Shown: piece after piece, positions 1 through 64,000 of the stretch
How positions within the stretch are numbered: position 1 is the first letter of the stretch
Layout of the letters: each line of letters begins with the position of its first letter
Source: an uncultured Desulfobacterales bacterium
GTDB lineage: Bacteria > Desulfobacterota > Desulfobacteria > Desulfobacterales > Desulfobacteraceae
Length of the DNA stretch: 64,000 nt
Assembly: GCA_964593725.1 (NCBI GenBank)
Contig: CAZQJS010000007.1
Span: 20,828-84,827 of the forward strand
Direction of reading: 5' to 3'
Made by a program: the position numbers and the translations under genes
Notes under the pieces: generated by a model
The model's input: the letters and a program-made list of their open reading frames with translations, nothing else
Database searches by the model: none
Told to the model about the DNA's origin: nothing

Positions 1-1014
1 CGACCCACTCCGGAATTAATTGAATTTTATACCACCCTGGCAAAGGGTAAAATCGGATTAATTATTTCAGGATATACCTATATAAGCCCGGAAGGCAAGC
101 AGCTGCCCGGGAAGATGGGAATCCATACAGATGATTTTGCCGATGACTTTAAAAGATTAACCGATAAAGTCCATGAACATGGGGGTAAAATTGCCATTCA
201 GCTTGTACATGCAGGCGGCCAGGCTGATAAAAAAGTTTCCGGCCACACCCCGGTTGCTCCTTCTGCTGTTAAGGCTGCCCAGTTTCCTGTTATTCCAGCC
301 ATGATGACCCAAACTGACATTGAAAGAGTTGTTACTGCATTTTATGATGCCTGCCTCCGTGCAAAAAATTATGGGTTTGACGGGGTCCAGATCCATGGCG
401 CCCATGGTTACCTTGTTAACCAGTTTCTGTCCCCCCTGACAAACCAGAGGGATGACAGGTATGGCGGTTCCATTGAAAACCGTGCAAGGTTCCTGTTTGA
501 AGTATACCATGCCATGAGATCAGGAGTGGGAGATAACTTTCCTGTTTTTATTAAACTCAATGGTGCTGACTATTTAGACAAGGGCTTTGAAATTGAGGAT
601 GCCCTGTGGGTATCAAAGCATTTGTCCAACCAGGGCATTGATGCAATTGAAGTCTCTTCAGGCACAGGTGCTTCAGGCGTATTTACCCCTGTCAGAACTA
701 AAATTACAAGCCCTGAAAAAGAGGCGTATAATATGGAACTTGCGCTCAGAATAAAAGAGCAGGTGTCATGCCCTGTCATGGCAGTTGGAGGGTTCAGAAG
801 CCTGGAAATTATTCAAAAATGCCTGGAAAAAGATGGCATTGATTTTATCTCCATGAGCCGCCCTCTGATACGGGAACCAAATCTGCCTGCACGCTGGGAA
901 AATGGTGATACAAACCCTGCAAAATGTATTTCCTGTAACAAATGTTTCATGCCTGGCCTTGCCAAGGGTGGAATTTATTGTGTGCCCCAAAGAGCAGAAT
1001 TAAAAAAAGCATAG
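1..1014 (+). CDS. NADH:flavin oxidoreductase, Old Yellow Enzyme / 2,4-dienoyl-CoA reductase-like family. The 5' end is truncated at the window edge: the reading frame is open from base 1, and the listed Met at 115 is internal.
   Basis: Translation shows OYE hallmarks: HGAHGYLVNQFLSP and a TIM-barrel FMN-binding pattern. The frame continues upstream of the first Met to position 1. The C-terminal tail carries Cys pairs (CISCNKC...C). Confidence 0.6.
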   Translation, partial: RPTPELIEFYTTLAKGKIGLIISGYTYISPEGKQLPGKMGIHTDDFADDFKRLTDKVHEHGGKIAIQLVHAGGQADKKVSGHTPVAPSAVKAAQFPVIPAMMTQTDIERVVTAFYDACLRAKNYGFDGVQIHGAHGYLVNQFLSPLTNQRDDRYGGSIENRARFLFEVYHAMRSGVGDNFPVFIKLNGADYLDKGFEIEDALWVSKHLSNQGIDAIEVSSGTGASGVFTPVRTKITSPEKEAYNMELALRIKEQVSCPVMAVGGFRSLEIIQKCLEKDGIDFISMSRPLIREPNLPARWENGDTNPAKCISCNKCFMPGLAKGGIYCVPQRAELKKA

Positions 1015-1131
1015 AGAGTCTGCCATGGCATTTTGTCTCTCTTACGTGAAAATGGTCTGTTGCCTTAAACAATTGAGTGATTATACTTAAAACTTCATAT
1101 CTGTATTAAATATTTAAAGGTGTTTTGATAA

Positions 1132-2316
1132 ATGGAAAAACCTGAGTCCTGCAATGCCAACTTTTCAGAAATTGTTCTGTCTGAAAATAAAACTGTTAAA
1201 CTGATTGGAACTGCCCATGTCTCCAAAGAGAGTGCCGTGTATGTAAAAAAAGTTATCCTTGAAGAAAAACCCGACACTGTCTGTGTTGAACTCTGTAACA
1301 CCAGGCTTGACTCCCTCAGGAATCAGGACAGGTGGCGCAACATGGATATTATTAAAATAATCAAGGAAAAAAAAGCTATTTTACTCTTTGTCAATCTCAT
1401 GCTTGCATCTTTTCAAAAAAAAATAGCAAAAAAGTTTGATATTCAGCCGGGCCAGGAAATGATTAATGCTGTAAATTCAGCTGAAAAAATCGGTGCTGTT
1501 ATAGTTCCGGCTGACAGGGATATTCAGATTACCCTTAAGCGTGTCTGGAGAGGCATGGGATTTTTTAAAAAAATAAAACTCATTTTCCAGCTTTTATTAT
1601 CCCTGGGTCCATCCGAAGATATTACAGAACAAGAGATAGAAAAAATGAAACAGGAGGACATATTAAAAAGCATATTAACTGATGTGAAAAAATCCCATCC
1701 GGAAATTGAAAAAATCCTGATAGATGAAAGAGATATGTTCCTTGCCCAAAAAATACAAAATGCCCCGGGACAGAGAATCATTGCCGTGGCAGGTGCAGGA
1801 CATGTCCCTGGAATAAAAAGATATATTGCAGAAAACAACGGTAAAAGTATTGAAGAACTTAACACTCTTCCGCCTCCGGGCAAATTTGGAGCAATATTTA
1901 AATGGCTGCTTCCAGCAGGCATTTTCCTCCTTTTTATCCTGGGATTTGTAATGGGTGGGAAAGACACAGGAACAGACATGATATGGTTCTGGATCGCTGC
2001 AAATAGTATATTTGCAGGACTTGGTGCAATCATTGCCCTTGCCCACCCCTATACCATTATTTCTGCTATTCTGGCAGCACCCCTTACATCCCTGAACCCC
2101 ATGATTGCTGCAGGATGGGTTTCAGGAATTGTGGAAGCTTTTGCAAGAAAACCAAAGGTCAGGGACTTTGAAGCCATTTCTGAAGACATTCTCACCATAA
2201 AAGGTTTCTGGAAAAACAGTGTAATCAGGATATTACTTGTGGTAGTGTTTACAAATATTGGCAGCGCCATAGGAACAATGACAGCTCTACCGCTCATGTT
2301 AAAGATACTTAACTGA
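1132..2316 (+). CDS. TraB/GumN family protein with a C-terminal membrane region
   Basis: The N-terminal motif IGTAHVSKESA...VCVELC is typical of the TraB/pheromone-shutdown family. The C-terminus is hydrophobic. Confidence 0.55.
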   Translation: MEKPESCNANFSEIVLSENKTVKLIGTAHVSKESAVYVKKVILEEKPDTVCVELCNTRLDSLRNQDRWRNMDIIKIIKEKKAILLFVNLMLASFQKKIAKKFDIQPGQEMINAVNSAEKIGAVIVPADRDIQITLKRVWRGMGFFKKIKLIFQLLLSLGPSEDITEQEIEKMKQEDILKSILTDVKKSHPEIEKILIDERDMFLAQKIQNAPGQRIIAVAGAGHVPGIKRYIAENNGKSIEELNTLPPPGKFGAIFKWLLPAGIFLLFILGFVMGGKDTGTDMIWFWIAANSIFAGLGAIIALAHPYTIISAILAAPLTSLNPMIAAGWVSGIVEAFARKPKVRDFEAISEDILTIKGFWKNSVIRILLVVVFTNIGSAIGTMTALPLMLKILN

Positions 2317-2403
2317 ACTATACTGACAACATGATGCTGACAGTAGTTGATAACATAGTCATAAAAGCATTATTTTTATTCACTTTTAAAAAAGGAGTTT
2401 AAA

Positions 2404-2817
2404 ATGAACAGATTTAAATGGTTTGCCTTATTTGTAATTTTTCTGATCCCTTATTCATTGTCTGGCTGTGTTTCCGCAAAAATTTCCCCCAATGCCGTGG
2501 ACCTTATTGTTAAATTTACATGGAAAAATACAGCAAAATGTTCCAGGATTTCTCCAAAAATCAATGTCTCCAATATTCCAAAAGGCACAAAAACCTTAAA
2601 GGTAATATTAAAAGATTTTCAGGCACCTGACTGGAATCACGGCGGAGGAACTGTGCCCTATACAGGTTCCGGCATAATTAAACCTGGAGCATTAAAAGCT
2701 GGCTACAATGGACCCTGTCCCCCGAGCGGTTCCCATAATTATGAATTTACTGTCCATGCAATTGATAAAGATGGTGTTATTATCGGGGTTGGAAAGGCTG
2801 TTAAAAAATTCCCTTAA
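2404..2817 (+). CDS. YbhB/YbcL (PEBP / Raf-kinase-inhibitor-like) family lipoprotein
   Basis: Signal peptide followed by Cys (LSGC). The motif PCPPSGSHNYEFTVHAID matches the bacterial PEBP signature. Confidence 0.55.
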   Translation: MNRFKWFALFVIFLIPYSLSGCVSAKISPNAVDLIVKFTWKNTAKCSRISPKINVSNIPKGTKTLKVILKDFQAPDWNHGGGTVPYTGSGIIKPGALKAGYNGPCPPSGSHNYEFTVHAIDKDGVIIGVGKAVKKFP

Positions 2818-2832
2818 TATTCTGATATTTAA

Positions 2833-5511
2833 CTAATGAGCCTCGGCCCAGTTTTTACCCCGGCCAATGTTAACAATAAGGGGAACTTTCAGACTGAACA
2901 GATTCTCCATCACATCCTTTGCAAGCTTTGCAAGATACTCTTTTTCATCTTGCAAAGCTTCAAAAATAATCTCATCGTGTACTGACAAAAGTATTTTTGA
3001 TTTAAGGTTATGGGTTTTTATGGCCCTGCTCATCTCTATCATTGCAAGTTTAATTAAATCTGCAGCACTCCCCTGAATAGGGGTGTTAATGGCCACCCTC
3101 CTTGCAAACTGCCTAACATTTGAATTTGGAGAATTGATCTCATTGAGTTTTCGTTTTCTGCCAAGAAGGGTTTCAACTTCCAGGTTTTTTTCAGCCTCTT
3201 TGATGGCAGCATCAATAAACCGTTTTACACCTGCATACCTTGCAAAATAGTTATCAATATAAATTTGTGCCATTTTTCTTGAAATATTAAGCTCTTTAGA
3301 AAGGCCATAGGCACTCATTCCATATACAATGCCAAAATTTATTGCCTTTGCCTGACTCCTTAAATCATTGGTTACAAATTCAGAAATAACATCAAAAACT
3401 TCCATTGCAGTTCTTGTGTGGATATCTTCATTATTTAAAAAAGCCTGTATGAGGATTTCATCATCGGCACAATGTGCAAGAATCCTAAGTTCTATCTGGG
3501 AATAGTCCGCTGAAATAAAAGTAAAACCTTTTTCTGGAATAAAAGCCTGCCTGATTTTTCTTCCCTCTTCTGTTCTTACCGGAATATTCTGAAGGTTGGG
3601 TTTTGAGCTGCTCAACCTGCCGGTGGCTGTTATTGTCTGATTAAAAGATGTATGAATCCTGTGGGTTTCCGGGTCTGCAAGTTTACTCAATGCATCAACA
3701 TATGTGGTTTTCAGCTTGCCTAGAGTTCTGTACCTGAGTACTTTTTCCGGAAGCTCATGTTTTCCGGACAGGGCTGTTAACACTTCAACATCGGTTGAAT
3801 ATCCCCTGGTTTTTTTTGTCTTTTTAATTACAGGAAGATTTAATTTCTCAAATAGAATTTCTCCAAGCTGCTGGGAGGAATTAATATTAAATGTCTGGTC
3901 AGCCAGGGTATATATCTCCTGTTCAAGGGTATCAAGTTCCTTTTTAAATATTTTTGAAAGAGTATTCAATTGTTGTTTATCAATTTTAATACCCTCCATT
4001 TCCATTTCAGCAAGAACTTTAATAAGTGGAATCTCAATTTCCGACATGAGCTTAAAAAGGTTAAAATCTTCTATTTTTTTCTTTAACTCCCCATGGGCTA
4101 AAAATGTAATATCTGCATCTTCAGCTGCATAATTCAAAGCCTCTGATATGGGCACGTCTTCAAACCCAATCTGGTTTTTCCCTTTGCCTGCAACGGTTTC
4201 ATATGATATTGTCTTATGTCCCAAAAGGTTCATTGCGATCTGATCAAGACTGTGGCCTCTGTTTGATGGATTTAATAAATACGATCCAATCATTGTATCA
4301 AAAACAATGCCCTTAAGTTTGATTCCACTCCTTGCAAGGACAATATAGTCATATTTAATGTTCTGTCCCACTTTTTTTATTTTATGATTTTCCAGAACCG
4401 GCTTTAGAATTTCAAGTACTCTTTTTTTATCAGGCTGTTCACATCCGCCTTTTTCAGTATGTCCCACAGGAATATAAAATGCCTGATGTTTTTTACAGGA
4501 AAAAGAGAGGCCCACAAGTTCTGCAGCCATTGGTATTTTTGATGTTGTCTCTGTGTCAAGGGCAAAAACAGATGCCTTTTCAAGCCTGTGCACAAGATTT
4601 TCAATGTCTTTAATCTTTGTTAAAAGTCTGTAATCTTTTCTGGACAAATCACCAGCCCCTGCAAACTCCATGGCAAGGCTTTTAAACTCATACTCCCTGA
4701 AAAGTTCTGAAATTTTATCCCTGTCAGGCAAAGGTATCTTAAACTGCTCTATGTTCTGTTCAACTTCAACAAACTTGTCTATTGTTACAAGTTTTTTACT
4801 CAACAAAGCATTATTTCTGTTTTCCTGCAAATTTTGATACAGCTTTTTTTTACCTTTTAAATCGTCAATATTTGCATACACATTTTCAATGGATTGATAT
4901 TGATTTATTAACGAACATGCTGTTTTTGGCCCTATACCTGGTACACCTGGAATATTATCTGATTTATCACCTGCAAGCCCCAGCATATCAATAAATTGTA
5001 ATGGAGTAATATTATAGTCTGCTTTTACCCTTTCAATATCCACGGTTTTATCTTTCATGGGATCCCACAGAATACAATCCCCGGTTATAAGCTGAATAAA
5101 ATCTTTATCTCCTGATACCATTACACTCTTAAAGCCCTGATCCCGGGCAAGCCTTGAATACGTACCCACAAGGTCATCTGCTTCATATCCCTGCTTTTCG
5201 ACAATTGCAATATTAAAAGCTTTTACGACCTTTTTTATATCTGGAATCTGAACAGCCATACTCTCTTCCATGGGGGGCCTGTTTGCTTTATACTCTTCAT
5301 ACATTTTATGCCTGAAGGTTAGTCCTTTTACATCAAAAAAAACAATGGCATACTCAGGTTGCTTCTCCTTTAAAAGCTTTAATAGAATTCTTGTAAAACC
5401 AAAGGTGGCATTGGTAGGATGGCCTGAGGATGTGGATAGATTTTTTATTGCATGGAATGCACGGTGAAGATATGCACTGCCGTCTATCAGGTATATCTCT
5501 TTTTTTTTCAC
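2833..5511 (-). CDS. polA: DNA polymerase I
   Basis: 892 aa. It has an N-terminal 5'-3' exonuclease region, a 3'-5' exonuclease region and polymerase motifs A, B and C (DYSQIELR, KAINFGIVYG, HDE). Confidence 0.95.
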   Translation of the reverse strand: MKKKEIYLIDGSAYLHRAFHAIKNLSTSSGHPTNATFGFTRILLKLLKEKQPEYAIVFFDVKGLTFRHKMYEEYKANRPPMEESMAVQIPDIKKVVKAFNIAIVEKQGYEADDLVGTYSRLARDQGFKSVMVSGDKDFIQLITGDCILWDPMKDKTVDIERVKADYNITPLQFIDMLGLAGDKSDNIPGVPGIGPKTACSLINQYQSIENVYANIDDLKGKKKLYQNLQENRNNALLSKKLVTIDKFVEVEQNIEQFKIPLPDRDKISELFREYEFKSLAMEFAGAGDLSRKDYRLLTKIKDIENLVHRLEKASVFALDTETTSKIPMAAELVGLSFSCKKHQAFYIPVGHTEKGGCEQPDKKRVLEILKPVLENHKIKKVGQNIKYDYIVLARSGIKLKGIVFDTMIGSYLLNPSNRGHSLDQIAMNLLGHKTISYETVAGKGKNQIGFEDVPISEALNYAAEDADITFLAHGELKKKIEDFNLFKLMSEIEIPLIKVLAEMEMEGIKIDKQQLNTLSKIFKKELDTLEQEIYTLADQTFNINSSQQLGEILFEKLNLPVIKKTKKTRGYSTDVEVLTALSGKHELPEKVLRYRTLGKLKTTYVDALSKLADPETHRIHTSFNQTITATGRLSSSKPNLQNIPVRTEEGRKIRQAFIPEKGFTFISADYSQIELRILAHCADDEILIQAFLNNEDIHTRTAMEVFDVISEFVTNDLRSQAKAINFGIVYGMSAYGLSKELNISRKMAQIYIDNYFARYAGVKRFIDAAIKEAEKNLEVETLLGRKRKLNEINSPNSNVRQFARRVAINTPIQGSAADLIKLAMIEMSRAIKTHNLKSKILLSVHDEIIFEALQDEKEYLAKLAKDVMENLFSLKVPLIVNIGRGKNWAEAH

Positions 5512-5697
5512 TTTTAACTGCTCCCTTGATTTTTAATTATGACAAATACTACCCCAAGACCAGAACAAAATCAAATTCATTACATTTTCAATTATAAAAC
5601 TTACTTGACAGATCTCCGTGTGGGCCTGATAATGCCTTAAAATATTTTATTGATAACTTTACTCAAAGGTTTATGACAAAATCAAGTCTGTTTTACC

Positions 5698-5916
5698 ATG
5701 GAAAACAAGTCAAGGGCACGGAGAAAAAAACGGAGAAAAAAACAATCAAAAACCTGCCACTGCTGCGGTCAATCCTTTATGTTTTGCTGGAACTGCAGAT
5801 GTGGATTTGCCATGTGTCAGCAATGCATGTATGAAAATCAATGGGGCTTAACATGCAATGGAATAACATGGCAGTGCCCTGACTGTGGAAAACAGAATGG
5901 ATTTGGAAACCAATAG
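5698..5916 (+). CDS. Small basic Cys-rich zinc-ribbon-like protein (hypothetical)
   Basis: 72 aa. The N-terminus RARRKKRRKKQSK is strongly basic. It is followed by 12 Cys in CxxC-type pairs (CHCCG, CWNCRC, CQQC, CPDCG). Reasonable start context. Convergent with hisD. Confidence 0.4.
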   Translation: MENKSRARRKKRRKKQSKTCHCCGQSFMFCWNCRCGFAMCQQCMYENQWGLTCNGITWQCPDCGKQNGFGNQ

Positions 5917-5917
5917 G

Positions 5918-7246
5918 TTATTCCATTGAACCTTGACTGCTGAACCTTGACTGCTTTCTCACCTTTATTGAATTTGCATGTCCGTCAAGGCCCTCCACCC
6001 TGGCAAGGGCGATGACATCATCTGCCTCCTTTTCAAAGGCCTGTTTTGAATATTGTATAAGACTTGTTTTTTTTGTAAAGTTTTCCACTGAAAGAGCAGA
6101 GGAAAACCTTGCAGTCCCTGCAGTGGGCAAAACATGGTTGGGACCTGCAATATAATCACCCATGGGTTCAGGGCTGTAGGGACCAAGAAATATTGCACCA
6201 GCGTTTCTTATCTTTCCTGTATATTCAAACGGATTATTCACCAGCAGTTCAAGATGTTCTGGTGCAAGTCTGTTTGAAAGCTCTATGGCTGTATTAATGT
6301 CAGGAACCTTAATAATTGCCCCAAAATCCTGAATCGATTTTGCGGCAATCTCTTTTCTTGAGAGTTTTTCAAGCTGCTCTTTAACACAAACAGCTGTTTT
6401 TTCTGCAATACTTAATGAGTCTGTCACAAGCATTGCAGACGCCATTGTATCATGCTCTGCCTGGGATAGAAGATCTGCTGCTATACATTCCGGGTCTGCA
6501 TTTTTACCGGCAATGATCAAAATTTCACTGGGCCCTGCTATCATGTCAATGCCAACGCTGCCAGACACAATTTTTTTTGCAAGGGTCACATAGAGATTTC
6601 CAGGCCCGACAATTACATTGACCCTTGGAATTGTTTCAGTACCAAAGGCCAGGGCTGCAATGGCCCAGGCACTGCCTGCCTTAAAAACATTATCAATGCC
6701 AACCCTTTCTGCCGTGGCTAGGATATACGGGTTAATCCTTCCATTTTCCATGGGAGGTGTTACAAGGGATATTGAGTCAACTCCTGCCACTTTAGCTGGT
6801 ACTCCGCCCATGACCACAGAAGATACAAGGGGTGTTTTACCGCCTTTTCCCCCTGGTGCATAAATTCCTGCAGCGTCCACAGGCTTTACCATCTGTCCCA
6901 CCATAACCCCCTTCCTTGGTGTATCAATCCAGGAGTTTTGGTTCTGCTTTAAATGAAATGATTCAATCTGTGTAACTGCTCTGTCAAGGGCTTTTAAAAA
7001 ATCCCTGTCAATATTCTGCCTTGCTTCCTTAAACTCATCTTCTGAAACCTTAAGGGATTTTTCTGTTACATATTTTGAATCAAAACGGTTTGTATAATGA
7101 CAGACTGCCTTGTCACCATCTTTGCGTACAGCCTCAATAAAAGTATTAACATTATTGTAATCTTCATCTGTAAACCCTAGTCCCCGTTCAATCGTGGCAA
7201 GTATCTTTTTTTCAGCACTATCTGAAGGATATTGTAAAATTTCCAT
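5918..7246 (-). CDS. hisD: Histidinol dehydrogenase
   Basis: 442 aa. Shows the conserved HisD regions (GPSEILIIAG, AEHD, GDY..GPNHVLPT). Confidence 0.9.
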   Translation of the reverse strand: MEILQYPSDSAEKKILATIERGLGFTDEDYNNVNTFIEAVRKDGDKAVCHYTNRFDSKYVTEKSLKVSEDEFKEARQNIDRDFLKALDRAVTQIESFHLKQNQNSWIDTPRKGVMVGQMVKPVDAAGIYAPGGKGGKTPLVSSVVMGGVPAKVAGVDSISLVTPPMENGRINPYILATAERVGIDNVFKAGSAWAIAALAFGTETIPRVNVIVGPGNLYVTLAKKIVSGSVGIDMIAGPSEILIIAGKNADPECIAADLLSQAEHDTMASAMLVTDSLSIAEKTAVCVKEQLEKLSRKEIAAKSIQDFGAIIKVPDINTAIELSNRLAPEHLELLVNNPFEYTGKIRNAGAIFLGPYSPEPMGDYIAGPNHVLPTAGTARFSSALSVENFTKKTSLIQYSKQAFEKEADDVIALARVEGLDGHANSIKVRKQSRFSSQGSME

Positions 7247-7348
7247 AATGTTCCTGTTTTTGATCCTAATTTGCTATGAATTCCCAAGTCCTTGATTTTT
7301 AGCAGATTTCCCATGTAAAGTCCAATTCATTATTATAGCCCTTTAAAC

Positions 7349-9739
7349 TTAAGACTTTACAGGAAGCTTAATTGTAAAAAGTGTGCCTTTACCTTTTTCC
7401 GATTCAACACTCATTTCACCACCATGATCTTCAGTGATGATAAAATATGATATTGAGAGCCCAAGCCCTGTTCCTTTATCTTTTGCCTTTGTTGTAAAGA
7501 AAGGTTCAAAAATACGGTTAAGTATGCTTTTTTCCATGCCAGGCCCGTTATCTTCAATTTCAAGACATGCCATGCCCTGGGATAAATAGGTTCTGATTAT
7601 TATCTTTAAAATACCTGCATTGTCCTTATTGCCGATAAATGCCTGGGTGCTGTTTTTTAAAATATTAAATATAACCTGCTGTATTTTGCTCCCTTCACAC
7701 GGTATATCAGGTAATTCAGGGTCATATTCCCGCTGGATCTCAAATTTTTTAAACCCTTTTTTCTTTTTTATATCATAATCAGTGCAGGCGAGCTCAATGG
7801 TTTTATCAACCTGTTCGTTCAGGCTTTGCAATGACTTTTCAGCCCCGCTTTTCTTTGCGAAATTCAACATATTTTCGACAATTTTTGCTGCCTGAACCCC
7901 TGCCTGGTTTATCTTTTCAAGATGTTCCAGAATTTTCCTGTCTTTCATATAGGATTTTATGCTCTCCAGGGTAATTCCGGCTGAGGCAGCCGCAATTTCA
8001 TTGGCTGGAAAAGATTTGGCAAGGCGGTTATACACCACCTGGGCATTCTGCATCATACCTGCAAGGGGATTATTGATCTCATGGGCCATACCGGCTGCAA
8101 GCCCGCCAACTGAGATCATCTTTTCCGTCTGGATAAGTATTGATTCAACCTTGACCTGGTTTGTAACATCATCAACATGGATTACAGCACCCTGCACATC
8201 ACCTGTTACCAGAGGGTAGATTGTAATATTCTCATAAAACAGCTCTCTGTTTTTTTTATAAGGTACTTTTAAATCTTCCTGAACTTCCTGTTTGATTATT
8301 GCTGTTGTAATTTTTTCAGAATATTTTTTCAGGCGGGGTAAAACAGTATACAGATTCTGTCCTTCTGCTTTTTCTGCTGAAAGCCCGGATTTCTTTTCTG
8401 CCTGGCGGTTAAACAATGTTATTTTATAACTGATATCTATGCCAACCAGTATTGAAGGCATTGAATTTACAATACTTGTCAAATAGCTGCGGTACTGGTT
8501 CAACTCTTTATCAGCTTTTTTACGTTGTGTAATATCAAGCCAGGATGCAAGACCTGCTGGTCTCCCATGGAACATAAGAGAACTTCCCTTAAGATATATC
8601 CATTTTTCTTCTTTTTGCTTGGTTATGAACTTGCATTCATATCCTGATGGTGCGTCCATGCCCTGGAGGCGCAAGCCTGAAATCTTTTTGATCATCTCCT
8701 TATATTCCGGAGCAAAGATATCTATAAAATACTTGTCTTTATATTCATCAAATGTATACCCTGAAATTTTTTCAGCTGCAGGATTACAATATACTATTTT
8801 ATCATCCTGATAAAGAACAATACCTATAGCAGATGTTTCTGCAACTGTTCTGAATTTGTACTCACTCTCCCTCAAAGACTCTTCCCATTTTTTCTGTTCT
8901 GAAATATCACTGATAACACATCTGAGTCCTGCAAGTCTGCCTGTTCTGTATATGGAAGATGTTTTAATTATGCCTGGAAAACAGGAGCCATCTTTTCTTT
9001 TAAAAATATATTCCCTTGACTCATCAATGGATTTTTCCCTTGTTTCATCATCTTTGCTCTTTTTCTTCAATTCTCCCTTAAAATTATCCGATGCAATCAG
9101 AGCAACACAGTTAACCCCCTGTTTTATATCTTTTTTTGAGTAACCAAGCATATCAAGTGTTTTGGAATTGGCATATGTTATTGTCAACTCATCATCTGTT
9201 TCAAAAATAGCCTCTGGTAATAATTCTGCCATATCCCTGAATCGTTTTTCACTCTCAATCACCCTCTCCATCATCTGTTTTCTCTCAATGGCAAAGGCAA
9301 TCTGGCCTGAAACAAAGATGAACATTTCAAAATCTTTTTGACTGAAATAGTTTGGTGTCTCATAGTCCTGAACTGCCATAACGCCAATGACTTTATTTTG
9401 GACAATCAAGGGAACACCAATCCATGTTTTACTCAGTTTGCCAATGGATCTCTTTGCTTTTTTCCTGCGGCTAAGCTGGTCTTCTGATAAAAAAAGGGGC
9501 TTGCCCGATAAGATAACTTCTCCGGTTAATGAATGTGTTTCCGTGAAATCATTTATATAGGACATCTCTTTATCAAACTGGTCTTTAAAATATGCAAACT
9601 CTATGGAACTTTTTTTTGCATCGTAGATTGCAATATAAAAATTGGGGCAATAGATTATTCTGTTCAATGATTTATGAATAAACCCATAAAATTTTTCAGG
9701 GCTTGCAGTTGTGTTAACTGCCTTCATTATATCATACAA
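7349..9739 (-). CDS. Sensor histidine kinase with an N-terminal GAF-like domain and multiple PAS domains
   Basis: 796 aa. H-box AHEINNPLAGM. HATPase_c N, G1 and G2 boxes (NILKNS, EDNGPGM, GTGLGLS). Upstream PAS-like repeats. Confidence 0.85.
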   Translation of the reverse strand: MYDIMKAVNTTASPEKFYGFIHKSLNRIIYCPNFYIAIYDAKKSSIEFAYFKDQFDKEMSYINDFTETHSLTGEVILSGKPLFLSEDQLSRRKKAKRSIGKLSKTWIGVPLIVQNKVIGVMAVQDYETPNYFSQKDFEMFIFVSGQIAFAIERKQMMERVIESEKRFRDMAELLPEAIFETDDELTITYANSKTLDMLGYSKKDIKQGVNCVALIASDNFKGELKKKSKDDETREKSIDESREYIFKRKDGSCFPGIIKTSSIYRTGRLAGLRCVISDISEQKKWEESLRESEYKFRTVAETSAIGIVLYQDDKIVYCNPAAEKISGYTFDEYKDKYFIDIFAPEYKEMIKKISGLRLQGMDAPSGYECKFITKQKEEKWIYLKGSSLMFHGRPAGLASWLDITQRKKADKELNQYRSYLTSIVNSMPSILVGIDISYKITLFNRQAEKKSGLSAEKAEGQNLYTVLPRLKKYSEKITTAIIKQEVQEDLKVPYKKNRELFYENITIYPLVTGDVQGAVIHVDDVTNQVKVESILIQTEKMISVGGLAAGMAHEINNPLAGMMQNAQVVYNRLAKSFPANEIAAASAGITLESIKSYMKDRKILEHLEKINQAGVQAAKIVENMLNFAKKSGAEKSLQSLNEQVDKTIELACTDYDIKKKKGFKKFEIQREYDPELPDIPCEGSKIQQVIFNILKNSTQAFIGNKDNAGILKIIIRTYLSQGMACLEIEDNGPGMEKSILNRIFEPFFTTKAKDKGTGLGLSISYFIITEDHGGEMSVESEKGKGTLFTIKLPVKS

Positions 9740-9790
9740 TACATCATTTACTTTTTCTGTTTTTATCCTTCTATCTATTTTAACCCTCCT

Positions 9791-10888
9791 TCAGAATTGT
9801 TCCGGACAGTCAAGTCTATCTTTAACCCTGGATATTGCAGGAATGATAGTCTGAGTACTGTCAACTCCGGAAATCGATCTGATTTTTTTGTCAACAAATT
9901 CCCCAATGGTTTCTGCGTCTGAGGACAAAAGATCGCGTACTAACATAATTTTAATGAGAATATCTATATTTCCATGTACTGAGTGAACCTCTGTCACACC
10001 TTCCACTCTGTATATTTTATCAACAACTCTTCTCTCCATTGCCCCTTTGACCTTTACAAAAATAAAGGCTGTAATTGTGCGCTTCATTTCTGGATATTCA
10101 GGGTCACTTTTTTCAAGCATCATACTCCTGAATTTTTCCATATCGCCAGGTAAATGTTTATACAGCCCTATCCCATACCTGCGTTTGGATTTACGCCTCC
10201 AGTGGGTATGGGATACATAGGTATAAAGATCTGCAATTGTGCGGCCCGGAAATAATTTTAATAGTCCGCCCCTTTTAATGATTTGTGTAAGCGGTGTATA
10301 AACTGTATCGTACCAGTCTGCTGCAGCTCTTGTTATATCAATATCTCTGGCCGACTCTGACTTTAAAAAATTCAAATGCTTTTTTATCTGTTTTTCAAGG
10401 TATCTGTATTTTCCAACTTCAGTAAGCTCTATTTCATCCGGCAGCCCTGTTTTTTCCAAAAACCTGACTTTTTCCATATATAACAAATTCTCCAGATTTT
10501 TTTTTGAGGATATAAGCTCGGTTACCCTGGCCAAAATCTCTTCACGCCCAAGGCTCTTAGCTGCTGCAACACGGTGATTACCATCAAGAATATAGAACTC
10601 ATCCCTGATTCTGTAAAGTTTAACCGGCGGCAGGGGTGAATTGTTCATCATTGCCTGGTAAATGGCTTTAAATCTTGCAGAATTCTCCTGCTGCCTTAAT
10701 CTGAAACGTGAATCAAAATCTTTATACTTACCTACACTGCCAACTATTTTATCCACCTTAACATTGAAAATACCCTGTTCAACAATCCTGCAATCGTCTT
10801 CTCTTGCCTCTGCGTCATGGAAAGACTTTACACAACCGGATTTTCTGCTTTTATTAAAACAGAAAAAATTATTTAAAAAACCGCCCAT
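9791..10888 (-). CDS. Fusion protein: ParB/sulfiredoxin-like N-terminal domain plus a Lrp/AsnC-type RAM ligand-binding C-terminal domain
   Basis: The N-terminal region VKLYRIRDEFYILDGNHRVAAAK resembles the ParB/Srx fold motif. The C-terminal ~80 aa (AFIFVKVKG...VEGVTEVHSVHGNIDILIKI) resemble the AsnC C-terminal RAM domain. There is a 2-nt gap to the upstream gene. Confidence 0.45.
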   Translation of the reverse strand: MGGFLNNFFCFNKSRKSGCVKSFHDAEAREDDCRIVEQGIFNVKVDKIVGSVGKYKDFDSRFRLRQQENSARFKAIYQAMMNNSPLPPVKLYRIRDEFYILDGNHRVAAAKSLGREEILARVTELISSKKNLENLLYMEKVRFLEKTGLPDEIELTEVGKYRYLEKQIKKHLNFLKSESARDIDITRAAADWYDTVYTPLTQIIKRGGLLKLFPGRTIADLYTYVSHTHWRRKSKRRYGIGLYKHLPGDMEKFRSMMLEKSDPEYPEMKRTITAFIFVKVKGAMERRVVDKIYRVEGVTEVHSVHGNIDILIKIMLVRDLLSSDAETIGEFVDKKIRSISGVDSTQTIIPAISRVKDRLDCPEQF

Positions 10889-10889
10889 T

Positions 10890-11516
10890 TCAATACTCCA
10901 GAATGTTGTATCCGCAGGTGTTTATAACTTTTGTTTTTCCGTAAAGAGTAACACGATCTTCCGGGTTGTTAAAGTGTTTATGTATATGTCCGTGGATAAA
11001 ATATCCAGGATTGTATTTATTAATTAAATCAATGAAACATTGAAACCCTCTATGGCATAAATCCTCTGCATCATGGATCTGCCTGGGTGGGGAATGGGTG
11101 ATCACAATATCAACCCCTCTGTTTTTCATAAGGGAAAACCACATGGTTCCAACGATTTTTTTCATCTCTTTTTCCGTATACTGATTTTCATTACCATTAT
11201 ACCAGTTGGAACCTTCAAAACCTAAAATTCTTAAACCATTAACCAGGACAAGCCGTTTATGAATATCAGTACACCCTTCTGGTTTGTATCTGCCATGGCG
11301 GATGTCATGGTTCCCTTTTACATAATAGAGAGGAGCGCTGATCTTTTCCTGTAAATAAATAAGATACTCCTGGGCAAGATCCCCGCAGGATAATATAAGG
11401 TCAATTCCGGGCAGGCTTTCCTCCCTGATTCTCTGATCAAGTGAGTTTTCAATAAAATCGGAAACTGTTAAAATTTTCATGGTATTTAATTTTAAAATAT
11501 TTATCATATCATTCAA
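10890..11516 (-). CDS. Calcineurin-like metallophosphoesterase (YfcE-like)
   Basis: Motifs D-x-H...GD...GNHD...GH-x-H in the expected order (ILTVSD, CGDL, GNHD, HGHIH). Confidence 0.7.
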   Translation of the reverse strand: MNDMINILKLNTMKILTVSDFIENSLDQRIREESLPGIDLILSCGDLAQEYLIYLQEKISAPLYYVKGNHDIRHGRYKPEGCTDIHKRLVLVNGLRILGFEGSNWYNGNENQYTEKEMKKIVGTMWFSLMKNRGVDIVITHSPPRQIHDAEDLCHRGFQCFIDLINKYNPGYFIHGHIHKHFNNPEDRVTLYGKTKVINTCGYNILEY

Positions 11517-11585
11517 GTAAATATTTGTAAAACCTTAAAAGAATGATATATATTTCCTTTAAACAAAAACCAGAAGGATAGAATC

Positions 11586-11987
11586 ATGGACATAAAAATA
11601 AAAATTCGGGGATATCATACTGATTTATACAGGCATGTTAACAATGCAAGATATCTTGAATTCCTGGAAGAGGCCCGTTGGCAGATAGTTGAAGAATATA
11701 TGGATATTAATGATTTTATACAAAATGACTTGAGTTTTTATGTGGTAAATATCAATATTTCCTATAGAAGCCCTGCAATGGTAAATGATATTATCCTGAT
11801 CAAGACAGGCCTGCATAAAATCGGCCACAGAAGCGCTGTGTTTAAACAGGAAATTATAAATACAACCACAGGAAAAACATCTGTTCAGGCAGATATTACC
11901 TTTGTTGTTGCTGACAAATCAGGAAAAGCGATTCCATTGGCAGGCAAGGTAAAAGAAATTCTTAAACAGATTCCAGCAATAAAATAA
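11586..11987 (+). CDS. Acyl-CoA thioesterase, hotdog fold (YbgC/4HBT family)
   Basis: 133 aa. The N-terminal hotdog pattern (RGYHTDLYRHVNNARYLEFLEEARW) is typical of 4HBT thioesterases. Confidence 0.65.
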   Translation: MDIKIKIRGYHTDLYRHVNNARYLEFLEEARWQIVEEYMDINDFIQNDLSFYVVNINISYRSPAMVNDIILIKTGLHKIGHRSAVFKQEIINTTTGKTSVQADITFVVADKSGKAIPLAGKVKEILKQIPAIK

Positions 11988-12011
11988 CCTTTTCAGATTC
12001 AGGAACCAGAT

Positions 12012-13613
12012 ATGATCACAATACTTGATTATGGAGCAGGAAATGTAAGAAGTGTTATTAATGCAGTTGAAGCCCTTGGGCATAAAGTCCGGCTTGCAGA
12101 TAAGGCTTCAGATATTTTAAATGCCGAAAAAATCATTTTTCCAGGCGTGGGTCACTATGGAAGCATGATAAAAACACTGAAACAAAAAAATTTTTTTACA
12201 CCCCTAAAAACTTATCTGGAGGAGGATCGCCCTTTTCTTGGCATTTGTCTTGGGTTTCAATCCCTTTTCCAGGGAAGCGAAGAATTTGACTTTCATGCCG
12301 GTTTTAACATTCTTCCAGGAAGTGTCTGCCGTTTTAACATCAAACTTGCAGTGCCCCATATTGGATGGAACAGTATAAATATCAAAAAAGAGTCCTTTTT
12401 ATTTCAAAATATAGATGAAAAGACTCGATTTTATTTTGTACATTCATACCATGTCCAGGCAGACAGACAATCTGATATTCTTACAACAACACCCTATGAA
12501 ATTGAATTTATCAGTGCTGTCAGCCATGGCAATATCATTGGTGTCCAGTTTCACCCTGAAAAAAGCGGAAAACCTGGTCTTCAGTTTTTAAGCAATTTCA
12601 TTTCCATGGAAAATAACATTAATGTGAAAAACATTGACTCCTGTTTCACTTTGTCAAGCAGGCGCGGCCTTGCTAAAAGAATTGTTGCCTGCCTTGATGT
12701 AAGGTCCAACGACCAGGGAGACCTTGTTGTTACCAAGGGTGACCAATATGATGTAAGGGAAAAGGGTGATGTCAGAAACCTTGGTAAACCTGTAAAACTT
12801 GCAAGGGATTATTATAATCAGGGAGCTGATGAGATAACCTTTCTCAATATAACCGGGTTCAGGGATTTTCCCTTAAAAGATATGCCCATGATAGATGTTT
12901 TAAGGGCAACCTCAAAAAATGTCTTTGTTCCTTTGACCATTGGCGGAGGAATCAGGGATTATACTGACAGCAATAACAGATCATACCAGGCCATTGAGGT
13001 GGCCGAAGCCTATTTCAGGGCTGGTGCCGATAAAATATCCATTGGAAGTGATGCTGTTCACATTGCCCTTGAATATATCAAAACCAGTGAGTTAACAGGA
13101 AAAAGCTCCATTGAGCAGATCTCAAAAATATATGGAAACCAGGCTGTTGTAATCTCCATTGACCCTGTGAAGGTGTGGGTTGATTCCATGAATTTAAAAA
13201 AGATATCGTCAAACCATACTATTATTTCATCTTCTGAAACCGGACCCGGTGGTGAAAAACACTGCTGGTATCAATGCACTGTCAGGGGAGGACGTGAAAA
13301 AAAAGATATTGATGTGGTCAGTTTTGCTAAAATTTGTGAAAAACTTGGTGCAGGTGAACTGCTCATTAATTCAATTGACAGGGATGGAACAAATCTTGGA
13401 TTTGATCTTGATTTGATAAATTGTATAAAAAACAGTGTTTCAATTCCGGTCATAGCATCCAGCGGGGCTGGCAGTGAAGAACATTTTTATAAGGTTTTTA
13501 CAGAAACAAAGAGTGAAGCAGCCCTTGCTGCAGGAATTTTTCACAGAAAGGAGATACCCATTAAAAGGGTAAAAGATTACCTTGCTGCCCGGCAGATTAC
13601 CATTAGAATATGA
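12012..13613 (+). CDS. hisHF: Bifunctional imidazole glycerol phosphate synthase: fused HisH glutaminase and HisF cyclase, eukaryotic HIS7-type
   Basis: 533 aa. The N-terminus has the class-I amidotransferase triad context (GICLGFQ, HSY, FHPEK). The C-terminal HisF barrel has long insertions (ACLDVRSNDQGDLVVTKGDQYDVREKGDVRNLGKP... EKHCWYQCTVRGGRE) that I recall from fungal His7, not from bacterial HisF. Confidence 0.85.
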   Translation: MITILDYGAGNVRSVINAVEALGHKVRLADKASDILNAEKIIFPGVGHYGSMIKTLKQKNFFTPLKTYLEEDRPFLGICLGFQSLFQGSEEFDFHAGFNILPGSVCRFNIKLAVPHIGWNSINIKKESFLFQNIDEKTRFYFVHSYHVQADRQSDILTTTPYEIEFISAVSHGNIIGVQFHPEKSGKPGLQFLSNFISMENNINVKNIDSCFTLSSRRGLAKRIVACLDVRSNDQGDLVVTKGDQYDVREKGDVRNLGKPVKLARDYYNQGADEITFLNITGFRDFPLKDMPMIDVLRATSKNVFVPLTIGGGIRDYTDSNNRSYQAIEVAEAYFRAGADKISIGSDAVHIALEYIKTSELTGKSSIEQISKIYGNQAVVISIDPVKVWVDSMNLKKISSNHTIISSSETGPGGEKHCWYQCTVRGGREKKDIDVVSFAKICEKLGAGELLINSIDRDGTNLGFDLDLINCIKNSVSIPVIASSGAGSEEHFYKVFTETKSEAALAAGIFHRKEIPIKRVKDYLAARQITIRI

Positions 13614-13619
13614 ACTTCC

Positions 13620-13648
13620 TTGACTTTTTATTTTTGTTCTTATAGATT
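13620..13648 (+). promoter_or_regulatory. Candidate sigma70 promoter for the B12-riboswitch operon. TTGACT sits at 13620-13625, with a weak -10 (TATAGA/TAGATT) about 16-17 bp downstream.
   Basis: Read directly. Lies immediately after the hisHF stop. The -10 element is weak. Confidence 0.3.
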
Positions 13649-13654
13649 TAATTT

Positions 13655-13930
13655 TTAGCCAGGTGCTGCCTTGGGCAGATAATAGGGAATCCTGTGAGAG
13701 TCAGGGACGGACCCGCCGCTGTAATCGGGGATGAGGGCTTTACAAATCACTGTAAATAAAAGCGCTTAAAAGCCGTTAATTTATGGGAAGATAAAACCTG
13801 AACATGATCCGAGAGTCAGAAAACCTGCCTGCTGAATAAATAACCCAGGATGGACGAGGAGTAAAACCGGGGTGTGAAATATGGAAAATACGGTCCCATA
13901 TCGATGGCTTCGATATGGGTTTTTTTTGCC
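13655..13930 (+). ncRNA. Cobalamin (adenosylcobalamin) riboswitch with an intrinsic terminator expression platform
   Basis: The conserved core GGGAAtcCTGTGAgAgTCAGGgaCgGACCCGCCGCTGTAAtcGGGGATGA is present. Downstream there is an 11-bp stem hairpin (CCCATATCGAT ... ATCGATATGGG, centred ~13895-13920) followed by a run of 8 T. It precedes a BtuCDF/cbi operon. Confidence 0.8.
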
Positions 13931-14104
13931 TGGCAACAGGGTTTGATTTTTTTAGAAAAAGGAGTTGAAAATGTCATGAAAAACCACAGGATATTAAGCT
14001 TGATATATTTTTGTTTTTCAACAATGACAGCTCTTTTACTCCAAAAGCCTGAAAATCAAATTCTGTTTTCCTAAATTTAAAAAGAGCAGCATTATGATAT
14101 ATTT

Positions 14105-15265
14105 TTGCACACCCGGCCAATATGTTTCACATGGAACATTATTTCATTTTTCCCCATTACATGGATTTTTGTTCCTGGAAAAGTTTTAACGAGGATTGGC
14201 TGTTTGAATTTTAAAATTAAAGCCATAACTAAAAAGAGAACAGGGACTCTGGTGACTCTGTTCTCTTTTGCTTTAGTCATAATGATTATCCTGTCTTCTG
14301 CCATGGGTTATGTTGACATGGAGTTTACAGATATTGTTAAGATAATCCTGTGGAAAATCACAGGCAATACAGATTTTGTCCTGCAGATAGACAGAACAGC
14401 CCGTGTAATAGTAACTGATGTGAGATTACCGAGGATTTTGACCTGCGCTGCAGTTGGAGGCGCCCTTGCAGTTTCAGGTGCTTTGTTCCAGGGCATATTA
14501 CTGAACCCTCTTGCAGACCCTTATACCCTTGGAGTTTCTGCTGGTGCTGCCTTTGGCGCCTGCATTGCAATCCTGCTTAATCTCGGTGCAGCTTCTGTGT
14601 CAACCCCTTTGTTTGCATTTTCAGGTGCTGTCACAACCCTTTTCCTGGTTATTTTTCTTTCCGGATCTTCCGGTAAAGACGGTCATAAACTCAGTTCCAA
14701 CAACCTTATATTATCGGGCATAATAATTGCTGCAATTTTATCTGCCGGCATTAGTTTTTTAAAATATATGGCTGATGAACAGGTTTCTGTTATAATTTTC
14801 TGGCTCATGGGAAGCTTTGCTTCAAAAACCTGGTCAGACCTTTTTGCAGTATCAGGTTTTCTGCTGTTTGGTTTTTTAATTTCAATTTATTATGCAAGGG
14901 ATTTAAATCTTATTTCCCTTGGGGAAAAAGCTGCTTCAAGCCTTGGTGTTGATATAAAAAAAGTTACGATTATCCTTCTTGTAACCGGCTCTCTTCTTGC
15001 AGCTGTTTCTGTTTCAGTTTCCGGAATTATCGGTTTTGTCGGGCTTCTTATTCCACATATGGTGAGGATAGTTACTGGCCCTGACAATCTGAAAGTTATT
15101 CCTGTTTCCATGATAGCAGGAGCCCTGCTGCTTCTGTTTGCTGACACTATTACCAGGGCAGTGCTTGTCCATGAAATCCCAATTGGTGTATTAACTGCTT
15201 TAATCGGAGGCCCTGTTTTCTGCTGGATTTTTAAAAAAAGCCACCAAAAACAGGAAGGATTATGA
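14105..15265 (+). CDS. btuC: FecCD-family ABC permease, corrinoid/B12 importer BtuC-like. The true start is probably downstream of the listed Met.
   Basis: Multi-pass hydrophobic protein with a FecCD signature region (GLLIPHMVR, ALIGGPVF). The 386-aa ORF is ~50 aa longer than typical. The first ~60 aa look non-conserved. Confidence 0.75.
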   Translation: MHTRPICFTWNIISFFPITWIFVPGKVLTRIGCLNFKIKAITKKRTGTLVTLFSFALVIMIILSSAMGYVDMEFTDIVKIILWKITGNTDFVLQIDRTARVIVTDVRLPRILTCAAVGGALAVSGALFQGILLNPLADPYTLGVSAGAAFGACIAILLNLGAASVSTPLFAFSGAVTTLFLVIFLSGSSGKDGHKLSSNNLILSGIIIAAILSAGISFLKYMADEQVSVIIFWLMGSFASKTWSDLFAVSGFLLFGFLISIYYARDLNLISLGEKAASSLGVDIKKVTIILLVTGSLLAAVSVSVSGIIGFVGLLIPHMVRIVTGPDNLKVIPVSMIAGALLLLFADTITRAVLVHEIPIGVLTALIGGPVFCWIFKKSHQKQEGL

Positions 15266-16059
15266 GAATTAAAGTAAAAGAACTCAGTTTTTCATATACA
15301 AGGAACAAAGATTACCCTGGTTTCAGGAAAAATATTGATAATATTAATATTGAGTTTGAACAGGGTATGTTTTATTCCATACTTGGGCCCAATGGAAGCG
15401 GTAAGACAACTTTTCTTGATCTTCTTACAGGATATTTAAAACCAGATTCAGGCGGCATCTTTTTTGATAACCAGAACATCTCTTCCTTTTCCAAAAAAGA
15501 GATGGCAAAAAAAACAGCTCTTGTATCCCAGGATTATTATATAAATTTTCCATATACAGTCAGGGAAGTTGTCAGCATGGGACGGCATCCGTATATTGGC
15601 AGGTTTTTCTCCCTGGATCACCAGGAAACAAGTTTAGTTGATTCAATTGCCAGAAGAACCGGCATTTCAGATTTAATGGACAGGAAAATAACCTGTCTTA
15701 GCGGAGGAGAGAGGCAAAGGTCTGTTTTTGCAAGAGCACTATGCCAGAAAACCCCTGTTCTGCTGCTTGATGAAGCTTTTTCCAATATGGATATCAACCA
15801 TACTTTTCATCTTCTCCATGAAATTAAAAAAGAGATTTCAGACAATAATATTATGGTAATTTCAGTATCCCATGACCTGAATTTTGCATCAATCTGGTCA
15901 GACAGAATTCTCTTTTTAAAAAACGGTAAACAGGCTGCCTTTGGCACACCTGATGATGTTTTAGAAGAGGAAATTATCAAAAAAGTATATGATATTGAAG
16001 CAAGGATTGAAAAGAATAAATTTGTAAATGCAAAGCAGGTTTTTTTTAATCTTTCTTAA
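15262..16059 (+). CDS. btuD: ABC transporter ATP-binding protein (BtuD/FecE-like)
   Basis: Walker A GPNGSGKTT, ABC signature LSGGERQR, Walker B LLLDEAFS. 4-nt overlap with the permease. Confidence 0.85.
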   Translation: MRIKVKELSFSYTRNKDYPGFRKNIDNINIEFEQGMFYSILGPNGSGKTTFLDLLTGYLKPDSGGIFFDNQNISSFSKKEMAKKTALVSQDYYINFPYTVREVVSMGRHPYIGRFFSLDHQETSLVDSIARRTGISDLMDRKITCLSGGERQRSVFARALCQKTPVLLLDEAFSNMDINHTFHLLHEIKKEISDNNIMVISVSHDLNFASIWSDRILFLKNGKQAAFGTPDDVLEEEIIKKVYDIEARIEKNKFVNAKQVFFNLS

Positions 16060-16073
16060 ATTACGGGGCTGCC

Positions 16074-16991
16074 ATGACTAAAAATATTAAAATAACAGCA
16101 ATGATTTCATTTTTTATTTTTTTGTTTATGTGTGGTACAGGTTTAACCACAACCATTATTGACAATGCCGGAAGATCCATTGTTTTTGACAAGCCCTTTA
16201 AAAGGATAATATCTCTCTATGGCGCACACACTGAAAACTTGTTCCATATTGGTGCAGACAGACAGGTTATAGGCGTATCTGTAAATGATTCTTTTCCAAA
16301 ACAGGTAAAAGAAAAGCAGCGGTTTTCATACCATGATGATGCAGAAAAATTTATTGCTGCCTCCCCGGACCTGATTCTTATTCGCCCCATGATCGACAAG
16401 GGGTATAAAAAACTTTTTAAAAGCCTTGAAAAGCTTGGTATTCAAGTAGTATCACTGCAGCCTTCCAATATTGATGAAATGTACAAATACTGGATAAAGC
16501 TTGGGCAGTTGACAGGAAGACAAGACAGCGCAGATACCATGGTAAAGGAATTTAAACAACAATTAAAATATTTTAAAAACATTAATTTAAAAATAGAGGA
16601 AAAAAAACAGGTCTATTTTGAAGCTATTCATTCCAGAATGAAGACTTTTACCCGGAATTCAATGCCTGGCTTTGTTTTACAAACTGCAGGCGGTATAAAT
16701 ATTGCCATTGATGCAATACCTTCCCGTAACAGTAATATTGCAATTTATGGAAAAGAAAAAATTCTTTCCCATGCACGTGAAATTGATGTTTTCCTTGCAC
16801 AAAAGGGGATTATGAACAATATATCCAGAGAGACCATTGTTAATGAACCGGGTTTCAGTGTTATTAAAGCTGTCAATAACAACCAGATTTTTCTCATTGA
16901 TGAAGAGATAATATCACGCCCTGTATTCAGATTGTTAAAGGGCATAAAAACCATTGGCTGCATTCTCTATCCAGAATTTTATAAGGACTAA
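16074..16991 (+). CDS. btuF: Periplasmic substrate-binding protein, BtuF/FecB class III (corrinoid-binding)
   Basis: Signal peptide. Size and gene context with the FecCD permease and ATPase under a B12 riboswitch. Confidence 0.65.
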   Translation: MTKNIKITAMISFFIFLFMCGTGLTTTIIDNAGRSIVFDKPFKRIISLYGAHTENLFHIGADRQVIGVSVNDSFPKQVKEKQRFSYHDDAEKFIAASPDLILIRPMIDKGYKKLFKSLEKLGIQVVSLQPSNIDEMYKYWIKLGQLTGRQDSADTMVKEFKQQLKYFKNINLKIEEKKQVYFEAIHSRMKTFTRNSMPGFVLQTAGGINIAIDAIPSRNSNIAIYGKEKILSHAREIDVFLAQKGIMNNISRETIVNEPGFSVIKAVNNNQIFLIDEEIISRPVFRLLKGIKTIGCILYPEFYKD

Positions 16992-17025
16992 TATTATACT
17001 TTAATTTTATTTAAAAGGTTTTTCC

Positions 17026-17733
17026 ATGAGTAAAATCGGAACATTGTTTGGAATCGGTGTAGGCCCGGGTGATCCTGAGCTCATTACCAAAAAAGCTATC
17101 AGACTTATCAATGAAGCAGATGTTATTTTTTCTGCTGCATCAACAAAAAACAATTACAGCCTTGCTTTAACCATTGCAAAGCCATATATTTCCAACAATA
17201 CTGATATTAAAAGTTTGTCTTTCCCAATGATTAAAGATAAAGTTGAAAGTCAAAAGGCATGGGATTCAAATGCCAGGAAAATATCAGATTTTTTAAAAAA
17301 AGGGAAAAATTGTGCTTTTATAACACTTGGCGACCCTGTTACCTATTCAACTTTTGGGTATATCCTCACTGCAATGAACATGATTATGCCCCAGGCGCCT
17401 GTGGAGATTGTTCCTGGTATCACATCCTTCCATGCCGCAGCTGCAAGGTGCAACAGAATACTTGTGGAAGCTGAAGAGACCCTGGCCGTAATGTCGGGCG
17501 CCTATGGCGGCAGAAATATCCGTGCCATTGCAGACAAAGTTGACAAACTTGCAATAGTTAAAGCATATAAAAACACCAGGGACATTAATCAAGCCCTTCA
17601 GGAGACTGGTTTTTATGAAAAAAGCATTGCTGTTTCAAAGTGCGGGAGAAAAGGGGAAAAAATTACAGATAATTTAAAAAAACTTGAACAGCGCAGCCCT
17701 GACTACTGGACATTGATCCTTGCAAGCAAATGA
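17026..17733 (+). CDS. cbiL: Precorrin-2 / cobalt-factor-2 C20-methyltransferase
   Basis: Tetrapyrrole methylase N-terminal motif GIGVGPGDPELIT. ~235 aa, sized as CbiL/CobI. Confidence 0.8.
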   Translation: MSKIGTLFGIGVGPGDPELITKKAIRLINEADVIFSAASTKNNYSLALTIAKPYISNNTDIKSLSFPMIKDKVESQKAWDSNARKISDFLKKGKNCAFITLGDPVTYSTFGYILTAMNMIMPQAPVEIVPGITSFHAAAARCNRILVEAEETLAVMSGAYGGRNIRAIADKVDKLAIVKAYKNTRDINQALQETGFYEKSIAVSKCGRKGEKITDNLKKLEQRSPDYWTLILASK

Positions 17734-18803
17734 AAGCAAAAAACATTAAATTCAGATATATCCTGATCTCTTCCACCATTACTGTTTTAATGCTGGTTAT
17801 CACCATTTCCAGCACCAGTATTTCCTTTGATTACATTGTAAAAAGGCTTATCATCCCAATCTTGCGGCTGCTTTTATTTATCTTTATTGGACTTGGGTTG
17901 GGACAGACCATTGAAAACCTTGGCCTGACAAAATATTTAGCACTACTTGCAAGACCTGTTTTTAAATTTTCAAAACTTGGTGACAGGTGTGCTGCTGCCT
18001 TTATCTCTGCCTTTTTCTCTGGTGTTGTTGCCAACAGTATGCTCATTGATTTTTTTAAAGAGAAAAAAATTTCAAAAATGCAGCTTTTTTTAACCAATTA
18101 TTTAAATCAACTCCCTGCCTATTTTCTCCACCTTCCCACAACTTTTTTTATTGTTTTACCGTTAACAGGATTTGCAGGAGTAATTTATTTTATTCTTACT
18201 TTCAGTGCAACTCTTTTACGTTTTATGCTTTTCCTTATTTTTGGAAGATTTTATTTTCAAAAAAACAGGTCTTTAAACAACTCTTTTCATACTTTGGAAA
18301 ACAGGGAAACAAAAGATGTGGATAATAAAAAGGAGAATAAAACAATTAAGCTTAGAATACTTTCCTCTCTGAAAAAGAAGCTTATTCCCAGGATGACCAG
18401 TATTTTCATATGGTTAATTCCCATATATACACTTGTTTTCCTGTTAAATACCCTTGGCACATTTGATTATTTAAATAATTTAGTATCCTCTAAAATAAGC
18501 TTAACTTTTTTACCTGTACAATCAATATCCATTGTTGTCATAAGTTTTGCAGCTGAGTTTACTTCTGGATTTGCTGCTGCCGGAGCAATGATGGATGCCG
18601 GAATTCTTACGGTTAAGCAAACAGTCCTTGCTCTTTTACTTGGAAATATTGTAGCATTTCCTTTAAGAGCCTTAAGACATCAGATTCCAAGATATCTTGG
18701 AATCTTTTCCCCGAAAATGGGACTTGCCCTGCTTTTATCTGGCCAGGGTTTCCGTCTTTTAAGCTTAATAATTGCAGGACTGATATATTACATGGTGGGA
18801 TAA
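17730..18803 (+). CDS. Integral membrane protein with two nucleoside-recognition (Gate/FeoB-like) domains, embedded in the cbi operon
   Basis: 357 aa, 8-10 predicted TM segments. Two repeated regions (…FISAFFSGVVANSML… and …FAAEFTSGFAAAGAMMD…) resemble Gate-domain proteins. Overlaps cbiL by 4 nt and abuts cbiET. Confidence 0.5.
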   Translation: MKAKNIKFRYILISSTITVLMLVITISSTSISFDYIVKRLIIPILRLLLFIFIGLGLGQTIENLGLTKYLALLARPVFKFSKLGDRCAAAFISAFFSGVVANSMLIDFFKEKKISKMQLFLTNYLNQLPAYFLHLPTTFFIVLPLTGFAGVIYFILTFSATLLRFMLFLIFGRFYFQKNRSLNNSFHTLENRETKDVDNKKENKTIKLRILSSLKKKLIPRMTSIFIWLIPIYTLVFLLNTLGTFDYLNNLVSSKISLTFLPVQSISIVVISFAAEFTSGFAAAGAMMDAGILTVKQTVLALLLGNIVAFPLRALRHQIPRYLGIFSPKMGLALLLSGQGFRLLSLIIAGLIYYMVG

Positions 18804-20042
18804 ATGAAACCTTTAATAATTATTGGCACTGGTACAAGCATTGATGACATTACATTAAAGCAGCATAAAATCATTGAAAATGCTGATTTTTTAATAGGCG
18901 GATACCGCCTCCTTGAAATGTTTGAAAAGCTAAAAATAAAAAAACTTGTAATAAAAAACAATCTTACACAGGTAGTTGAAGAGATATCACAATGCATAGA
19001 TCACATGAATATTGTTGTACTTGCATCTGGAGACCCCATGTTTTTTGGAATAGGAGCCTTTCTCACACGAAAATTTGGAAAGGATAGTGTGAAAATCATG
19101 CCAAACATTTCATCTGTTGCCAGGGCTTTTTCAAAGATCAAGGAGCAATGGAATGATGCCCATCTACTGAGCCTTCATGGAAAACGGTCCAATGATATCT
19201 CGCCGATCTTTTCAGGTGGAAACAAATTTGCAATTTTAACAGATAAAAAAAAAGATCCTTCCTGGCTTGCAAAAAAAATTGTTGGGAAAAACCAGGAGGG
19301 CTTTTCCATGTGCATACTTGAGAACATTGATTCACCAAAGGAAAAAATCAGCTGGTTTGATGATATGAAAAAGGTGATTAATAAAAAATTTGAAAGCCCG
19401 AATATTGTAATCTTGAAGAGAGAAAACCCTTCCCGGGATTTCACCAAAAACCAGCATGTTCATCCTGGCATGAAAGATCATGCCTTTTCCACGGACAAGG
19501 GCCTTATAACCAAATCGGAAATCCGAAGTATTGTCCTCTCAAAGCTGAATTTTACAAAAAACAATCATCTGTTCTGGGATCTGGGAGCCGGGTCTGGCGC
19601 TATTTCCATTGAGGCTTCATCCATTGTTTCACATGAAACAATTTATGCTGTTGAAAAAAATGAAAAAAGAATCCCTTTGATCAAAGAAAACATTTCAAGG
19701 TTTAATATTCCAAACATTAAACTGATCCATGGTACTCTTCCGGGAATATTAGACAAACTGCCTGTTCCTGATCGAATTTTCATCGGGGGAGGGGGCAAAG
19801 ACCTTTTGAAAATTTGCAAGGAAGCTGTAAAGAGACTTGCCTTAAATGGTATCATTGTTGTAAATACAATATTGATAGAAAACCCCGGGCCTGTTTTTCA
19901 AACCATGAAAAAGTCCGGCCTGGGGCCTGAACTTTTATCGGTTCAGATTTCCAAATCCAAAAGCATGCCCCATGGTGAAAGGCTTGAACCATTAAATCCT
20001 GTCTGGATCATTTACGGAAAAAAGGAGTCACAAATTGGATAA
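18804..20042 (+). CDS. cbiET: Fused CbiE/CbiT: cobalt-precorrin-7 C5-methyltransferase and cobalt-precorrin-6B C15-methyltransferase (decarboxylating)
   Basis: N-terminal tetrapyrrole methylase (IIGTGTS). C-terminal SAM-methyltransferase motif LFWDLGAGSGAISIE. Confidence 0.8.
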   Translation: MKPLIIIGTGTSIDDITLKQHKIIENADFLIGGYRLLEMFEKLKIKKLVIKNNLTQVVEEISQCIDHMNIVVLASGDPMFFGIGAFLTRKFGKDSVKIMPNISSVARAFSKIKEQWNDAHLLSLHGKRSNDISPIFSGGNKFAILTDKKKDPSWLAKKIVGKNQEGFSMCILENIDSPKEKISWFDDMKKVINKKFESPNIVILKRENPSRDFTKNQHVHPGMKDHAFSTDKGLITKSEIRSIVLSKLNFTKNNHLFWDLGAGSGAISIEASSIVSHETIYAVEKNEKRIPLIKENISRFNIPNIKLIHGTLPGILDKLPVPDRIFIGGGGKDLLKICKEAVKRLALNGIIVVNTILIENPGPVFQTMKKSGLGPELLSVQISKSKSMPHGERLEPLNPVWIIYGKKESQIG

Positions 20043-20817
20043 TAAATATAAAATTGTAAGGTTTGTTGGTGCAGGCCCGGGAGACCCTGAACTTATTACA
20101 GTTAAAGGTATGAATGCCTTGAAAAAGGCGGATCTGATAATCTATGCCGGCTCCCTTGTGCCAGAGCAGATGCTCTGCTGGGCAAAACCAGGGGCCATAA
20201 CAATAAACAGCGCTGCCTTACACCTTAATGAAATTATTCAATTAATAAAGGATTCATACTTTGCAGGTAAAAGGGTTGTAAGACTTCATACTGGAGACCC
20301 TTCTCTGTATGGTGCTGTTCTTGAACAATTTAAAGAACTTGACAAGCTGTCCATAAAATTTGAAACAATACCTGGAGTAACTGCTGCCTTTGCAGCTGCT
20401 GCCTGTATGAATATGGAATATACACTTCCGGAAATTGCTCAGACCCTGATTTTAACAAGAATTTCCGGCAGAACACCTGTGCCAGACCTGGAAAGCCTGG
20501 ACAAACTATGTGCCCACCAGAGCTCCATGGCAATATATCTGAGCATTGCATATCTTGAAAAAATTCAAAAGATAATATGTTCATCCTATGGAAACAGTGC
20601 TCTTTGTGCAATTGCCTACAGAATTGGATTTCAGGAGGAGAAAATTGTATACTGCAAGGCTGAAAGCCTTGCACGCAGTGCCAGGAAAGAACGGATTGAA
20701 AAGCAGGCTATTATAATTGTGGGAAAGGCTGTCCAGGCATGTACAAAAGATAAAAACATTATTAAATCAAAATTATATGATATCCATTTTTCCCATGAAT
20801 ACAGAGAAAAACAATAA
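20035..20817 (+). CDS. cbiF: Cobalt-precorrin-4 C11-methyltransferase
   Basis: VGAGPGDPELITVKG and LHTGDPSLYG, the CbiF/CobM signatures. Confidence 0.85.
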   Translation: MDNKYKIVRFVGAGPGDPELITVKGMNALKKADLIIYAGSLVPEQMLCWAKPGAITINSAALHLNEIIQLIKDSYFAGKRVVRLHTGDPSLYGAVLEQFKELDKLSIKFETIPGVTAAFAAAACMNMEYTLPEIAQTLILTRISGRTPVPDLESLDKLCAHQSSMAIYLSIAYLEKIQKIICSSYGNSALCAIAYRIGFQEEKIVYCKAESLARSARKERIEKQAIIIVGKAVQACTKDKNIIKSKLYDIHFSHEYREKQ

Positions 20818-21862
20818 AATTAATAAAACTGCAATCTGGGCCATTACCAGATCGGGATATAAGCTTGGCTCAAAACTTGCCCGAACAATTAATGGATCAG
20901 TACTGCTGATCTCGTTAAATCTAAAAAACCAACTCCTTCTGAATCTATCTTCTTTTGATGAAAATATCATTGCCTTTGTAAAGTTATCAGATAAAATAAG
21001 ACAGGTGTTCCATGATTTTACTGCCCATATTTTTATTTTTTCAACAGGTATTGCAGTACGTATCATTGCTCCTGTAATAAAATCAAAAATTTCAGACCCT
21101 GCCGTGGTAGTACTGGATGATAATGGCTGCCACGCCATCAGCCTTTTATCGGGACATCTTGGCGGGGCTAATAAACTTGTTGAAAAAATTGCCGGAATAA
21201 CCGGTGCAGCTCCAGTAATTACAACAGCAACAGACGTACATAACAAACCTGCCATTGATATAATAGCAGGGGAGCATGACTTGCATATTGTAAATCCTGG
21301 AATGATTAAAAAAATAAACATGGCAATCTTATATGATGAAATAATTAAAATCCATGACCCAAGTAATATTCTCATTGCCCGGATTCCAAACAGCATACAG
21401 GAGCAGAAAAATCCTGATATAATTTGTACTGATACCACCATGAAAGTTCCACGTGAAACATTAGTTTTAAATCCTCGTTCCCTGATTGTTGGAATGGGTT
21501 GTAACAGGGATACAACAATGGATGAGGTGGAACTGTTTCTATTGTCTGTGTTCAGGAAAAACAGATTATCCCTTAAAAGTATAGGAGCGTTTGCATCAAT
21601 AGATGCCAAGAAAAATGAAACAGGCTTTCTTGAGTTATCAAAAAAAATGCAGGTCAAATTTTTGTTTTTTGATAAAGACAGACTCAGTCTGGTTAAGAAT
21701 ATAAAAAATCCTTCAAAAATAGTTGAAAAACATATGGGAGTGAAAAGCGTATGCGAGGCAGCAGCAATAACAGCAGGAAAAAATGCACAACTGATAGTTC
21801 AAAAACAGATAAAGGGCAATGTAACAATGGCTGTGGCACGGGCAAAGCCATGCTCTATATAA
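20795..21862 (+). CDS. cbiG: Cobalt-precorrin-5A hydrolase CbiG. The start is placed at an internal Met; the six-frame ORF begins at 20717 and overlaps cbiF by 100 nt.
   Basis: CbiG-like N-terminus AIWAITRSG and C-terminus GVKSVCEAAA. Met27 of the ORF (20795) gives a 23-nt overlap with cbiF. The start is uncertain by ±20 codons. Confidence 0.75.
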   Translation: MNTEKNNKINKTAIWAITRSGYKLGSKLARTINGSVLLISLNLKNQLLLNLSSFDENIIAFVKLSDKIRQVFHDFTAHIFIFSTGIAVRIIAPVIKSKISDPAVVVLDDNGCHAISLLSGHLGGANKLVEKIAGITGAAPVITTATDVHNKPAIDIIAGEHDLHIVNPGMIKKINMAILYDEIIKIHDPSNILIARIPNSIQEQKNPDIICTDTTMKVPRETLVLNPRSLIVGMGCNRDTTMDEVELFLLSVFRKNRLSLKSIGAFASIDAKKNETGFLELSKKMQVKFLFFDKDRLSLVKNIKNPSKIVEKHMGVKSVCEAAAITAGKNAQLIVQKQIKGNVTMAVARAKPCSI

Positions 21863-22659
21863 TCGGAACAGGGCCGGGGGGCATTGACTACATGGCAGGC
21901 CGGGCAAGGGAAGTGCTTAAAAAAGTAGACACCATTGCAGGATACTCAACCTATCTTGTTCTTATAAACGATCTTATTAAAGATAAAAAAATTATATCAA
22001 CAGCAATGACAAAAGAGGTGGACAGGGTTGAAATGGCAATAAACGAAGCCCTTTACAAAACTCCCTGCGCACTTGTTTCCGGGGGTGACCCTGGAATATA
22101 CGCCATGGCAGGTCTTGTTTTTGAAATTTGCAAAAAGAAAAACATCAAACTTATCCGGGGAGGCTCACAAACATATAAAAGAGGTGGTAATGATGTAAAC
22201 CAGACCCTTGGGGAAAACTCTCTGTGTCTTGAAATAGTTCCGGGAATTCCTGCTCTGGCAGCAGGGGCTGCTCTGACAGGAGCACCCCTGACCCATGATT
22301 TTGCAGCAATAAGTTTGAGCAATCTTCTAACCCCCTGGGAAAAAATAGAAAAACGACTTGAGTTTGCAGCCATGGCGGATTTTTCCATTGTTATTTATAA
22401 TCCAAAAAGTAAAAAAAGGGACTGGCAGCTCAGGCGTGCCAGAGAGATAATTTTAAAACACCGTAAAAAAGATACTCCTGTGAGCATAATAACTGGTGCC
22501 ATGCGGGAAAACCAGAACATTGAGATAACAAAGCTATCTGATATTGATGAAAAAAACATTGGTATGCAGTCAATACTTTTCATAGGGTCCAGTACATCAA
22601 TGAAATATCTTGACTTTATGTTCACTCCCAGGGGTTATGGTCAAAAATACAATTTTTAA
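21850..22659 (+). CDS. cbiH: Cobalt-precorrin-3B C17-methyltransferase. The start is placed at the internal Met (MLYIIGTGPGG); the six-frame ORF begins at 21751.
   Basis: Tetrapyrrole methylase GTGPGG start. The ATG overlaps the cbiG stop (ATGctctatATAA). Confidence 0.8.
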   Translation: MLYIIGTGPGGIDYMAGRAREVLKKVDTIAGYSTYLVLINDLIKDKKIISTAMTKEVDRVEMAINEALYKTPCALVSGGDPGIYAMAGLVFEICKKKNIKLIRGGSQTYKRGGNDVNQTLGENSLCLEIVPGIPALAAGAALTGAPLTHDFAAISLSNLLTPWEKIEKRLEFAAMADFSIVIYNPKSKKRDWQLRRAREIILKHRKKDTPVSIITGAMRENQNIEITKLSDIDEKNIGMQSILFIGSSTSMKYLDFMFTPRGYGQKYNF

Positions 22660-22685
22660 CAACTATTCATATATTACGGAGAAAA

Positions 22686-23213
22686 ATGAAAAAAGGATAT
22701 ATTCAAATATATACAGGCAATGGCAAAGGAAAGACAACAGCAGCCCTTGGGCTTATTGTAAGGGCTCTGGGTGCCGGATTAAAAATTTTTGTGGGGCAGT
22801 TTCTGAAACAGGGGGATTATTCTGAAATAAAGACCCTTAAAAAATATAGTGAATTATATAAAGGGATTACCATAAAACAATATGGTTCAGGAAGATTTGT
22901 AAAGGGAAAACCCACTGAAGAGGAAAAAAAAGCAGGCAAACAAGGATTAAAGCAAATCAGAGATGTATTAATAAAAGGAAACCATGATCTTGTAATTGTG
23001 GAAGAGGGAAATGTTGCAATGATGTGCAATATTATCACTGAAAATGACCTTCTTGAATTAATGAAAATAAAACCTGAACATGTTGAGCTTGTGATCACAG
23101 GCAGAGGAGCAACGGAAAGATTGATCAGAAAAGCAGACCTTGTAACGGAAATGAAAGAGATAAAACACTATTTTAAAAAAGGTGTTGGTGCGCGCACGGG
23201 GATTGAGAAATGA
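22686..23213 (+). CDS. cobO: Cob(I)yrinic acid a,c-diamide adenosyltransferase
   Basis: P-loop YTGNGKGKTTAALG. 175 aa, typical of CobO/BtuR. Confidence 0.85.
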   Translation: MKKGYIQIYTGNGKGKTTAALGLIVRALGAGLKIFVGQFLKQGDYSEIKTLKKYSELYKGITIKQYGSGRFVKGKPTEEEKKAGKQGLKQIRDVLIKGNHDLVIVEEGNVAMMCNIITENDLLELMKIKPEHVELVITGRGATERLIRKADLVTEMKEIKHYFKKGVGARTGIEK

Positions 23214-24709
23214 AAACATTAAAAAACATTGCATTTCTCGGAACAGGGTCAGATGTTGGGAAAAGTATTATTGCAGCAGCATTTTGCAGATCCCTGGCAG
23301 ACAGAAATATCAAGGTTGCTCCATTTAAAGCACAAAACATGTCAAACAATTCCGGCATAACCCAGGAAGGCCTTGAAATGGGAAGGGCTCAAATCGTCCA
23401 GGCAGAAGCTGCCCGAATATTGCCCCACGTGGATATGAACCCTGTGCTTCTGAAACCTACCGGTGAAAAAGGTTCCCAGGTAGTGCTCAATGGTGTGGTT
23501 TATGATAATCAGTCTGCAATGGATTACCATAAAACAAAGGATTTTTATTTTAGTAAGGCATGTCAAGCATTTGACAGATTAAAAAAAAAATATCAATGCA
23601 TAGTACTTGAAGGAGCAGGATCCTGTGCAGAGGTGAATCTTATGGATTCAGATATTGTAAACTTCAGAATGGCGGAATATGCCAGAGCAGATGTATGTCT
23701 TGTGGCAGATATACATAGAGGCGGAGTGTTTGCTCAAATCATCGGAACACTCAAATGTCTGCCAAAAAAGTACCAGAAAATGATAAAAGGCATAATAATA
23801 AACAGATTCAGAGGTGATCCTGAACTGTTTAAACAGGGGATAGAATGGATAGAGAAAAAAAGCAGAAAACAGGTTTTAGGTATAATGCCATGGTATTCCC
23901 ATTTCAGAATCGATGCGGAAGATTCCGTTGAAATTGAAAAATCAGGACGGCTGTCAGACATTGATAGAACAAGGCCTGCCATTGGAATAATAAAACTGCC
24001 CCATATATCAAATTTTACAGACATCCATTCCCTTTCAGAAATACAGGGAGTAGAGACTCTGTTCATTGACACTGCCATGGATTTATCCTGGTGCAGCGCT
24101 CTTATTATTCCGGGCTCAAAAAATACAAGGGCAGACATGATCTGGCTTGAACAAAGCGGTATCGCAGGTAAAATAAAAGCCCTTGCAGACATGGGGGGGC
24201 ATATACTTGGAATTTGCGGCGGGTATCAAATGCTTGGAAAAGTCATTAAAGACCCGGACGGTCATGAGGGATCACCCGGAGAGACCAGAGGGCTTTGCCT
24301 CCTGGATGTTGAAACCACACTTGAATACCCAAAAGTTACAACAATAACCACATTTTCCTGGGAAGAGGCCCGGGGCAGAGGATATGAAATTCACATGGGC
24401 ACAACCAGACTGTCTTCCGGAACTCCTGCTTTTCAAATTCTTTCACGGGGCAAAACCGGTATTGACAAAGGAAAGATAAAACAGGATGGGTGCATTTCAA
24501 AAAATAAAAAAATCATGGGAACATATATCCACGGATTGTTTGATTCACGTGAAATTTTAATAAAATGGCTGGATAAAATTAATGTAAAAGGTCTGGATAA
24601 AAAAATTATTTCAAAGGAGTGTAAAAAGGAAAAAAATTATATTCTGTTAAAGGAGCATTTTGAAAACCATATTGATATAACAAACCTTATAAAATACAAT
24701 CCTTGCTGA
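23210..24709 (+). CDS. cobQ: Cobyric acid synthase
   Basis: 499 aa. N-terminal CobQ/CbiP nucleotide-binding fold (FLGTGSDVGKS). C-terminal glutamine amidotransferase with GICGGYQMLG and a His. Confidence 0.85.
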   Translation: MKTLKNIAFLGTGSDVGKSIIAAAFCRSLADRNIKVAPFKAQNMSNNSGITQEGLEMGRAQIVQAEAARILPHVDMNPVLLKPTGEKGSQVVLNGVVYDNQSAMDYHKTKDFYFSKACQAFDRLKKKYQCIVLEGAGSCAEVNLMDSDIVNFRMAEYARADVCLVADIHRGGVFAQIIGTLKCLPKKYQKMIKGIIINRFRGDPELFKQGIEWIEKKSRKQVLGIMPWYSHFRIDAEDSVEIEKSGRLSDIDRTRPAIGIIKLPHISNFTDIHSLSEIQGVETLFIDTAMDLSWCSALIIPGSKNTRADMIWLEQSGIAGKIKALADMGGHILGICGGYQMLGKVIKDPDGHEGSPGETRGLCLLDVETTLEYPKVTTITTFSWEEARGRGYEIHMGTTRLSSGTPAFQILSRGKTGIDKGKIKQDGCISKNKKIMGTYIHGLFDSREILIKWLDKINVKGLDKKIISKECKKEKNYILLKEHFENHIDITNLIKYNPC

Positions 24710-25882
24710 CTATTCATGGTCCGGGTCATGGGTCTGGTCAGATGATTTTTCCAGATCAACAATTGTTTTATCTATATATTTTTTTGTCTTATATTGTGTA
24801 ATATTTGACAGTTGATCTGTGATTCTGCTCATCCTGTCAATGCTCTCTTTAATAATTGTAAGAAATTCATAAGCTTTATCCTGTTTTTTCAATTTCAGAA
24901 ACAAGAGTTCCACTGATCCGAAAATAGACTGCATGGGCTGGTGCAGCTCATGGCATATAGCTCCGGCTGTTTCTATGGCTGTTTCAAGCTGCTGATTCTT
25001 TTTTCTGCCAGTAATGTTGCTGACAAAGGCAAAGGCACCTGAAATTTTATTGTTATTATCTAATATTAGTGCTGCATCAAAAAGTGCATTCAGCTCTTCT
25101 CCGTTATTGGTTTTCAAAATAATACTAAAATGTTTTGATTTTGATTCATCAGGGTCTGTGAGTATACGGTTGAAAATTGCTTTATTTTGTCCATGGACAA
25201 AATCTGCAGCACTTTTACCAATAATCTGACTGGATGAATACCCAAGCATTGTACAAAGTGCATTGTTGACTCCGGTTGTAATCTCATCTTTATCAACCTG
25301 CCAGAAACCAGAAGTTGTTGTTTCAATTAACCTTGAATAGTTTTTTTCACTCTGAAGAAACAGTTGCTGGGCCTGATTTTTTTCAGCCAGGGCCCGGGAA
25401 TGTTCCAGGGCCCTTTCAATGGAGTGGATAAGGCTGGACATCTCCTTTATTGGCTTTACAATATAATCCCATGCTCCGATTTTCATGGTTTCGATTGCAT
25501 CCTGGATTCCGCCGGCACCTGAAACAACAATAAGAGGGGTTTGGGGAGATTTATCATGGATGTGATTAATTACATCATACCCATCCATTTCAGGCATGCG
25601 AAGGTCCAACAGTACAAGATCTACTTTTTTATTATCAAAAACATCAATGCCCTGTTTACCGTCAGCTGCCGTGATGGGCATGAAACCGGAATCTTCAAGA
25701 TAATTTGCAAGACTGTTTCGTACAGAATCGTCATCATCTATAATTAAAATGTAAACATCTTCATTATTACCTGAGTTAAGTGAGGTAACAGCGGTTTTCT
25801 GACGCTGAAGCTGATTTTCAAGCTGGCGGATTCTATTTTCAAGTTCCTGATAAGTGGGCTTTGCCGTATCTGCCATGACCAT
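24710..25882 (-). CDS. Response-regulator receiver protein with PAS and HisKA-like phosphoacceptor domains, but no HATPase_c domain
   Basis: N-terminal coiled coil. REC domain (ILIIDDDDSVRN...LDLRMPEMDG). PAS (GFWQVDKDEITTGVNNALCTMLGYS). H-box AICHELHQPMQSI. The protein ends ~70 aa after the H-box, with no N/G1/G2 boxes. Confidence 0.7.
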   Translation of the reverse strand: MVMADTAKPTYQELENRIRQLENQLQRQKTAVTSLNSGNNEDVYILIIDDDDSVRNSLANYLEDSGFMPITAADGKQGIDVFDNKKVDLVLLDLRMPEMDGYDVINHIHDKSPQTPLIVVSGAGGIQDAIETMKIGAWDYIVKPIKEMSSLIHSIERALEHSRALAEKNQAQQLFLQSEKNYSRLIETTTSGFWQVDKDEITTGVNNALCTMLGYSSSQIIGKSAADFVHGQNKAIFNRILTDPDESKSKHFSIILKTNNGEELNALFDAALILDNNNKISGAFAFVSNITGRKKNQQLETAIETAGAICHELHQPMQSIFGSVELLFLKLKKQDKAYEFLTIIKESIDRMSRITDQLSNITQYKTKKYIDKTIVDLEKSSDQTHDPDHE

Positions 25883-25982
25883 CCTCTTGGAAAAGATAAA
25901 AAAGGAAATATAATTGTAATCAATGCTGTTTTATAATTATAGAATAATAAATATTTATGTCAATGGCAAATGATTCAGGGAA

Positions 25983-27263
25983 TTACCTTTTTTCAATGGG
26001 AAGGTATTTTACAAGGGGTTCTCCTGTAAAAACCTGGCGTGGTCTGCTGATTTTCATTTCAGGATCATTAAAATCTTCCTGCCAGTGGGCAATCCATCCG
26101 GGAAGGCGGCCAATTGCAAACATAACAGTAAACATATCCGTTGGAATACCAAGCGCCCTTAAAACAATACCCGAATAAAAATCCACATTAGGGTAAAGGT
26201 TCTTGTCCTGGAAATAAGTATCATTCAGAGCTTCGCCTTCAAGGTCCATGGCAATGGAGAGAAGCGGATCCTTAGTATTTGTTTTTCTAAGGACTTTGTC
26301 GCATATCTGTTTCATTATTTTTGCCCTGGGATCATAGGCCTTATAAACCCGGTGGCCAAATCCCATGAGTCTGAATGGATCTTTTTTATCCTTGGACCGT
26401 TTGATTACATCACTTATCTTAAGCCCGGAGGAATCTATCTCCTGAAGCATGTGAATTACTGCCTGGTTGGCTCCTCCGTGCAAAGGGCCCCACAATGCGG
26501 ATATGCCTGCAGATATTGCAGCATAGATATTAACTTTTCCACTTCCAACAACCCTGACAGCAGTTGTGGAGCAGTTCTGTTCATGGTCTGCATGGAGAAT
26601 CCAGAAGACATTCAATGCATCAACAATATCTTTATCAAGGGAATAGGGTACAACAGGATTGTCAAACATCATATGAAGAAAGTTTGCACAATACGAATAG
26701 TTGGGATTAGGATAAACCGGATTCTGGCCAATGGAGACCTTATAAGCCATTGCTGCCATTGTTCTGACCTTTGAGATAAGGCGCAGGAATGTTTTTTGAA
26801 GATCTTCCTTACTGTCTATGAGCTCTGGATGAAAACTTCTCATGGCATTAACCATGGCTGATAAAATACCCATGGGGTGAGCTCTGCTGGGAAAATTAAG
26901 GTAAAAATGTTTCATGTTTTCATGTAAAAGTGAAAGATCGTTAAGATAAACACTTGTGGTTGTAAGTTCTGTTCTGGTTGGAAGTTTACCAGTTATTAAA
27001 AGAAAAGCTGTTTCAACAAAGGAAGAGTGTTCTGCAAGCTCCTCTATGGGAATACCCCTGTATCTTAAAATACCTTTTTCACCATCCATAAAGGTAATTG
27101 AGCTTTTGCAGCTGCCAGTGTTTCCAAACCCGGGATCAAAAGTAATATATCCGCTTTCTCTTCGCAGCCCTCTGATATCAATTGCTTTATCGCCTGAAGT
27201 TCCATGTATAACCGGAAGTTTATACTCTTTTTCACCAATGATTAACCGGGCATATTCCGTCAT
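25983..27263 (-). CDS. gltA: Citrate synthase
   Basis: 426 aa. Motifs GFGHRVYKAYDPRA, HGGANQAV and LPGWIAHW. Confidence 0.85.
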   Translation of the reverse strand: MTEYARLIIGEKEYKLPVIHGTSGDKAIDIRGLRRESGYITFDPGFGNTGSCKSSITFMDGEKGILRYRGIPIEELAEHSSFVETAFLLITGKLPTRTELTTTSVYLNDLSLLHENMKHFYLNFPSRAHPMGILSAMVNAMRSFHPELIDSKEDLQKTFLRLISKVRTMAAMAYKVSIGQNPVYPNPNYSYCANFLHMMFDNPVVPYSLDKDIVDALNVFWILHADHEQNCSTTAVRVVGSGKVNIYAAISAGISALWGPLHGGANQAVIHMLQEIDSSGLKISDVIKRSKDKKDPFRLMGFGHRVYKAYDPRAKIMKQICDKVLRKTNTKDPLLSIAMDLEGEALNDTYFQDKNLYPNVDFYSGIVLRALGIPTDMFTVMFAIGRLPGWIAHWQEDFNDPEMKISRPRQVFTGEPLVKYLPIEKR

Positions 27264-27290
27264 AATTTTATCCTTTACAATGTAAATTTA

Positions 27291-27539
27291 TCATACTCCA
27301 GGTACTGTATATGTTGTGCATGAGCCCTGGGAACAGTTTCTTTCCTGTTTTGAAACATTTGCTTTGCCTCTGGCTGAAGAACTGCCCATGACATAATTTG
27401 TCCTGGAAATAACCCGTTCAAATTCGACAGACCCGCATTCAGGACATTTATTATCTGTTTTATCCTGACTTGACAGGCTGTTTGTGATAATTTCAAAAAA
27501 TTTTTCACACCTGGTACATTTAAATTCATAAATGGGCAT
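27291..27539 (-). CDS. FmdB-family zinc-ribbon protein
   Basis: MPIYEFKCTRCEKFFE...CPECGS. The N-terminal YEF-C-C pattern is the FmdB family signature. Confidence 0.7.
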   Translation of the reverse strand: MPIYEFKCTRCEKFFEIITNSLSSQDKTDNKCPECGSVEFERVISRTNYVMGSSSARGKANVSKQERNCSQGSCTTYTVPGV

Positions 27540-27662
27540 TAAAGTCTCCTTTTACTTGCAGTATATTTTGTATAAGGTATTAAAATAAGGCTTTTTTAGA
27601 AAAAGTCAAGCATGCAGGATATTAAATAAATACAGATTCCATAGCTGAAACAGACTTAAAGT

Positions 27663-28763
27663 TTAAACATTACTGGCTGAATCAAATATCATATTTCCAT
27701 TAAAATCAAATATAATGGACCTGACTTTTAGTTTATTTTCTGAAAATTTTTCAGCATTATTAACTATTTTATTGCCCACAAGATGGATAAGGGGCATGGT
27801 TCCGGGGAAAATATAGGTAAAAGCGTGTCTTGCTGTATTGGCGCTTTTAATTTTATTTACAAGGTCTTTATCACATGAAATGCTCCGGGCCCAGGCTCCA
27901 AGCTTTTCCATGGTTAGTTCGGCCCTGGCAGCATGTGTGTGTTCAAAACCCATGGCCATTTTAACAGCTTTTCCAAAAAAAACTGTAATAATTAAATTTC
28001 TGATTTCTTTGATCTTAACAGCTTCGTCAATGGATGCTTTAAAAAAATCACCTGTCTGTATAAAACACTCCTCCCTGATCCAGGGAAAAAGATTCATGGC
28101 AAAACGTTCACTTCTTCTGCCCGTTGTAAACACCAGGGTATCTGCACCTCCCGCTGCAGCAATTTTTGCACCAGACCTTATTGTTGCAATATATGCATCA
28201 TGGGACATGGGATAAACAATGCCGGTTGTTCCAAGAATGGAGATGCCGCCAATTATACCAAGCCTTGCATTCAAAGTCTTTTTAGCAAGTTCAGTTCCCT
28301 TTGGAACAAAAATTTTTACAATAACATTCCTTTTCTGCTCTTTTTTAAGATTAGCAAAAACATTTTCCAGGGATTGGATAATCATTTTCCTGGGCCCGGT
28401 GTTTATGGCATACTCTCCCACATTCAGTTCAAGGCCTGGTTTGGTGATTTTTCCAACTCCTTTGCCTCCAGTGATTTCAACATTGGTTCCAGGGTCATCT
28501 TTTATAGTTAACCTGACTCCTATTAATGCTTTATGTGTAATATCAGGATCATCGCCGGCATCTTTGACAACCAGGCATTGGGCAGTATTGTTTTTAATCT
28601 TTTTAGTATTGAAAATATTTATAAATCTATGGGTGCCATTTAAAAATTTTATTTTTACCCTGATCCTTTTTTTTCCTGTTAAAAGAAAATAGAGAGCGGC
28701 TTTAGCAGCAGCAGCTGCTGCTGCCCCTGTAGTAAACCCGACTCTTAAGGCTTTATCAGGCAT
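27663..28763 (-). CDS. cbiD: Cobalt-precorrin-5B C1-methyltransferase
   Basis: N-terminal LRVGFTTGAAAAAAAKAA. ~366 aa. Confidence 0.85.
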   Translation of the reverse strand: MPDKALRVGFTTGAAAAAAAKAALYFLLTGKKRIRVKIKFLNGTHRFINIFNTKKIKNNTAQCLVVKDAGDDPDITHKALIGVRLTIKDDPGTNVEITGGKGVGKITKPGLELNVGEYAINTGPRKMIIQSLENVFANLKKEQKRNVIVKIFVPKGTELAKKTLNARLGIIGGISILGTTGIVYPMSHDAYIATIRSGAKIAAAGGADTLVFTTGRRSERFAMNLFPWIREECFIQTGDFFKASIDEAVKIKEIRNLIITVFFGKAVKMAMGFEHTHAARAELTMEKLGAWARSISCDKDLVNKIKSANTARHAFTYIFPGTMPLIHLVGNKIVNNAEKFSENKLKVRSIIFDFNGNMIFDSASNV

Positions 28764-28794
28764 TAGCTTTAATCCTTAAATTAAAAAAATTAAA

Positions 28795-30207
28795 TTATTC
28801 ATTGTGTTTTTGATAAATTTTCAGTGCATTGACAAAACTTTTTCCAGCTTTGGGACAGCTTCCAAAATGAACATGAAAATAGCTTCCAAGGGTGGATTTT
28901 GTTAAAAAACCAGATAACTCAGATCTATTTTTATCTCTTTTTTTGACATTATATATATTTTCAATACCATTGCCGTCAACAGGATCGTTAAGAAAAGAAT
29001 AGTGAAATTCATGACCCCGTAAAACAGCACCTTTTTCCCCAATCAAAGTCTTTTTTAAAAGGGTAATCTCTCTGTATCCAAGAGATCTAAGTTTCCCGGA
29101 TGTTTCCACGGAAAAAGGAAAACAGGATGCCATGGGATATTTTCTATTATCTGAAAAACCAGTCAAATCAGAACAAAGATACATAAATCCGCCGCATTCA
29201 GCATAAATGGGCATACCAGCAAGGCTCTTTTTTTTAATTTCCTGTAAAAGAGGTCTGTTCTTTGATAATGTTTCAGCATAAATTTCAGGGTATCCACCGC
29301 CAAAATAAATCCCATGGATATTGTCAGGAAGTGAAGAATCACACAAAGGGGAAAAATATATAATTTCTGCACCGTGGTTTTCTAATATTTCAAGATTTTC
29401 AGGATAATAAAAACAAAAAGCCTTATCCTTTGCAACGGCAAGCCTGACTTTTTTACTGGAATGAGAACCTTGTCTATATAATGGTATTTCACTTGAAAAT
29501 TTTCTAATCCCGGGAAGATGAAAAACAAACTCTTTAAGAGAAGTATTTTTATGGATCATTGAGTTGAGTGACATGAGTGCTTTGTGAGTAAGGCTCTGTT
29601 CCCGGGCAGTAATAAGACCTAAGTGGCGGTCTGGAAGATATAGATTTTCATCCCGTAATATATATCCAAGAGGTTTTGCTTTGCAATGTTTGATAATACC
29701 AGCTTCTAAATACTGGTAGTGGTTTGGGCTTCCTGTGCGGTTGAAAATTACACCTGCTATATTGAGATCTTTGTCAAAGCTTTCAAAACCCTTGACAATG
29801 GCAGCTGCACTTGCAGCCATACCCTTTGCATCAACAACAAGAATAACAGGAAGATTGAGCCATTTAGCCATCTGGGCTGTGGATCCGGCTTCTGATATTC
29901 CTCCGTATCCGTCAAAAAGCCCCATTACACCCTCAACAATGGCAAGATCACAATGTTTACATCCTTTCATGAAAAGATATTGATTATACTCCTGGGACAG
30001 CATCCAGGAATCAAGGTTTGTGCTGGTTGTCCCGCAAATTTCTGCATGGTGCCCGGGATCAATAAAATCAGGCCCGATTTTAAAGGGTGCAACCTTATAT
30101 CCAAGAAGGGTAAAGTATTTCATTATACCAAGGGACAAGGTTGTTTTACCACAGTTACTGCCGGTTCCAGCTATAACAAAACCTTTAATTGTGACCTCCC
30201 CGGGCAA
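28795..30207 (-). CDS. cbiA: Cobyrinic acid a,c-diamide synthase
   Basis: N-terminal CbiA ATP-binding GFVIAGTGSNCGKTT. C-terminal GATase with ECGGFMYL. Confidence 0.85.
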   Translation of the reverse strand: MPGEVTIKGFVIAGTGSNCGKTTLSLGIMKYFTLLGYKVAPFKIGPDFIDPGHHAEICGTTSTNLDSWMLSQEYNQYLFMKGCKHCDLAIVEGVMGLFDGYGGISEAGSTAQMAKWLNLPVILVVDAKGMAASAAAIVKGFESFDKDLNIAGVIFNRTGSPNHYQYLEAGIIKHCKAKPLGYILRDENLYLPDRHLGLITAREQSLTHKALMSLNSMIHKNTSLKEFVFHLPGIRKFSSEIPLYRQGSHSSKKVRLAVAKDKAFCFYYPENLEILENHGAEIIYFSPLCDSSLPDNIHGIYFGGGYPEIYAETLSKNRPLLQEIKKKSLAGMPIYAECGGFMYLCSDLTGFSDNRKYPMASCFPFSVETSGKLRSLGYREITLLKKTLIGEKGAVLRGHEFHYSFLNDPVDGNGIENIYNVKKRDKNRSELSGFLTKSTLGSYFHVHFGSCPKAGKSFVNALKIYQKHNE

Positions 30208-30790
30208 GGATGATTAGGGCATTTACCACGCTTGCCGCTACATTTGATCCGCCTTTTCTGCCAGTGTTGGATATAAAAGGGCAGTCAAGGGAGCAAAGTT
30301 CCTGTTTTGATTCTGCAGCATTTACAAACCCGACTGGAAATCCAAGAATGAGGGCAGGCCTGGCTTTTTCTGCTTTAACAAGTTCAATGAGGCGCAGAAG
30401 AGCCGTGGGTGCATTACCAATGACATATATTCCATTTTCCATGATGTCCAGGGCGTGGTCAACAGCAGCTTCTGCCCTGGTAAGGTTATTCTTTTCTGAA
30501 ATTTCTGCAACCTGTGGATCTTTAATATAACAATGGGCCTTTACCCTTATACCAGCCCTGGCCATGTTTGTATCTGTAATAATGGAGCAGTTATTATTCA
30601 AAGCAGTTATTCCTGCGTTAACAGCATCTTTATGAAATTTTACGGTATTAATATATTCAAAATCAGCAGTTGTATGGATCATACGCCTTACAATGGGCCA
30701 TTGAAAATTGTCAAATCCGTGGTCTTCTGCTTCATTGTCAATAATTTTAAAGCTTAACTCTTCTATGCTCTGGGGTTTCATAAATGTCAT
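30185..30790 (-). CDS. cbiC: Cobalt-precorrin-8 methylmutase
   Basis: 201 aa. CbiC/CobH features (VRRMIHTTADFEY, GNAPTAL). Confidence 0.8.
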   Translation of the reverse strand: MTFMKPQSIEELSFKIIDNEAEDHGFDNFQWPIVRRMIHTTADFEYINTVKFHKDAVNAGITALNNNCSIITDTNMARAGIRVKAHCYIKDPQVAEISEKNNLTRAEAAVDHALDIMENGIYVIGNAPTALLRLIELVKAEKARPALILGFPVGFVNAAESKQELCSLDCPFISNTGRKGGSNVAASVVNALIILARGGHN

Positions 30791-30904
30791 TCCTCTTGTT
30801 TATAATAATTTCTTAATTAAATTACCATTATTATGCCATGTCTTGCAATATATCACACAATGAATTGACTTGAATAAAAATATATATAAGATTATCTTTT
30901 AAAA

Positions 30905-33835
30905 ATGAACAGACAGGAAAATATAATGGAAAAACATTCTTATGAAAAAATCATACATGAACTTTTTAAAAACATTTCCAGGGAAGAAAATGCAAATCTG
31001 TTAACAAAGATAGATAACATTCTTAAACACCCCTTAAATTTCAGAAAAGATCTTATTGAAGATTTAAATTTCAGAAAAGAATTTGTAACAGCGCTTTTTT
31101 TCAGCGATTTTATAGCATCAAGTCTTGCAGGGTATCCTGACATTTTACAGGATCTTATAAATTCAGATGCATTAAACAGGTCCTGCAATGGCAATGAAAT
31201 CTTTGAAAAAAATGAACAGAGTTTAAAAAATCTGACCTGTGAGTCTGATATACGAAAATTTGTTTTCAGAATAAAACTTTTTGAAAATATCAGGATTGCA
31301 TGGAGGGATTTGAATCAAAAAGCAGATCTTGATGAAACATTAAATGATATTTCTTCACTTGCCGACTTGTGCATAAATATGGTTTCAGATTGTATTTACA
31401 ACATGTTATGCATGAAATATGGAATACCAAGGCATAAAGACGGAACAAGACAGGAGCTTATAGTACTGGGCATGGGAAAACTGGGTGCAGGGGAACTTAA
31501 TTTCTCATCTGACATTGACCTTGTATTTGTCTATTCCGGAAAAGGGTATACAGATGGTGAAAAACAAATTCTGAATGAAGAATTTTTCACAAAAATGTGC
31601 AGAGCTGTAATCAATGTTTTAAACAGCAGTGGTAAAGGGATTAATTTTTTCAGGGTTGATACCAGGCTCAGGCCATTTGGAGCCACAGGCCCACTTGTCA
31701 TGAGCCAGGAAGAGTTTGTGGAGTATTACCAGACCCAGGGCAGGGAGTGGGAACGGTATGCCTTTATAAAAGCACGCCCTGTTGCAGGTGATAAAAAAAG
31801 AGGACAGGCCCTGTTAAAAGAGTTAAACCCCTTTATTTATAGACGTTATTTTGATTATGGAACCTTTGATTCCTTTAAGGATATGAAAAAGAGAATATCC
31901 CTGCAGACAAATAACGCCAACCTGTTTGACAACATAAAATCAGGTCCCGGGGGAATAAGGGAGATAGAGTTTTTTGGCCAGATTTTTCAACTGATTCGCG
32001 GAGGTATAGAGCCGGAACTCCAGGAGGGTAAAATTTTAAAGGTTCTTGAATTACTTGTAAAATATGCCTGTATTGATAAAAAAACCTGTAAAGAGCTTTC
32101 CAAAGCATATATTTTTTTAAGAAGGGTTGAAAACCGGCTTCAGATGTTTCAGGATCTCCAGACCCATGACCTTCCAAAAGAGAAAACAAGGCAGTTAAAG
32201 CTTGCCCTGGCAATGGGCTTTGCCTCGTATAAAAATTTTCTTAAAATATTAGATCAACATAGAAACAGGGTGCACCAGCACTTTAAAGAGCTGCTTGTTT
32301 CAGAAGAGGATGAAACAGATGATAAAGAGATAGAGAATTATAAACAATTATGGCTCAATATCAATGACCCTCAATCACGGATTAAAACAGAAAAGATTCC
32401 AGGATATGACAATCCAGGCAAAGTTGTAAAACAATTGCAAACCTTAGAAGAGCATCCAAAAACCCAGCGGCTTGCTCCCAGTGGAAGAAGCCGCCTTAAC
32501 AGGCTCATGCCCCTGGTACTTCAAAAAGCAACCAAATGTGCAGACCCTGAACTTGCTCTGATGCGTTTGATAGAGATGATAATAACCATAGAATCAAGGG
32601 CCTGTTATATCTCTTTGCTCCTGGAGAACAAGGGAGCTTTAAATACTTTATCTGATCTTGCAGAAAAAAGCCCGTGGATAATCTCTTTTTTGTCCAGGCA
32701 TCCGGCCCTGCTGGATGAACTCCTTGATACAGAAACCCTCTATTCTCCACCTGAAAAACAGGAGCTTGAGGTTCTGCTTAAAAGGCGTATGTCAAAAATA
32801 GACAAAAATAATATTGAATTTCAACTGGAAGAATTATCGGTTTTCAAACAGACCAATACGTTAAGGGTTGCAGCAGCAGACATCAGCAGGAATTACCCTT
32901 TAATGAAAGTAAGTGATAAGCTTACCTATATTGCAGAAACAGTACTTGATAAAGTACTTGAAATAGCCTGGAACATGGTCACAGAAAAATATGGCACACC
33001 CCTTGATAAAGATAAAAACATATCAGGTTTTCAATCTGAATCATGCGGGTTTGCAATTGTTACCTATGGTAAAGTGGGCGGGTTTGAAACAGGCTATAAA
33101 TCAGATATTGATCTTATATTTATCTGCTCTGAAAACCCGGGAAAAACAGTTCAAGGGGAAAAAAGCATAGATAATATCGGCTTTTATTCCATCCTTGGAC
33201 AGAGAATAATCAGTGCTCTGACAATGCACACCCCGGCAGGCAGGCTCTATGGTGCAGACATGAGATTAAGGCCAGGAGGCCAGGCAGGCCCCATTGTAAC
33301 CACCATTGATGCTTTAAAAGAGTATTTTGAAAAAACAGCATGGACCTGGGAACACCAGGCCCTGATACGGGCAAGACCGGTAAGCGGAGATAAAAATATT
33401 CAGGAACGGTTCAACAGTATAAGGAAAACCATTATTTCCCAAAAACGTGATTCAGACAAACTTAAAACTGAAGTTTTTGAAATGCGCAAGCGCATGAAAA
33501 AAGAACATCTTAAACTTAAAAAAGGTTTTTTTGATATAAAACAGGGTAATGGCGGCATCATAGACATTGAGTTTCTGGTTCAGTATCTTGTTTTAAACTG
33601 GAGCCATACCTATCCGGCATTAACAATCAGAACAGATAATGTAAGGCTTCTTGAAACCCTTGCAAGGGAAAAAATAATTTTACAAAAAGAGTGCAAAGTC
33701 CTAAAAAAAGCATATTTAACAATGAGAAAGGCTATCCACAGAATGAATCTTGAGGAAAAAGACCCTGTTGTACCAGAGGATCATTTTAAAAAATTAAGAA
33801 AAAGTGTGATTGATCTGTATAATAAATATTTATAA
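30905..33835 (+). CDS. glnE: Bifunctional glutamine synthetase adenylyltransferase/adenylyl-removing enzyme
   Basis: 976 aa. It has two nucleotidyltransferase modules (GMGKLGAGELNFSSDIDLVFVY and YGKVGGFETGYKSDIDLIFIC), each followed by a GlnE helical domain. Confidence 0.85.
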   Translation: MNRQENIMEKHSYEKIIHELFKNISREENANLLTKIDNILKHPLNFRKDLIEDLNFRKEFVTALFFSDFIASSLAGYPDILQDLINSDALNRSCNGNEIFEKNEQSLKNLTCESDIRKFVFRIKLFENIRIAWRDLNQKADLDETLNDISSLADLCINMVSDCIYNMLCMKYGIPRHKDGTRQELIVLGMGKLGAGELNFSSDIDLVFVYSGKGYTDGEKQILNEEFFTKMCRAVINVLNSSGKGINFFRVDTRLRPFGATGPLVMSQEEFVEYYQTQGREWERYAFIKARPVAGDKKRGQALLKELNPFIYRRYFDYGTFDSFKDMKKRISLQTNNANLFDNIKSGPGGIREIEFFGQIFQLIRGGIEPELQEGKILKVLELLVKYACIDKKTCKELSKAYIFLRRVENRLQMFQDLQTHDLPKEKTRQLKLALAMGFASYKNFLKILDQHRNRVHQHFKELLVSEEDETDDKEIENYKQLWLNINDPQSRIKTEKIPGYDNPGKVVKQLQTLEEHPKTQRLAPSGRSRLNRLMPLVLQKATKCADPELALMRLIEMIITIESRACYISLLLENKGALNTLSDLAEKSPWIISFLSRHPALLDELLDTETLYSPPEKQELEVLLKRRMSKIDKNNIEFQLEELSVFKQTNTLRVAAADISRNYPLMKVSDKLTYIAETVLDKVLEIAWNMVTEKYGTPLDKDKNISGFQSESCGFAIVTYGKVGGFETGYKSDIDLIFICSENPGKTVQGEKSIDNIGFYSILGQRIISALTMHTPAGRLYGADMRLRPGGQAGPIVTTIDALKEYFEKTAWTWEHQALIRARPVSGDKNIQERFNSIRKTIISQKRDSDKLKTEVFEMRKRMKKEHLKLKKGFFDIKQGNGGIIDIEFLVQYLVLNWSHTYPALTIRTDNVRLLETLAREKIILQKECKVLKKAYLTMRKAIHRMNLEEKDPVVPEDHFKKLRKSVIDLYNKYL

Positions 33836-33857
33836 CCGGGCATAAGGATATCAAAAT

Positions 33858-34370
33858 ATGAAAAAATTCTTTTATTGTATCATATCTGTTTTCATAATCG
33901 CTTTTCTACATGGGTGTAATGAAACAATTGGTGAGTATATTGCAGCATCTTCCATAAGCCGTGGAGGATATGCTGCAAATCCGAGCCATATGTTAAAATT
34001 AAACGGCAGAGAAATAAGCGTGTGGGGATACGTGGACCATGGCAATATGTATGGAAACGATGATGTAAAAAAAATTCTGCAGGACTGGTACGGTGGAAAA
34101 GGTCCGCATCAATCCAGATGGCGTTTTGGCCTGAAAGGGAAAAAAAATGACGAGGTGGGCTGTTCATTTTCTGTACATGTTGCAAATGACCCGGGCAGGG
34201 ATAATCTCCTTAAGGCTTTTCTTTCAGATGCAAAGGCTGATAAACCAACCATGGTATTTATAAAAGGCAGAGTCTTTACTTCTGATTTGCCAACTAATTT
34301 TCATCATTTGACAGGCATCTATATGGTGGTAAAATCGACAAAAGACATCACGCTTGAGCATCCAAAATAG
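33858..34370 (+). CDS. Hypothetical secreted protein or lipoprotein
   Basis: Signal peptide with Cys (FLHGC). No family recognised. Confidence 0.4.
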   Translation: MKKFFYCIISVFIIAFLHGCNETIGEYIAASSISRGGYAANPSHMLKLNGREISVWGYVDHGNMYGNDDVKKILQDWYGGKGPHQSRWRFGLKGKKNDEVGCSFSVHVANDPGRDNLLKAFLSDAKADKPTMVFIKGRVFTSDLPTNFHHLTGIYMVVKSTKDITLEHPK

Positions 34371-34374
34371 AATA

Positions 34375-35646
34375 TCACTGCAGGGTTTTTGATTGGTTAG
34401 TGTGAATATTTCCTCTGCTTACAATCATCTTCACAGGGTTTGATCCCATAAAATAGCTAAGATCACACGGGTTATTTATATCCATTACCACAAAATCCGC
34501 ATCCTTTCCCTGTTCAATGGTTCCTTTCCTGTGGGAAAGCCCCAGGGCCTTTGCACCGTTGATGGTCGCACCCAGAAGTGATTCTTCAGGGGTAAGGCCG
34601 AATAAAACAGATGCCATGTTCATTGCCAGAAGCAGGGAGGCAAGTGGACTTGAACCCGGATTAAAATCCGTGGAAACTGCCATGGGAATGTTCAATTCCC
34701 GCATCAGGTTAACGGGTGGTTTCTGTTTTTCACCCAAAAAATAGAATGCCCCTGGTAACAAGACAGCTGTAACACGATTTTCTGCCATTTTTTCAAGGCT
34801 CTGCTTTGATACATATTCAAGATGATCACACGAGAGAGCACCCAGGCCTGCAGCCATCAAAGCACCATTGGAATCTGAAAGCTGTTCCGCATGCAGCTTA
34901 ATATCAAACCCAAGTTTCCCTGCTTTTAAAAAAACTCTTTTGGTTTCTTCCGGGGAAAATCCTATATTTTCACAAAAGGCATCAACACTTGTTGCAATGG
35001 CCTGTTCTTTCACCTCTGGCAATACCTTATCCACAATAAAATCAATATACTTTTTCTGATTTGTTCCATATTCAGGGGGCAGGGCATGGGCGCCCAGAAA
35101 AGTTGCTTGAATGGTTGCAGGGTGGTTATCATCAAGTTTTTTTATCACCCTGAGCATTTTAAGTTCTGTACCAAGGTCAAGGCCGTATCCTGACTTTATC
35201 TCAATGGTGGTTGCACCCTGGCTGAACAGAAAATTTACTCTTTTTAAGGCATTGTTGTACAGGGAATCAAAGGATTCTTCACGTGTATCTTTAACCGTTG
35301 AAAATATTCCACCGCCGCTTTTTGCAATCTCTTCATAGGTTGCGCCAAGAAGCCTCATTTCAAACTCCTTTGACCGTGATCCGCCAAAAACAAGATGGGT
35401 ATGACAATCAATAAGTCCCGGCACAATCCATGCCCTTTCCAGGTCATGTATTTCAGGGCTGTTTTTTTCATATTCACCGGGCATGTCCTTTCTTTTACCC
35501 ACAAAAGATATTTTGTCATCCCTGATGCCAAGAACACCGTCATGGATTGGCGAATACCTGTTATCTGCCATGGTTGCAATATTGCAGTTGATAAACAGGT
35601 GATCTGAATGATGTGCCATGGAGGTTAAGGATTTTTTATTCTGCAT
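34375..35646 (-). CDS. hutI: Imidazolonepropionase
   Basis: Amidohydrolase metal-binding motif GLIDCHTHLVFGG, plus HAEQL and VSTDFNPG. 423 aa. Confidence 0.85.
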   Translation of the reverse strand: MQNKKSLTSMAHHSDHLFINCNIATMADNRYSPIHDGVLGIRDDKISFVGKRKDMPGEYEKNSPEIHDLERAWIVPGLIDCHTHLVFGGSRSKEFEMRLLGATYEEIAKSGGGIFSTVKDTREESFDSLYNNALKRVNFLFSQGATTIEIKSGYGLDLGTELKMLRVIKKLDDNHPATIQATFLGAHALPPEYGTNQKKYIDFIVDKVLPEVKEQAIATSVDAFCENIGFSPEETKRVFLKAGKLGFDIKLHAEQLSDSNGALMAAGLGALSCDHLEYVSKQSLEKMAENRVTAVLLPGAFYFLGEKQKPPVNLMRELNIPMAVSTDFNPGSSPLASLLLAMNMASVLFGLTPEESLLGATINGAKALGLSHRKGTIEQGKDADFVVMDINNPCDLSYFMGSNPVKMIVSRGNIHTNQSKTLQ

Positions 35647-37675
35647 TTTTCTCCATATCTGGTTGATAAAACCTGTTAATCAAATCATCATCCACAATAT
35701 ATGGCAATGTAATATGATCTTTGCTGTTTTCGTCATTATAAGCAATACATGTTTCAATGGAATTTTCACACCTTGCCCAGGCCCTTCTTGCAACTCCTCC
35801 CATGACATCCCAGTTCATGGCGCTCTTAATAATTTTATCAATGCGCCGGCTGCCGTCTAGGACCAGTCCAAACCCACCGTTTACAGCCCTTCCAATGCCG
35901 ACCCCGCCTCCATTGTGCAGGGAAACAAGACTCATGCCCCTTGCAGCGTTGCCGGCAAAACAGTGGGTTGCCATATCTGCCATGATATTTGACCCATCTT
36001 TTATATTGGCAGTCTCCCTGAAGGGTGAATCTGTGCCGCCGGTGTCATGGTGATCTCTTCCCAGCATTACAGGCCCTATCTTTTTATTTCTGACCATTTC
36101 ATTGAATTTTAATGCAATTTTTATCCTTCCCTTTGCATCCTGGTATAGAATTCTTGCCTGGGTGCCAACCACAAGTTTATTCTTTTTAGCATCACGTATC
36201 CAGACATAATTATCCCTGTCCTGGAATCTTGTTTCATGGTCAATACACTCCATGGCAGCCTTATCCGTTGCATCAAGATCTTTTTCTTCTCCGCTGAGGC
36301 ATACCCACCTGAAGGGCCCGTACCCGTAATCAAATAAAAGTGGGCCCATGATGTCCTCCACATAGGAAGGAAAAATAAAACCATTGTTTGTATTTTTTCC
36401 GTTTTTGCATATATCTTCAGCGCCTGCATCATATACAGCCTTAAGAAAATTATTACCATAGTCAAAAAAATAGGTGCCCCTTGCAACAAGTTTTTTAATC
36501 AGACCATAATGTTTTTGCAAAGAAATATCCACAAGCTGCTTAAATTTTCCATGGTCAACGGCAAGAAGCCCGGTTCTTTCATCAAAGCTCAAACCCTGGG
36601 GACAATACCCTCCATCATACACAACATGACAGGATGTCTGATCACTTAAAAGATCAATATTAATATTATATTTTACAGCATATTCCAGTAAATCCACAAT
36701 ATTTCCATAAAAGGCAATGGCAGCTTTTTTCTTCTGTTTCAGGTATAGTGCTGCAGTTTCAAAGGCCATGGCCGGGCTCTGGGCAATATGACTCACCCAT
36801 TCCTGGCTCAACCTTGTTTCTATGCGTGAATAATCAACCTCTGCTATGATTCCCACACCATTGGCTATTTCCACAGCCTTTCCCTGGGCTCCGCTCATAC
36901 CTCCAAGACCGGAACTTACAAAAAGAGTACCTGACATGTCATCTTCATTGGATTTATTCTGCATACGCACAGCATTTAAAAGGGTGTTATATGTTCCATG
37001 CACAATGCCCTGGGGTCCGATATACATCCAGCCGCCTGCAGTCATCTGGCCATAGTTTGCAACTCCAAGTGCAGCAGCACGGGAAAATTGATCATTATTA
37101 TCAAAAATTCCAACCATTAAAGCATTGGATATAATTACCCGGGGAGAATCAGGGGATGATCTGAAAAGTCCAAGGGGATGTCCTGATTCAACAACAAGGG
37201 TAAGCTCTTCAGACAACTCTTCAAGGTATGCTTTTATGAGCTGGTACTGCATCCAGTTCTGGCACACCTGGCCTGTCTCTCCATATGTTACAAGCTCATA
37301 GGGGTACAGGGCAACGTCAAAATCAAGATTATTATCTATCATTGTCTGGAAAGCTCTGCCTTCAATGCATCTGGATTTATAACTGTCAATGGGTTTTCCT
37401 GTTATCCTTCCACAGGGCCGGAACCTGTAGCCATAAATCCGGCCGTAAGTATTCAGCTCATGTGCAAATTCCGGTGCAAGGATTTGATGCCACTTTTCAG
37501 GTATATACCTCAGCGCATTTTTCAAGGCAAGTCTTCTGTCATCAAGTGACAGTTCTGCATGCCTTCTGGGTGCACGCCTTATACCTTTAATAAATTCACA
37601 TTCCATAGGTAAAGTTTTAAAAATATTTTCAAGTTTAATCCTCATGGAGCCTGAAATACGGCTGTTTTTTGACAT
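35636..37675 (-). CDS. hutU: Urocanate hydratase (long form)
   Basis: Core matches urocanase (YGQMTAGGWMYIGPQGIVHGTY, GLGGMSGAQ, GRDHHDTGGTDSP). 679 aa with N- and C-terminal extensions. 11-nt overlap with hutI. Confidence 0.85.
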   Translation of the reverse strand: MSKNSRISGSMRIKLENIFKTLPMECEFIKGIRRAPRRHAELSLDDRRLALKNALRYIPEKWHQILAPEFAHELNTYGRIYGYRFRPCGRITGKPIDSYKSRCIEGRAFQTMIDNNLDFDVALYPYELVTYGETGQVCQNWMQYQLIKAYLEELSEELTLVVESGHPLGLFRSSPDSPRVIISNALMVGIFDNNDQFSRAAALGVANYGQMTAGGWMYIGPQGIVHGTYNTLLNAVRMQNKSNEDDMSGTLFVSSGLGGMSGAQGKAVEIANGVGIIAEVDYSRIETRLSQEWVSHIAQSPAMAFETAALYLKQKKKAAIAFYGNIVDLLEYAVKYNINIDLLSDQTSCHVVYDGGYCPQGLSFDERTGLLAVDHGKFKQLVDISLQKHYGLIKKLVARGTYFFDYGNNFLKAVYDAGAEDICKNGKNTNNGFIFPSYVEDIMGPLLFDYGYGPFRWVCLSGEEKDLDATDKAAMECIDHETRFQDRDNYVWIRDAKKNKLVVGTQARILYQDAKGRIKIALKFNEMVRNKKIGPVMLGRDHHDTGGTDSPFRETANIKDGSNIMADMATHCFAGNAARGMSLVSLHNGGGVGIGRAVNGGFGLVLDGSRRIDKIIKSAMNWDVMGGVARRAWARCENSIETCIAYNDENSKDHITLPYIVDDDLINRFYQPDMEKNAE

Positions 37676-37880
37676 GGCAAACCTCTGTTAACCGTTGTTG
37701 TTATTTTTTTAAACCCTAGAGTTGTATATACAACCACAAATCAAATGTCAACCATCTTAAAATTTTTCCTTGACTTGTCCATGAAATTCATGCAGAATTA
37801 TTGAATAAAACTAAAATCCTTACAATATTTATATTAACTTTTATTACAGGTACATTGATTCTCGTAAACAGGAGGATAAA

Positions 37881-38225
37881 ATGGGCAGCAATGATATCAT
37901 TGACCTTGACGAATTAAAAGAGATCATGGACAATGACATGGATCTTATTAAAGAGTGTTTTGACGAATTTCGCAGGGAGTGGGTGGACTCTTTTGGCGAT
38001 GTGGCAAAGGCAGTTGAAAACAAGGATGCATCAAAACTTGATGAAGCAGCCCATAAGCTGAAGGGGACCTTAAGATATCTTGCGGCAGACCAGGCACAAA
38101 AGGCAGCCTATGCCCTTGAACGAGCAGGTAAAGAAAAATCATTGGAAAACCTTGATACAAAACTTGCTTCCCTTGAAAAAAGGGGGGTTGAGGTATTAAA
38201 CTATATTGACAGTTTTAAAGAATAA
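37881..38225 (+). CDS. Hpt (histidine phosphotransfer) domain protein
   Basis: 114 aa. Phosphorylatable His in the context AAHKLKGTLRYLAAD. Confidence 0.65.
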   Translation: MGSNDIIDLDELKEIMDNDMDLIKECFDEFRREWVDSFGDVAKAVENKDASKLDEAAHKLKGTLRYLAADQAQKAAYALERAGKEKSLENLDTKLASLEKRGVEVLNYIDSFKE

Positions 38226-38245
38226 ACTTTACCGGAGGATATAAT

Positions 38246-38743
38246 ATGGCAGATCCGGATATAGCAGATTCACGAAAATACCAGAACATTTCCATTCTAT
38301 TTGTTGATGATGATAAAATGGCTCAAAAGCTTATGTCAAAATTTCTCAAGGACTGGAATATATTCTGCGCATCCTCGGGCAAGGAAGCACTGGAAGCCAT
38401 GGAGGAAAAAACCTATGCTGTGGTGTTTTTAGACTACCAGATGCCCGGCATGAACGGCATAGAGCTTTTACAGCGAATCAAAAAACGACATAATATGGTC
38501 CAGGTTATTATGATAACCGGGTCTGACGAGCTCAACACTTTAATCACAAGCCTGTCCCATGGAGCCGATGATTTTATTTTAAAGCCTGTTAAAAAAGAGA
38601 CCCTTTTCAAGGTGCTTGGAAATACCTGTGATAAAATAACAAGGTGGACAGGTGTTATGAAGGCTCTTTACAAAAAAAAGAAAAACAGACCAGAACCTCC
38701 TGAAAAATCCGGAAAACCTGAAACTCCCCAAGCAAAAAAATAG
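38246..38743 (+). CDS. Single-domain response regulator (REC only) with a Lys/Pro-rich C-terminal tail
   Basis: ILFVDDDKMAQK...VVFLDYQMPGMNG...MITGS. Tail KKKKNRPEPPEKSGKPETPQAKK. Confidence 0.75.
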   Translation: MADPDIADSRKYQNISILFVDDDKMAQKLMSKFLKDWNIFCASSGKEALEAMEEKTYAVVFLDYQMPGMNGIELLQRIKKRHNMVQVIMITGSDELNTLITSLSHGADDFILKPVKKETLFKVLGNTCDKITRWTGVMKALYKKKKNRPEPPEKSGKPETPQAKK

Positions 38744-38858
38744 TTTAAAAACCAAGTTAAAATATGCTGTTTATTGTATTGACCGGAAGTCTGAAAACAA
38801 GTAAAAAGAGTGGTTAAAAAGTTTCAGGCGGAAAAGTTTATTAATTTAAGGATAAAAA

Positions 38859-39131
38859 ATGAGTATAAAAATAAATATCCATGTAACCCACCGGCAATAC
38901 ACAAACAATCAAAAAACCATTGAGGTTGATGGAGGTACTGTTAAAGAAGCCCTTTTGAACCTGTGCGGAAAGTATCCGGACATAAAACCCCAGTTGTTTA
39001 ATGAGAAAAATCAGCTCTTAAGACATATTGAAATATATATCAACAGTGAAAGCGCATATCCCGATGAACTGAACAAAACCGTTGCACCTGGAGATGAACT
39101 GCATATTACAGCCTTTCTCAGTGGTGGATAG
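38859..39131 (+). CDS. MoaD/ThiS-type ubiquitin-like small protein ending in Gly-Gly
   Basis: 90 aa, beta-grasp-like. The C-terminus ...ITAFLSGG* matches the sulfur-carrier/ubiquitin-like diglycine end. Confidence 0.5.
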   Translation: MSIKINIHVTHRQYTNNQKTIEVDGGTVKEALLNLCGKYPDIKPQLFNEKNQLLRHIEIYINSESAYPDELNKTVAPGDELHITAFLSGG

Positions 39132-39292
39132 CCTGGATATTTTATTTGATGTCAGGGCTTGAGAATTACTGAAATTATCTTGAACTGCTTGACTTTACCC
39201 CAAATAAAAATATATCTTACAAAACAGGTTTTCAAAGGGTTTTTATTTTAATGATTAATATAAACTTTTATTATTAAGAAAATGGAGACAAT

Positions 39293-39715
39293 ATGAAAAA
39301 AATCTTACATGAAACAGGGTTTTTATTTGCTGTGGTTTTTTTGGTTATGGTTCTCATGCCTCTGGCTGGCCAGGCTGAAGAACAGACAGGTTTAACTGTT
39401 TCCCGTGCTGCAATCTGCAACGATATAGTTGAGCATGAACCTGTTGATAAAGGAACAACTTTTACAAGTGATGTTAATAAACTTTACTGTTTTTCAGAAA
39501 TCATGGGTGCACAAACCAATACCCATATAACCCATGTATGGTATTTTATGGGTACAGAACGTGCAAGGGTTGAGCTGAAAGTAAACGGTTCAAAATGGCG
39601 CACCTCATCATCCAAACGTATTCAAGACTTTGAAATCGGTGACTGGGAAGTTAAAATTCTTGATGCAGAAGACACAGTATTAAAAGTTCTTAAATTTACC
39701 ATCACAGCACAATAG
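39293..39715 (+). CDS. Secreted DUF2914-like protein
   Basis: Signal peptide. The domain pattern recalled for DUF2914 (ICNDIVEHEPVD...HVWYF). Confidence 0.45.
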   Translation: MKKILHETGFLFAVVFLVMVLMPLAGQAEEQTGLTVSRAAICNDIVEHEPVDKGTTFTSDVNKLYCFSEIMGAQTNTHITHVWYFMGTERARVELKVNGSKWRTSSSKRIQDFEIGDWEVKILDAEDTVLKVLKFTITAQ

Positions 39716-39723
39716 TCTTTGCC

Positions 39724-39777
39724 AACCGCCTTCCATGGAAAACTAATTTTTTTTCAGGGAGGCGGTTCTCTTTTTTT
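39724..39777. terminator. Bidirectional intrinsic terminator between convergent genes
   Basis: Stem AACCGCCT ... AGGCGGTT followed by a T-run (cTCTTTTTTT) on the plus strand. It overlaps the stop of the minus-strand gene. Confidence 0.5.
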
Positions 39778-40330
39778 CCATTGCCTCATTAATAGCCTTG
39801 ATTTTAGGCCCGTCTTCCCTCCAGAGCATACAGCTGTTCAATACAAAATTTTTTTCAGTAATCTGATCCGCGGTTTCAGGAGCAGGGGTCTTATGTTTTC
39901 TCTTTTCTGTGAGCCATCCATGAACTATCTCCTGACCCATGACTGTTAAAAGGTGGGTAAGATGGGTGCATCCCTTTATTGAACCCATGAGCTCCTTGAT
40001 CTTTTTTGAATACCCTGCCTTGATCTCAAGTCCTTCAACCTTTTTAATAACAGCCAGGGTTTCATTACATTGCAGCATTGGAACCCGGGGCATATATGCT
40101 TCTGCCTCTGCAATCCTCAAGGGGTTATCCCGCACTAAAACAAAAATTTCCATGTGGTGAATAACACCCGGGGTCAGCTCCTGTTCCAAAATGTCATACA
40201 CCTTTTGAAAACGCTCATCCAGAAGGGTTCCTTTTACAATCAATTCTGAATTGCCAAGGCAATAGGTTGAAAGTTCAATGTTTCTTGTGTGAATAGCTTT
40301 CCTGTTTTTTATCATATTTTTCAGATCCAT
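39743..40330 (-). CDS. Hypothetical protein (conserved-looking, family not assigned)
   Basis: 195 aa ORF immediately downstream of the helicase on the same strand. No motif recognised. Confidence 0.4.
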   Translation of the reverse strand: MDLKNMIKNRKAIHTRNIELSTYCLGNSELIVKGTLLDERFQKVYDILEQELTPGVIHHMEIFVLVRDNPLRIAEAEAYMPRVPMLQCNETLAVIKKVEGLEIKAGYSKKIKELMGSIKGCTHLTHLLTVMGQEIVHGWLTEKRKHKTPAPETADQITEKNFVLNSCMLWREDGPKIKAINEAMEKKRTASLKKN

Positions 40331-40348
40331 GGTTCATCCTTATATTAA

Positions 40349-42526
40349 TTATTCCCTGAGCCGGGAAACAAGATTTGAAAGCCTGAGCTCTGTTTTATTA
40401 TTTTTTAAAGCCGTTGAAAGGGCTTTTTTTGAACCAACAATTATCACAAGGTGTTTTGCTCTGGTTATTGCAGTATAAAGAAGGTTTCTCTGTAAAAGGG
40501 GAAAATGATTAATGGTTAAAGCAATAACAACACTTGAATATTCGGAACCCTGGGATTTATGAACCGAGATTGCATAGGCAAGGGTAAGCTGATCAAGCTC
40601 TGGAATCTCATAATCAACAATTCTGCCGTAATAATCAACGCTTACAATGCCAAGAGACTTATCAATATCAGCAACAACACCAATATCACCATTAAAAACG
40701 TCTTTTTCATAGTTATTCTTAAGATGCATCACTTTATCATTAACCTTGAATGTAAAGCCATGGCTTTCAATGCCTTCCTGATTGCTGTTCAACACCAGCT
40801 GGAGTTTCCGGTTCAGGTTGATGGTCCCTGCTTCACCTTTGTGCATGGGTGTTAGAACCTGAATTTCATCAACATGGGGAAATGCCTGTTTTATTCTTTC
40901 TGAACATAAAAGAGATATGGTTTTAACAAGCCTTTGGGGTGAATTATTCTCAAGAAAATAAAACTCTGTAAGGGCCTGGCTGTTTTCACCGGATGCCTGG
41001 TTTGTAAGATCAGGCATTTCACCATTTCTAATGGCATGGGCATTCATTATTATCGGGCTGAGTTCTGCCTGTCTGAATATCTCCTTTAAATAAAAGGTCT
41101 TAACAACAGATGAGTCAATAATGTCAGACAGCACATTTCCAGGCCCCACAGATGGAAGCTGAAAAGTGTCCCCCACAAGAATTAAATTTGAATTTACCGG
41201 AAGTGCTGCCAGGAGATGAAACATGAGCATGGTATCAACCATGGAGGTTTCATCCACTATAAAGACATCAAGATCAAAAGGGTTGGAATGGTTTCTGGCA
41301 AAACTATTATCATCCGGATCATATTCCAGGAGTTTATGCAGTGTTTTTGCTGTTTTTCCTGTCACCTCAGAAAGCCTCCGGGCTGCACGCCCTGTGGGAG
41401 CACCCAAAACAACCCGCTTTTTCATCCTCTTAAATACTGCACAAAGGGCCCTTACAAGAGTTGTCTTACCGGTTCCCGGACCGCCTGTAATAACAGTCAC
41501 CCTCTGTTTCAATGTATTTCCAACAATGGTAAGCTGGTGGGAAGAGAGCTCAATTGCAAGCCTTGATCCAACCTCTTCCAGAATTATATCATCATCAATA
41601 AACTTATCAGGCGCGGGAAGGGAGAGCATGGCCTTGATTCTCATGGCAATCCCCTTTTCAGCCAGGTAAAGCCTTTTAAGATAGACTCTGTTGCCCTGGT
41701 CCACCACTATCTCTTCTGCTGTAACAAGATCAGAAAGCGCCCTATCAATACTTTCATAATCTTTTAAATCTGTGTCTCGGATTTCTGCTATGCAGGAGCA
41801 TTTTTCAATCAAATTCTCCTTAAAAATGAAAACATGACCATCCTTTTCCATGGATAAAAGAAGATGAATGAGAAAACCCTTTATTCTTTCCGGGTCATCC
41901 TTTGAGATACCATCTTTTAATGCTATTTTATCGGCAATAAAAAACCCTGATTCAGGAATATCCCTTACCAGGCAATAGGGGTTTAACTTAAGTGTCTCTA
42001 AAGCATCATTGCCATAAAGGGTTATGATTTTTGAGGCATGGATAACACTTATATCCCTGTCCTGGAGAAAATGCATTATCCGCCTTATTGAATGATGTTC
42101 ATTCCAGGCATCTGTGATGAGTTTTGATTTTGCCTTTCCTATACCTTTTATCTCTTTTAATCTTGCAGGTTCATTTTCAATAATATCAAAGGTTTTTTCT
42201 TTAAATTTTTCAACAATCATCCCTGCAAGCTCTTTTTTAATACCCTTTATTATACCAGATTCAAGGTATGCTTTTATACTGTTTACAGATGCAGGAAGAA
42301 GAATATTAAATGTTTTAACCTTAAACTGATCACCCCATTTGGGATGGGTAACCCATTCACCTTTCAGCTCCAGGGTTTCACCCTGAACCACCCCTGGCAT
42401 GGGCCCGGCAATTGTTATGGATTCCTTTGTTCTGCCAGGTTCCAGCCTTGCAATGGTGTAATAATTATCCTGGTTCTGGTATATAATCCTCTTAAGGGCG
42501 CCTGATAATTTAATCATTGAGCTCAT
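40349..42526 (-). CDS. recD2: RecD2-like SF1B ATP-dependent DNA helicase
   Basis: 725 aa. Walker A ITGGPGTGKTT, DExx IVDETSMVD, and C-terminal helicase motifs (TIHKSQGSE, AITRAK). N-terminal extension as in RecD2. Confidence 0.8.
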   Translation of the reverse strand: MSSMIKLSGALKRIIYQNQDNYYTIARLEPGRTKESITIAGPMPGVVQGETLELKGEWVTHPKWGDQFKVKTFNILLPASVNSIKAYLESGIIKGIKKELAGMIVEKFKEKTFDIIENEPARLKEIKGIGKAKSKLITDAWNEHHSIRRIMHFLQDRDISVIHASKIITLYGNDALETLKLNPYCLVRDIPESGFFIADKIALKDGISKDDPERIKGFLIHLLLSMEKDGHVFIFKENLIEKCSCIAEIRDTDLKDYESIDRALSDLVTAEEIVVDQGNRVYLKRLYLAEKGIAMRIKAMLSLPAPDKFIDDDIILEEVGSRLAIELSSHQLTIVGNTLKQRVTVITGGPGTGKTTLVRALCAVFKRMKKRVVLGAPTGRAARRLSEVTGKTAKTLHKLLEYDPDDNSFARNHSNPFDLDVFIVDETSMVDTMLMFHLLAALPVNSNLILVGDTFQLPSVGPGNVLSDIIDSSVVKTFYLKEIFRQAELSPIIMNAHAIRNGEMPDLTNQASGENSQALTEFYFLENNSPQRLVKTISLLCSERIKQAFPHVDEIQVLTPMHKGEAGTINLNRKLQLVLNSNQEGIESHGFTFKVNDKVMHLKNNYEKDVFNGDIGVVADIDKSLGIVSVDYYGRIVDYEIPELDQLTLAYAISVHKSQGSEYSSVVIALTINHFPLLQRNLLYTAITRAKHLVIIVGSKKALSTALKNNKTELRLSNLVSRLRE

Positions 42527-43079
42527 TTAATAACCACTCTACAGCTTCAAACAGGTTCTCTGCTGTAAAGTCTGGTTTTACACCCTTTTCAGCAAGCTGG
42601 TTTTTTGCCTTCCTGCCATTTGAGGCTCCAACAAGAATGGATAATCCGCATCCTGCATTTACTGCGCACTCAATATCCTTTGCACTGTCGCCCACCATGC
42701 ATGAATTCAGAAGATCAATCCCATATTTTTTTTGTGCCTTTAGTATTAATCCTGGCCTGGGTTTTCTGCAGGTGCACCCTTTGGCAGGATGGTGAGGGCA
42801 ATAAAAAATATCTTTTATTTCACCGCCCGCATCATAAATGCCGGATTTCATTTTATTGAAAATCTTTTCAAGGCGGGTTTTTGTGGTAAGACCCCTGTCA
42901 ATGGCAGACTGGTTGGTTATAATAATAACATCAATTCCTGCTTTACAAAGCATGGAAACAGCTTCAGGGCTTTTTTCAATAAAGAAAAACTCTGATTCAT
43001 CTTTAATATAATCAGCAGAATCAATGTTTATAACCCCGTCCCGGTCTAAAAAAACAGTATATTTCATGGCAGCCATCAC
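42510..43079 (-). CDS. gmhB: D-glycero-beta-D-manno-heptose-1,7-bisphosphate 7-phosphatase (HAD family)
   Basis: FLDRDGVIN, HAD motif I with the DxD variant. Zn-Cys cluster CPHHPAKGCTCRKP, typical of GmhB. Confidence 0.75.
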   Translation of the reverse strand: MMAAMKYTVFLDRDGVINIDSADYIKDESEFFFIEKSPEAVSMLCKAGIDVIIITNQSAIDRGLTTKTRLEKIFNKMKSGIYDAGGEIKDIFYCPHHPAKGCTCRKPRPGLILKAQKKYGIDLLNSCMVGDSAKDIECAVNAGCGLSILVGASNGRKAKNQLAEKGVKPDFTAENLFEAVEWLLNELND

Positions 43080-43915
43080 TCAGCCAATAAAAACACCGAT
43101 CTGTGGCCGTTTAAACTGAGCTTTTTCTCCAGCATTAAAGCTTTTTTTAAGGATGAATATTTTCCAACCCTTACCCGGTAAAAAGTACCACGATAATCCT
43201 TATGGGTAGTTATATGGACATCTTTATATACCCTTGAAAGCCTGTATTTTAAATTTTCAGCATTGGACTTTACTTTAAAAGCACCAACCTGTATGGAAAA
43301 ATTTCCAGTATAAAGATCCACTGGAACATACTCTTTTTTTCTTGCCTTTGAATTTTTCAGTTTTCCAAGCACAATAACTTTTACTGGAGCTGTGCCCTGC
43401 TTTACCATGCCGAGTTTTTTTGCCCCTGTAAATGTAAGATCAATAACACGCCCTCTTACAAAGGGTCCACGGTCATTAATTCGTACAACTATCTCTTTTT
43501 TATTTCTCAGGTTTAAAACCTTTACCCAGGTCTGAAGGGGCAGGGTTTTATGGGCTGCAGTCATTGCATACATGTTATATATTTCACCACTTGCTGTTTT
43601 TCTGCCGTGGAATTTTTTTCCGTACCAGGATGCAATACCTCTCTGGGTATAGTTCCTGGGCTGATTTTCCGGGACATATTGTACCCCGTCGATATAATAG
43701 GGTTTTCCTACCCCGGAATTAGAGTCATTGGAAATATATCCTGTTTTGAGGTTTGACTCTTTAGTATCTGTTTCTTCCGCTTGTATATCTTTGGTTTCAA
43801 ATTCAACATATACTCCTTTTTTTACACAACCTGATACAATAAGTAAAACAAGGAATAAAAAAATAAAACCAATAAACTTAATCTTTAAAAAAACGGTGTT
43901 CTTCCTTAAATCCAT
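43076..43915 (-). CDS. rlpA: Septal ring lytic transglycosylase RlpA-family protein with a C-terminal SPOR domain
   Basis: Lipoprotein signal (VSGC). DPBB motif GIASWYGKKFHGRKTASGEIYNMYAMTAAHKTLP. C-terminal SPOR-like region (FSIQVGAF...). Confidence 0.8.
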   Translation of the reverse strand: MDLRKNTVFLKIKFIGFIFLFLVLLIVSGCVKKGVYVEFETKDIQAEETDTKESNLKTGYISNDSNSGVGKPYYIDGVQYVPENQPRNYTQRGIASWYGKKFHGRKTASGEIYNMYAMTAAHKTLPLQTWVKVLNLRNKKEIVVRINDRGPFVRGRVIDLTFTGAKKLGMVKQGTAPVKVIVLGKLKNSKARKKEYVPVDLYTGNFSIQVGAFKVKSNAENLKYRLSRVYKDVHITTHKDYRGTFYRVRVGKYSSLKKALMLEKKLSLNGHRSVFLLAE

Positions 43916-43926
43916 AATATGATTCC

Positions 43927-46290
43927 CTAAATATTAAGAGCAATTTTTAATACCTCCTCCATGGTTTCAGTAAAAAAGAATTTTATTTTATTTTTTACCT
44001 TTTGAGGAACATCCACAATGTCTTTTTCATTCCAGCTGGGAAGAATAATACTTTTTATGCCGCTCCTCTGGGCAGCAATAACCTTTTCCTTAATTCCTCC
44101 AACAGGAAGCACATCACCCCTTAACGTAATCTCTCCTGTCATTGCAAGCTTTTTTTGAACAGGTTTTCCAACAATAAGAGACATGAGTGCTGTCAACATT
44201 GCAACGCCGGCAGATGGCCCATCCTTGGGTATTGCTCCTTCGGGAACATGGATATGAATATCATGCTCTTCAAAAAAACTTTCATCTATATTAAATGCAT
44301 CTGTCTTGGATCTTATATAACTTAAAGCCGTGTTGGCAGACTCCTTCATGACTTCCCCCAGATGGCCTGTCAGGGTTAAAAGGCTTGCTCCTTTCATGGA
44401 AGCTGCCTCTATATATAAAATTTCTCCTCCAAATGGAGTCCAGGCAAGACCCAGAACAACTCCGGGGCAGGATATTTTCAGGTTATGATCAGGCATGTTA
44501 CGTTCCACACCCAAATATTTGGGAATATCCTGCTTAAGTACTTTTACAGGTATCTTCCTGTCTGAATTTTCTTCCACTATTTTGCTTGCAACACCACGGC
44601 AGACTGATCCTATCTCCCTTTCAAGATTTCTTAAACCTGACTCCCTTGTATATCTTGATATAATGGTTTTTATGGCACCGGGGGTTATCTGTATTTGAGA
44701 TGCTGTTAAGCCGTTTTCATAACGCTGCCGCGGTATCAGATATTTTGTCGCAATTTTTATTTTTTCTTCCTCAATATACCCGCTCATCTCAATGACTTCC
44801 ATCCTGTCCTTTAAGGGTTCAGGAATGGAATAAAGTACATTTGCTGTTGCAAGAAAAATAACATCGGAAAGATCAAAGGGCAGATCAAGATAGTTATCGG
44901 AAAAAGAGTAGTTCTGTTCAGGATCAAGCACTTCAAGCAGAGCAGATGACGGATCACCCTGGTAGGAGGAGTCAATCTTATCTATCTCATCCAGCATAAA
45001 AACAGGATTATTTGTACCAGCTCTCCTGAGCTGCTGGATAATTCTTCCCGGCAGGGCTCCCACATATGTTCGTCTGTGACCCCTTATTTCAGCCTCATCC
45101 CTGATACCTCCCAGGGCAATTCTGACAAACTTTCTCCCCAAAGCCCTTGCAATGGATTTGCCAAGGGATGTTTTTCCTGTGCCCGGCGGTCCTGAAAAAC
45201 ATAATATAGGCCCCTTGGAATCCTTTTTAAGCTTTCTTACCGAAAGATACTCAAGTATTCTCTGTTTTGGTTTTTCAAGACCATAATGATCATTATCAAG
45301 CACTGCCCTTGCTTTTTTTATTTCAATTTCATCAATGGATTTTTCTGTCCAGGGCAGGGTTGTAATCCAGTCAAGGTATGTTGAAGAGACAATATATTCA
45401 CTTGAAGAAGGATGCATTTTGGAAAGGCGGTCAAGCTCCCGCAGGGCCTCTTTAAACACATCTCCCTTAAGGCCCTTGGCTTCTATTTTGTCCCTGTACT
45501 CCCTGATCTCTATGTTTTCTTCATCAGATTCCCCAAGCTCTTCCTTAATGGTCTTAAGCTGTTGCCGCAGATAATAATCCCTCTGCTTTTTATCCATATC
45601 CTCTTTAACCTGGGACTGGATTTTAGAACCCATCTCAAGGATATCAAGCTGATCATTTACAAGGCGGGTTACACACTCAAGCCTTTTTCTGACATCAAGG
45701 GATTCAAGGGCTTTTTGTTTTTCTTCCACTGGTGCATTTATGGAAGAGGCAACCATATCGGCAAGAACATCAGGATCCTGGAGCGATTTCACAAGATCAA
45801 TCATTTCAGGCGGCAGGCCCGGCGAAAGTTTAACAATTTTTTCGTACTGTTCAATAATATTGGACATCAATGCACGATTTGCCTTGCTTCGCTTAAAGTT
45901 CCGGTTTTTAAGTACCTTGATCCTTGCTTTTATATATGTTTTTTCGTTTAAATACTCTTCAACTTTAAACCTGTTTATTCCCTGAATTAAAAGCTGGGCC
46001 TTATCATCTTCCATTTTGGACATTTTAAGTATTACAGCAGCTGTTCCAACCTTATAAAGATCTCTTGTGGTATGTCTTTCACCGGCTTCAGACCGTTTGG
46101 ATAAAATCAGCCCCAGTATTCTGTCCTTTGCCATTGCTTCATCAATTAAATCTATTGCCTCTTGCTGCTCCAGCACAAGGGGTAGAACCATTTTTGGAAA
46201 AAGATTTGTATTAACAATGGGAAGGATCGGTAAAGTATCCGGGATTTGATCTGTTTTAATATTAACAGAATTGTGTTCCATATCATTCAT
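43927..46290 (-). CDS. lon: ATP-dependent Lon protease (LonA)
   Basis: 787 aa. AAA+ Walker A GPPGTGKTS. Protease catalytic Ser context PKDGPSAGVAM. Confidence 0.95.
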   Translation of the reverse strand: MNDMEHNSVNIKTDQIPDTLPILPIVNTNLFPKMVLPLVLEQQEAIDLIDEAMAKDRILGLILSKRSEAGERHTTRDLYKVGTAAVILKMSKMEDDKAQLLIQGINRFKVEEYLNEKTYIKARIKVLKNRNFKRSKANRALMSNIIEQYEKIVKLSPGLPPEMIDLVKSLQDPDVLADMVASSINAPVEEKQKALESLDVRKRLECVTRLVNDQLDILEMGSKIQSQVKEDMDKKQRDYYLRQQLKTIKEELGESDEENIEIREYRDKIEAKGLKGDVFKEALRELDRLSKMHPSSSEYIVSSTYLDWITTLPWTEKSIDEIEIKKARAVLDNDHYGLEKPKQRILEYLSVRKLKKDSKGPILCFSGPPGTGKTSLGKSIARALGRKFVRIALGGIRDEAEIRGHRRTYVGALPGRIIQQLRRAGTNNPVFMLDEIDKIDSSYQGDPSSALLEVLDPEQNYSFSDNYLDLPFDLSDVIFLATANVLYSIPEPLKDRMEVIEMSGYIEEEKIKIATKYLIPRQRYENGLTASQIQITPGAIKTIISRYTRESGLRNLEREIGSVCRGVASKIVEENSDRKIPVKVLKQDIPKYLGVERNMPDHNLKISCPGVVLGLAWTPFGGEILYIEAASMKGASLLTLTGHLGEVMKESANTALSYIRSKTDAFNIDESFFEEHDIHIHVPEGAIPKDGPSAGVAMLTALMSLIVGKPVQKKLAMTGEITLRGDVLPVGGIKEKVIAAQRSGIKSIILPSWNEKDIVDVPQKVKNKIKFFFTETMEEVLKIALNI

Positions 46291-46321
46291 GATTATTTAA
46301 TTACCAGAATTCAGATTATAT

Positions 46322-46759
46322 TTATACTGACCTTGATCCTCCGTTTCCCTGGAATTTTTCCATTTTAATCTCAAGAAATCCATTGGAAAAGTGAGCAGAC
46401 ACACTTTTTGTATCCACAATGGTGGGCAGATATAACACCCTTTCAAAATCTCCAAATTGAATTTCAGCAAGTCTGTATGTTGCGATTTTATTCTTAGGAG
46501 GTTTAATACTTTTTCTTTTACCGGAAATTTTAACTGCTTTACTGCTGACTTCAATTAAAATATCCTGTTTTTTTACTCCGGCTATTTCAGCATGTATGAT
46601 TATTTTCTCTCTTGTTTCAAATATATCCATCTGGGGCTTCCACACACGTCTTGAGGGGCAGAACATGGGGCTTACAGATTGAAACATATCTTCTAAGGAT
46701 CGTTCCTTCCTGGGTTCTTCATCAATCTCTTCATCACAGCGAATCTCTATGGAGTTCAT
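46322..46759 (-). CDS. Hsp20/alpha-crystallin small heat-shock protein
   Basis: 145 aa. Alpha-crystallin domain (ENGFLEIKM at the C-terminus). Confidence 0.8.
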   Translation of the reverse strand: MNSIEIRCDEEIDEEPRKERSLEDMFQSVSPMFCPSRRVWKPQMDIFETREKIIIHAEIAGVKKQDILIEVSSKAVKISGKRKSIKPPKNKIATYRLAEIQFGDFERVLYLPTIVDTKSVSAHFSNGFLEIKMEKFQGNGGSRSV

Positions 46760-46886
46760 ATATTAAGCTCCTAATGATCTAATGCTTTTTCTCACATGGT
46801 TCTATGTAAAATACCATTTGTTCCCACCCTTGTAAAGAAACTATTATTACCCCATTATTGTTTCATAAAACATCCGGGAAGGGACA

Positions 46887-46916
46887 GCAATACGTTAAAA
46901 GCCGGGTTGTTTTTAA
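46887..46916. terminator. Intrinsic terminator hairpin downstream of the PFOR gene, bidirectional
   Basis: AAAAGCCGGGTT-gttttt-AACCCGGCTTTT: a 12-bp perfect stem flanked by A/T runs on both sides. Confidence 0.6.
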
Positions 46917-46945
46917 CCCGGCTTTTAATTTTGTTTTTTTCAGGT

Positions 46946-50473
<3,528 letters not shown>

Positions 50474-50648
50474 TTATTCAAATTTGAATACTAATTAGAA
50501 AAACAACGTATCTTTTGAGAATACACCAGATGGTAAAAGATGTAAAATAATAATTAATCTCCATAATTATTATTGTTTAATACTTGTAAAAGATTATATA
50601 TCCTGATATCGAAAATTATTATCAATTTTAAAAGCTTAAGGTTAAAAA

Positions 50649-51455
50649 ATGAAAATCAGTGTTGTTCAGATGGATTGTGATCCGGGTAATATTAAATCAA
50701 ATATGGAAAAAATATCTTTTTATTCTTATAAAGCCCGGGAAAAAGGGTCTGACATTGTTGTTTTCCCTGAAATGGTTGATACTGGTTATAATATGGATAT
50801 TATCAGAAAAAATGCTTGTGCATGGGATGAATCTGATGATAATTGTCCTTTTTCCATTATTAAAAAAGCTGCTCTTGACAATAAAATAAATATAATTTGT
50901 AATATTTCTGAAAAGGTAAATAAAAAAATTTATAATACTACTCTGGTTTCTGGTTTAAATGGAAATTTAATTGGAAAATACAGAAAAAATCACCTTGCAG
51001 ATTTTTCTCCCTTAAATGAAGGGTCCTGTATTACTCCTGGCCGTGATCTTGTAGTTGTTGAAATTAACAATATAAAATTTGGTTTATTAACCTGTTATGA
51101 TTTAAGGTTTCCGGAAATGAGCAGAGCCCTTGTTCTCAGGGGTGCTGATATTCTTGTTTTATGCTCTGCATGGCCTTTTCCAAGGCTTGTTCACTTGAAA
51201 ACACTTATCAGGGCAAGGGCCATTGAAAACCAGGTCTTTTTTATTAGTGCAAATCGCACAGGAACTGATAATTCTGTTGATTTCTGTGGTTCAAGCACTA
51301 TTGCAGATCCATATGGTGTTACTCTTTCCTCGGCTTGTGATAATGGTGAAGCTCATATTTTCAGTGAAATTGATATTAATATTATTAAAAAGATAAGATA
51401 TGATCTGCCTGTTTTTGATCATAGAACAAAGCTTGATAAACAGCCTTTAATATAA
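50649..51455 (+). CDS. Carbon-nitrogen hydrolase family protein (nitrilase/omega-amidase-like)
   Basis: Catalytic E-K-C triad contexts: FPEM (Glu), RKNHL (Lys), LLTCYDLRFPE (Cys). Confidence 0.7.
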   Translation: MKISVVQMDCDPGNIKSNMEKISFYSYKAREKGSDIVVFPEMVDTGYNMDIIRKNACAWDESDDNCPFSIIKKAALDNKINIICNISEKVNKKIYNTTLVSGLNGNLIGKYRKNHLADFSPLNEGSCITPGRDLVVVEINNIKFGLLTCYDLRFPEMSRALVLRGADILVLCSAWPFPRLVHLKTLIRARAIENQVFFISANRTGTDNSVDFCGSSTIADPYGVTLSSACDNGEAHIFSEIDINIIKKIRYDLPVFDHRTKLDKQPLI

Positions 51456-51756
51456 AATTTCATACCTGCCCTTTTTTAACTTTCAGCAATTCCCGGTGGT
51501 TATTTTTTAAAAGTGCAGACATGTCTTATATTCCTGCAGCCATGCCAAAAGATCACAAGATTTTATATGAATGATTTGAAGAGCTCAAAAGTCTTAGGGA
51601 GATACAAAAGAAACTTTTTTATTTATTTCAAATCGAAAATTGCTGGCGGAATACGTGTCATATCTGGTACTTCAATATAATAATGGCAAATCCTGTATAT
51701 ATTTTGGGAATAACAAATAATGTTATATTGTCTTTTAAGGCATAAGATCGGGCAAA

Positions 51757-51832
51757 GTGAGGCCTGGATATGCTTTTGGAGTGCATCTGTTTCAAGTGAA
51801 ACCTAAACGGAAAAAGCATATCCAGGCCTCAC
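51757..51832. repeat. Perfect 21-bp inverted repeat (GTGAGGCCTGGATATGCTTTT / AAAAGCATATCCAGGCCTCAC) separated by a 34-nt spacer
   Basis: Read directly at 51757-51777 and 51812-51832. GC-richer than the surrounding AT-rich spacer. No T-run follows. Confidence 0.7.
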
Positions 51833-51969
51833 TTATTCCTTTATTAATCTTAAAAATAATTTTTGACCGGGAATTGCTGTTTAACTTTTTTATTCCTTTT
51901 GTAAATTACGTATTTATGATAAATATTATTTTTTGATATTTTTAATTAATAATAAAATCAGGAGTTAAT

Positions 51970-52584
51970 ATGGCATTTTTATCATCAAGTTCATCTATTT
52001 CACGCTATTTTATTGAAGGTAAATTTGATGATTCAATTATGGAAAAAATGAATCTGGGTTTAAAAAAATTTTCAATTCCAGAAATTGAAAATGACTTCAG
52101 TGAAGTATCAGCCGGATGGACACCTTTTGAAAGCCCTTATAAACCCGATTTTGATAAATTCGGGTTTACCTTTGGCACATATTTTCTATTTAATTTAAGA
52201 ATTGATAAAAAAAGCATACCTGTAAAACTTATTAAAAAACATATTGTATTGGAAACAGAAAAAAGATTAAAAAAAAGCGGGCGTTCATTTATTTCTAAAA
52301 ATGAAAAATCTGAAATTAAGGATTTTGTAATTGATAATCTAACAAGGATTATTCCGTCTGTACCTAATATTTATGAGGTTTTATGGAATTATGAAGAGAA
52401 CAGCCTCTTACTGTTTACAACACAAAAAGCAGCAAATGAACTTTTTGAAACCATCTTTTTAAAATCCTTTGATTTAAAAGCCATACGGTTATTTCCCTAT
52501 ACAATGGTTGAAAAAAAGTCAAATTTGTCTGATCAGCAGAAAGATATAATCTATAATCAAACTCCATTAAAATATTTAAGCTAA
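51970..52584 (+). CDS. Hypothetical protein, tentatively the RdgC-like (recombination-associated) N-terminal part
   Basis: 204 aa. Weak resemblance, from memory, to RdgC N-terminal regions (…GWTPFE…, …KNEKSEIKDFVIDNLTRIIPS…). Followed 20 nt later by a second ORF in a different frame. Confidence 0.3.
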   Translation: MAFLSSSSSISRYFIEGKFDDSIMEKMNLGLKKFSIPEIENDFSEVSAGWTPFESPYKPDFDKFGFTFGTYFLFNLRIDKKSIPVKLIKKHIVLETEKRLKKSGRSFISKNEKSEIKDFVIDNLTRIIPSVPNIYEVLWNYEENSLLLFTTQKAANELFETIFLKSFDLKAIRLFPYTMVEKKSNLSDQQKDIIYNQTPLKYLS

Positions 52585-52604
52585 TTAATTAAAATGAGGT
52601 AAAA

Positions 52605-53135
52605 ATGCTCGATATTGCAACCGGATATAATAAATATAAATTTCTTGGCAATGATTTTCTGACATGGATCTGGTATTTAGCTGAGAATAATATCAATATT
52701 AAAGAGTTAGCTGATTTAGAATATAAAACAATAACCCTTGATATTGGAAATAGTATTGTTCTTGAAAACTCTCCTCCTGGAAAAGCTAAGGAAAAAATTT
52801 CCATAAAAGGAGATGAAGCAGGTCTTGAAGAGGGAAAAACTGCCCTTAAAAAAGGTGGTGTTGTAACAAGTATTAATCTTGTTTTAAATATTGATACAGA
52901 AGAATATAAATTTTCAATTAAGGGTGAAAGTATTAATATAAGCGGTTTTAAGACACCTGCTTTTAAATCGGAAAATAGTGAAGATATTGAAGGTGCAATA
53001 ATTGAAAAAGCATATTTCTGTGAAAAAATTTACAATTTTATTGACACTCTCTTTAATAAATATATTGAGAAAATATCCTCTGACACCTTTAAAAGTGATG
53101 ATATGCGTAAAATAAAGCAATGGATTCTTAATTAA
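52605..53135 (+). CDS. Hypothetical protein, tentatively the RdgC-like C-terminal part
   Basis: 176 aa, K/E/I-rich. Reading frame differs from the upstream ORF (+1 versus +3). Confidence 0.3.
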   Translation: MLDIATGYNKYKFLGNDFLTWIWYLAENNINIKELADLEYKTITLDIGNSIVLENSPPGKAKEKISIKGDEAGLEEGKTALKKGGVVTSINLVLNIDTEEYKFSIKGESINISGFKTPAFKSENSEDIEGAIIEKAYFCEKIYNFIDTLFNKYIEKISSDTFKSDDMRKIKQWILN

Positions 53136-53163
53136 CAATTAATTGTTAATAAATTGTTAATAA
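53131..53163. repeat. 20-bp perfect palindrome ATTAACAATTAATTGTTAAT overlapping a tandem pair of ATTGTTAATAA 11-mers, at the start of a 250-bp AT-rich region upstream of dnaN
   Basis: Read directly. Palindrome at 53131-53150. Direct repeats at 53142-53152 and 53153-53163. Confidence 0.6.
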
Positions 53164-53385
53164 TTGATTAATTTTGAACAGATTTTTTAAATCAGTAATA
53201 AATGATTATTTATAAACTTTTTAAAAACATGATTATTAACATATTTGTTTTAAATTTTTGTTTTTAATTCAATGGAATATAAAGTTATGAACAAATAAAC
53301 AGTGCTTATTGTTATTATCTATTTAAATATTTAATAAAAGAATAATAAATGATATGATTACAAATTTAATTTTAAGGTAAAAAAA

Positions 53386-56899
<3,514 letters not shown>

Positions 56900-56929
56900 A
56901 GAAAAAAATATAATTTTATAAAAACATGA

Positions 56930-58138
56930 TTATAAAGCTTTTATTTTTATTTCACCGGAAGCTTTTTTAATCTGTCTTACAGCCTGCCTTAATCTTTCTT
57001 CATTTTCCACAAGGGCAAGTCTTAAATAACCTTCTCCTTCTTCACTGAAACCTGTTCCGGGAGCAACGGCAACATTGGCTCTGTTCATAAGTTCAATGGC
57101 ATAGTCCATTGCACCCATTTTATTAAAAGGTTCAGGTATTTTTGCCCAGACAAACATTCCTGCTTTGGGTTTTTTTATATCCCAGCCAAGTCTAGCAAGG
57201 CCGTCACAAAGGGTATCCCTTCTTGACTGATAGATATTTGCAAGTTTTGGAATGGTATCATCACAATCCCGCAGGGCAATGATACCTGCAATCTGGATAG
57301 CAGAAAAAATTCCATAATCAAAATATCCCTTTATCTTTCCAAGGGCCTGGATTATTTCAGAATTTCCAACGCAATAACCAATTCTCCATCCAGCCATATT
57401 ATATGACTTTGAAAAGGAACCAAACTCCACTCCAACATCTTTTGCACCGTCAACTTCAAGGAAACTCGGTGCTTTATAACCATCAAAGGTGATTTTTGAG
57501 TAGGCAAAATCATTTACAACCATAAACTTAAATCTTTTGGCAAGCTTAACTATCTCTTTAAAAAGTTCAATTTCAGCCACAACACCTGTTGGATTATGGG
57601 GATAATTTATCATTAATACCTTGGGTCTTGGATAAAAGGATTCACACACAGTTATAATCCTGTTTAAAAATGTTTCATCCGGGCTTATGGGAATCCTTAC
57701 AACATTTGCACCGGCAATTACAGCAGCATAAATATGGATTGGAAAGGCAGGAGCAGGGACCAGTACGGAATCAGAAGGTCCCATAAGGGCAAGGCATAAA
57801 TGGGATATACCCTCTTTTGATCCTATGGTAAAATATGTTTCTGTTTCAGAATCAAGGTTAATATTATAGTGTCTGTTATAATATTTTGATATTTCAAGTT
57901 TCAGGTTTTTTATGCCTGATGATTCCGGATATCTATGGGTTTTAGGATTTTTTGCCGCGCTTATAAGTTTATCTATAACCGCATCTGGTGCAGGGTCTAA
58001 AGGGTTTCCCATTCCAAGATCAATAACATCATCACCTTTGCGCCTTTTATCCATTTTCATCTTGTTGATCATACCGAAAAGATAAGGCGGAAGCTGATCC
58101 ATTCGATTTGACAACCGTATAATACTCTCTTCCTTCAT
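56930..58138 (-). CDS. Class I pyridoxal-phosphate-dependent aminotransferase (AlaA/AspC-like)
   Basis: 402 aa. PLP-Lys context SFSKSYNMAGWRIGY and NPTG. Confidence 0.75.
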   Translation of the reverse strand: MKEESIIRLSNRMDQLPPYLFGMINKMKMDKRRKGDDVIDLGMGNPLDPAPDAVIDKLISAAKNPKTHRYPESSGIKNLKLEISKYYNRHYNINLDSETETYFTIGSKEGISHLCLALMGPSDSVLVPAPAFPIHIYAAVIAGANVVRIPISPDETFLNRIITVCESFYPRPKVLMINYPHNPTGVVAEIELFKEIVKLAKRFKFMVVNDFAYSKITFDGYKAPSFLEVDGAKDVGVEFGSFSKSYNMAGWRIGYCVGNSEIIQALGKIKGYFDYGIFSAIQIAGIIALRDCDDTIPKLANIYQSRRDTLCDGLARLGWDIKKPKAGMFVWAKIPEPFNKMGAMDYAIELMNRANVAVAPGTGFSEEGEGYLRLALVENEERLRQAVRQIKKASGEIKIKAL

Positions 58139-58213
58139 TTTAACTCCAATAATGTTTTATAAAAAAACAGATTAACCCAGAAACAGACTTAAGACAATAA
58201 TTAATAAAAAATT

Positions 58214-59419
58214 TTAACCTTTTATCACACCAAGGGGTTTTAATTTATGTAAAGGTTTAATCAGATCAAGTTCTGCTTTTATCACCTTATCAATATCCTT
58301 ATATGCCTGGGGTGCTTCTCCAAAATCAAACATTCCTTTGGATTTTCCTCTTTTTACCTTATTCCACCTGTCATATACAATTTCTTCCATGGCAGCATCA
58401 CACTCTTTTCTGGTTAATTTTAAAGTTGCCTGGAGCCTGCCCATGGAACGGCCTGCACCATGGGAGCAAGACATAAAAGAATCCGGATTTCCAAGCCCTT
58501 CCACCAGATATGAAGGAGCGCCCATAGACCCTGGAACAATTCCAGGTTCTCCTTTTTTAGCAGATGTTGCTCCTTTTCTGTGAACCCAGACATTTTTTTC
58601 AAAATGGTTTTCAAGGGAAGCATAATTATGGTGTATATTTATTTCATTTTCAAATTCAGCTTTTGGGAAAACAACAGAAAAAGAAGTCATAAATCTGTCC
58701 ATTATTCTTTTTCTGTTTTCCTTTGCATACATGAGAGCAAGATTCATATCTTTTATATAGTTCTGCCCTTCCGGTGTATCCACCGGTAAAAAAGCCAGCT
58801 CTTTCCCCGGGGTGTTTACACACCATTTTTTATTTAATTTAATTGCAATATCATTATAAAAACGTGCAATAACATTTCCTAAATGCCTTGACCCTGAATG
58901 GATCATTAACCATACCTTATCGTCATCTCCTGCCTGGATTTCAATAAAATGATTTCCACCGCCCAGGGTTCCAAGGTTTCTGTTTGCAAGTTTTTTAACA
59001 TGAACATTGAACCATCCCCTGCTGCTGTATGCTTCAATATCATCACCAAATCCTTCCCAGGACTGTTCTGTTTTATTTGGTTTTCCTTCTCCGCAGGGAA
59101 TAAACTTTTTAACAAGCATTGCAACCTGCCTGATATTTTTTTTATTTGTTTCCTGTACTGGTATACTGGTTTTAACAGACCCCATACCACAGCCAATATC
59201 AACCCCCACAGCATTGGGTATTACTGCATCCTTTAAAGCAACAACTCCGCCAATGGGCATTCCATAGCCAGGATGGCAGTCCGGCATCAGGGCAACATGG
59301 TGGAACACAACAGGATGCATTGCAAGATTTTCTGCCTGGTTCATGGCCATCTCTTCAACATTTTTACACCATGATTTTATATGAACCTTATATTTATCTT
59401 TATTTTTTACCCATTCCAT
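58214..59419 (-). CDS. rtcB: RNA-splicing ligase RtcB
   Basis: 401 aa. RtcB metal and GTP site motifs (DCHPGYGMPIGG, GGGNHFIE, SCSHGAGR). Confidence 0.9.
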   Translation of the reverse strand: MEWVKNKDKYKVHIKSWCKNVEEMAMNQAENLAMHPVVFHHVALMPDCHPGYGMPIGGVVALKDAVIPNAVGVDIGCGMGSVKTSIPVQETNKKNIRQVAMLVKKFIPCGEGKPNKTEQSWEGFGDDIEAYSSRGWFNVHVKKLANRNLGTLGGGNHFIEIQAGDDDKVWLMIHSGSRHLGNVIARFYNDIAIKLNKKWCVNTPGKELAFLPVDTPEGQNYIKDMNLALMYAKENRKRIMDRFMTSFSVVFPKAEFENEINIHHNYASLENHFEKNVWVHRKGATSAKKGEPGIVPGSMGAPSYLVEGLGNPDSFMSCSHGAGRSMGRLQATLKLTRKECDAAMEEIVYDRWNKVKRGKSKGMFDFGEAPQAYKDIDKVIKAELDLIKPLHKLKPLGVIKG

Positions 59420-59448
59420 TTTTAAAATTCCTTAAATTTTAAAATCTG

Positions 59449-60486
59449 TTATTTTATAATCTCAACTTCCCACTGATTTTTCTGTATCTCTTTATATGTA
59501 ATTTCAAGATCTAAAAATTTTTTAATTATATCTATATTTGTTCTGGTATGCCGGCTTAATTCAAGGGTAATAAATTTTCCTTTCCCTGCCATTGCCATGG
59601 GGATGAGCAGCTGGTCTGCCAGAAATTTTCCCACAGGTGCCCTGTTTTTAATGTAGTGTTTTGCTGAATTTACACATCTTTTTGCAACTTTTTCAGCAGA
59701 CACACCTTTTATACCAAAACCTGTAAAAACCTCGGTTATATATTTACTTTTAATTGTTAACATAAGAACATTACCAGGCCCTGGTGAGTTCTTAAGTTCA
59801 ACTTTTTCAAGGTTTTCCCATCCAAGATACTTTTTAACTGTTTTAAGCTCCCTTTCTGCAATACTGACAGGTATATTTGCAACACAGGCAACTGCCGATG
59901 TCTCAATTATATCCCCCCTTTTAATTATATTTATTGCCTTAAGGGGAGCAGGCTGTATATCCACACTGAATTTTCCCCCGCCTGCCGGATAAAAACCTGG
60001 TTTTTCAAGTATTGCGTTTATATCCGGCCCCATTTTGTTAACCACTTTTAAAAAGGAGTTGTTAAGGAATTCAAAGGGCGGTGCATAAGGATTGTGGGTA
60101 CCGCCCTCCAATATAATATGAGAACCTTTGTCACCCATTATCAATGCCGGCAGAACAGTTTGTAAAACCAGGGTGCAGCTGCCTGCACTTCCGATGGAAA
60201 AATTAAATCTGCCCGGCTTTATGGTTTCAGGTTGGAATATCAGAGAGTCAGAACCAATAAAATGACCTGTTACCAGTGCTTTTCCAACCTCAGCCGCTGC
60301 ATTAACACAAGTTAAATGTTGACGCATTAACCCCGGTTTTCCCCGGCCGGCCCTGATTTTGCTCATTGAAAAAGACCTTCCTGTAACCAGGGATAAAGCA
60401 AGGGAGGTTCTGAGGATTTGTCCGCCTCCCTCGCCAAAGGTACCATCTATTTCTATCATAATTATTTCCTTCTGATTTTTAAACAA
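59449..60486 (-). CDS. rtcA: RNA 3'-terminal phosphate cyclase
   Basis: 345 aa. [23 protein letters not shown] is the RtcA N-terminal signature, and the active-site His sits in the conserved region. Confidence 0.9.
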
Positions 60487-60487
60487 C

Positions 60488-61600
60488 TTACAATAAATTT
60501 ATAACTCTATCTGTAAGACCTTTTTCACCTAATACTACACTCATTTTTGAATTGGTAACAACCTTTTCAAGGATATCAAGTTCTCTTAACCGCATCAGAG
60601 TCGGGTTGTTTTCAAGCAGTCTTGCAGTATTTGCCTGACTTCGCATTGCTGCAGTTTCTTCTCTTCTCATGATCAGGTTAGCATCTGCTGCTTTTTTTGC
60701 TTCAATTACCTTATTCATAAGCTCTTTCATGTCTCCCGGCAGAATAATATCTCTTATTCCAAAACCACAAATTAAGAGACCAAACTGTTCAGCCTTCTCC
60801 TTAATGGCAGCTTCAAGCTCCTTTGCAACCTTATCTTTTTTATTTAAGAGAGAGTCATAATCTAAAGTTCCTACCACAGAGCGGAGAGCAAGCTGTGCTT
60901 CCCGGTAAACAGCCTGATTGTTGTCACTCACTGCTGTAACAGACTTTAAAGCATCAATCACTCGAAAACTTACAAGGGCATTTATTCTTAAACTTAACTT
61001 ATCTGATGTCAGAATTTCCTGCCCGGATATATCAAGAACATTCTCTCTCATATCAACATGGTAAAATTTAATTTTTGTCATTTGGTTCCAGAATAAATAC
61101 CGGCCTGGTGACAGGGTCTTTACATATTTCCCATCTTCAAAAAAAAGACAGCTGTATCCGTCAGAAACATTAACAATGGAGAGAAAATCACTGGCATTAT
61201 CATGGTTGATAATTTTATTCATTGCTTTATGTCTGAAACTTACATCATTAGCATCAATAACTTCAACTCTGACCTTTTTAAACTTTGTCCACAGGGCATA
61301 CAGACCAGGCCCAAGAATTTTTTCAAACCGTCCTTCAAACCACACAAGGGCACGCTGATGATCCTTAAGGTCTATTACCTGAGCCTCATCTTTCAGGACT
61401 CCTGATTTAACAATTAAATCAAGGCTTTCATGTTCAATCCATGGAGATCTCGTTGAAAGGATATCCACTTTTAAATTAAAAAACAGATCAATAAACCAGT
61501 ACCGCCCTTGATTTAAAAGCCCTTTAAATTCACCACCCTTAAAATAAAACCCTTTTTCATATGATCGGATTTTTTTTGTTTTAATCATCTTTACCTCCAT
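60488..61600 (-). CDS. SPFH/band-7 (slipin-like) domain protein without a predicted transmembrane segment; first gene of the rtc operon
   Basis: 370 aa. The C-terminal ~200 aa carry an SPFH fold plus a coiled coil (…IRDIILPGDMKELMNKVIEAKKAADANLI…). The N-terminal ~170 aa are unassigned and have no hydrophobic helix. 1-nt gap to rtcA. Confidence 0.55.
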   Translation of the reverse strand: MEVKMIKTKKIRSYEKGFYFKGGEFKGLLNQGRYWFIDLFFNLKVDILSTRSPWIEHESLDLIVKSGVLKDEAQVIDLKDHQRALVWFEGRFEKILGPGLYALWTKFKKVRVEVIDANDVSFRHKAMNKIINHDNASDFLSIVNVSDGYSCLFFEDGKYVKTLSPGRYLFWNQMTKIKFYHVDMRENVLDISGQEILTSDKLSLRINALVSFRVIDALKSVTAVSDNNQAVYREAQLALRSVVGTLDYDSLLNKKDKVAKELEAAIKEKAEQFGLLICGFGIRDIILPGDMKELMNKVIEAKKAADANLIMRREETAAMRSQANTARLLENNPTLMRLRELDILEKVVTNSKMSVVLGEKGLTDRVINLL

Positions 61601-61888
61601 TTTAACCCCTAAGCTATTTTTTCATATGGCCAGGGTTGGGGTCTTGGGTAACATTTAAAAGTTTTTCCACACAAAACCTGCGGAGTATTATTTTGGTATT
61701 TGTTTTATCAATTTATACAAGCAATATTGATTACATCAAATATTCTCTCAAATACTTCATGGCATGGTTTTAAGTGCTGTTCATGAAAATTTAAACAAGA
61801 ACAAACCTTATTTTCTTTATTTTAATTATTCATAAACCAGTCAAACATTCATTTGCTTCCCCAAGACCAGTTAAAAGTTAAAAACATT

Positions 61889-61964
61889 AACCTGGAGCAG
61901 GATTTGAACCTGCGGCTGCCGTGTTAAAAACACGATGCTCTACCAACTGAGCTATCCTTTCTGA
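61889..61964 (-). tRNA. tRNA-Lys(UUU)-like element. Canonical D-, anticodon- and T-arms are present, but the 5' acceptor strand as read does not pair with the 3' strand: possible pseudo-tRNA or tRNA-like RNA.
   Basis: Reverse complement: GAAAGGA-TA-GCTCAGTTGGTAGAGC-A-TCGTG-TTTTTAA-CACGG-CAGCC-GCAGG-TTCAAAT-CCTGC-TCCAGGT. D-loop and T-loop are canonical. The anticodon loop has UUU at 34-36 with U33/A37. Acceptor 5' GAAAGGA versus 3' TCCAGGT gives only 3-4 pairs. Confidence 0.5.
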
Positions 61965-62158
61965 CACCTGACCTTGTTAGAGTCCATGTCCGGTACACAC
62001 AATATTGACTGTTTGAATAAAGTGCGCCGCTGGCCCGGCAGTATCAGAATTTGTAATTTATATAGAGCAATGGGCATACCAGTTAAAATAAAATAAGAGA
62101 TATTTTTTTTAACATATTGAAAACACGGGCTATTTTTTAAAAAACTAAAAATATATCC

Positions 62159-62186
62159 TTGACATATTTATAAAATACACTAAAAT
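62159..62186 (+). promoter_or_regulatory. Candidate sigma70 promoter for rtcR (TTGACA, 16-nt spacer, TAAAAT)
   Basis: Read directly: ccTTGACAtatttataaaatacacTAAAATaaat, ~35 nt upstream of the rtcR ATG. Confidence 0.4.
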
Positions 62187-62222
62187 AAATAGAAATATTT
62201 ATACATTTTTAGAAAATTTTAT

Positions 62223-63824
62223 ATGAAAAAGACAATTGTAATTGGAATATTAGGCCCTGTTCTGGACAGAGGAAAAAAACCATCCCGATGGGAGCACTGG
62301 AGGCCAAGCGTATCCATATGTCAGCATAGCGAGCTGCTTATTGACCGGTTTGACCTGCTTTATCAGAAAAAATACCTTTCTCTGCTGACCAGAATAACAG
62401 AGGATATTCATCAAATATCTCCTGAAACCCGGGTTGTGGGTCATGAAGTTGATTTTAAGGATGCCTGGGATTTTGAAGAAGTCTATGGTGTTTTACATGA
62501 TTTTGCCAAAACATATGAGTTTGATCTGGAAAAAGAAGAGTATCTTATTCATATTACCACTGGCACCCATGTGGCTCAAATCTGCCTTTACCTTTTAAAT
62601 GAATCAAACTATCTGCCAGGTAAGCTTATACAGACAAGCCCATCAACCAGAAGAAGAATTCATAGTGCCATTGGGGAATATAGAATAATTGATCTTGATC
62701 TTTCAAAATATGACCTTATTGCAATGCGTTTTAAAGAGGAAATCAAGGATGATATCTCTTTTTTAAAATCAGGAATAGAAACATGCAATAAAGCATTTAA
62801 TAAGCTTATCGAGCAGATTGAACAGGTTGCAATAAATTCTTGTGATCCTGTATTAATTACCGGACCAACAGGTTCTGGCAAATCAAATCTTGCAAGACGG
62901 ATATATGAACTTAAAAAATACCGCAGGCAATTAAAGGGTAATTTCATTGAAGTAAATTGTGCAACACTCAGGGGTGATGGTGCCATGTCAGCTCTTTTCG
63001 GCCATAAAAAAGGCTCTTTTACAGGAGCTTCAAGTGACAGAAAAGGACTTTTACGTTCAGCAGACAAAGGAATGCTTTTTCTGGATGAAATTGGAGAGCT
63101 GGGATTAGATGAACAATCCATGCTGTTAAGGGCAATAGAGGAAAAACAATTTCTTCCTGTGGGGTCTGATATTGAAACCAAAAGTGATTTCCAGCTTATT
63201 TGCGGTACAAACCGCAATTTATTTAAAGATGTAACTGAGCACCGTTTCAGGGAAGATCTGCTTGCACGTATTAATCTGTGGACATTTGAAATGCCAGGGC
63301 TCAGACACAGACCTGAGGATATTGAACCAAATCTGTATTATGAACTTGATCGCTTTGCAGAAAGAAATAATTCTCACATTACTTTTAACAAAGAAGCCCG
63401 CAAAAGGTTTCTTAAATTTGCAACTTCATCACAAGCCCTGTGGCCGGCAAATTTCCGGGATCTGAATGGCGCTGTTACCCGCATGGCAACCCTTGCACCC
63501 GGAGGCAGAATTACAACAAAGGTAGTGGAAAATGAGATTTACAGATTAAAATCAATGTGGTCAAATTCACATGTATCTGATTTTGAAAGTATTTTAACTG
63601 AAATTCTTGGCACAGAAAAAACATCCACCCTTGACCGGTTTGAAAAAGCACAGCTTGCTGATGTATTAAATATCTGCCGTCAATCCAAAAACATCTCTGA
63701 GGCAGGACGAATTCTGTTTGCAAGCTCAAGAAAGAAAAAAACCAGGATAAATGATTCTGATCGATTAAGAAAATATTTGTCAAAATATGAGATAAAATGG
63801 AATCAAATCCGATGTACTTTCTGA
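62223..63824 (+). CDS. rtcR: Sigma-54-dependent transcriptional regulator RtcR (CARF domain, AAA+ sigma54-activator domain, HTH)
   Basis: The N-terminus closely matches the RtcR CARF domain as remembered from E. coli (…WRPSVSICQ…HITTGTHVAQIC…IDLDLSKY…). AAA+ motifs GPTGSGKS and GAFTGA-like (GSFTGAS). C-terminal HTH. Confidence 0.85.
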   Translation: MKKTIVIGILGPVLDRGKKPSRWEHWRPSVSICQHSELLIDRFDLLYQKKYLSLLTRITEDIHQISPETRVVGHEVDFKDAWDFEEVYGVLHDFAKTYEFDLEKEEYLIHITTGTHVAQICLYLLNESNYLPGKLIQTSPSTRRRIHSAIGEYRIIDLDLSKYDLIAMRFKEEIKDDISFLKSGIETCNKAFNKLIEQIEQVAINSCDPVLITGPTGSGKSNLARRIYELKKYRRQLKGNFIEVNCATLRGDGAMSALFGHKKGSFTGASSDRKGLLRSADKGMLFLDEIGELGLDEQSMLLRAIEEKQFLPVGSDIETKSDFQLICGTNRNLFKDVTEHRFREDLLARINLWTFEMPGLRHRPEDIEPNLYYELDRFAERNNSHITFNKEARKRFLKFATSSQALWPANFRDLNGAVTRMATLAPGGRITTKVVENEIYRLKSMWSNSHVSDFESILTEILGTEKTSTLDRFEKAQLADVLNICRQSKNISEAGRILFASSRKKKTRINDSDRLRKYLSKYEIKWNQIRCTF

Positions 63825-64000
63825 TTTTTTTGTAAGGCCCACAGACCAGGACTTTTTTCAGGTTTTAGCCTGATTGCCCAGACACAGCATTGTCTGAATA
63901 TTTTAAAATGGTTGATAAAGGCTGGTTGATCTCATGCTTTTGATTCATGGTTTTACTCCTCAAAATTGTATGGGTAATGCAAAAAATCAGGATAATGATC

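What the first reader, a model, noticed from the sequence alone, without database searches (positions are those of the whole stretch)
58214..63824. The rtc RNA-repair locus has a non-canonical layout: rtcR is divergent from [soluble SPFH protein, rtcA, rtcB], with a tRNA-like element in the intergenic region
In the canonical layout remembered from E. coli, rtcR is divergent from rtcB-rtcA. Here the operon is SPFH-domain gene, then rtcA, then rtcB (RtcA before RtcB), tightly packed with 1-nt and 29-nt gaps. The leading gene encodes a band-7/SPFH protein that lacks the usual membrane anchor and carries an unassigned ~170-aa N-terminal domain. RtcR's CARF domain is known to respond to tRNA or RNA fragments, and some enterobacterial rtc loci carry Ro60 and tRNA-like Y RNAs. 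A tRNA-like element inside this locus is therefore suggestive. An SPFH partner for RNA repair is not part of the described Rtc system.
Basis: partly seen in the sequence, partly recalled or inferred. Interest (0 to 1): 0.7.

Follow-up and report, generated by a model that had tools for sequence, protein, structure and literature searches.

The report
RtcR-controlled RNA-repair operon with vault-like partner
This is a real but already predicted variant of the bacterial Rtc RNA-repair system, in which a soluble cage-type SPFH protein and a tRNA-mimicking RNA accompany the repair enzymes; the RNA turns out to be far larger and more structured than a tRNA-like stub.

Summary
rtcR (62223-63824, +) is divergent from an operon of SPFH gene, rtcA and rtcB (61588-58214, -). 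A tRNA-like element lies at 61894-61957 (-), downstream of the window's only sigma-54 promoter match.

An SPFH/Band-7 partner plus a "band-7-associated tRNA" next to RtcB is cited to Burroughs & Aravind 2016, a paper I could not read. The same gene sits in the Pseudomonas aeruginosa rtc locus (PA4582/PaFlo8).

Comparison with 80+ loci from at least five phyla adds three points:
- **The RNA is large.** The tRNA-like element keeps only a 3-bp acceptor stem and has a variable anticodon loop. It is the middle module of a conserved, covarying three-domain RNA of about 400-600 nt. No Rfam family covers the flanking domains.
- **The protein is soluble and vault-like.** It has no membrane anchor. It carries two extra N-terminal beta modules and resembles a miniature major vault protein.
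- **The RNA-SPFH pair is the constant unit.** In Planctomycetota it follows long tRNA gene arrays and precedes RlaP nucleotidyltransferases rather than RtcBA.

Best reading: an RNA-protein scaffold for tRNA repair. This mechanism is inferred, not shown.

The parts
62223..63824 (+). rtcR: sigma-54-dependent activator with an N-terminal RtcR/CARF domain
   Evidence: NCBIfam NF038308 at 792 bits (cut-off 650). Pfam RtcR covers aa 2-184 and Sigma54_activat aa 189-354.
62159..62186 (+). Sigma-70-type promoter candidate for rtcR (TTGACA, 16 nt, TAAAAT)
   Evidence: It matches 11 of 12 consensus positions. The GTCAAG/TTGAC block is conserved at the same place in L001, L083, L084 and L086.
62066..62081 (-). 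Sigma-54 promoter TGGTATGCCCATTGCT (-24 GG, -12 GC) driving the operon
   Evidence: This is the only match to TGGYAY-N5-TTGCW in the 64-kb window. The equivalent TGGCAC-N5-TTGCT lies 45-170 nt upstream of the tRNA-like element in L001, L083, L084 and L086.
61959..62049 (-). 5' hairpin domain of the leader RNA (conserved blocks GCCGGGCCAGCGGCGCAC ... GTGTGTACCGGACATGG)
   Evidence: It is conserved from Desulfobacterales to Planctomycetota. RNAalifold on 44 sequences gives a 10-pair helix with compensatory changes, for example column pair 71/164 with AU:28 and GC:12. The same hairpin appears in the window's own minimum-free-energy fold.
61894..61957 (-). tRNA-like module: D arm, anticodon arm with loop UUUUUAA, T arm, and only a 3-bp acceptor stem
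   Evidence: Rfam RF00005 at 52.8 bits, model positions 5-66 of 71. ARAGORN finds nothing. In 44 homologues the 3-bp acceptor pair covaries (UA:27, AU:7, GC:6, CG:4), and the anticodon and T stems also covary.
61640..61868 (-). 3' domain of the leader RNA: a long-range closing stem (GGUCUUGGG / CCCAAGACC) around a branched interior
   Evidence: On 24 sequences, 61 consensus pairs are 82.9% paired, against 35-43% when partners are slid. Fifty pairs carry changes on both sides, and 0 of 500 shuffles reach the observed values. On 57 sequences, pairing is 84.7% against 33-44% slid. The window forms 38 of the 49 consensus pairs for which it has letters.
60488..61588 (-). Soluble SPFH/Band-7 protein (366 aa): two extra N-terminal beta modules, SPFH core, long C-terminal helix
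   Evidence: Pfam Band_7, E 3.8e-29. AlphaFold model with pLDDT 84. Internal repeat z-scores of 7.4 and 11.5, and no transmembrane segment. Foldseek finds stomatin at 1.9e-16; major vault protein hits at about 1e-10 span 400-469 alignment columns. More than 6,000 homologues have E <= 1e-10.
59449..60459 (-). rtcA, RNA 3'-terminal phosphate cyclase (the ORF stays open up to TTG at 60486)
   Evidence: NCBIfam NF003246 at 409 bits, above the cut-off of 352. It was called as 336 aa on the identical public contig.
58214..59419 (-). rtcB, RNA ligase
   Evidence: Pfam RtcB at 363 bits, full length.

Best explanation
**What is shown.** This is a member of the Band-7/b7a-tRNA branch of RtcB RNA-repair systems, here under RtcR/sigma-54 control. 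A sigma-54 promoter match at 62066-62081 is conserved in related loci. It lies upstream of a structured RNA of about 410 nt (62049-61640), followed by a soluble SPFH protein, RtcA and RtcB. The RNA has three parts: a 5' hairpin domain, a tRNA mimic with an intact elbow but a 3-bp acceptor stem and a free-varying anticodon loop, and a large 3' stem domain.

**What is inferred.** The SPFH protein oligomerises through its long, almost invariant C-terminal helix into a soluble ring or cage, as stomatin, HflK/C and the vault shoulder do. It uses its extra beta modules and the RNA to form an RNA-protein particle. That particle presents a tRNA-shaped surface to tRNA-handling enzymes and concentrates broken tRNAs with RtcA and RtcB (or RlaP in other lineages) for end-healing and ligation. 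This is analogous to Ro60 with YrlA in the Salmonella rsr-yrlBA-rtcBA operon. [quoted passage not shown]
For: **Gene and promoter identities:**

**Prior description of the system:** (Wang et al. 2018, citing Burroughs & Aravind 2016). The P. aeruginosa homologue appears.

**Linkage of the RNA and SPFH gene:**
- The tRNA-like core was found upstream of the SPFH gene on the same strand in 62 of 80 genome loci, usually within 300-600 nt. Several of the remaining loci have too little upstream sequence to tell.
- This covers Planctomycetota, Desulfobacterota, Acidobacteriota, Verrucomicrobiota and Omnitrophota.
- The RNA leads the operon whatever the gene order. RNA-SPFH-rtcA-rtcB occurs in L001 and L083-L087. 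RNA-rtcB-SPFH-rtcA occurs in L009, L024, L078 and L080.

**The RNA is under structural selection:**

**The context is always RNA repair:** RlaP x2, KptA/Tpt1 and RtcA in L014; RlaP x2 in L067.

**Protein fold:** the SPFH core plus long helix matches cage-forming SPFH proteins, and the whole chain aligns to major vault protein. There is no membrane anchor.

**RtcR ligand chemistry:** (Hughes et al. 2020).
Against: - No transcript, RNA-protein binding or oligomer data exist for this family. As of 2018 the b7a-tRNA had not been validated.
- Deleting the P. aeruginosa homologue gave no phenotype in the assays tried: growth, virulence, motility, biofilm and oxidative stress. RNA damage was not among them.
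- The vault resemblance rests on a predicted monomer with pTM 0.59, and on Foldseek hits with 9-11% identity and TM-scores of 0.35-0.39 on the query.
- The RNA always sits in the 5' leader of the SPFH or rtcB message, so a purely cis-regulatory role is not excluded.
- The window's copy is AT-rich and shortened. It forms 38 of 49 consensus 3'-domain pairs.
Confidence: 0.6

Rival explanations
1. The structured leader is a cis-acting regulatory RNA or signal amplifier. The tRNA mimic would be cut by the same anticodon nucleases that damage cellular tRNAs. Its 5' half, ending in a cyclic phosphate, would then feed RtcR's CARF domain as positive feedback, or the 3' domain would act as a conditional terminator controlling read-through into SPFH-rtcAB.
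For: - The RNA lies between the promoter and the first ORF in every locus.
- RtcR's CARF domain binds 5' tRNA halves ending in 2',3'-cyclic phosphate.
- In the consensus, the closing stem of the 3' domain is followed by a partly conserved U-rich tract ahead of the ribosome-binding site.
Against: - About 70 of the 80 SPFH-plus-RNA loci examined have no RtcR within 6 kb, yet they keep the RNA.
- The window itself has no U-tract after the closing stem.
- About 110 covarying pairs across three domains is far more structure than a simple attenuator needs.
Confidence: 0.15
2. The tRNA mimic is a decoy or sponge for tRNA-targeting toxins. The variable anticodon loop would track the specificities of locally relevant anticodon nucleases, and the SPFH cage would sequester the toxin-RNA complex.
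For: - The central four anticodon-loop nucleotides differ even between close relatives (window UUUUUAA, L001 CUUAUAA), while the stems stay conserved.
- In Planctomycetota the module follows long tRNA arrays. A sponge role has been proposed for such arrays in cyanobacteria (PMC8421152).
Against: - Loop variability is equally what lack of constraint would produce.
- U33 is not conserved, and some loops have 6 or 8 nt, making them poor mimics of nuclease substrates.
- A single RNA copy per operon is a weak sponge.
Confidence: 0.15
3. Chance adjacency: a decayed tRNA pseudogene or integration scar lying next to an ordinary membrane slipin that happens to neighbour rtcAB.
For: ARAGORN does not call a tRNA, and the acceptor stem is incomplete.
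Against: - The element recurs upstream of the SPFH gene, usually at 300-600 nt, in at least five phyla, with compensatory substitutions.
- The truncated acceptor stem is a trait of the whole family.
- The protein has no membrane segment.
- The operon layout recurs in independent lineages.
Confidence: 0.02

Closest known systems
RtcB / Band-7 / b7a-tRNA RNA-repair system (Burroughs & Aravind, Nucleic Acids Res 2016, as summarised in bioRxiv 10.1101/312249)
   Same: A Band-7/SPFH protein and a predicted tRNA-like RNA are encoded next to RtcB. The proposed role is scaffold or cofactor for RNA ligation. RlaP nucleotidyltransferases occur in the same neighbourhoods.
   Different: Nothing essential differs; this window is a member. 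[quoted passage not shown] Here the element lacks a full acceptor stem and sits inside a three-domain RNA of about 400-600 nt. I could not read the 2016 paper to see whether that was already noted.
Salmonella rsr-yrlBA-rtcBA operon (Ro60/Rsr with the YrlA tRNA-like Y RNA, RtcR-regulated)
   Same: The operon is RtcR/sigma-54-driven. A noncoding RNA with a tRNA-like module is transcribed together with a ring- or cage-forming RNA-binding protein and RtcBA.
   Different: The protein is SPFH, not TROVE/Ro60. No Rfam Y-RNA family matches. Gene order is RNA-SPFH-rtcA-rtcB. This mimic keeps a normal anticodon arm, whereas to my recollection YrlA replaces that arm with the Ro-binding stem.
Eukaryotic vault particle (major vault protein, vault RNA, TEP1)
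   Same: The predicted fold shares beta-repeat modules, an SPFH-like shoulder and a long cap helix. Foldseek aligns the whole chain to major vault protein at E about 1e-10. Both are soluble and associated with a small RNA.
   Different: There are two extra repeats rather than nine, identity is 9-11%, and no cage has been shown. The resemblance is structural and predicted, not evidence of membership.
Canonical E. coli rtcR / rtcBA locus
   Same: A CARF-AAA+ activator is divergent from a sigma-54 promoter that drives RtcB and RtcA.
   Different: The order is rtcA then rtcB rather than rtcB then rtcA, and a structured RNA and an SPFH gene come first.
[quoted passage not shown]
   Same: In 17 of the 80 related loci, mostly Planctomycetota plus one Acidobacteriota locus, the RNA-SPFH module follows 14-39 same-strand tRNA genes. 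L-arrays are reported to neighbour RNA-processing genes, including rtcB.
   Different: The window has no tRNA array. The array link concerns relatives only.

Membership tests
Band-7/b7a-tRNA/RtcB RNA-repair system | A Band-7/SPFH-domain protein encoded next to an RtcB ligase | tested here: met
   Pfam Band_7, E 3.8e-29. rtcB lies two genes downstream in the same tightly packed operon.
Band-7/b7a-tRNA/RtcB RNA-repair system | A predicted tRNA-like noncoding RNA adjacent to the Band-7 gene | tested here: met
   Rfam tRNA at 52.8 bits, ending 306 nt upstream of the SPFH start. The same element is upstream of the SPFH gene in 62 of 80 related loci.
Band-7/b7a-tRNA/RtcB RNA-repair system | Linkage conserved across unrelated genomes | tested here: met
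   The RNA-SPFH pair is linked to rtcR/rtcA/rtcB in Desulfobacterota, Spirochaetota, Omnitrophota and Verrucomicrobiota loci, and to RlaP, KptA and RtcA in Planctomycetota and Acidobacteriota loci.
Band-7/b7a-tRNA/RtcB RNA-repair system | The RNA is expressed and acts with the Band-7 protein in repair | not testable with these tools
   It was unvalidated as of 2018, and no later report turned up in the searchable library.
RtcR-regulated Rtc system | RtcR with a CARF-type N-terminal domain, an AAA+ sigma-54 interaction domain and a DNA-binding C-terminus | tested here: met
   NF038308 matched over its full length at 792 bits, with Pfam RtcR and Sigma54_activat.
RtcR-regulated Rtc system | A sigma-54 (-24/-12) promoter upstream of the repair operon | tested here: met
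   TGGTATGCCCATTGCT at 62066-62081 (-) is the only match in the window. It is conserved in L001, L083, L084 and L086.
RtcR-regulated Rtc system | Induction by tRNA fragments ending in 2',3'-cyclic phosphate | not testable with these tools
   Known for Salmonella; this needs an experiment here.
Genuine tRNA gene | A seven-base-pair acceptor stem and a detectable full cloverleaf | tested here: not met
   ARAGORN finds none. The Rfam match is local, positions 5-66 of 71. Only three acceptor pairs are conserved across 44 homologues.
Genuine tRNA gene | A conserved 7-nt anticodon loop with U33 and a stable anticodon identity | tested here: not met
   Loop sequence and sometimes length vary between homologues, and position 33 is often C.
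Y RNA / YrlA with Ro60 | A Ro60/TROVE gene in the locus and a match to an Rfam Y-RNA family | tested here: not met
   The four locus genes and both flanking genes are identified, and none is TROVE. No Rfam family other than tRNA matches the spacer at E <= 1.
Membrane-anchored SPFH proteins (stomatin, HflK/C, flotillin, QmcA) | An N-terminal transmembrane or hairpin membrane anchor | tested here: not met
   The maximum 19-residue Kyte-Doolittle score is 1.3, and that stretch lies inside the SPFH core. In the model the N-terminus is all beta strand.
Membrane-anchored SPFH proteins (stomatin, HflK/C, flotillin, QmcA) | An SPFH alpha/beta core followed by a long oligomerising helix | tested here: met
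   The model shows helices at 285-327 and 329-344. Foldseek finds stomatin, HflK/C, prohibitin and QmcA at E 1e-16 to 1e-11.
Major vault protein | Multiple N-terminal beta repeat domains, a shoulder (SPFH-like) domain, a cap helix, and assembly into a closed cage | tested here: inconclusive
   The domain order matches, and Foldseek aligns 400-469 columns at E about 1e-10. However, there are only two extra repeats, identity is 9-11%, and assembly cannot be tested here.

The most novel reading that the evidence does not exclude
The 'b7a-tRNA' may not be a stand-alone tRNA-like gene. It may be the central module of an undescribed ornate RNA of about 400-600 nt, made of a 5' hairpin domain, an acceptor-truncated tRNA mimic and a branched 3' domain, with no Rfam family covering the flanking domains. 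Together with a soluble, miniature-vault-like SPFH protein, this RNA would form a bacterial RNA-protein particle dedicated to tRNA repair. It is conserved in at least five phyla. In Planctomycetota it would be co-transcribed with long tRNA arrays, linking spare tRNA sets and repair in one unit.
Probability: 0.35. Interest if true: 0.75.

Novelty: new member of a known kind. Interest (0 to 1): 0.5.

Why it matters
What bacterial RtcB repairs, and how it finds its substrates, is still unsettled. The Band-7/b7a branch is a ten-year-old prediction that, as far as the searchable literature shows, has not been tested. It is present in Pseudomonas aeruginosa, a tractable pathogen.

This analysis gives concrete handles for such a test:
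- defined RNA boundaries and a covariation-supported secondary structure;
- a conserved sigma-54 start point;
- a soluble protein predicted to assemble like stomatin or the vault shoulder.

If the particle exists, it would be a second bacterial counterpart, alongside Ro60 with Y RNA, of eukaryotic RNA-protein cages. It would also tie long tRNA arrays to RNA repair.

Tried and rejected
- **ARAGORN on the whole window:** no tRNA. This is explained by the 3-bp acceptor stem, not by absence of the element.
- **Rfam with permissive E-value searches:** run on the window spacer and on five whole related loci. No family other than tRNA and its clan covers the conserved flanks, so Y RNA, ROOL, GOLLD and the like are rejected.
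- **A small ORF in the spacer as the reason for conservation:** rejected. The window spacer has no ORF of 60 aa or more, and the conserved columns change in compensatory pairs.
- **Viral-contig scan with the conserved 5'-domain motif GTTCCG-N4-WTGGGTTCTNAC:** five hits. None is followed by a tRNA-like element, has an SPFH gene or has tRNAs, so these are chance matches.
- **tblastn of the SPFH protein against phage and plasmid collections:** one weak phage fragment and nine large replicons at 33-40% identity. This gives no sign of routine carriage on mobile elements.
- **Fetching Burroughs & Aravind 2016:** attempts by DOI, PMC id and PubMed id all failed. What that paper says is taken second-hand and, where marked, from my own memory of its abstract.
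- **A 5'-3' closing helix joining the outer domains, as in Y RNAs:** neither the column-pair scan nor RNAalifold supports one.
- **A search for an RtcR upstream activating sequence:** the conserved GTCAAG block turned out to be the -35 box of rtcR's own sigma-70-type promoter. An AT-rich conserved block at about 62181-62222 remains unassigned.

Full report
**1. Checking the observation**

- rtcB at 58214-59419 (-).
- rtcA as an ORF at 59449-60486 (-).
- A 366/370-aa ORF at 60488-61588/61600 (-).
- rtcR at 62223-63824 (+).

Profile searches confirm each identity.
- rtcB: Pfam RtcB, 363 bits.
- rtcA: NCBIfam RNA 3'-phosphate cyclase, 409 bits, above its cut-off of 352.
- The SPFH gene: Pfam Band_7 over residues 145-315, E 3.8e-29.
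- rtcR: the NCBIfam RtcR equivalog at 792 bits, with the RtcR/CARF and sigma-54 interaction domains.

ARAGORN finds no tRNA anywhere in the window. The Rfam tRNA model nevertheless matches 61894-61957 on the operon strand at 52.8 bits, covering only model positions 5-66 of 71. The D, anticodon and T arms are intact. The anticodon loop reads UUUUUAA. Of the seven acceptor pairs, only the inner three can form.

**2. Promoters**

TGGTATGCCCATTGCT at 62066-62081 (-) has the sigma-54 -24 GG and -12 GC at the canonical spacing. It is the only match to TGGYAY-N5-TTGCW in 64 kb. One match is not significant on its own, since 0.47 are expected by chance.

The site is conserved, however. In the Desulfobacterales relative L001 it reads TGGCACATCCATTGCT. 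Equivalent sites lie 45-170 nt upstream of the tRNA-like element in L083, L084 and L086. The tRNA-like element therefore lies downstream of this conserved promoter, on the operon strand.

On the other strand, TTGACA-16-TAAAAT at 62159-62186 is a good sigma-70-type promoter for rtcR. Its -35 box is conserved in relatives.

**3. Is the layout conserved?**

The SPFH protein has more than 6,000 database relatives with E <= 1e-10. Nearly all listed are 366-368 aa and 58-73% identical. One source names a homologue 'PA4582' family.

Look-ups by exact protein sequence returned the same arrangement four more times: rtcR divergent from SPFH-rtcA-rtcB.
- On an unassigned contig (L083).
- In a record named Alkalispirochaeta odontotermitis (L084/85).
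- In contigs of an Olavius-associated bacterium (L086/87).
- In two further public copies of the window's own locus (L081, L082).

A scan of one genome per species gave 80 loci. In these, rtcR, rtcA or rtcB lie within 6 kb in about ten. The orders are either RNA-SPFH-rtcA-rtcB or RNA-rtcB-SPFH-rtcA.

**4. Already described**

The discussion of Wang et al. 2018 (bioRxiv 10.1101/312249) makes three statements, citing Burroughs & Aravind 2016.
- b7a-tRNA and YrlA occasionally swap protein partners.
- The RNA had not been validated experimentally.

I could not obtain the 2016 paper itself. From memory, its abstract names SPFH/Band-7 modules with 'a novel tRNA-like molecule' as candidate scaffolding cofactors.

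Two further papers place the homologous gene (PA4582 / PA14_60630 / PaFlo8) inside the P. aeruginosa rtc locus. One reports no phenotype for its deletion in general growth, virulence, motility, biofilm and oxidative-stress assays.

The locus is a new member of a known but experimentally untested kind.

**5. The RNA is much larger than the tRNA-like element**

Aligning the window spacer with L001 showed long conserved blocks on both sides of the element. The same blocks recur in a 58-locus alignment spanning five phyla. Three modules emerge.

*5' hairpin domain (window 62049-61959).* It begins a few nucleotides after the predicted transcription start. RNAalifold on 44 sequences recovers a 10-pair helix with compensatory changes.

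*tRNA mimic.* The D stem, the G18-G19 equivalents and the T loop are invariant. The anticodon and T stems covary. Just three acceptor pairs are kept, and the innermost covaries (UA:27, AU:7, GC:6, CG:4). In four of five relatives the Rfam match to this element is likewise local: 3-68, 4-67, 4-67 and 5-66. The short acceptor stem is therefore a family trait, not decay in this one genome. The central loop nucleotides vary freely, and ARAGORN assigns at least 14 different 'anticodons' or odd loops across the loci.

*3' domain (window 61868-61640).* It is closed by a long-range stem. Two independent counts support it:

| Alignment | Consensus pairs | Paired | Paired when partners are slid | Pairs with changes on both sides |
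|---|---|---|---|---|
| 24 sequences | 61 | 82.9% | 35-43% | 50 (29-40 when slid) |
| 57 sequences | 57 | 84.7% | 33-44% | 46 (each in at least two sequences) |

On the 24-sequence alignment the covariation score is 0.39, against about 0.10 slid, and no shuffle out of 500 reaches any observed measure.

The window's AT-rich copy forms 38 of the 49 consensus pairs for which it has letters. Its own minimum-free-energy fold reproduces the three-module layout, with a z-score of -2.7.

No Rfam family covers the flanking domains, either in the window or in five related loci. No paper in the searchable library describes them. Whether the 2016 paper did, I cannot tell.

**6. The protein**

The AlphaFold model (pLDDT 84, pTM 0.59) contains three successive five-strand beta modules at residues 2-45, 69-112 and 136-179. 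The third opens the SPFH core. Helices at 285-327 and 329-344 follow.

- The first two modules are sequence repeats of the third. Alignment z-scores are 7.4 for module 1 against 2 and 11.5 for module 2 against 3; module 1 against 3 is weaker at 3.7.
- Two homologues carry a further inserted copy of 67 residues.
- No segment is hydrophobic enough to span a membrane.
- The long helix region (RREETAAMRSQANTA...PTLMRLRELD.LEK) is the most conserved part of the family.

Foldseek finds cage- or ring-forming SPFH proteins: stomatin at 1.9e-16, then HflK/C, prohibitin, QmcA, erlin and flotillin. It also aligns the whole chain, N-terminal repeats included, to major vault protein over 400-469 columns at E about 1e-10. 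The 'unassigned N-terminal domain' is thus two extra vault-like repeat modules that replace the usual membrane anchor.

**7. What stays constant and what varies**

The tRNA-like core was found upstream of the SPFH gene on the same strand in 62 of 80 loci. Fifty-seven of these lie within 700 nt, mostly at 300-600 nt. Several of the other loci lack enough upstream sequence to judge. The enzymes around the RNA-SPFH pair change.

- In Desulfobacterota, Spirochaetota, Omnitrophota and Verrucomicrobiota loci they are RtcR, RtcA and RtcB.
- In the two array loci whose ORFs I scanned, the SPFH gene is followed by two RlaP nucleotidyltransferases. L014 (Adhaeretor mobilis, Planctomycetota) also has KptA/Tpt1 nearby and RtcA upstream. 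L067 is from Acidobacteriota.
- In 17 of the 80 loci the RNA directly follows 14-39 same-strand tRNA genes.
- A Citrobacter freundii replicon of 425 kb has rtcR divergent from a slipin and a nucleotidyltransferase, with no rtcBA. Only a T-arm-like hairpin sits in its spacer.

RlaP has recently been shown to add nucleotides to damaged tRNA ends (PMC12776372). Long tRNA arrays are induced under translational stress together with rtcB in Anabaena (PMC8421152). Every context therefore points to tRNA damage and repair.

**8. Mechanism**

*Shown:* gene identities, the conserved promoter site, the structured RNA and its conservation, the soluble repeat-SPFH-helix architecture, and conserved linkage to RNA-repair enzymes.

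*From established knowledge:* RtcR is activated when its CARF domain binds 5' tRNA halves ending in 2',3'-cyclic phosphate. SPFH proteins oligomerise through their C-terminal helices into rings or cages, as the solved structures returned show.

*Inferred:* the SPFH protein and the leader RNA form a soluble particle. Its tRNA-shaped module, with an intact elbow and no aminoacylatable end, docks tRNA-handling enzymes or broken tRNAs and brings them to RtcA/RtcB or RlaP, as proposed for Ro60 with YrlA.

I hold the identification with high confidence and the scaffold mechanism with modest confidence. The rivals are a cis-acting leader or RtcR signal amplifier, and a toxin decoy. Both are weakened by specific observations given under rival explanations, but neither is excluded.

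**9. Verdict**

The system is already known as a prediction, so the locus as described is a new member of a known kind.

The added value lies in three points that may or may not be in the unread 2016 paper:
- the RNA is a large three-domain structure with strong covariation and no Rfam family;
- the protein is a membrane-free, vault-like SPFH;
- the RNA-SPFH pair, not RtcBA, is the conserved core, and in Planctomycetota it is attached to long tRNA arrays.

Noticed in passing
L002, L007, L011, L014-L017, L020-L022, L028, L035, L036, L044, L060, L067, L076 (upstream of the SPFH gene): In 17 of the 80 related loci, mostly Planctomycetota plus one Acidobacteriota locus, the leader RNA and SPFH gene lie directly downstream of 14-39 same-strand tRNA genes packed into 6 kb or less. 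In the two loci scanned (L014, L067) the SPFH gene is followed by two RlaP nucleotidyltransferases. L014 also has RtcA before the array and KptA/Tpt1 after it.
   Followed up: partly
L083:9416-11176: A release-factor-like gene (Pfam RF-1) and a second RtcB lie convergent to, and immediately after, the SPFH-rtcA-rtcB operon. This looks like an RtcB2-PrfH ribosome-repair pair placed next to the Band-7 system.
   Followed up: no
L001:11209-11321: The Rfam tRNA model matches end to end (60.3 bits) over 113 nt, about 1.1 kb downstream of rtcB. That is some 40 nt longer than a normal tRNA, and ARAGORN does not call it. It may be a tRNA with an insertion.
   Followed up: no
L089:2753-6706 (Citrobacter freundii replicon NZ_CP151862.1): rtcR is divergent from a slipin-family gene and a nucleotidyltransferase, with no rtcB or rtcA. 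The spacer has a sigma-54-like site (TGGCACGCTTCTGGCA) and only a T-arm-like hairpin (TGGGTTCGATTCCCA) rather than a full tRNA mimic.
   Followed up: partly
L088:4744-7107: Here the sigma-54 activator next to SPFH-rtcA-rtcB is only 284 aa and has no RtcR/CARF domain on record. My pattern search found no tRNA-like element in the short 400-nt spacer. This may be a degenerate or differently regulated variant.
   Followed up: no
P0088 and P0099 (homologues of the SPFH protein), alignment A1 columns 132-198: Two homologues carry a 67-residue insertion that is a further copy of the N-terminal beta module. The repeat number therefore varies within the family, as expected for a vault-like repeat.
   Followed up: partly
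window 13644-13846 (+): A full-length cobalamin riboswitch (Rfam RF00174, 104.7 bits).
   Followed up: no
window 54497-56899 (+), with L081:9662-9681: gyrB lies about 1.3 kb from rtcB, and on the identical public contig dnaN is next to it. The rtc locus therefore sits beside the dnaN-gyrB cluster.
   Followed up: no
window 62181-62222: An AT-rich block (TTTTCTAAAAATGTATAAATATTTCTATTTATTTTA) between the rtcR -10 box and the rtcR start codon is conserved in L001, L083, L084 and L086, with TATAAA/TTTATA repeats. It may be an RtcR or other regulator site. It remains unassigned.
   Followed up: partly

Follow-up and report, generated by a model that had tools for sequence, protein, structure and literature searches.

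The stretch of DNA analysed here (64 kb; in the following termed the window) harbours an RNA-repair locus consisting of a minus-strand operon and the divergently oriented rtcR gene (Table 1). The operon encodes a slipin, i.e., a protein with an SPFH (Band-7) domain, together with RtcA, RtcB and an aminotransferase. The rtcR product combines a CARF-type RtcR domain with a sigma-54 AAA+ activator, and RtcR is reportedly responsive to tRNA halves that carry a 2',3'-cyclic phosphate end. Translation of the slipin likely starts at the ATG at 61588, preceded by an SD sequence (GGAGG) at 61598-61594. This start is located 306 nt 3' of a tRNA-like module encoded on the same strand. Further upstream, the intergenic region contains a sigma-54-type promoter motif, and a motif of the type TGGCAC-N5-TTGC is found at the equivalent place in RtcR-type relatives (e.g., loci L001, L020, L043, L054 and L056). 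This motif places the predicted transcription start at about position 62055, with helix P1 (see below) following some 8 nt further downstream. Since the promoter is located upstream of the tRNA-like element, the latter would be contained in the predicted RtcR-dependent transcript, ahead of its first gene.

Table 1. Genes, promoter motif and RNA elements of the rtc locus in the window
Feature	Position	Strand	Properties
Slipin / SPFH (Band-7) gene	60488..61588	(-)	Pfam Band_7 3.8e-29; homologues align from ORF residue 5
rtcA	60486-59449	(-)	Pfam RTC 2.8e-74; same operon, downstream of slipin
rtcB	59419-58214	(-)	Pfam RtcB 2.4e-108; same operon
rtcR	62223..63824	(+)	Pfam RtcR 1.3e-81 and Sigma54_activat 1e-49; divergent
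Sigma-54-type promoter, TGGTATGCCCATTGCT	62066..62081	(-)	GG 62080-62079, GC 62068-62067; read from sequence
5' domain	61961..62047	(-)	P1 enclosing the irregular hairpin P2
Helix P1	62047-62040/61968-61961	(-)	8 bp
P2a	62033-31/61986-84	(-)	
P2b	62029-27/61993-91	(-)	
P2c	62026-62018/62004-61996	(-)	
AAA linker, P1 to acceptor	61958..61960	(-)	three of the four nucleotides of 'unpaired GAAA'; G61961 pairs in P1
tRNA-like module (b7a-tRNA-like)	61894..61957	(-)	Rfam tRNA 52.8 bits; family covariation; invariant tertiary-contact nucleotides
Module, acceptor	61957-55/61896-94	(-)	3 bp
Module, D arm	61952-61937	(-)	
Module, anticodon arm	61935-61919	(-)	loop 61930-61924
Module, variable loop	61918-61914	(-)	
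Module, T arm	61913-61897	(-)	
Hairpin H1	61877..61891	(-)	GUUAA-UGUUU-UUAAC; directly 3' of acceptor; covarying H1 in relatives; in window MFE
3' rod domain	61640..61868	(-)	diverged, AT-rich, reduced
P5	61868-60/61648-40 and 61857-54/61653-50	(-)	9 bp (GGUCUUGGG/CCCAAGACC) in the first part
Rod branch hairpin, base	61837-34/61782-79	(-)	
P6	61777-74/61672-69	(-)	
P7	61766-62/61681-77	(-)	
P8	61758-47/61695-83	(-)	
Apical region	61746-61696	(-)	

A tRNA-like module with three acceptor pairs

A preliminary description of this DNA had noted a tRNA-Lys(UUU)-like gene and had suggested ARAGORN and the covariance score as checks. ARAGORN called no tRNA anywhere in the 64-kb window. The Rfam tRNA model (RF00005) matches 61957-61894 on the minus strand at a score of 52.8 bits and, for the window as a whole, an E-value of 1.7e-8, the match spanning only positions 5-66 of the 71 model positions, so that the outer four acceptor pairs are absent. 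A tRNA-like element is hence present, located on the strand of the slipin-rtcA-rtcB operon and divergent from rtcR. Its D arm, anticodon arm and T arm (GGUUCAAAUCC) are all canonical, and the anticodon loop UUUUUAA displays the triplet UUU (61928-61926) together with U33 and A37, in agreement with the preliminary description.

Direct reading of the would-be acceptor strands (5' GAAAGGA, 61961-61955; 3' UCCAGGU, 61896-61890) yields only the three pairs of GGA/UCC, followed by the unpaired combinations A-A, A-G and A-G and a possible terminal G.U pair at the outer end. Directly 3' of the would-be acceptor strand follows UAAUG, i.e., the element is devoid of a terminal CCA; an internal CCA (61895-61893) falls within the paired 3' acceptor strand. 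The failure of the acceptor to close and the missing CCA had both been recognized before and are borne out. The coordinates then assigned (61889-61964) are right to within a few bases, except that the four nucleotides 61961-61964 belong to the neighbouring helix P1. Likewise, of the GAAA regarded as unpaired, AAA indeed forms an unpaired linker, whereas G61961 contributes the last pair of P1.

Conservation of the element was assessed with a sample of 160 loci encoding slipin relatives, drawn from species-representative genomes and metagenomes. Single-sequence nhmmer searches detected a tRNA-like element a few hundred nucleotides upstream of slipin and on the same strand in most loci, and a family HMM located it there in 125 out of the 131 loci with at least 650 nt of upstream sequence. 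According to the record titles, the lineages include Desulfobacterota/Desulfobacterales, Geobacteraceae/Trichlorobacter, many Planctomycetota, Verrucomicrobiota and Omnitrophota. Among relatives, the whole stretch from promoter to slipin is conserved in blocks. Rtc genes were present within the fetched flank in only 30 of the 125 element-bearing loci, and most family members are not adjacent to RtcR. The next gene is rtcB rather than slipin in two loci (L017 and L043). In Planctomycetota, the RNA directly follows tRNA arrays, residing at the 3' end of long arrays, and in Adhaeretor (L023) slipin is followed by genes for two RlaP RNA-repair nucleotidyltransferases. ARAGORN assigns spurious identities to many elements of the family, e.g., Ala-AGC, Val-AAC or His-ATG.

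The counts given in the following for the module refer to an alignment of 80 sequences (A2). As had been proposed for examination in relatives, the short acceptor is shared: its three pairs are kept in 77-79 of the 80 members, and the innermost one covaries (UA 61, AU 11, GC 4, CG 1; the window is among the AU cases). A fourth pair forms in 58 % and a fifth in 51 % of the sequences. The anticodon stem covaries strongly. Little or no variation is seen at U8, A14, G46, U54, U55, C56 and A58, and the Levitt pair 15-48 covaries (GC 47, AU 17). These findings bear directly on one of the two readings put forward in the preliminary description, a decaying pseudogene. An unpaired acceptor, absence of CCA and silence of ARAGORN would agree with an att-site remnant or with decay of a former tRNA-Lys(UUU) gene into a pseudogene, but position, strand and architecture are retained in 125 of 131 loci across phyla, compensatory changes have accumulated in the stems, the nucleotides of tertiary contacts are invariant, and an acceptor of 3 bp is the family norm. 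Instead of the lack of purifying selection expected of a pseudogene, an invariant core and compensatory changes across phyla were found. This interpretation is regarded as refuted, its probability being negligible.

The anticodon loop behaves differently from the rest of the module. Among the 71 loops of seven nucleotides, 27 distinct 'anticodon' triplets occur, A34 is present in 25 and U33 in only 46; the remaining 9 of the 80 members have loops of 5, 6 or 8 nt, giving an overall range of 5-8 nt. Even the closest relatives of the window differ in their loops (AUAACAA, CUUAUAA, CUGGGGA, AUCUAA, UUGAGGC, CUAAUAC and CAUGAC). Because the loop is hypervariable in relatives, UUU, U33 and A37 in the window are a coincidence and carry no meaning. 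The textbook D, anticodon and T arms and the UUU triplet with U33 and A37 might otherwise be taken as evidence for a functional, decoding tRNA-Lys whose ends had been misread. Such a tRNA should possess a 7-bp acceptor with free ends, a discriminator and CCA, as well as a conserved anticodon and U33 in orthologues. Here, by contrast, the acceptor has three pairs and runs into P1 and H1, its 5' side continuing into P1 after a linker of 3 nt, neither a terminal CCA nor a discriminator context is present, and the loops of orthologues bear no relation to Lys. A decoding function of this kind has practically no probability.

Retention of the tertiary contacts next to a freely varying loop argues for selection on the L-shaped body rather than on the anticodon or a chargeable end. 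As part of the overall explanation favoured here (see below), the module would probably be incapable of both aminoacylation and decoding. The module could also be conceived as a bait for tRNA-targeting ribotoxins (anticodon nucleases), its cleavage generating cyclic-phosphate ends that would feed back on RtcR, or the RNA titrating the toxin. The context of RNA repair and conflict, the reported sensing of tRNA halves with 2',3'-cyclic phosphate by RtcR, and the hypervariable loops, which could reflect an arms race, are compatible with a decoy or sensor. Against it, anticodon nucleases read the anticodon loop, and it is this loop that differs even between close relatives, nine of the 80 members having 5, 6 or 8 nt there, in an otherwise invariant module. 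The majority of the family is, moreover, located away from RtcR. A decoy or sensor is accordingly judged decidedly improbable.

The predicted structured RNA around the module

Upstream of the module, helix P1 and the irregular hairpin P2 constitute a 5' domain, with P2 carrying the conserved motifs CCAGCGGCGCA and GUGU(A/U)CCG..AUGG. Compensatory changes were observed in 10 of 11 P1 pairs of alignment A2, and covariation extends to P2a (pair 28:108, AU:67/GC:13) and P2b (pair 32:100, GC:75/AU:5). Considering 5' domain and module together, 88.2 % of the alignment cells are paired compared to 76.8 % in shuffles, and 492 cells show double changes compared to 164, with 0 of 500 shuffles performing as well, though kinship of the sequences alone can exceed shuffles without real structure. 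When the register was slid, the share of paired cells fell to 31-45 %. An HMM built from 99 other members, i.e., excluding the window, matches 62058-61893 on the minus strand (E = 6.3e-35), and the P1/P2 pairs of the window map as canonical except for two inside P2c and the outermost three of P1. A small local hairpin of the type CCG-loop-UGG, considered for the 5' domain, was rejected, as covariation pairs the bases in question with CCAGCGG.

On the 3' side, the family possesses one or two hairpins followed by a rod, which is closed by P5 and contains a branch hairpin and helices P6-P9. The window has the first of these hairpins (H1), and the second one (H2) is absent from it. For the family rod, 67 pairs were obtained, 63 of which show double changes; 85.2 % of cells are paired versus 71.9 % in shuffles (maximum 73.1) and 34-43 % in slid registers, these figures being generous because of circularity, since the structure was derived with RNAalifold from the same alignment that was used for counting covariation.

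The rod of the window is diverged, and a sequence-only HMM of the 3' domain found no match in the window. Threading of the window sequence rendered 36 of 51 mapped family pairs canonical, compared to 17-25 of 51 when slid. Five conserved blocks of the rod occur in order within the 64-kb window only at 61778-61636, a pattern chosen after the window had been seen; with these post hoc motifs, the number of blocks in order did not exceed three in any of 20,000 shuffles. The MFE of a 416-nt unit amounts to -106.3 kcal/mol (z = -3.06), and P1 and P2, the three arms of the tRNA module, H1, the 9-bp P5 and the branch all appear in this single-sequence fold. An initial fold of 211 nt was indistinguishable from shuffles (z = -0.67). 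Based on the HMM, threading, block and MFE results, the unit was annotated as 62047-61640 on the minus strand, comprising about 408 nt. Assignment to the larger RNA is made with high confidence for 62047-61877 and with moderate confidence for the 3' rod.

Across the family, the RNA measures 400-650 nt. With Rfam at gathering threshold, no family besides tRNA was detected in the window and 16 related loci, and at E ≤ 10 the window leader and L013 returned tRNA plus chance-level matches only. Taken from alignments and folds, the tRNA-like module is probably one arm of a conserved structured RNA of about 400 nt, next to P1/P2 and the rod. Its outer end opens into the junction with P1, H1 and P5 instead of being a free end, which is why the acceptor fails to close. 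The preliminary description had overlooked the much larger structured RNA around the module.

Being located between the only recognizable promoter and the first gene, the structure lies within the formal 5' UTR of slipin and might act in cis as a leader, i.e., as an attenuator, processing site or stability element tuning expression of slipin-rtcA-rtcB. Examples would be termination at P5 and a U-tract unless the structure is remodelled, or binding of tRNA-processing enzymes to the module. In line with this, a U-rich tract (at least five U in 10 nt) follows P5 in 36 of 56 non-Rtc loci, and in the window a hairpin precedes the SD sequence. In RtcR-type loci, however, the tract is weak (5 of 22), and the window lacks it; a terminator formed by P5 and the U-tract fits many Planctomycetota loci but not the window. 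Moreover, the spacing between P5 and the start codon is variable (23-175 nt within the aligned set), with repeats inserted there in some loci, indicating that the RNA is not coupled to the ribosome-binding site. The cases with rtcB in place of slipin as next gene, the placement directly after tRNA arrays in Planctomycetota, which resembles that of another stable RNA, and the size of the RNA (400-650 nt, its tRNA core being invariant), far beyond the needs of known attenuators, likewise speak against a leader. Overall, a purely cis-acting function appears unlikely.

Comparison with b7a-tRNA, Y RNAs and the vault

The abstract of Burroughs & Aravind reportedly couples SPFH/Band-7 modules with "a novel tRNA-like molecule" and TROVE modules with Y RNAs. 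According to the short account in the preprint of Wang et al. 2018 (bioRxiv 10.1101/312249), RtcB adjoins in certain bacteria a Band-7 protein and a predicted ncRNA with a strong likeness to a genuine tRNA, a prediction credited there to Burroughs & Aravind (2016). In RtcB loci, this b7a-tRNA was proposed to correspond functionally to YrlA, and it was described as lacking experimental validation as of 2018 (10.1101/312249). No later description of a b7a-tRNA-like RNA was found in the literature searched beyond this preprint, and a 2026 survey of SPFH proteins in Pseudomonas places slipin in the rtc locus and mentions no RNA.

The element of the window matches b7a-tRNA in every feature described, the equivalence being drawn from the one-paragraph description in the citing preprint. 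Shared features are the tRNA-like cloverleaf, here with its Rfam score and arms covarying across 80 relatives, the adjoining Band-7/SPFH gene, a linkage here observed in 125 of 131 loci, and the location in an RtcB repair locus, which in the window also contains rtcA and the divergent rtcR. Differences from that account are the conserved 3-bp acceptor and the location of most members away from Rtc genes. Furthermore, b7a-tRNA was described there as a tRNA-like molecule only, whereas in the present family it is embedded in an RNA of 400-650 nt with P1/P2 and rod. The element is hence best viewed as a further instance of the predicted b7a-tRNA, to which the sequence comparisons add that a conserved RNA of much greater size would contain it as a domain. 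Within the literature checked and the preprint's brief account, this larger RNA was previously undescribed.

With the Y RNAs (YrlA and Yrn1 of D. radiodurans), the element shares the principle of a tRNA mimic within a larger ncRNA and the occurrence in RtcR-controlled rtc operons. Conserved tertiary-contact nucleotides and covariation of the Levitt pair have been reported for YrlA and are both seen here. In Yrn1, D-like, anticodon-like and T arms follow each other in natural order with a terminal stem at the acceptor position. The alternative of a Y-RNA-like tRNA mimic in the preliminary description pointed in the right direction with respect to a tRNA-like regulatory or partner RNA, but the element is not a Y RNA. 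A member of the YrlA family working with Ro60/Rsr would account for a tRNA-like domain in an rtc locus, and relative L013 yields a weak match to YrlA (RF02553), the score of which (19.5 bits, E = 0.19) stays far below the cut-off of 69. No match was obtained within 61550-62260 of the window at E ≤ 10. The arms occur in natural D-anticodon-T order as opposed to the permuted order (T-acceptor-D) of YrlA, and the Rsr-recognition motif GNCGAAN0-1G is found in only 10 of 80 members, the window displaying AACAAGG at this place. The partner gene encodes a slipin instead of Ro60, with slipin, RtcA, RtcB and aminotransferase genes in the operon and no gene for Ro60/Rsr (TROVE) among them, and the RNA is 4-6 times longer than Y RNAs. 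Membership in the YrlA family is therefore considered very improbable.

In common with a canonical bacterial tRNA, the module possesses the three arms (D, anticodon and T), a variable loop and the full set of tertiary-contact nucleotides; it differs in the 3-bp acceptor, the lack of free 5' and 3' ends, the unconserved anticodon and the variable loop length.

The slipin itself was modelled with AF2 (pLDDT 75.8), yielding beta repeats at the N-terminus, predicted with only moderate confidence (pLDDT 55-65), together with an SPFH domain and a long helix. No hydrophobic anchor was found in the sequence, and the protein is predicted to be soluble. The PDB contained no structure of an Rtc-type slipin that could be found. 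Foldseek searches with the model matched the cage-forming proteins stomatin, HflK/C and prohibitin over about 230-272 columns among the matches listed, and major vault protein (MVP) chains over 400-419 columns, the query comprising 370 residues. Since only the MVP alignments exceed the query length, only MVP can, among the matches listed, include the N-terminal repeats.

The eukaryotic vault consists of major vault protein, vault RNA and TEP1. In the model, the slipin resembles MVP in its layout of beta repeats, SPFH 'shoulder' and long helix, and as in the vault, a cage-type SPFH protein would be combined with a small structured RNA, the protein being judged here from a model and the RNA from sequence. 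MVP comprises about 800-900 aa as opposed to 366 aa of slipin, the identity is about 10 %, and cage formation and RNA binding by slipin are only surmised here. Vault RNAs are not tRNA-like in the manner of the present RNA.

Possible role in RNA repair

The explanation that accounts best for these observations, and which is held with somewhat more than even confidence, is that of a slipin-linked ncRNA with a tRNA-shaped module that would serve as an RNA partner in repair. We infer that the RNA is transcribed, bound by protein and engaged in repair. Damaged tRNA would activate RtcR, which in turn would induce the RNA, along with slipin, RtcA and RtcB, from the sigma-54 promoter. As the larger RNA begins a few bases downstream of the sigma-54 promoter, it would be the first product upon induction of the slipin-rtcA-rtcB operon. 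The RNA may then serve a soluble, vault-like oligomer of slipin as its RNA partner or as a scaffold, with the elbow of the tRNA-shaped module offering a docking surface for tRNA-recognizing repair or processing enzymes or their substrates, in analogy to the role proposed for Y RNA with Ro60.

A more far-reaching version, possible but held only tentatively, regards the large three-domain RNA family as the dedicated partner of an MVP-like SPFH protein, both forming a bacterial 'vault-like' RNP for the maintenance of tRNA and other RNA. The family of about 400-650 nt, absent from Rfam 15, would be induced via RtcR and sigma-54 along with RtcA and RtcB in loci of the Desulfobacterota type, while in Planctomycetota the RNA would belong to such an RNP from its place at the 3' end of long tRNA arrays, beside RlaP nucleotidyltransferases.

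The Rtc RNA-repair system is widespread, and its physiological substrates and cofactors are poorly defined. For genome annotation, elements of the present kind should be labelled neither as tRNA genes nor as pseudogenes. With its helices mapped and its 5' end predicted, the RNA of about 400 nt offers a defined target for cloning, probing, pull-down and imaging. If the favoured explanation is true, the tRNA-shaped RNA, tightly linked to slipin in several phyla and made first from the operon, would resemble Y RNA with Ro60 as an RNA cofactor, and through an MVP-like partner, bacterial RNA-repair RNPs would become linked to eukaryotic vaults in a way open to testing.

Conserved tRNA-like module and variation within the RNA family

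Most members of the slipin-associated RNA family carry an (A/U)CCA motif in the tRNA-like module, located at columns 211-214 of the 80-sequence family alignment (A2) and at 61893-61896 (-) in the window, the fourth base being A in 61 of the 80 sequences. The motif takes up the acceptor's three-nucleotide 3' strand plus the base after it; a CCA therefore exists, but is base-paired and internal. An alternative pairing, read from the sequence of 61867-61895 (-), is possible between CCAGGUUAA (61895-61887) and UUAACUGG (61874-61867). Its formation would break the acceptor together with the beginning of P5, the helix closing the 3' rod; the complementarity may also be a chance outcome of the repeated UUAAC.

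ARAGORN assigned spurious identities with A34 anticodons to the conserved module (Ala-AGC, Leu-AAG, Val-AAC, His-ATG, Ser-ACT, Asp-ATC) or returned '???' (see table). Where annotated genomes contain such calls, these probably represent mislabelled modules of the type of b7a, the band-7-associated tRNA-like RNA predicted earlier for RtcB loci. Some members possess a second tRNA-like or T-arm-containing module, arranged in tandem just 5' of the conserved one. In some of the fetched slipin loci (L084, L085, L020 and L054), several hundred nucleotides are inserted between P5 and the slipin start, these insertions including short tandem repeats, e.g., CACAATTCACAATTC in L020.

Slipin start, rtcR-proximal repeats and genomic setting

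The longest slipin ORF of the window begins at 61600 (-), homologues align from its residue 5, and GGAGG is located at 61598-61594 (-) ahead of an ATG at 61588 (-), which, judged from these sequence features, is the likely true start. In RtcR-type loci, i.e. those with a divergent rtcR, AT-rich and partly palindromic repeats resembling TTATAAAT/ATTTATAA lie directly beside the rtcR start and could represent an upstream activating sequence for RtcR or an autoregulatory site. Additionally, the window harbours a cobalamin riboswitch, and it is probably situated near the chromosomal replication origin, since dnaN and gyrB adjoin each other.

Features of the window and of related slipin loci (L-numbers)
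Feature	Locus	Position	Strand	Remark
Tandem extra module	L122, L143, L047, L041	between P1 (5' helix) and main tRNA module
TTATAAAT/ATTTATAA-like repeats	window	62160-62222		also at the corresponding places in L003, L009, L010, L015, L017, L019, L041
Cobalamin riboswitch	window	13644-13846	+	Rfam RF00174, 104.7 bits
dnaN and gyrB, adjacent	window	53386-56899	+
Two RlaP genes (PF10127)	L023 (Adhaeretor mobilis)	5124-6140 and 6916-7680		downstream of slipin
Spurious ARAGORN calls	L003, L004, L010, L021, L023, L042, L045, L056 and others
tRNA array	L013, L023, L024, L025, L036, L037, L047 and others	~1-3400 in each locus

Other repair genes and tRNA arrays

In Adhaeretor mobilis, the RlaP genes, coding for Pol-beta nucleotidyltransferases of the RNA repair pathway, constitute a different repair module joined to the same pair of RNA and slipin. 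Many Planctomycetota loci display 20-34 canonical tRNA genes densely arrayed over 3-4 kb upstream of RNA and slipin on the same strand, and a tRNA array is likewise present on the viral contig L162. RtcR, RtcA and RtcB were not found in the flank of the planctomycetotal array loci. The usual array end is ...Arg-Arg-Arg-Cys(GCA), ~100 nt ahead of P1, so that the RNA looks like the last 'gene' of a tRNA operon.
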